Origin: a plasmid
Reading direction: 5' to 3' (one strand)
Length of the DNA: 3,731 nucleotides
Assembly (NCBI RefSeq): GCF_988243305.1
Contig: NZ_OZ547141.1
A program made the position numbers and the translations under genes. The notes under the pieces were generated by a model. The model did no database searches. It saw nothing but the letters and a program-made list of their open reading frames with translations, and had not been told where the DNA came from. Shown here piece by piece: positions 1 to 3,731 of this stretch; within the stretch, counting starts at the first letter, position 1, and each line of letters starts with the position of its first letter.

Positions 1-457
<457 letters not shown>

Positions 458-486
458 TCAATATTATTGAAGCATTTACCAGGGTT

Positions 487-515
487 ATTGTCTCATGAGC
501 GGATACATATTTGAA
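487..515 (-). promoter_or_regulatory. bla P3 promoter (-10 GACAAT at 487-492, -35 TTCAAA at 510-515, 17-bp spacer)
   Basis: Hexamers read directly on the minus strand; the -10 lies 42-47 nt upstream of the bla ATG, consistent with the known Tn3 bla promoter layout. Confidence 0.7.
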
Positions 516-627
516 TGTATTTAGAAAAATAAACAAATAGGGGTTCCGCGCACATTTCCCCGAAAAGTGCCACCTGACGTCTAAGAAACCATTATTATCA
601 TGACATTAACCTATAAAAATAGGCGTA

Positions 628-1304
<677 letters not shown>

Positions 1305-1332
1305 TGTCAGCTTGTTTTTATGATATGAGAAC

Positions 1333-1361
1333 TTGAGATCCTTTCTATCTCGTCGTAATCT
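1333..1361 (+). promoter_or_regulatory. RNAII (replication primer) promoter: -35 TTGAGA 1333-1338, -10 TAATCT 1356-1361
   Basis: Same hexamers and 17-bp spacing as the pMB1/ColE1 RNAII promoter as I recall it (TTGAGATCC...CGTAATCT); sits immediately upstream of the RNAI-complementary region. Confidence 0.75.
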
Positions 1362-1371
1362 CTTGCTGTGT

Positions 1372-1479
1372 AAACGAAAAAACCGCCTTGCAGGGCGGTT
1401 TTTCGAAGGTTCTCAGAGCTACCAACTCTTTGAGCCGAGGTAACTGGCTTGGAGGAGCGCAGTCACCAAAACTTGTTCT
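1372..1479 (-). ncRNA. RNAI antisense copy-number control RNA (about 105-108 nt)
   Basis: Minus-strand sequence acaagttttggtgactgcgctcctccaagccagttacctcggctcaaagagttggtagctctgagaaccttcgaaaaaccgccctgcaaggcggttttttcgttt closely resembles p15A/ColE1 RNAI and ends in the G/C hairpin plus U-tract terminator. Confidence 0.8.
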
Positions 1480-1482
1480 TTC

Positions 1483-1512
1483 AGTTTAGCCTTAACAGGC
1501 GCATGACTTCAA
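1483..1512 (-). promoter_or_regulatory. RNAI promoter (-10 TAAACT, -35 TTGAAG on the minus strand)
   Basis: Hexamers read directly upstream of the RNAI 5' end; 18-bp spacer; position analogous to the ColE1 RNAI promoter. Confidence 0.55.
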
Positions 1513-1971
1513 GGCTAACTCCTCTAATTCGGTTACCAGTGGCTGCTGCCAGTGGCGATAAGTCGTGTCTTCTCGGTTTGGATTCAAGTCGATAGTTACC
1601 GGATAAGGCGCAGCGGTCGGACTGAACGGGGGGTTCGTGCATACAGTCCAGCTTGGAGCGAACGACCTACACCGGGCCGAGATACCAACAGCGTGAGCTA
1701 TGAGAAAGCGCCACGTTTCCCGAAGGGAGAAAGGCGGACAGGTATCCGGTAAGCGGCAGGGTCGGAACAGGAGAGCGCACGAGGGAGCTTCCAGGGGGAA
1801 ACGCCTGGTATCTTTATAGTCCTGTCGGGTTTCGCCACCTCTGACTTGAGCGTCGGTTTTTGTGATGCTCGTCAGGGGGGCGGAGCCTATGGAAAAACGC
1901 CATCGGCGCGGCCTTTGTCCCTGGCTTCGGCTTTTTGCTCACATGTTCTTTCCGGCGTTATCCCCTGATTC

Positions 1972-1980
1972 TGTGGATAA
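1972..1980 (-). promoter_or_regulatory. DnaA box (TTATCCACA)
   Basis: Exact consensus 9-mer on the minus strand within cggttatccacagaatcag, the same context as the DnaA box downstream of the pMB1 origin as I recall it. Confidence 0.5.
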
Positions 1981-2112
1981 CCGTATTACCGCCTTTGAGT
2001 GAGCTGACACCGCTCGCCGCAGTCGAACGACCGAGCGTAGCGAGTCAGTGAGCGAGGAAGCGGAAGAGCGCCTTATGTGACATTTTCTCCTTACGCTCCT
2101 CTATGCCGTTCT

Positions 2113-2129
2113 GCATCCTGTCCGGATGC
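2113..2129 (-). terminator. Short hairpin (6-bp stem GCATCC/GGATGC, 5-nt loop) directly after the rom stop codon; possible weak terminator
   Basis: Inverted repeat read directly from the sequence; no U-tract follows on the rom strand, so intrinsic-terminator function is doubtful. Confidence 0.3.
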
Positions 2130-2130
2130 G

Positions 2131-2325
2131 TTATATCCCGGTAAGATTTTCCGCTTCAAAGCGTGTCTGTATGCTGTTCTGAAGTTCTTCCGCGAGTTCG
2201 TGCAGCTTCTCACACATGGCGGCCTGTTCGTCAGCATCAAGTGCGTCCAGTTTTTCGAGCAGCGTCAGGCTCTGGCTTTTTATGAATCCTGCCATGTTGA
2301 GTACGGTTTGCTGCTGCTTGTTCAT
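2131..2325 (-). CDS. rom: Rom/Rop RNA one modulator protein (64 aa)
   Basis: ORF-track protein MNKQQQTVLNMAGFIKSQSLTLLEKLDALDADEQAAMCEKLHELAEELQNSIQTRFEAENLTGI aligns closely with ColE1 Rop (MTKQEKTALNMARFIRSQTLTLLEKLNELDADEQADICESLHDHADELYRS...); it is oriented toward the origin as in ColE1. Confidence 0.9.
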   Translation of the reverse strand: MNKQQQTVLNMAGFIKSQSLTLLEKLDALDADEQAAMCEKLHELAEELQNSIQTRFEAENLTGI

Positions 2326-2413
2326 CTTTCTGTTTTCTCCGTTCTTTCTGTCATCTGCGTTGTGTGATTATATCGCGTACCACTTTTCGACTGTTTTACC
2401 GTCGGTATTCTGC

Positions 2414-2447
2414 TGTCTGACTCTTTGACGGGCATTTCTGTCAGACA
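2414..2447. repeat. Inverted repeat, 8-bp arms TGTCTGAC / GTCAGACA with 18-bp spacer, in the rom-mobC intergenic region (function unassigned)
   Basis: Read directly from the sequence (arms 2414-2421 and 2440-2447). Confidence 0.8.
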
Positions 2448-2515
2448 ACACTGTCACTGCCAAAAAACTGCCGTGCCTTTGTCGGTAATTCGAGCTTGCT
2501 GACAGGACAGGATGT

Positions 2516-2557
2516 GCAATTGTTATACCGCGCATACATGCACGCTATTACAATTGC
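2516..2557. repeat. Inverted repeat, 12-bp arms GCAATTGTTATA / TATTACAATTGC (11/12 complementary) with 18-bp spacer, about 50 bp upstream of the mobC-like start; candidate operator or promoter element
   Basis: Read directly from the sequence; an adjacent short palindrome GCCCTG-gt-CAGGGC lies at 2556-2569. Confidence 0.75.
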
Positions 2558-2608
2558 CCTGGTCAGGGCTTTGCCCCGACACCCATGTCAGATACGGAGC
2601 CATGTTTT

Positions 2609-2932
2609 ATGACAAAACGAAGTGGAAGTAATACGCGCAGGCGGGCTATCAGTCGCCCTGTTCGTCTGACGGCAGAAGAAGACCAGGAAATCAGAAAAAG
2701 GGCTGCTGAATGCGGCAAGACCGTTTCCGGTTTTTTACGGGCGGCAGCTCTCGGTAAGAAAGTTAACTCACTGACTGATGATCGGGTACTGAAAGAAGTT
2801 ATGAGACTGGGGGCGTTACAGAAAAAACTCTTTATCGACGGCAAGCGTGTCGGGGACAGGGAGTATGCGGAGGTGCTGATCGCTATTACGGAGTATCACC
2901 GTGCCCTGTTATCCAGGCTTATGGCAGATTAG
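2609..2932 (+). CDS. mobC: MobC/MbeC-like relaxosome accessory protein with N-terminal ribbon-helix-helix DNA-binding fold (107 aa); family assignment is from recollection, not a search
   Basis: ORF-track protein 2585..2932; preferred start is the second ATG at 2609, which has a GGAG 9 nt upstream (2596-2599). After a basic N-terminal tail (TKRSGSNTRRRAISRP), the segment VRLTAEEDQEIRKRAAECGKTVSGFLRAAAL has the strand-helix-helix pattern of RHH proteins. Context is a ColE1-family replicon next to rom. Confidence 0.6.
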   Translation: MTKRSGSNTRRRAISRPVRLTAEEDQEIRKRAAECGKTVSGFLRAAALGKKVNSLTDDRVLKEVMRLGALQKKLFIDGKRVGDREYAEVLIAITEYHRALLSRLMAD

Positions 2933-3008
2933 CTTCCAGGGGAGAAAACTGTCGAAAACAGACGGTATGAACACTGTAAGCTCCCAAAGTGATCACCACT
3001 CGCTTTCA

Positions 3009-3022
3009 TGCATAGCTATGCA
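3009..3022. promoter_or_regulatory. Perfect 14-bp palindrome TGCATAGCTATGCA; ArgR-box-like element of the cer accessory region
   Basis: Palindrome read directly; resembles the ArgR box half-sites TGAAT/ATTCA with one mismatch each; centred about 108 bp upstream of the XerC arm. Confidence 0.45.
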
Positions 3023-3096
3023 GCGAGCTGAAAACGATCCTGACGCATTTCCCCGGTTTTCTTAGGGTAAAACATCTCTTTTTGCAGTGTCTGTGT

Positions 3097-3121
3097 CAGA
3101 ATCGCGCTCAGCGCGATTCTG
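3097..3121. repeat. Perfect hairpin: 11-bp arms CAGAATCGCGC / GCGCGATTCTG with 3-nt loop, abutting the XerC arm
   Basis: Read directly from the sequence; no flanking T-tract on either strand, so not a canonical intrinsic terminator. Confidence 0.85.
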
Positions 3122-3122
3122 T

Positions 3123-3152
3123 GGTGCGTACAATTAAGGGATTATGGTAAAT
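3123..3152. other. XerC/XerD core recombination site: XerC arm GGTGCGTACAA 3123-3133, central region TTAAGGGA 3134-3141, XerD arm TTATGGTAAAT 3142-3152
   Basis: Matches the ColE1 cer core GGTGCGTACAA-TTAAGGGA-TTATGGTAAAT from memory, with the 8-bp central region typical of cer-type rather than dif-type sites. Confidence 0.8.
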
Positions 3153-3168
3153 ACAATTGGTTAAATTA

Positions 3169-3206
3169 GGGGTCTGACGCTCAGTGGAACGAAAACTCAC
3201 GTTAAG
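3169..3206. repeat. Tn3 38-bp terminal inverted repeat (bla-proximal end, IR-R)
   Basis: GGGGTCTGACGCTCAGTGGAACGAAAACTCACGTTAAG matches the Tn3 terminal repeat as recalled; followed by the standard Tn3 sequence leading into the bla stop codon. The flanking 5 bp outside the repeat is AATTA (3164-3168), an AT-rich target. Confidence 0.9.
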
Positions 3207-3315
3207 GGATTTTGGTCATGAGATTATCAAAAAGGATCTTCACCTAGATCCTTTTAAATTAAAAATGAAGTTTTAAATCAATCTAAAGTATATATGAGTA
3301 AACTTGGTCTGACAG

Positions 3316-3731
<416 letters not shown>

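Follow-up and report, generated by a model that had tools for sequence, protein, structure and literature searches.

The stretch of DNA analysed here, which we call the window, comprises 3,731 nucleotides and is a complete circular plasmid. Rotation aside, it is 100% identical to NZ_CP138772.1, the plasmid unnamed5 of Klebsiella oxytoca strain 45. It is composed of a retron-Se72-type ColE1-like backbone and a truncated Tn3 with blaTEM-1, and the annotation of NZ_CP138772.1 lists four genes, namely rop, a small 'mobA', blaTEM-1 and a resolvase gene (tnpR). Accordingly, Pfam matches on the plasmid are to Rop, to a NikA-like mobilisation protein and to resolvase domains. There is no Rep-like open reading frame in the plasmid's ORF list and no initiator gene in the annotation of NZ_CP138772.1. 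The features of the plasmid are, by coordinates and strand:

1333..1361, plus strand: promoter P2 of the RNAII primer, placed by homology (-35 box TTGAGA, 1333-1338; -10 box TAATCT, 1356-1361; 17 nt between them)
1369..1476, minus strand: RNAI, the antisense copy-number and incompatibility RNA of 108 nt, running from 1476 (5' end) to about 1369 (3' end) (RF00106 and homology)
1439..1467, minus strand: stem-loop I (RNAI nt 10-38), loop CCUCCA at 1450-1455, same as in p15A
1408..1436, minus strand: stem-loop II (RNAI nt 41-69), loop UUGGUAG at 1419-1425
1375..1405, minus strand: stem-loop III and terminator (RNAI nt 72-102), loop CUGCAA at 1388-1393, same as in p15A
1370..1897, plus strand: RNAII pre-primer of about 527 nt, its ends placed by homology to ColE1 RNAII
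1483..1512, minus strand: promoter P1 of RNAI, placed by homology (-35 box TTGAAG on the complement of 1507-1512, -10 box TAAACT on that of 1483-1488, 18 nt between them)
2131..2325, minus strand: rom/rop, 64 aa (PF01815 Rop in Pfam, E 1.5e-32; annotated in NZ_CP138772.1 as a Rop family protein)
2609..2932, plus strand: NikA-like mobilisation accessory protein, annotated as 'MobA', 107 aa, WP_000166966.1 (Pfam PF21983, E 2.8e-18)
3121..3150, plus strand: cer-like core for XerCD multimer resolution, GGTGCGTACAATTAAGGGATTATGGTAAAT
3169..3206, plus strand: terminal inverted repeat of 38 bp with which the truncated Tn3 begins, matching the Tn3 of plasmid pREF1-18-3 with 100% identity
3316-3731 plus 1-445, minus strand: blaTEM-1 (annotation)
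628-1185, minus strand: tnpR (annotation and Pfam resolvase domains)

RNAI is confirmed as a genuine feature at 1369-1476. The Rfam model RF00106 matches the minus strand from 1474 to 1374 over its full length, with 94.6 bits against a gathering score of 47 and an E-value of 1.2e-17, and the two ends, 1476 and 1369, were set by alignment to ColE1 and p15A. The RNA folds into three stem-loops that follow a 9-nt single-stranded 5' tail, with a minimum free energy of -39.5 kcal/mol; its shuffles reach -26.7 +/- 3.4 kcal/mol (z = -3.7), and 0 of 200 fold as well. A weak RF00106 match on the plus strand, at 1328-1406 (24.8 bits, E 0.13), was rejected as the palindromic terminator of stem-loop III read from the opposite strand.

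A generic consensus scan for promoters and terminators made no call for P1, P2 or the RNAI terminator. P1 was assigned from the alignment of ColE1, pMB1 and p15A and from the established promoter positions of ColE1 and pBR322, and P2 from its two hexamers, both of which are kept in ColE1, pMB1, p15A and CloDF13. RNAII starts at G1370, which is homologous to ColE1 RNAII +1, and the switch from RNA to DNA is predicted, likewise by homology, at the conserved GGAAAAACGCC motif, in the A-run at 1893-1897. From P2 to GGAAAAACGCC, the window is colinear with ColE1, pMB1, p15A, CloDF13 and the RSF1030-like plasmid described below. The locus thus possesses both a three-stem-loop RNAI of about 108 nt with a 5' tail and an overlapping RNAII of about 500-550 nt that reaches the conserved origin, which bears out the original prediction of a ColE1-family replicon.

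The kissing complex between RNAI and RNAII, which is stabilised by Rop/Rom, keeps RNAII from forming the primer hybrid (PMC8683028), and we infer such a kissing mechanism for the replicon in the window. RNAII would be transcribed rightwards from about 1370 to prime DNA synthesis near 1893-1897, and RNAI, made leftwards from 1476, would be complementary to its first 108 nt. RNAI would then meet nascent RNAII by loop-loop kissing, with pairing of the 5' tail to follow, and primer maturation would be blocked. Rom (2131-2325) would stabilise the kissing complex, and RNAI control would both set the copy number and decide incompatibility. The NikA-like 'MobA' at 2609..2932 is part of the context and lies outside copy control.

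A 53-aa open reading frame at 1481-1642 on the minus strand is absent from the annotation of the window's own record. Open reading frames at matching positions within RNAII are labelled 'replication initiation protein' in ColE1 (784-942) and in several relatives, among them a 2690-bp S. sonnei plasmid (L010, 820-981). Almost certainly, the label is an artefact of annotation, as replication of the ColE1 type requires no plasmid initiator and relies on host RNA polymerase, RNase H and Pol I.

Reference replicons and the mosaic structure of the origin

For comparison with known systems, ColE1 was represented by NC_001371 and CloDF13 by NC_002119. For p15A, pMB1 and the RSF1030-like type, probe sequences served solely to find database records, and the records that they matched were used as references. 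p15A was represented by two independent references, a natural 2454-bp plasmid and a region in Rosetta2. The latter adjoins cat and rare-codon tRNA genes and therefore represents the pACYC-derived pRARE2 plasmid. The pACYC184 RNAI probe is found with 100% identity in Rosetta2(DE3), BL21-RP, BL21-RIPL and natural plasmids of 2.39-2.45 kb. The pMB1 reference was drawn from a pUC57 derivative.

The RSF1030-like reference is the 8274-bp plasmid pREF1-18-3 (L009, NZ_CP107237.1). The pRSFDuet origin used as a probe is 99.3% identical to natural plasmids including this one, and it is from this match that we provisionally apply the label 'RSF1030-like'. pREF1-18-3 has a pOSAK1-type backbone, with the lsoAB toxin-antitoxin and a MobA that shares its accession with that of the window plasmid (WP_000166966.1), and its rop is interrupted by a complete Tn3. 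In size and cargo, it agrees with the classical description of RSF1030, and RSF1030 may be simply pOSAK1 plus Tn3. Four of the mismatches between pREF1-18-3 and the pRSFDuet probe are two apparent pair swaps in stem I, which could reflect either true differences of the vector or errors in the probe.

Along the replicon, the identity of these references to the window is distributed as follows:

RNAI, 1369-1476: p15A 105/108 (97.2%), RSF1030-like 79.1%, pMB1 63.1%, ColE1 64.0%, CloDF13 67.3%
RNAI promoter, 1477-1530: p15A 92.6%, RSF1030-like 90.7%, pMB1 46.8%, ColE1 44.3%, CloDF13 39.2%
Segment 1664-1760: p15A 48.5%, RSF1030-like 95.9%, pMB1 94.8%, ColE1 95.9%, CloDF13 89.9%
Segment 1926-2075: p15A 56.0%, RSF1030-like 97.3%, pMB1 93.3%, ColE1 87.3%, CloDF13 62.3%

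The switch from p15A-type to RSF1030/pMB1-type sequence lies at about 1477-1565. Taken over its full length, the replicon is 86.0% identical to pMB1, 83.9% to ColE1, 80.8% to p15A and 71.4% to CloDF13; from 1394 onward, it is 92.1% identical to the RSF1030-like plasmid. p15A-like sequence does not extend across the full RNAII and the origin, given the 48.5% and 56.0% of the two downstream segments and the 80.8% overall. The replicon is therefore a mosaic with a p15A-type RNAI, yet not p15A as a whole origin, and for its origin-proximal half, as for the rop-mob backbone, the RSF1030/pOSAK1 lineage is the closest relative. It is a clear case of the known mosaic evolution of ColE1-like replicons, in which a control module (RNAI with the 5' end of RNAII) from one lineage is combined with an origin-proximal module from another. 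Two observations of the original prediction are thereby upheld: RNAI is close to that of p15A with several substitutions (105 of 108 positions are identical), and the downstream origin is nearer to pMB1 than to p15A, in 1664-1760 (94.8% vs 48.5%) as well as in 1926-2075 (93.3% vs 56.0%).

The comparison with the individual systems adds detail to this picture. Like p15A (pACYC184 and pACYC177, the pRARE plasmids and natural 2.4-kb plasmids), the window has the same RNAI promoter hexamers and an RNAII that is short between 1514 and 1515, where the 23-25-nt segment of ColE1/pMB1 is missing. Unlike p15A, it has a P2 spacer that is unique to the window replicon, non-p15A-like sequence from about 1556 and, further downstream, rom, the cer-like site and a mob remnant. 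The RSF1030/pOSAK1 type, represented by pREF1-18-3, is the top overall match, with 92.1% identity over 1394-2189 and 93.7% over 2185-3152; it reaches 97.3% downstream of ori, and its stem-loop I and stem-loop II loops are the same as in the window. By contrast, its stem-loop III and its RNAII promoter are unrelated to those of the window, the apex of stem-loop III being ColE1-like (GUUGGUAGC) instead of CUGCAA. Finally, the pMB1/ColE1 type (pBR322, pUC, ColE1) shows the same layout of P2, RNAII, RNAI, ori, rom and cer-like site, and its origin-proximal half is 93-100% identical to the window in 1664-1845 and 1926-2075, whereas the window lacks the 23-25-nt segment after the RNAI promoter and differs in the loops of stem-loops I and III.

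Just upstream of the RNAI start, at 1477, the RNAII strand of the window carries a T, in contrast to the C of p15A and ColE1. A T is also found at the equivalent position of the pUC57 derivative that served as the pMB1 reference and of the RSF1030-like plasmid. We take this position to be the site of the pUC high-copy mutation relative to pBR322; here, the pUC-like base coexists with rom on the same plasmid. At the far end of the backbone, 3101-3158 is 86% identical to ColE1 3887-3944, which is presumably cer, and the cer-like site sits directly before the end of Tn3.

Specificity elements of RNAI and plasmid compatibility

The loops are the region that matters for compatibility, divergent loops by themselves are no guarantee of it, and single point mutations in RNAI can shift incompatibility (PMC9458437). 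ColE1/pMB1 (which form one group), p15A, CloDF13 and RSF1030 are separate incompatibility groups, and cross-interactions are argued to depend on copy number and not to be necessarily reciprocal (PMC9458437). For the role of stems or of RNAII-specific downstream sequence, the same source expressly notes that it can offer no data.

The p15A region of pRARE2 and the natural 2454-bp plasmid have all three loops of the window (CCUCCA, UUGGUAG and CUGCAA) without any change, and p15A also shares the 9-nt 5' tail ACAAGUUUU with the window. UUGGUAG is the loop II that the window and p15A have in common with ColE1, pMB1 and the RSF1030-like plasmid. In pMB1/ColE1, the loops of stem-loops I and III differ from those of the window, in CloDF13 all three (3/3) differ, and in the RSF1030-like reference, a provisional name, stem-loop III is wholly different. 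The alignment of the loops with ColE1, pMB1, p15A, CloDF13 and RSF1030-like references thus assigns the RNAI of the window to the p15A type, and identity with a known incompatibility type is the outcome that the original prediction had itself named as its refutation. Its description of an RNAI that is neither of pMB1 nor of p15A type is right in the first part, with 63% identity to pMB1 and different loops in stem-loops I and III, and not supported in the second, the three loops and the 5' tail being those of p15A.

Only three differences separate this RNAI from that of p15A, and none of them falls into a loop or the 5' tail. At window position 1434 (RNAI nt 43), in the 5' arm of stem II, C replaces the U of p15A and turns a U-A pair of the lower stem into a C.A mismatch. 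At 1415 (RNAI nt 62), in the 3' arm of stem II, U replaces A, which provides an additional A-U pair and makes the upper stem II longer. The third difference, at 1371 (RNAI nt 106), lies in the tail beyond the terminator hairpin. The plasmids Ec_2149 and Ec_2367 have the nt 62 change without the nt 43 change, which shows that the two arise independently in relatives. Judged from the sequence, the changes in stem II could alter the presentation of the loop or the speed of binding.

These substitutions, two of which reshape stem II, speak for the view suggested in the original prediction, namely that the replicon represents a distinct incompatibility type that is stable beside both pMB1 and p15A vectors. 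The view also draws on the RSF1030/pMB1-like character of RNAII beyond about 1556 and on the effect that single RNAI point mutations can have on incompatibility (PMC9458437). It is opposed by the lack of any substitution in the loops and the 5' tail, the elements of first contact, and by the predicted duplex energies. Window RNAI with p15A RNAII gives -206 kcal/mol and p15A RNAI with window RNAII -210 kcal/mol, compared with -222 and -220 kcal/mol for the cognate pairs, such that the heteroduplexes hold 93-96% of the cognate energy by what is a crude measure. On the same scale, duplexes between p15A and the RSF1030-like plasmid reach -156 to -162 kcal/mol (about 71-74% of cognate) and those between p15A and ColE1 -108 to -119 kcal/mol (about 50% of cognate). 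Moreover, the apparent specificity variants among the relatives of the window, described in the next section, alter loop II or invert loop III, and the window allele does neither. A distinct incompatibility type hence strikes us as very unlikely.

ColE1 and pMB1 share one incompatibility group with RNAIs that are one base apart, and the loops and tail of the window are those of p15A; therefore, a p15A-specificity allele is best supported. Overall, we consider it likely, with a probability of roughly 0.8, that a p15A-type RNAI controls the sole ColE1-family replicon of this plasmid, which is a mosaic with an RSF1030/pOSAK1/pMB1-like origin half. The RNAI is probably not a new compatibility type, but the ordinary antisense copy-control RNA of a small resistance plasmid. 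For p15A vectors, among them pACYC and pBAD33, we predict incompatibility with the plasmid. Compatibility would be expected with pMB1/ColE1 and CloDF13 and, because the stem-loop III of RSF1030 is unrelated, probably also with RSF1030. Of the compatibility that had been proposed originally, the part concerning pMB1 vectors thus appears plausible, and the part concerning p15A vectors seems unsupported in view of the identical loops. The practical consequence is small: where the blaTEM-1 plasmid or its retron-carrying relatives are kept beside laboratory vectors, interference would be expected with p15A origins and not with pMB1/pUC origins.

A p15A recognition type does not have to imply full and mutual exclusion. 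Past nt 190 or so, RNAII is not p15A-like, and there are differences in the promoter spacers and at position -1; therefore, RNAI dosage and RNAII sensitivity could differ from those of p15A, which could make incompatibility asymmetric. It is conceivable, albeit unlikely, that incompatibility with p15A is weak or one-directional and that co-residence might look tolerable under selection. In this case, one would point to the presence of rom here, as pACYC vectors are presumably without it, to the differences from p15A outside RNAI, at 1477 (RNAI -1), 1497 (P1 spacer) and 1341-1353 (P2 spacer), and to the different downstream RNAII. Cross-interactions that are non-reciprocal and dependent on copy number have been argued for in general (PMC9458437), but for the plasmid at hand the argument is purely inferential.

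More specifically, p15A RNAI might inhibit this replicon less strongly on account of the two stem-II substitutions and the non-p15A RNAII downstream, and partial or one-way compatibility might result, a scenario to which we give little credence. If it were true, stem changes, besides loop changes, would tune incompatibility, and the allele and its natural relatives would constitute a ready-made series of near-orthogonal p15A-derived origins, whose further members would be the single-base variants in loop II and those plasmids of S. sonnei in which loop III is inverted.

Natural relatives and the truncated Tn3

The p15A-type RNAI and the mosaic replicon that it probably controls are found in a number of other plasmids. 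In the retron-Se72 ColE1-like plasmids of about 4.05 kb from E. coli, Salmonella and Shigella (for example pCol NZ_CP066843.1), the backbone at 1289-3168 is 99.8% identical to the window, and the 781-bp replicon, RNAI included, is 100% identical. Where these plasmids encode the retron reverse transcriptase and effector, the window has a truncated Tn3 (blaTEM-1, tnpR). In PLSDB, 15 records match the 781-bp replicon with an identity of 99% or more, and 26 records, from E. coli, Salmonella, Shigella and Klebsiella, match the 124-bp RNAI region at this level. As the same replicon occurs in other hosts, it is therefore functional in nature. It is also already known, in the sense that it is present in public databases many times and that the mosaicism of ColE1-like origins is well established.

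As a sign of natural co-residence, a second ColE1-type origin was sought in the annotation of two larger relatives, pSCU-105-2 and p11_MLI105, each of which has a single rop/mobA module and extra resistance cargo. The neighbouring plasmid of K. oxytoca strain 45 encodes a Rep initiator and has no ColE1-type replicon assignment.

Among the relatives, two single-base variants of the otherwise universal loop II UUGGUAG were observed in natural p15A-like RNAIs, UUGGCAG in pDETEC64 (L008) and UUGAUAG in a 1917-bp K. pneumoniae plasmid (L012). Judging from these loops, both plasmids are candidates for naturally diverged compatibility types. pDETEC64, an E. coli plasmid of 3731 bp, was also considered as the same plasmid as the window and was rejected, since its gene content differs and its loop II is one base off. 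A different change is seen in 2690-bp S. sonnei plasmids (L010, NZ_CP110402.1, about 701-824). Their stem-loops I and II are as in the window, both stem-II bases included, and the apex of their stem-loop III is the exact reverse complement of that in the window (1383-1398), with UUGCAG for CUGCAA. Such a loop inversion may be a simple natural specificity switch, although some cross-pairing might persist after it, because the central UGCA is self-complementary.

The truncated Tn3 spans 3169-3731 joined to 1-1296 and comprises the terminal repeat, blaTEM-1, tnpR and part of res, which is interrupted at about 1289-1296. The whole segment is 100% identical to the Tn3 of pREF1-18-3. On one side, the terminal repeat abuts the backbone directly at 3169 (3168/3169). 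On the other side, the joint between Tn3 and backbone at 1289-1296 is an 8-bp sequence, TATAACAT, that is present in both parents, the res site I region of Tn3 and the backbone of the retron plasmids. The larger pSCU-105-2 (9.7 kb) and p11_MLI105 (11.8 kb) have the same backbone and the same Tn3 piece and, in addition, the retron, IS6100, mph(A) and IS26. From this, the window plasmid appears to have arisen by a deletion at res, either via resolvase acting on a pseudo-site or via microhomology.

Follow-up and report, generated by a model that had tools for sequence, protein, structure and literature searches.

The DNA analyzed here, referred to as the window, is a stretch of 3731 bp that represents a complete circular ColE1-type plasmid, and over the queried region it was matched at 100% by NZ_CP138772.1 (Klebsiella oxytoca strain 45 plasmid unnamed5, 3731 bp). 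The annotation of this plasmid consists of rom, nikA (given as 'mobA'), blaTEM-1, and a recombinase and nothing else, and no open reading frame capable of encoding a relaxase was found anywhere in the 3731-bp plasmid. The backbone and cargo features are as follows.

3316-3731 plus 1-445 (spanning the ends), minus strand: blaTEM-1
628-1185, minus strand: Tn3-family resolvase gene (tnpR), with the res sequence next to it
1374-1474, minus strand: RNAI of the ColE1-type replicon
2131-2325, minus strand: rom (Rop domain, E = 1.5e-32)
2326-2608: rom/nikA intergenic region, 283 bp
2609-2932, plus strand: nikA, encoding a 107-amino-acid ribbon-helix-helix (RHH) relaxosome accessory protein (WP_000166966.1)
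3123-3152: XerC/XerD core of a cer-type multimer resolution site, with accessory sequences at about 2941-3122
3169-3206: Tn3 38-bp terminal repeat

The replicon was 84% identical to ColE1 across window positions 1332-2096. This homology runs to within 34 nt of the rom stop (2131), which bears out the earlier statement that a pBR322-style bom site would not fit between rom and the origin. Downstream of nikA, the cer site and the Tn3 end follow, and no cognate nikB adjoins it. The 30-bp XerCD core GGTGCGTACAATTAAGGGATTATGGTAAAT (3123-3152) is the same as the ColE1 core, letter for letter, and homology with pU302S, NTP16, pYU39_2.7, pZ1323-6, and pFRIK804-03 stops exactly at 3152, indicating that the variable cargo starts directly after the cer core. 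The cargo (3169-3731 plus 1-1293) is a Tn3-family remnant comprising the terminal repeat, blaTEM-1, tnpR, and res without tnpA. Its inner end joins the backbone at TTATAA (1288-1293), which we take to be the res site I crossover point, and a junction at this position would suggest a resolvase-mediated deletion or recombination.

Other cargo histories were seen among relatives. At the site of the Tn3 remnant, the sibling plasmid NZ_CP066843.1 (positions 442-1789 aligned with window 1289-3168; backbone 99.8% identical) instead has a retron, with a reverse transcriptase and a 'retron Se72 family effector'. In NTP16, a Tn3-family element is inserted inside rom, and the backbone alignments overlap by 5 bp (window 2185-2189), as a target duplication of this length would produce; since this site differs from the one occupied here, the bla transposon has entered the family at least two times.

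The rom-nikA intergenic region and its oriT core

The region between the divergent rom and nikA genes contains the following elements.

2502-2584, minus strand: oriT core, 83 bp, with homology to the oriTs of R64 and further plasmids of the IncI complex
2514-2507, minus strand: nick motif CATCCTG|T (CATCCTGT), a pattern match, with cleavage (vertical bar) predicted between the complements of 2508 and 2507
2516-2535: nick-proximal arm of repeat A (GCAATTGTTATACCGCGCAT on the plus strand), the putative NikA-binding site, ending 8 nt from the nick
2538-2557: nick-distal arm of repeat A (ATGCACGCTATTACAATTGC on the plus strand), pairing with the proximal arm as a hairpin when the nicked strand is folded as single-stranded DNA
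2562-2580: repeat B (GTCAGGGC-TTT-GCCCCGAC), an 8-bp imperfect inverted repeat with 7/8 Watson-Crick pairs and a 3-nt loop
2596-2599, plus strand: GGAG ribosome-binding site, spaced 9 nt from the nikA ATG and invariant in 6 family members

When the 283-bp region was used as the query in a sensitive homology search of 72,556 plasmids, the whole of it was present in 376 small plasmids, while ∼2,700 further plasmids matched only query positions 177-259 (window 2502-2584), at 79-87% identity. Of these block-only plasmids, 1,575 were typed as conjugative, and those sampled belonged to the IncI complex. Judged by sequence, the 83-bp block is the functional unit of the intergenic region. The region was aligned with the nikA upstream sequences of R64, IncB/O, and IncI-gamma/K plasmids, and the identity of the block to the R64 oriT was 83.5-87% (83.5% by global alignment). 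The first-pass annotation had placed the oriT, if the plasmid has one, between rom and the RHH gene and had proposed alignment to MOBP/MOBQ oriTs; the location proved right, as 2502-2584 is homologous to the experimentally defined R64 oriT and lies directly upstream of a nikA homologue, and the alignment partner was a MOBP-type oriT, that of R64 (IncI1), rather than one of the MOBQ type.

The likeness to R64 extends to the arrangement of the elements. On the minus strand the oriT reads 5'-GGGTGTCGGGGCAAAGCCCTGACCAGGGCAATTGTAATAGCGTGCATGTATGCGCGGTATAACAATTGCACATCCTG|TCCTGT-3', and the order along the nicked strand is repeat B (2580-2562, here reading GTCGGGGC-AAA-GCCCTGAC), repeat A (2557-2538 and 2535-2516), 8 nt (2515-2508), and the nick. 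The stretch ACAATTGCACATCCTGTCC is the same in the window and R64, and GGGTGTCGGGGC-AAGCCCTGACCAG matches R64 except for one loop base. Folding of the nicked strand as single-stranded DNA yielded two hairpins (z = -5.68). The distance from the end of repeat B to the nikA ATG is 28 nt, and in R64 the repeat-B arm and the GTG annotated as the start of nikA are 19 nt apart.

Three inverted repeats had initially been put forward together as a candidate oriT or operator, and only the one at 2516-2557 turned out to belong to the oriT. This repeat, repeat A, is larger than the 12 bp originally described, with 20-nt arms that are complementary at 17/20 positions, and an inverted repeat as good was obtained in 1/1000 dinucleotide-preserving shuffles of the 283-bp region. 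Its 8-nt spacing to the nick equals that of R64. The G at window 2556 makes the outermost repeat A pair perfect, whereas pU302S has an A. Conservation was assessed among 11 R64-type oriTs (3 from Col-nikA plasmids, 4 from I-complex conjugative plasmids, and 4 from nikA-less plasmids of 1.5-5 kb). Across this set, repeat A varied but stayed paired in 91% of cells, and sliding the partner columns lowered the pairing from 93% to 31-48%; moreover, four pairs showed compensatory changes on both sides, and the covariation score was reached by 0/500 shuffles. Members of the Col-nikA family hardly differ in the oriT core, while their flanks have diverged to 89-96%. Such conservation and covariation are evidence for selection on the putative oriT site. 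Given that the 17-bp repeat of R64 is part of the NikA-binding site (PMC3817090; PMC4743918), the nick-proximal part of repeat A is predicted to bind NikA here as well.

The R64 oriT carries a set of 17-bp and 8-bp repeats (PMC3817090), and we assign repeat B to the published 8-bp repeat. Its arms are the same as in R64, it was unchanged in 9-11 of the 11 R64-type oriTs, and it is common even to the ColE1 bom. The other two repeats fared less well. The one at 2414-2447 is indeed a perfect 8-bp repeat where it had been reported, and its core (2414-2421/2440-2447) extends to 10/11 positions at 2411-2421 and 2440-2450, but its statistical standing is marginal, with 8.9% of shuffles equalling it, and it is not conserved; it falls in the most variable stretch of the Col-nikA family region, and among pYU39_2.7, pZ1323-6, NTP16, and pFRIK804-03 it shows one-sided breaks in three and is half deleted in the fourth. 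On these grounds, the 2411-2450 repeat was rejected as an operator or terminator. The palindrome GCCCTG-gt-CAGGGC (2556-2569) likewise exists but is at chance level, a 6-bp palindrome like it occurring in 78% of shuffles, and most relatives have an imperfect version (ACCCTG...) and R64 an interrupted one; it was thus rejected as a functional element. The conserved pairing near this position is repeat B (2562-2580), which is another pairing.

A nic consensus, which had gone unrecognized, is found at 2514-2507 on the minus strand, where CATCCTGT fits the MOBP nick consensus (C/T)ATCCTG(C/T) (PMC3772185); the IncI-type nic has been given as ACATC(C/T)TG|T (PMC8125031). The nick region ACATCCTG|T that an R64-type oriT requires on the transferred strand is present, and CACATCCTGTCC (2516-2505, minus strand) was invariant among the 11 R64-type oriTs, R64 included, across differing backbones. 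The exact cleavage position, CATCCTG|T, is predicted by homology. The window contains three exact matches to YATCCTGY, compared with 0.47 expected. One further copy, at 852-859 (minus strand), is within tnpR. The other, a second CATCCTGT at 2114-2121 (plus strand), was rejected as a second nick site, being without a neighboring repeat A and confined to the three closest relatives. It is part of a short stem-loop, GCATCC-TGTCC-GGATGC, immediately 3' of the rom stop codon, and the sequence on either side of it is also like the oriT nick region; this copy is probably due to chance or is a rom terminator stem.

The RHH protein, at first described as mobC-like, is NikA-like and does not resemble MobC/MbeC of ColE1 to the same degree. 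It matched Pfam NikA-like (PF21983) with an E value of 2.8e-18 (66 bits versus a cutoff of 27) and NCBIfam NF041264 with 113 bits versus a cutoff of 80, and its sole significant PDB match was 2BA3, the RHH domain of R64 NikA, to which its residues 4-48 aligned (E = 2.4e-5). It is 51% identical to R64 NikA versus 20% to ColE1 MbeC, and 54% and 48% identical to the NikA proteins of two other I-complex plasmids. As a protein, NikA is classed as a DNA-binding accessory factor of the RHH type (PMC6514445). The PGAP name for this homologue is 'plasmid mobilization protein MobA'. On the rom side of the region, a perfect TATAAT at 2372-2367 (minus strand) precedes the rom ATG by 42 nt. It does not vary among six family members, is without a recognizable -35 element, and is a candidate -10 of the rom promoter.

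Taken together, these results indicate that 2502-2584 is very probably a functional R64 (IncI1)-type oriT, a familiar kind of transfer origin taken over from IncI1 (R64-like) conjugative plasmids, with 2609-2932 encoding the plasmid's own NikA and the relaxase being absent.

Predicted transfer in trans and competing readings

In the proposed mechanism, NikA would bind through its RHH fold to the nick-proximal arm of repeat A (2516-2535) and, once bound, would recruit a NikB relaxase provided in trans by a co-resident IncI-complex conjugative plasmid; as the relaxase is not encoded by the plasmid itself, nicking would have to come from the NikB of a helper. NikB would cleave the minus strand at CATCCTG|T, between 2508 and 2507, remain on the 5' end, and pilot the cut strand through the helper's type IV secretion system. 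The leading region of R64, with ssb, psiB, psiA, and ardA, is found across oriT from nikAB, and by this polarity the 5' end would lead here with rom and the replication origin entering first and nikA last. After a full round, repeats A and B at the 3' end would form hairpins for recognition and rejoining, and Furuya and Komano reportedly described a role of the two R64 oriT hairpins in termination. For the present plasmid, both the reliance on NikB and a termination function of the hairpins are inferred.

Published mobilization data are available for close relatives. IncI1 helpers mobilized pU302S, while IncX helpers did not (PMC8623487), and IncP tra functions failed to mobilize it, with F doing so at only about 1e-6 (PMC9282650). 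In addition, NTP16 was mobilized by R64, as cited in PMC9282650. Plasmid pEC156, which has an R64-type oriT and no mob genes, was mobilized by R64drd11, and its derivative lacking both oriT loci (F type and R64 type) was not (PMC4743918). Since R64-type-oriT plasmids without nikA are still mobilized (PMC4743918), the plasmid's own NikA is not necessarily required. The module, its anatomy, and its IncI1 mobilization are already known from near-identical plasmids, and the contribution of this analysis is one correctly annotated instance rather than new biology.

In K. oxytoca strain 45, the co-resident plasmids (NZ_CP138768-CP138771) are an IncFIA/FIB/R plasmid of 248 kb, a conjugative IncHI2A plasmid of 228 kb (MOBH/MPF_F), a plasmid of 113 kb typed as non-mobilizable, and a MOBP plasmid of 4.9 kb. 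An IncI or MPF_I type was assigned to none of these four other plasmids, so that a cognate helper is not evident in the present host and the oriT may be idle there.

As for the choice of helper, the Col-nikA module might be tuned to a relaxase other than R64 NikB, or it might act as an adaptor that widens the range of relaxases that can be recruited. The diverged NikA (51% to R64) and the lengthened 20-nt repeat A prompt both ideas, and the low-level mobilization of pU302S by F prompts the adaptor version; we consider these proposals unlikely. The authors of PMC9282650 suggest that a better-matched helper for the family may exist, so the question of helper matching was raised earlier and is not new. 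Were either idea true, this family, which is very abundant with about 380 plasmids in PLSDB, would have a cognate helper that is yet to be found.

Operators of the RHH protein, repressing its own promoter and/or that of rom with no role in transfer, could also account for inverted repeats at this position. RHH proteins are classically transcriptional repressors (PMC6514445), the related accessory protein MobC of RA3 autoregulates its operon (PMC4175270), and repeat A is located 52-93 nt ahead of the nikA start codon. A purely regulatory function is nevertheless very improbable, considering that the whole block is homologous to a defined oriT, including an invariant nick motif that would be needless for an operator, and that the same block is found in tiny plasmids without any nikA and an oriT of this type is reported to support mobilization (PMC4743918). 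Moreover, a scan of 2280-2660 for sigma-70 consensus promoters and terminators found none. The operator and oriT roles of the repeats are not in competition, and NikA autoregulation is a possible second function of the region.

The absence of a relaxase in cis and of any typed IncI helper in K. oxytoca strain 45 would fit a decayed oriT-nikAB relic that lost nikB and is no longer functional. Decay is, however, difficult to reconcile with an oriT core that stayed almost invariant while the family flanks diverged, with a NikA that is at least 99% identical in 329 plasmid records, and with the experimental mobilization of near-identical plasmids (PMC9282650; PMC8623487), and we regard it as highly unlikely.

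More remote still is a ColE1-type bom relocated across rom and nicked by an MbeA-type (MOB-HEN) relaxase, to which we attach almost no probability. The replicon, rom, and cer are all ColE1-like, and the ColE1 bom and the window have GGGTGTCGGGGC..AGCCCTGACC in common. Alignment of ColE1 (L009) positions 1495-1521 with window 2559-2584 showed that this shared part is the repeat-B end, without the nick region; the candidate ColE1/pBR322 bom prompted by GGGTGTCGGGGC..AGCC.TGACC was rejected for this reason, the nick region being of the R64 type. The ColE1 likeness thus ends at repeat B, and the ColE1 nick region GTATACTGGCTTAAC, presumably cut at …TATACTGG|CTTAAC…, is unrelated to CACATCCTGTCC. 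The local alignment score was 55 for ColE1 versus 122 for R64, and the accessory protein, as described above, is far closer to R64 NikA than to MbeC. In addition, IncP and IncX helpers mobilize mobC-mobA ColE-type plasmids but not pU302S (PMC9282650; PMC8623487). The ColE1-bom reading is already refuted at the sequence level. The shared repeat-B end would explain why two papers name the pSe-Kan locus differently, as 'R64-type' and as 'ColE-type'.

An F-type oriT, prompted by 'MOBF' typing, was dismissed, as the sequence GGGGTGTGGTGCTTT, which we take to be the F nic, was unmatched at up to 3 mismatches. Such plasmids are frequently mis-typed: MOB-suite labels NZ_CP138772.1, NC_006815.1, NC_002090.1, and others 'relaxase MOBF' despite their MOBP-type oriT and the lack of a relaxase gene. 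Labels such as 'MOBF' and 'MobA' can mislead automated mobility prediction. With the R64-type reading, the route of spread for this relaxase-less 3.7-kb blaTEM-1 plasmid, which confers ampicillin resistance, would be dependence on IncI-complex conjugative plasmids, and a correct reading of oriT and nikA is useful for both annotation and the assessment of resistance-spread risk.

Comparison with known systems

The closest counterparts are the plasmids of the pCERC7/pU302S/NTP16 family, which have the same rom / oriT / nikA / cer backbone as the window. This family of NikA-encoding small Col plasmids was described by Moran and Hall (Plasmid 2017;89:42). The window shows all traits of this Col-nikA family, namely a ColE1 replicon with rom, an R64-like oriT, the 20-nt repeat, NikA, a cer-like site followed by cargo, and no relaxase; the oriT of Col-nikA plasmids is entered in oriTDB as pEC34A-type. 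Plasmid pU302S encodes the same NikA (WP_000166966.1), and its intergenic region is identical at 279/283 positions, with 1 of the 4 differences inside the oriT core. Relatives differ in cargo, carrying aph(3')-Ia, sul2/strAB, a retron, and others, whereas the window carries the Tn3 remnant with blaTEM-1.

The same oriT core with the invariant nick motif occurs in pEC156, pKPN2, pSe-Kan, and Col plasmids of 1-5 kb that, unlike the window, have no nikA or other mob gene; these nikA-less plasmids depend wholly on the helper, and their oriT is often in the pBR322 bom position. The R64-type core without any mob gene was seen in plasmids of 1.0-5 kb, including L011 (1551 bp), L012 (2495 bp), L013, L017, and H113 (1029 bp). 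In L012 the oriT is found where pBR322 has its bom, between rom and the origin, and in L013 it is directly upstream of rom.

More distant systems share single elements. The RP4/IncP oriT has the core nick hexamer ATCCTG and an inverted repeat just 5' of it (PMC3772185), but it showed no similarity to the window beyond the nick motif, and the RP4 TraJ model scored 34 bits against the window NikA, far under its cutoff of 134. With ColE1 (MbeC-MbeA, MOB-HEN, MOBP5), the window shares the repeat-B end, an RHH-type accessory protein belonging to the extended MbeC/NikA family, and the divergent arrangement of rom and the accessory gene, while ColE1 differs in its nick sequence, in having the oriT across rom and the relaxase in cis, and in an MbeC only 20% identical to the window NikA.

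R64 itself is organized alike, its nicked strand running from repeat B through repeat A and 8 nt to the nick, with nikA immediately beyond repeat B; the nick region is identical. The two NikA proteins, 51% identical, belong to the RHH fold family of PDB 2BA3. Repeat A has 17-nt arms and a 6-nt spacer in R64 versus 20-nt arms and a 2-nt spacer in the window, and R64 carries nikB in cis (MOBP relaxase, MPF_I), whereas the window has no nikB and places the module in a ColE1 replicon beside rom. The oriT is of the R64 type, with the relaxase used in trans.

Follow-up and report, generated by a model that had tools for sequence, protein, structure and literature searches.

How can a 3.7-kb plasmid make use of a relaxosome accessory protein when it encodes no relaxase? 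The question is raised by the window analyzed here, a stretch of 3,731 nucleotides that represents a complete circular plasmid and in which a gene for a 107-aa protein lies at 2609-2932 on the plus strand. A preliminary description, made from the sequence alone, took this gene for an orphan mobC-like gene encoding a ribbon-helix-helix (RHH) protein and offered two explanations for its isolation: either the event that cut short the adjacent transposon also cost the plasmid its relaxase gene, or the protein acts only as a regulator or in trans. Here, we ask to which family the protein belongs, what lies on either side of its gene, how the gene is arranged in related plasmids, and how the 3731-bp form arose.

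Results

Organization of the plasmid

Apart from the starting point of the circular sequence, the plasmid matches NZ_CP138772.1 of Klebsiella oxytoca strain 45 at 100% identity, i.e., the exact 3731-bp form is already present in RefSeq. Its replicon is of the ColE1 type, and RNAI (Rfam RF00106, 94.6 bits) is encoded by the minus strand at 1374-1474. RNAI was the sole match in the Rfam scan, and the oriT and cer regions described below matched no RNA family. The rop gene (2131-2325, minus strand; 64 aa), present both in the ORF list and in the RefSeq annotation, is divergent from the gene under study, which we refer to as nikA. What remains of a Tn3-family element is a 38-bp inverted repeat, tnpR (628-1185, minus strand), res, and blaTEM-1, the last of which continues across the ends of the window. 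In the circularized molecule, the longest ORFs are those of bla (286 aa), tnpR (185-197 aa) and nikA (107-115 aa), and all others have at most 96 aa. A 96-aa ORF at 2077-2367 on the plus strand is antisense to rop, and a 93-aa ORF at 2563-2844 on the minus strand is antisense to nikA; neither has a family match and both are probably not genes.

A NikA-like RHH protein

The RefSeq boundaries of nikA, which is annotated there as mobA, agree with ours: the entry for WP_000166966.1 in the annotation of the identical plasmid covers the same 324 nt, starting with ATG, under the name "plasmid mobilization protein MobA." The GGAG at 2595-2598 on the plus strand, 10 nt upstream of the ATG at 2609, reads as the likely Shine-Dalgarno sequence. 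An alternative start at the in-frame ATG at 2585, which would give a protein of 115 aa, has no Shine-Dalgarno sequence. A promoter and terminator scan of 2050-3200 found no sigma-70 consensus promoter for nikA.

Profile searches placed the protein in the NikA family, with 113 bits against NCBIfam NF041264 "MobA" (cutoff 80; profile positions 1-90 of 91) and an E value of 4.4e-18 against Pfam PF21983 "NikA-like." Moreover, residues 4-48 align with the RHH structure of R64 NikA(1-51) (PDB 2BA3; E 2.4e-5). Compared to NikA of IncI1 plasmids, the protein is colinear across its full length and 51-54% identical; identity is higher in the C-terminal half (60%) than in the half that binds DNA (41-47%). 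In an AlphaFold2 model (mean pLDDT 79.5), an extended segment at the N terminus precedes the RHH helices (residues 22-35 and 39-47), and the C-terminal part forms a hairpin of helices (55-76/84-106). Searching the PDB with this model in Foldseek returned no significant match; the nonsignificant local superpositions of the RHH were with AtaR, Arc, and CopG, with an rmsd of about 1 Å over 35-38 residues. Judged by these similarities, the 107-aa protein is a NikA-like RHH relaxosome accessory protein of the IncI1/R64 type. The preliminary description thus recognized the functional class correctly from the N-terminal RHH signature, and it is the label MobC-like that has to be replaced, as the profile search leads to PF21983 and not to PF05713.

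In a comparison with two diverged relatives whose backbones are 4-6% divergent, all 13 of the 13 nucleotide differences within nikA are synonymous (11/11 against pU302S and 2/2 against the 2676-bp plasmid L005). By this pattern of substitutions, nikA is under purifying selection. NikA of NTP16 (L008 1810-2130) has 106 aa and one alanine fewer in the AA pair at residues 32-33; the missing alanine may stem from a mistake in the sequence of 1992 and not from a true allelic difference.

An R64/IncI1-type oriT upstream of nikA

An R64/IncI1-type oriT core is located at 2501-2586, and the minus strand is predicted to be the nicked, i.e., transferred, strand. Aligned with the region 5' of nikA in the IncI1 plasmid pESBL-12, the 85 bp at 2502-2586 agree in 74 of 87 columns (85% identity), with the repeat and the ATCCTG motif in register; conjugative IncI-type plasmids match the core at 75-87%. 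It contains an inverted repeat with a nick-proximal arm of 20 nt at 2516-2535 and, separated by a 2-nt spacer, a distal arm of 20 nt at 2538-2557 that is 85% complementary to the former. NikA is predicted to bind the nick-proximal arm, the first 16 positions of which contain a single mismatch to the IncI1 arm. For this assignment, repeat A of R64, reportedly characterized by Furuya and Komano in 1995 and 1997, served as the model. Across the oriT, the minus strand reads CAATTGCACATCCTG^TCC, and the ATCCTG motif lies 8 nt from the inverted repeat. The predicted nic site is accordingly placed at 2507-2508 on the minus strand (CACATCCTG^TCC); this position and the 8-nt spacing presumably follow those of R64/RP4-type nick regions.

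The oriT core is identical to that of L005 at 86 of 86 positions and to that of pU302S at 85 of 86. This conservation of 99-100% contrasts with that of the adjacent cer accessory region, which falls to 83-91%.

Within the oriT, the 24-nt block at 2561-2584 (GGTCAGGGCTTTGCCCCGACACCC) is 92% identical to the bom region of ColE1 (L010 1498-1521). The bom of ColE1 lies between ori and rop; the oriT of the window is on the opposite side of rop.

No relaxase gene in the replicon

We found no relaxase gene anywhere in the 3731-bp replicon. In a tblastn search of the plasmid with IncI1 NikB, the best E value was 0.88, and the ORFs left after assignment of the genes above had zero NCBIfam family matches. 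The 236 bp that follow nikA (2933-3168) contain three to four stop codons in each plus-strand frame. Most of this segment is a cer-type multimer resolution site (2933-3152), which includes an ArgR-box-like TGCATAGCTATGCA near 3009 and a 30-bp XerCD core at 3122-3151 that is identical to the ColE1 cer core. Backbone homology to L005 stops at 3152, directly past this core. Next to the right end of the transposon, the AATTA at 3164-3168 is a copy of the target site; the terminal inverted repeat of the bla end (38 bp, Tn3 family) occupies 3169-3206. On the absence of a relaxase gene from the replicon, and on a cer-like site with stops in the three plus-strand frames followed by the Tn3 repeat at 3169, our results agree with the preliminary description. 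In the plasmid group to which the window belongs, the cargo adjoining cer varies widely and comprises a retron, aph(3')-Ia, hypothetical genes, or this transposon.

A solitary nikA is the normal state in the small-plasmid lineage

At a DNA identity of at least 90%, the oriT-nikA module is present in 385 PLSDB records, 382 of which are typed as mobilizable rather than conjugative; in a spread sample of 60 such records, nearly all lengths were between 2.5 and 12 kb. Using tblastn, we identified 381 records with NikA at ≥95% identity. The next class, at no more than 55%, is formed by NikA of large conjugative plasmids, the closest of which is 55% identical to the window protein. The identical protein occurs in hundreds of plasmids from four genera, and a homologue search with NikA mostly returned near-identical or fragmentary relatives on short contigs. 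Among the carriers of the module are pU302S, in whose record, as in that of the window, NikA has the accession WP_000166966.1, NTP16-type records, pMUT1-type records of Nissle, and 4051-bp retron plasmids; pMUT1 of Escherichia coli Nissle 1917 belongs to the same plasmid group.

A relaxase gene was absent from all eight annotated records of the family, i.e., the window's own record, L002 (4051 bp), L005, L006, L007, L014, NTP16, and pU302S. By contrast, in the conjugative plasmids inspected, the nikA homologue is always directly followed by nikB or traI. Thus, nikA is normally solitary in the small-plasmid lineage, and a relaxase gene lies 3' of nikA only in large conjugative plasmids. A relaxase gene directly downstream of the NikA-like gene, which the window does not have, separates the conjugative members from this orphan small-plasmid subgroup. 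The expectation that, in related ColE1-family plasmids, the accessory gene usually shares an operon with a relaxase gene is therefore not borne out, as the accessory gene is solitary in L002, L005, pU302S, and NTP16. The preliminary description had also considered that related plasmids might reveal a gene that is normally solitary and unrelated to mobilization; the gene order in the relatives confirms the solitary state, but the gene is related to mobilization.

MOB-suite typing in PLSDB labels L001, L002, L005, L007, L008, L009, and L014 as "mobilizable; relaxase MOBF." Because these plasmids contain no relaxase ORF, the label probably means that the typing counts the NikA-like protein as a relaxase.

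Solitary genes for NikA-like proteins of 141 aa also occur, without a relaxase gene, on two RepL-type plasmids of 2313 bp (L011 910-1335) and 3131 bp (L012 2600-3028). Their products are 38% and 35% identical, respectively, to NikA of the window and have a C-terminal extension. This arrangement suggests that the design in which a plasmid encodes the accessory protein only recurs on an unrelated replicon.

Origin of the 3731-bp form

The backbone at 1289-3168 is 99.8% identical to that of transposon-free 4051-bp plasmids, which carry an Se72-type retron instead of the transposon (L002). The cargo of these nearest transposon-free relatives consists of a retron Se72-family reverse transcriptase and a small effector (L002 442-1789; in L014, 2526-3873). 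The 11,848-bp plasmid L014 is 100% identical to the window across all 3731 bases. In L014 (1606-1648), a Tn3-family element is inserted in the retron plasmid at AATTA. The insertion lies 13-17 bp past the cer core and has left a 5-bp duplication of the target, the second AATTA being located beside the left inverted repeat; the interior of the transposon comprises IS6100, mphR-mrx-mph(A), and IS26.

The octamer TATAACAT at 1289-1296, where the transposon ends in the window, occurs twice in the precursors, in res site I of the transposon and where the retron effector gene ends. The two copies are located at 3869-3876 and 7600-7607 in L014 and at 5001-5008 and 8732-8739 in L007. Recombination between the two copies leaves exactly the window (11,848 − 8,117 = 3,731 bp). 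The transposon end at this octamer, together with the occurrence of the same octamer in longer plasmids that are 100% identical, indicates that the window derives from a retron/mph(A)/blaTEM-1 plasmid by a deletion of 8117 bp. The deleted 8117 bp contained ΔtnpA, IS6100, mphR-mrx-mph(A), IS26, the left inverted repeat, and the retron, and no relaxase gene. Because the octamer covers the resolvase crossover dinucleotide, the deletion was possibly resolvase-mediated; recombination at microhomology would fit the junction equally well.

A sister retron plasmid, L006 (pUSDA5905_5), has an independent Tn3-family insertion at TATAA with a 5-bp duplication (220-262 and 4400-4420). The TATAA pentamer is part of the deletion junction of the window.

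Discussion

Our findings support a model whereby oriT and nikA constitute a two-part mobilization module that is completed in trans: NikA binds the oriT repeat of its own plasmid and recruits NikB of a co-resident I-complex plasmid, and the minus strand is nicked and sent through the secretion system of the helper. We assign this model a probability of about 0.85. In the proposed sequence of events, NikA, as an RHH dimer or tetramer, would bind the nick-proximal arm at 2516-2535 and thereby present the minus-strand nick region ATCCTG^T, at a distance of 8 nt, to NikB of an IncI1-type (MOBP/MPF_I) helper. NikB would then nick this strand, attach to its 5' end, and pilot it through the coupling protein and the type IV secretion system of the helper. 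The rop/ori side would be transferred first and nikA last. We infer those elements of the model that concern the arm bound, the precise site of the nick, the contact between NikA and NikB, and the direction of transfer. The near identity of the nick-proximal arm to the IncI1 arm suggests that the helper's own NikA might suffice.

Published work on sister plasmids is consistent with this model. NTP16 is mobilized by R64, according to the summary of Moran and Hall (2017) in PMC9282650, and pU302S is mobilized by IncI1 plasmids and not by IncX plasmids (PMC8623487). Because even the best match among NikA proteins of conjugative plasmids reaches no more than 55% identity to that of the window, IncI1 plasmids may not be the optimal helpers, a doubt also raised in PMC9282650. 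In K. oxytoca strain 45, the other four plasmids (NZ_CP138768-CP138771) are an IncFIA/FIB/R plasmid, an IncHI2A plasmid (MOBH, MPF_F), a 112-kb nonmobilizable plasmid, and a 4.9-kb MOBP plasmid, and no helper of the IncI type (MPF_I/NikB) is among these four. In this strain, the plasmid may be stranded or use another helper.

Several other explanations were weighed against the module completed in trans. The suggestion that nikA was once followed by a relaxase gene, which disappeared when the transposon was cut short, would fit the truncation of the transposon at res and the position of nikA 236 bp from the transposon end. However, in the transposon-free relatives, whose backbone is 99.8% identical, nikA and cer are arranged alike and a relaxase gene is absent, the transposon inserted cleanly at AATTA, 3' of cer, with a 5-bp duplication, and the precursors L007 and L014, which reveal what was deleted, contained no relaxase gene in that DNA. 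As pU302S, NTP16, and L005 likewise lack a relaxase gene, we regard such a loss, as put forward in the preliminary description, as extremely improbable. Hardly more probable is the idea that nikA no longer has a function, either as a decaying relic of a mob or nikAB operon or as an ORF that arose by chance. The lack of a partner gene and of a consensus promoter speaks for this idea. Against it stand the exclusively synonymous substitutions in backbones that have diverged by 4-6%, a protein sequence that is the same in four genera and hundreds of plasmids, and an adjacent oriT core that is kept at 99-100% next to a cer accessory region that is not.

The two remaining explanations concern the activity of the protein. 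In one, NikA is solely an RHH transcriptional regulator or an antitoxin-like protein that is unrelated to DNA transfer. Weak Pfam matches to RHH antitoxins (TacA1, E 0.07; DUF6290, E 0.09), the RefSeq GO term "regulation of transcription," and the longer retention of pMUT1 upon deletion of nikA (PMC10859263), which hints at an effect other than on transfer, all point in this direction. Yet no toxin ORF is adjacent and the neighboring ORFs have no family match, the homology to NikA spans the full length of the protein, including the half that does not bind DNA, nikA is invariably located beside an R64-type oriT, and mobilization of the sister plasmids is specific to IncI1 helpers. A role as a regulator only is, therefore, improbable in our judgment. 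Thus, of the two roles that the preliminary description had offered for a protein without a relaxase partner, completion in trans is supported, and action as a regulator only finds little support next to the full-length NikA homology and the adjacent oriT; autoregulation could be a second role of NikA. In the other explanation, the protein is of the ColE1 MobC/MbeC type and uses a MOB-HEN (MbeA-type) relaxase from another small ColE1-like plasmid. The position of nikA, divergent from rop, equals that of the ColE1 MobC-family gene, the block at 2561-2584 resembles bom, and K. oxytoca strain 45 harbors a 4.9-kb MOBP plasmid. These similarities are outweighed by the lack of any BLASTP alignment to the ColE1 MobC-family protein at E values up to 100, by the absence of PF05713 from the Pfam scan at E values up to 10, and by a nick region and repeat that are of the R64 type. 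Moreover, IncX helpers do mobilize plasmids with mobC-mobABD and do not mobilize pU302S, which has only nikA (PMC8623487). We consider a MobC-type function very improbable.

We tentatively suggest, as an unlikely extension of the model of a module completed in trans, that NikA of these plasmids is an adaptor that recruits relaxases of more than one helper lineage to a single oriT or, alternatively, that the cognate helper belongs to an unsampled MOBP/MPF_I lineage whose NikA is closer than 55%. The divergence of the DNA-binding half together with the greater similarity of the C-terminal half to IncI NikA is what suggests that several relaxases could be recruited. In the case of an adaptor, I-complex plasmids would be efficient helpers and F-type plasmids weak ones; weak mobilization of pU302S by F-type plasmids has been reported once. 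If the cognate helper is unsampled, the solitary genes for NikA-like proteins on L011 and L012 would make an accessory protein plus oriT a recurrent, convergent form of hitchhiking.

The module would explain how a 3.7-kb blaTEM-1 plasmid without a relaxase spreads by conjugation with no more than an oriT and one small accessory protein. In practice, it also affects the prediction of mobility, in which plasmids that encode no relaxase are typed as "relaxase MOBF."

The plasmid belongs to the known pCERC7/NTP16 group, and its mobilization strategy has been described previously. In the account of the NikA-encoding ColE1-like plasmids of Moran and Hall (2017) given in PMC9282650, none carries nikB, NikA is 53% identical to that of R64, and the oriT, with 20-bp repeats, is extremely conserved and ∼78% identical to that of R64. 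A review describes pCERC7 as a pOriT that acquired the R64 oriT region (PMC11389934). Because the group, its NikA, its oriT, and its mobilization by IncI1 plasmids have all been published, the present finding redescribes a known family and leaves the current understanding unchanged. pCERC7, NTP16, pU302S, pEC34A, and pMUT1 are like the window in NikA, in an oriT core conserved at 99-100%, in the RNAI/rop replicon, in cer followed by variable cargo, and in the lack of a relaxase. The cargo alone differs, the window having a Tn3-family remnant (IR-blaTEM-1-tnpR-res) left by the 8117-bp deletion.

With the IncI1 plasmid R64, the window shares the RHH N-terminal domain, a colinear protein of 107-110 aa, and the order in which an oriT repeat, 8 nt from ATCCTG, lies 5' of nikA. 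It differs from R64 in having no nikB, in a protein that is 51-54% identical, in 20-nt arms with a different center, and in its 3.7-kb ColE1 replicon. In ColE1, MbeC/MobC (PF05713) likewise is small, of the RHH type, and accessory to nicking, and its gene, the first past the oriT side of the replicon, diverges from rop; however, the protein has no detectable sequence similarity to NikA of the window and belongs to another Pfam family, and ColE1 encodes its own relaxase, MbeA. Finally, oriT-only hitchers such as pEC156, which has an R64-like oriT, use the relaxase and the secretion system of a helper via a mimic oriT, and pBuzz is cited as a comparable hitcher whose oriT is from a different conjugative plasmid (PMC4743918; PMC11389934). 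pEC156 and pBuzz carry the DNA site alone, whereas the family of the window keeps its own accessory protein under purifying selection.

Follow-up and report, generated by a model that had tools for sequence, protein, structure and literature searches.

A cer-type site adjoining a Tn2-type transposon remnant in a small NikA-encoding ColE1-like plasmid

The closest described systems are the cer site of ColE1, in which the Arg box lies 98 bp from the XerC arm (PMC2409434), and the corresponding site of NTP16. Sites of the cer type have a core of 28-30 bp, in which 11-bp arms for XerC and XerD enclose a centre of 6-8 bp, preceded on the XerC side by ~180-190 bp of accessory DNA that contains a single Arg box. 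In ColE1-like plasmids rcd and RNAII share the same direction (PMC2831885). The XerC/XerD core architecture is also common to psi of pSC101 and to chromosomal dif (PMC5357621); according to the literature psi employs ArcA in place of ArgR, and the centre of dif, which is FtsK-dependent, is 6 bp long. A group of ColE1-like plasmids that encode NikA and carry no relaxase was defined around pCERC7 by Moran and Hall (2017, cited in PMC9282650), the title of which indicates that the cargo beyond the resolution site varies within the group. Among transposons, Tn1, Tn2 and Tn3 diverge beside res, and Tn2, which carries the blaTEM-1b framework, is the commonest variant and is often mislabelled as Tn3 (Partridge, 2015; PMC4611040).

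The site described here lies in a plasmid of 3,731 bp, the whole of which was analysed and is referred to as the window. It shares with ColE1 cer the 30-bp core, the distance from the core to the Arg box, the orientation to the origin and the length of the accessory region, and differs from it in accessory DNA of 38-51% identity, at 6 of the 18 positions of the Arg box, in the unconserved -10 hexamer of Pcer and in the unrelated DNA to the right of the core. As in NTP16, the accessory DNA is found directly downstream of nikA and the two are 85.8% identical, whereas the NTP16 core (GGTGCGCGTAA-TGAGACG-TTATGGTAAAT) has a 7-bp centre and 73% identity to the core of the window, and the transposon remnant of NTP16 is located elsewhere, upstream of nikA. 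The accessory DNA of the window is found in neither psi nor dif. The transposon-derived DNA resembles Tn2 in its exact 38-bp end, blaTEM-1, tnpR, the res-proximal variant found on most resistance plasmids and a 5-bp duplication that is seen in the parent, but it is a remnant without tnpA and the second end, in which the break falls at the centre of res site I.

Layout of the plasmid

The window is a complete circular plasmid, identical (100%, same length) to 'unnamed5' of Klebsiella oxytoca strain 45 (NZ_CP138772.1). The start of the record falls inside blaTEM-1, and the two parts of the gene (445 + 416 = 861 bases) constitute a complete reading frame over the circle junction. The remaining content of the plasmid is an origin, rom, oriT-nikA, cer and a remnant consisting of one transposon end, bla, tnpR and part of res. 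The features are listed below with coordinates, strand and, in brackets, the basis of the assignment.

1-445, minus strand: blaTEM-1, 5' part (annotation and base count across the circle junction)
628-1185, minus strand: tnpR resolvase, intact, 185 aa (WP_001235713.1 annotation and open reading frame list)
1186-1296, no strand: res remnant, comprising the region of sites III and II with the left half and centre of site I (transposon homology)
1289-1296, no strand: deletion junction, 8-bp identity TATAACAT (three-way comparison)
1374-1474, minus strand: RNAI of a ColE1-type origin (Rfam RF00106, 94.6 bits)
2131-2325, minus strand: rom
2609-2932, plus strand: nikA (annotated as MobA), relaxase accessory protein, 107-aa ribbon-helix-helix (NCBIfam MobA and NTP16 comparison)
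2933-3122, plus strand: cer accessory sequences, expected PepA/ArgR binding region, XerC side (NTP16 identity and conservation in 11 sites)
3007-3024, no strand: Arg-box homologue CATGCATAGCTATGCAGC with palindromic centre TGCATAGCTATGCA (aligns with the ColE1 Arg box)
3040-3121, plus strand: homologue of the Rcd-coding part of cer (predicted fold like that of relatives)
3123-3133, plus strand: predicted XerC-binding arm GGTGCGTACAA (identical to ColE1 cer)
3134-3141, plus strand: 8-bp central region TTAAGGGA (identical to ColE1 cer)
3142-3152, plus strand: predicted XerD-binding arm TTATGGTAAAT (identical to ColE1; most conserved block of the family alignment)
3153-3168, no strand: 16 bp of the original cargo side, ACAATTGGTTAAATTA (runs into the retron segment in transposon-free plasmids)
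3164-3168, no strand: AATTA, transposition target (duplicated at both transposon ends in NZ_CP116926.1)
3169-3206, plus strand: 38-bp terminal inverted repeat GGGGTCTGACGCTCAGTGGAACGAAAACTCACGTTAAG, the bla end of a Tn2-type transposon (exact repeat)
3316-3731, minus strand: blaTEM-1, 3' part, continuing at 445-1 (RefSeq annotation of NZ_CP138772.1 and open reading frame list)

Core and accessory DNA of the site

The segment 3123-3152, GGTGCGTACAA-TTAAGGGA-TTATGGTAAAT, matched the core of ColE1 (NC_001371.1, 3909-3938) at 30 of 30 positions, and a search of the 3,731-bp window with up to five mismatches allowed located no second core-like site. An exact match of 30 bases to the ColE1 core rules out chance. 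An earlier note, made from the DNA sequence alone, had recorded an exact cer-like core at these positions and about 190 bp of accessory sequence ahead of it, and both claims were borne out, as were all the coordinates that it gave. The gene upstream stops at 2932, which leaves 190 bp (2933-3122) ahead of the XerC arm, and homology to the cer family was found over this segment. The same note had termed the upstream gene mobC-like; its position was right, and the gene itself was identified as nikA.

The product of nikA scored 113 bits against the NCBIfam MobA model (cut-off 80) and was identical to the NTP16 protein at 106 of 107 residues, which places the plasmid in the pCERC7/NTP16 group. No relaxase gene was present in the open reading frame list or the annotation of the window plasmid. 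A 20-nt inverted repeat upstream of nikA (2516-2535/2538-2557, 85% complementary) is probably the oriT repeat of this group, the members of which have a conserved oriT with 20-bp inverted repeats. A second inverted repeat, of 11 nt, is located at 2411-2450.

These data make it very probable that 2933-3152 is the cer-type multimer-resolution site of a small NikA-encoding ColE1-like plasmid, that the transposon inserted outside the site and that a deletion came later; the function of the site is predicted by analogy with ColE1. The site is of a known, textbook cer type in an already described plasmid group, and for basic biology it therefore carries little weight. It is of practical use for annotation. 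None of the records examined annotates cer, the feature column giving either 'none' or an overlapping hypothetical open reading frame, and nikA is named MobA in RefSeq or 'nikA protein' in some GenBank records.

The window and ColE1 were aligned with nine other plasmid sites, which were picked across the range of BLAST similarity. All 11 sites had in common a palindromic Arg-box homologue (TGCATAG..ATGCA), accessory blocks with T-tracts, a GGTGCG...AA arm, a centre of 6-8 bp and a nearly invariant TTATG(G/T)TAAAT arm. Aligned to ColE1 and related sites, as the earlier note had proposed, the core was identical to that of ColE1, and the accessory DNA did show the similarity to cer accessory sequences on which that reading depended. 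By segment, identity over 2933-3122 to cer-like sites other than ColE1 ranged from 65 to 93%, with NTP16 at the value given above. The relationship to ColE1 was weak but above that of shuffled sequence; the global alignment score exceeded the shuffled mean by 6.5 SD and was equalled by 0 of 300 shuffles. The combination of NTP16-type accessory DNA and a ColE1-type core indicates that the site is a mosaic.

The Arg-box homologue at 3007-3024 is separated from the XerC arm by 98 bp, and this distance was 97-99 bp in 11 of the 11 sites. Against the general consensus the box matched at 12 of 18 positions, a score which was not significant alone, as 174 positions of the window, counting both strands, reached at least 12 of 18. 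Recognition by consensus score was therefore dropped, and the box was identified by homology and spacing, by which it is the likely homologue of the ColE1 Arg box. RNAI is located on the minus strand at 1374-1474, so RNAII is on the plus strand and is co-oriented with cer. On that strand the core follows the accessory DNA, which faces the incoming RNAII, the orientation expected of a ColE1-like plasmid.

By analogy with the work on ColE1 cer (PMC2409434; PMC5357621), host PepA and ArgR would, in a plasmid dimer that carries two sites in direct repeat, bind the ~190 bp of accessory DNA at each, ArgR occupying 3007-3024, and would wrap the two sites around each other in a manner that permits intramolecular recombination only. 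XerC on 3123-3133 and XerD on 3142-3152 would then act across the 8-bp centre. The first strand exchange would be made by XerC, and processing of the Holliday junction so formed would yield two monomers.

The Rcd-homologous region (3040-3121) has a predicted fold resembling that of its relatives, and a perfect 12+12 palindrome (3097-3108/3110-3121) is situated directly ahead of the XerC arm. At this position the stem of the relatives is shorter and is followed by TTTT. The ColE1 promoter Pcer was read here as TTGCAT, a 15-bp spacer and TAAAAT, the same spacer length as published (PMC5935869); the equivalent in the window is ATGCAT, 15 bp and TGAAAA. Given this poor -10 equivalent, the Rcd checkpoint may not operate in the window plasmid. 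The promoter scan accepts spacers of 16-18 bp and, as that of Pcer is 15, missed even the ColE1 promoter.

Origin of the plasmid and the deletion at res site I

The 38-bp repeat starts at 3169, 16 bp past the XerD arm. No second 38-bp repeat was found in the window with up to eight mismatches allowed, which indicates that the window carries a remnant rather than a transposon, and tnpA was absent from both the open reading frame list and the annotation of the plasmid. The remnant has a length of 2,859 bp, including 8 bp in common with the backbone, and on its far side it terminates in a deletion junction rather than in a transposon end.

The 38-bp end is common to Tn1, Tn2 and Tn3. A segment of 111 bp by res was 100% identical in ~3,460 plasmid records, with a second class of ~1,370 records at 80-90%, and silent differences from bla of pBR322 appear to fit the blaTEM-1b framework. 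On the basis of the commonest res variant, the work of Partridge cited above and the blaTEM-1a/1b differences, Tn2-type appears to be the better label for the element. Of the Tn3 terminal repeat in the earlier note, the exact 38-bp end stands; the element is of the Tn2 type and only its remnant is present.

Two larger plasmids, NZ_CP116926.1 (11.8 kb, Mali) and NZ_CP051740.1 (9.7 kb, USA), agreed with the window at every one of 3,739 bases, reading around the circle from 1289 to 1296. The order in NZ_CP116926.1 is cer...GGTTAAATTA, the transposon end, bla, tnpR, res and the start of tnpA, which is cut by IS6100; then mphR, mrx, mph(A), IS26, the 3' end of tnpA, the second transposon end, AATTA, CTATTGGTGAG... 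and an intact retron.

The closest relatives without the transposon are ColE1-like plasmids of ~4.05 kb that encode NikA and carry a retron. One of these, NZ_CP066843.1, was 99.8% identical to window 1289-3168 with four differences in 1,880 bp. Only one, at 3109, is within cer, where it is the central base of the palindrome (C vs G); the other three are at 2143-2144 (adjacent, near the 3' end of rom) and 2556. The Rop accession is WP_001485273.1 in the window lineage, as against WP_001041640.1. In a second transposon-free plasmid, CP099083.1, the 236-bp cer region was 100% identical to that of the window. The earlier note had asked what originally lay beyond 3168. In the transposon-free plasmids this position is followed by CTATTGGTGAG..., a small open reading frame, a retron reverse transcriptase and a Se72-family effector, the stop codon of which falls at a TATAA corresponding to window 1289-1293. 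The original DNA was thus a small open reading frame and then a Se72-family retron. In NZ_CP066843.1 (1-1789 and 3665-4051) the sole cargo is the retron, consisting of the reverse transcriptase and a 67-aa Se72-family effector, together with the small open reading frame, which has repeated FDGK-LRDA motifs; all this cargo is gone from the window plasmid.

Three sequences define the deletion: intact res site I, read in NZ_CP051740.1 (TGTCCGATAATTTATAACATTTCGTACG), the backbone at the effector stop codon (AAAAGGTATAACATCGTGG) and the junction in the window (TGTCCGATAATTTATAACATCGTGG). Res site I starts at 1277, has its central AT at 1290-1291 and is cut after the centre. Transposon homology reaches 1296 (in >3,400 plasmid records) and backbone homology begins at 1289, and these limits place the crossover inside the common 8 bp, TATAACAT. 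The central AT of site I is the point of strand exchange by resolvase (PMC3241657). The sequence of the window is obtained exactly if 8,117 bp are deleted from the Mali type in one step, or 5,972 bp from the USA type. The 1289-1296 junction was not found in other plasmid records or in 5,426 complete E. coli genomes. That the endpoint of the deletion lies at the centre of res site I is the mildly unusual point of this plasmid.

Ordinary short-repeat recombination or replication slippage, falling on res site I by chance, has in our estimate an even chance of being the cause. The two partners share an exact 8-bp direct repeat at the crossover and are otherwise dissimilar, as this explanation would predict. 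However, direct repeats of 8 bp or longer number 637 in the deletable interval of the parent, or 381 in that of the shorter parent, and only one of them touches the centre of site I, which is the one that was used; the prior for that repeat is accordingly ~1 in 381 to 1 in 637. Longer direct repeats, 170 in number, were available in the parent and were left unused. The use of the single repeat at the site I centre points to some role of resolvase or of the bound site.

Promotion of the deletion by resolvase, whether it exchanged or cleaved strands at res site I or stalled replication while bound there, is an explanation that we hold almost evenly balanced, tilting slightly against it. It would account for a crossover that contains the central AT of site I and for the choice of that repeat, and tnpR is intact. 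Outside the 8 bp, however, the backbone partner matches site I at 4 of 12 and 3 of 8 positions, which is the level of chance, and wild-type Tn3-type resolvase requires two complete res sites. Furthermore the argument is post hoc and concerns a single event, and a literature search on resolvase at pseudo-res sites found no relevant precedent. Between a role of resolvase and chance the odds are roughly even. The more specific proposal, that the resolvase of the remnant itself triggered the deletion at res site I against a partner sharing only 8 bp, is a real possibility that we would nevertheless not favour. If true, a single event turned an 8-12-kb retron and macrolide-resistance plasmid into a minimal bla plasmid of 3.7 kb; if general, res site I would be a hotspot for the trimming of Tn2-bearing plasmids, leaving remnants that end inside res.

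Comparison with other plasmids shows the following history. A retron plasmid of ~4 kb received a Tn2-type transposon in AATTA, at a distance of 12-16 bp from the XerD arm, and IS6100, mph(A) and IS26 were later added to the transposon. A deletion of 6-8 kb then took place in the K. oxytoca plasmid and joined res site I to the stop codon of the retron effector within the 8-bp identity. With it the retron, the macrolide-resistance genes, tnpA and the second transposon end were lost. The lineage is a clear example of a small resistance plasmid that was built and then trimmed, by insertion next to a resolution site, accumulation of insertion sequences and deletion, with a bla-only replicon in another genus as the end product.

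A full transposon is present independently on the same retron backbone in NZ_CP039839.1 (241-250, 4390-4404), where the TATAA at the effector stop codon is duplicated. This TATAA is also the deletion endpoint in the window, which reflects either a shared hotspot or a coincidence. An origin of the window by way of NZ_CP039839.1 and two deletions was considered and dropped, as NZ_CP051740.1 and NZ_CP116926.1 have 0 mismatches, the latter has AATTA and one deletion is enough.

The right edge of the site and the transposon end

A sensitive BLAST search with 2933-3168 matched 2,193 plasmid records. In a sample of 50 rows taken across these records, matches that reached the core ended at window positions 3151-3163 (query 219-231), most of them at 3151-3158 (219-226), and 3168 was reached by the lineage of the window only. 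In the 11-site alignment conservation dropped immediately past the XerD arm, with 19-56% identity over 3153-3168. The DNA past the arm differs by plasmid and includes an adhesin gene, lsoB and exc2, among others; in the cer family, the DNA that adjoins the XerD arm on this side is freely replaceable. Homology of the family stops at the XerD arm, which indicates that the insertion is outside the site and interrupted nothing conserved. The transposon thus appears to adjoin the site without disrupting it, as the earlier note had proposed, and both core and accessory DNA appear intact.

In pSCU-172-5 (NZ_CP054358.1) NikA-type accessory DNA on the left and a ColE1 exc2 flank on the right are joined by an identical core. 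This composition indicates that the core marks a point at which backbone and cargo are swapped; the swap would fit Xer-mediated recombination as well as homologous exchange inside the core.

It was also considered that the site is present but impaired, either because DNA past 3168 is needed or because read-through from bla, or transposase at the transposon end, disturbs the binding of XerD. Only 16 bp separate the XerD arm from the transposon end, and transcription of bla is directed at the arm. A pattern scan detected no terminator between bla and the XerD arm, yet a hairpin in this interval is visible by eye. It has been argued that XerCD could be dislodged by transcription coming into cer from the side of XerCD (PMC2831885). 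However, exc2 of ColE1 stops 5 bp from the XerD arm and is likewise transcribed towards it, a natural precedent for transcription converging on the XerD side, and a requirement for DNA past 3168 is at odds with the end of family homology at the arm and with the different DNA that every relative carries beyond it. The junction between cer and the transposon end has also persisted: it is carried by six variants of the plasmid, each from a different country (China, USA, Mali, India, Tanzania and Bangladesh). We consider impairment of the site improbable.

The six records with this junction differ by insertion-sequence rearrangements elsewhere. Its distribution over six countries indicates that it is old enough to have spread and is compatible with persistence of the plasmid. 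In three records (CP034256.1, NZ_JBSTRF010000004.1 and NZ_JBREQM010000007.1) IS6100 is located ~150 bp from the start of bla, so that both tnpR and res are missing. The record CP034256.1 has the appearance of an error-rich concatemer, in which about three copies of the plasmid were assembled together. The Tanzanian sister plasmid has no annotated retron gene, and in it IS26 adjoins the origin region.

Transposition of Tn3-family elements is expected to duplicate 5 bp of the target. AATTA is present as one copy in the empty site and as one copy on each side of the element in NZ_CP116926.1, and the window keeps one. The presence of AATTA at both ends in a relative with 0 mismatches indicates a genuine transposition beside cer, and the AATTA within which the earlier note had placed the terminal repeat, at 3169 and 16 bp past the XerD arm, proved to be a real target duplication. 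That the 3168/3169 junction arose otherwise, by a deletion ending at the transposon end or by Xer-mediated capture of cargo, is scarcely credible: the window has one transposon end and no duplication, and the unrelated full insertion at TATAA in NZ_CP039839.1 first suggested an adjacent-deletion route, but NZ_CP116926.1, with AATTA flanking both ends and uninterrupted backbone beyond, already refutes this explanation unless the record is misassembled.

The centre and XerD arm of the core (3134-3152) match the inner end of the 38-bp repeat and its flank (3202-3220) at 15 of 19 positions in direct orientation, including an exact run of 9 bp, TTAAGGGAT; 1 of 60 shuffled cores did as well. Tn3 reportedly prefers targets near sequences that resemble its ends, and the likeness between 3134-3152 and 3202-3220 may echo this preference.

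Follow-up and report, generated by a model that had tools for sequence, protein, structure and literature searches.

A perfect palindrome beside the XerC arm of a plasmid cer-like site: a probable derived allele of a conserved inverted repeat

Introduction

Sites of the cer type resolve plasmid dimers in vivo via XerCD, ArgR and PepA. The ColE1 site also gives rise to a small RNA, Rcd, which is induced in dimers, binds tryptophanase and raises indole. Rcd is made from Pcer, a promoter inside cer, and Pcer mutants retain recombination (PMC4393325). The RNA has a size of ~70 nt (PMC5357621), a 15-bp spacer separates the two Pcer hexamers and Rcd is predicted to form a single stem-loop (PMC5935869). 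According to the citation of Sharpe et al. (1999) in PMC5935869, ColE1-type Rcd also has a conserved 15-nt sequence. Transcription of rcd runs in the RNAII direction, entering from the ArgR side, and cer as a whole points the same way as RNAII and oriV (PMC2831885). In pMB1-type plasmids a downstream promoter has been described as embedded in the cer core; this known promoter, EcoRI PR, uses TTAAGG of the central region as its -35 (PMC7315355).

The DNA considered here, hereafter the window, is a complete small circular plasmid of 3,731 bp, with bla spanning its two ends. It contains a 25-nt palindrome under which the RefSeq annotation places no feature. The initial annotation had singled this palindrome out as a hairpin abutting the XerC arm of a cer-like site, and had offered two thoughts on its role: that it is part of a transcript equivalent to Rcd, or that it is a protein-binding site. 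We compared the locus with ColE1 cer and with other members of the cer family.

Results

The only genes in the window are bla, tnpR, rop and a nikA-like gene. RNAI of a ColE1-type origin was located on the minus strand (Table 1), which places RNAII on the plus strand. The cer segment tested (241 bp, 2930-3170) is 100% identical in a 3731-bp Klebsiella oxytoca plasmid, NZ_CP138772.1. Its 30-bp XerC/XerD core (3123-3152) is base-for-base the same as that of ColE1 cer. In sites of this type, accessory sequence extends for about 180 bp on the XerC side, and an ArgR box is located about 100 bp away from the core. At 3009-3022 the window has a 14-bp palindrome that aligns with the ARG-box region of ColE1 and that we take to be a putative ARG box by homology and from the consensus; some 106 bp separate it from the core, as in ColE1. 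Since the site is on the plus strand and RNAI on the minus strand, cer shares the orientation of RNAII, as in ColE1; the T-run of the ColE1 site, however, is missing from the window. Judged from these alignments, the hairpin sits in a genuine cer-type site. As a separate observation, the ARG-box equivalent is a perfect palindrome in the group of sites typified by plasmid NTP16, whereas it is asymmetric in ColE1.

Table 1. Coordinates of the features discussed in the text.
Feature	Position	Strand	Basis
RNAI	1474-1374	-	Rfam scan, 94.6 bits; ColE1-type origin
Whole cer-like multimer resolution site (accessory sequences and core)	2934-3152 (about)	+	Similarity in 2193 plasmid records; ColE1 alignment
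Pcer-equivalent position, ATGCAT-15-TGAAAA	3008-3034	+	Alignment with ColE1 TTGCAT-15-TAAAAT
ARG-box-like perfect palindrome, TGCATAGCTATGCA	3009-3022	+	Aligns with ColE1 ArgR-box/Pcer -35 region
Putative rcd-equivalent stretch, about 80 nt	3041-3122	+	Homology to ColE1 rcd; between ArgR box and XerC arm
Perfect palindrome, CAGAATCGCGCT-C-AGCGCGATTCTG, 25 nt	3097-3121	+	Inverted-repeat search
Derived substitutions relative to family consensus: 3107 T>C, 3116 T>A, 3119 T>C, 3120 A>T	3107-3120	+	Alignments
Palindrome central base, C/G polymorphic	3109	+	Comparison of otherwise identical plasmids
XerC arm, GGTGCGTACAA	3123-3133	+	Identity to ColE1 cer
Central region, TTAAGGGA, 8 bp	3134-3141	+	Identity to ColE1 cer
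XerD arm, TTATGGTAAAT	3142-3152	+	Identity to ColE1 cer
Tn3-family remnant	terminal repeat 3169-3206; bla 1-445 and 3316-3731; tnpR 628-1185; res-like region ~1190-1320

The arms of the palindrome (3097-3108 and 3110-3121) are 12 nt each and 100% complementary, with 1 nt between them. In hairpin form this gives an 11-bp stem with six G-C pairs and a 3-nt TCA loop, and a single base, T3122, separates it from the XerC arm, so the initial description of a perfect 11-bp-stem hairpin ending 1 nt short of that arm was accurate. It is the longest perfect inverted repeat in the window, and 12-nt arms were reached in none of 300 first-order Markov simulations of the window (maximum 11); the palindrome is non-random. 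The predicted RNA fold is of similar energy on both strands (-17.9 kcal/mol, z -3.6, on the plus strand; -18.3 kcal/mol, z -4.9, on the minus strand), and the predicted DNA fold reaches -13.6 kcal/mol (z -7.3).

Neither strand has a U-tract after the stem (plus-strand tail UGGUGCGU, minus-strand tail ACACAGAC), and a scan of both strands around the hairpin returned no terminator-like site, in agreement with the earlier opinion that this is not a canonical intrinsic terminator. The hairpin does resemble such terminators in its GC-rich stem, its short loop and its place at the end of a short transcription unit, but the U-tract is missing in the window and the relatives have four U only. A terminator reading for the relatives was rejected, as their hairpin with TTTT fails a simple terminator scan in every case. 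No convincing promoter had been seen by eye, and likewise no candidate emerged from a sigma-70 scan of both strands of the window's cer with 14-19 bp spacers; ColE1 Pcer itself was picked up only with a relaxed spacer. The terminator scan also found no terminator-like site between the nikA-like gene and the hairpin, which makes plus-strand read-through from upstream plausible. The idea that the palindrome serves as the -35 or operator of a rightward promoter was rejected, the known core-embedded promoter EcoRI PR using TTAAGG downstream of the hairpin (PMC7315355).

For comparison with Rcd, both ends of the ColE1 transcript were reconstructed here. The Pcer candidate TTGCAT-15-TAAAAT (ColE1 3795-3821) agrees with the published 15-bp spacer, and RNA starting at 3827 is predicted to fold into one long stem-loop (-37 kcal/mol, z -4.2), in agreement with the published single stem-loop and 70-nt size; 70 nt from 3827 reaches about 3896, the foot of the stem. 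A second ColE1 candidate, TGAACG-15-TACAAT inside the XerC arm, was rejected, given that Rcd is encoded within cer and that Pcer mutants keep recombination (PMC4393325). In the alignment, the 5' arm of the window palindrome (AATCGCGC) is matched by ColE1 GATCGCGC, which forms the 3' strand of the Rcd stem, and the 3' arm by ColE1 CGCGTTTTAG; both arms fall where the ColE1 rcd region ends. With RNAI on the minus strand, the palindrome thus shares its strand with rcd and occupies the 3' end of the rcd-equivalent stretch.

In promoter and predicted fold the window departs from rcd. The -10 at the Pcer-equivalent position, TGAAAA, is without A at position 2 and T at position 6, the two most conserved positions of a -10 element. 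It is TGAAAG in many NTP16-type relatives and is degenerate across that group. The predicted fold of 3041-3122 consists of a 5-bp closing stem, in which CTGACGCA (3040-3047) pairs over a long range with TGTGTCAG (3092-3099), and a separate 3' hairpin (-25.3 kcal/mol, z -2.2), not a single stem-loop. Where ColE1 Rcd pairs GATCGCGC with its own 5' end to form a long stem-loop, the equivalent segment of the window has a local partner, a new 3' arm. The centre also differs strongly, with AAAACATCTCTTTTTGCAG in the window against GGTTTGTTGCC in ColE1-type rcd, which we take to contain the conserved 15-nt Rcd motif of Sharpe et al. An Rfam 15 scan of the window and of ColE1 cer found RNAI alone; Rfam contains no Rcd model. 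The earlier proposal of an Rcd-equivalent transcript thus stands on homology, strand and position in the ColE1 cer alignment, but is not borne out by the degenerate -10 or by the fold, which lacks the long stem-loop of the ColE1 type. On this evidence the site falls short of an rcd gene.

The closest layout is that of NTP16-type cer-like sites (e.g., NTP16, NC_002090), in which the accessory sequence is 84-92% identical to the window. They share the long-range complement CTGACGCA...TGCGTCAG followed by a 3' hairpin next to XerC. Their hairpin segment, CAGAATCGCGTTCAGCGCGTTTTAGC, forms 8 of 12 Watson-Crick pairs and is followed by a T-run, whereas the window forms 12 of 12 and has no T-run. In many of these relatives the central region or the XerC arm is unlike that of the window.

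Relatives of the 241-bp region were present in 2193 plasmid records. In all, 42 loci were retrieved, representing about 24 distinct cer-like sites (ColE1, NTP16, Col156 and Klebsiella IncF types, and sites from a genome scan). The scan of genome contigs contributed 13 further cer sites, along with two chromosomal dif sites matched by chance. These contig hits (L027-L038 and L040) are mostly on tiny, often very low-coverage contigs of assemblies labelled Streptococcus, Streptomyces, Hymenobacter, Bacillus, Rhizobium and others; the presence of such enterobacterial sites in assemblies of unrelated taxa is most likely small-plasmid contamination.

In each of the ~24 distinct sites compared, an imperfect inverted repeat occupies this same position against the XerC arm, most commonly in the form CAGAATCGCG-TTCAG-CGCGTTTTAGC followed by GGTGCG. 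The initial annotation had named a lack of conservation in related cer sites as a finding that would speak against it; an imperfect version is instead present in every cer-like class examined. In an alignment of 20 sequences, the inner eight pairs of the window hairpin were formed in 80% of cells, compared with 26-48% when the partner was slid by one to three columns. Every cer class is predicted to form a local hairpin against the XerC arm (-6 to -21 kcal/mol), among which the -17.9 kcal/mol of the window is not the strongest.

The repeat is biased towards the plus strand. The plus-strand fold is the stabler one in 22 of 24 cer sites, with a mean energy of -12.3 kcal/mol against -8.8 kcal/mol on the minus strand (27 sequences, including the two chance dif matches and the deletion variant L021). 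Paired cells contain 31 G-U combinations, valid on the plus strand only, against seven A-C combinations, valid on the minus strand only, and the T-run 3' of the stem in relatives occurs on the plus strand only. T-tracts maintained because they bend DNA could produce this bias as a side effect. Covariation is sparse: two to four pairs change on both sides, and the observed score was reached in 44 of 500 shuffles. RNAalifold on 20 cer sites, whose classes differ by small indels, gave a weak consensus (-1.96 kcal/mol) and did not recover the hairpin. The family evidence, as the alignments present it, is therefore one of persistent complementarity, not of strong covariation. The palindrome is a derived, perfected form of a conserved XerC-proximal inverted repeat and not a new element.

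Two further features of the family concern the flanks of the hairpin. In many relatives, the hairpin is directly preceded by GCG(T/C)C, which can pair with the bases that open the XerC arm (GGTGC), and the predicted plus-strand hairpin thereby runs into that arm; in the window (3093-3097 versus 3123-3127) this pairing is weakened (GTGTC). The Klebsiella IncF plasmid L021 (NZ_CP077808.1), compared with L018 (NZ_MN823997.1), is missing the entire rcd-equivalent stretch, so that the ARG-box side is fused straight to the XerC arm, with the core kept. This was apparently a deletion between two direct repeats (CGTTCTGGCGG).

Four substitutions separate the window palindrome from the family consensus. 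All four turn a mismatch or wobble into a Watson-Crick pair, raising the number of such pairs from 8 to 12, and jointly they overwrite the ancestral TTTT run. Only 8 of the 75 possible single substitutions add a pair, giving a naive chance of about 1e-4 for four out of four. The change can be followed in the series TTTTAG (consensus), TTTCAG (L002), TTTCTG (L023) and ATTCTG (window). Living intermediates include TTTCAG in L002, L024 and L026, TTTCTG in L023, and the loop-proximal C in L040 and ColE1, and they occur in relatives otherwise similar in sequence to the window. The perfect form was carried by 17 plasmids among 5426 complete E. coli genomes. Over the 121-nt region 3035-3155 the central base is the sole difference among these plasmids: C in 11 and G in five to six. 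The G centre was also seen on a low-coverage contig from a Bacillus assembly. The variation at 3109 was noted from the window, L043 (NZ_CP100507.1) and L036. By these comparisons, the perfect form is a recent derived state of one lineage. The initial annotation had mentioned neither this origin nor the T-run after the stem in relatives.

Homogenisation of the arms and inversion of the spacer are described as hallmarks of template switching within a hairpin (PMC8604942, PMC7202029, PMC8794818). At quasi-palindrome hotspots in E. coli (PMC7202029) and in hairpin-making switches (PMC8794818; PMC8604942), one repeat is perfected from the opposite arm and the spacer inverts. The window likewise combines arm perfecting with a C/G flip of the centre, which fits quasi-palindrome template switching. 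The changes do not form the one-arm cluster of a single event; they fall on both arms (3107 versus 3116-3120), and this, with the stepwise intermediates in L002, L023 and L040, makes several events likelier than one. The mutation pattern therefore suggests that the four substitutions were most likely caused by quasi-palindrome template switching, possibly aided by selection for a stronger stem, which is inseparable from mutational bias.

Discussion

We give about an even chance to the reading that the palindrome is a plus-strand RNA 3' stem-loop homologous to the 3' hairpin of rcd. Any plus-strand transcript crossing cer would fold it into an 11-bp hairpin of about -18 kcal/mol right before the core. 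Such a transcript might start at the Pcer-equivalent position or come from read-through of RNAII or of the nikA-like gene upstream. As a 3' stem-loop, the hairpin would form or protect the end of this RNA and pause the polymerase, without being a canonical terminator. Under this reading, the short imperfect stem and TTTT of the relatives would have been converted, in the lineage of the window, by extension of the stem into the T-run until it was perfect. Both transcription of the cer region in this plasmid and an effect of the hairpin on that RNA are what we infer from homology, position and strand bias.

The main rival, possible but less likely, is a functionless relic. In this subfamily Pcer would be dead and the stretch would only fill the distance from the ArgR/PepA region to XerC, as spacer or bendable accessory DNA, with the palindrome a product of repeated template switching that is tolerated because Xer recombination needs length and phasing, not sequence. 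The -10 that is degenerate across the NTP16-type group, the weak covariation and the lack of indels between ARG box and core, which preserves phasing, all agree with this, as does the retention of the core in Klebsiella plasmid L021 after loss of the whole rcd stretch. That every change perfects the stem and that the centre flips between C and G are the very signature of template switching (PMC8604942, PMC7202029). On the other hand, the divergent cer classes have all kept the inverted repeat even as its flanks change, and the plus-strand G-U bias is unexpected for neutral DNA. In Klebsiella-type sites (L018), moreover, TTCTG complementary to CAGAA was gained independently, which hints at selection for pairing. 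These sites have, again independently, the same three-segment arrangement as the window (TTTCTG...CAGAA...TTCTG). A further idea is that of a live hairpin element, undergoing template switching in vivo, as the C/G centre flip suggests, and acting as a two-state RNA switch beside the XerC arm. The invariant CAGAAU would then be contested by two segments, the new 3' arm AUUCUG and AUCCUG, the ancestral 5' partner; the switch would replace the long-range fold of the Rcd type, and could couple transcription through cer to XerC access or to the fate of the transcript. We consider this idea decidedly unlikely.

The hairpin could also work as a transcription barrier or insulator, with Rcd unneeded: it would stop or pause rightward transcription (from nikA/mob, RNAII read-through or Pcer) ahead of the XerCD core, and so would keep the recombinases from displacement and block read-through into downstream cargo. 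We regard this as unlikely. A hairpin lacking a U-tract is a poor terminator in E. coli, and the window version has no U-run, while the versions of the relatives fail the simple terminator scan. It nevertheless always directly precedes the XerC arm, its T-run is confined to the plus strand, and the interval from nikA to the core contains no other terminator-like site. It has also been argued that transcription entering cer matters for its control (PMC2831885), and the core of pMB1-type plasmids contains an embedded downstream promoter (PMC7315355). Highly improbable, in our judgement, is a site acting at the DNA level, either as an operator to which a dimeric protein binds or by extruding a cruciform under supercoiling that modulates XerC binding or a nearby promoter. 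Its perfect two-fold symmetry, its equal stability on both strands, the strong predicted DNA hairpin and its position against the XerC arm would suit such a role. Perfect symmetry is, however, limited to a single young lineage (17 of 5426 complete E. coli genomes), and in relatives that share its flanks and its downstream gene the repeat is imperfect and asymmetric. The genes of the window (bla, tnpR, rop and nikA-like) include no candidate for a binding protein, and the known cer-core promoter takes its -35 from downstream of the hairpin (PMC7315355). Nothing, then, points to the protein-binding site that had been suggested at the outset.

The element is an unannotated allele of a well-known site, and no new system is needed to account for it. 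A repeat that abuts the XerC arm, is kept in all cer classes and is biased towards the plus strand is compatible with a role in RNA, where rcd-type transcripts end, even for subfamilies in which Pcer looks dead. If the stem matters, it would offer a handle on how transcription is kept off the Xer core. The lineage of the window also provides a natural series of 8, 9, 10 and then 12 paired positions with a C/G flip of the centre, a quasi-palindrome perfected in wild plasmids; the stepwise perfecting and the flip are minor curiosities.

The surroundings of the site differ among its relatives. The Tn3-family remnant of the window has a single exact 38-bp terminal repeat, 16 bp past the XerD arm, and meets the ColE1 origin region at about 1320; the window contains no tnpA and no second terminal repeat. 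The closest Tn3-free relatives have the ori, rop, nikA and cer with the perfect palindrome in common with the window. In L042, a 4052-bp Shigella plasmid (NZ_CP055118.1), a retron (671-2018) takes the place of the Tn3 remnant, and the retron of the Tn3-free relatives consists of a reverse transcriptase and a Se72-family effector. In these relatives PGAP also calls an 88-aa hypothetical ORF (L023 295-561; L043 143-161) with a TTG start four bases past the XerD arm, which in the window (3157 onward) is truncated by the Tn3 end after four codons. Finally, a 20-nt imperfect inverted repeat (2516-2557; 85% complementary, 2-nt gap) is found shortly before the start of the nikA-like gene and may be an oriT repeat or an operator.
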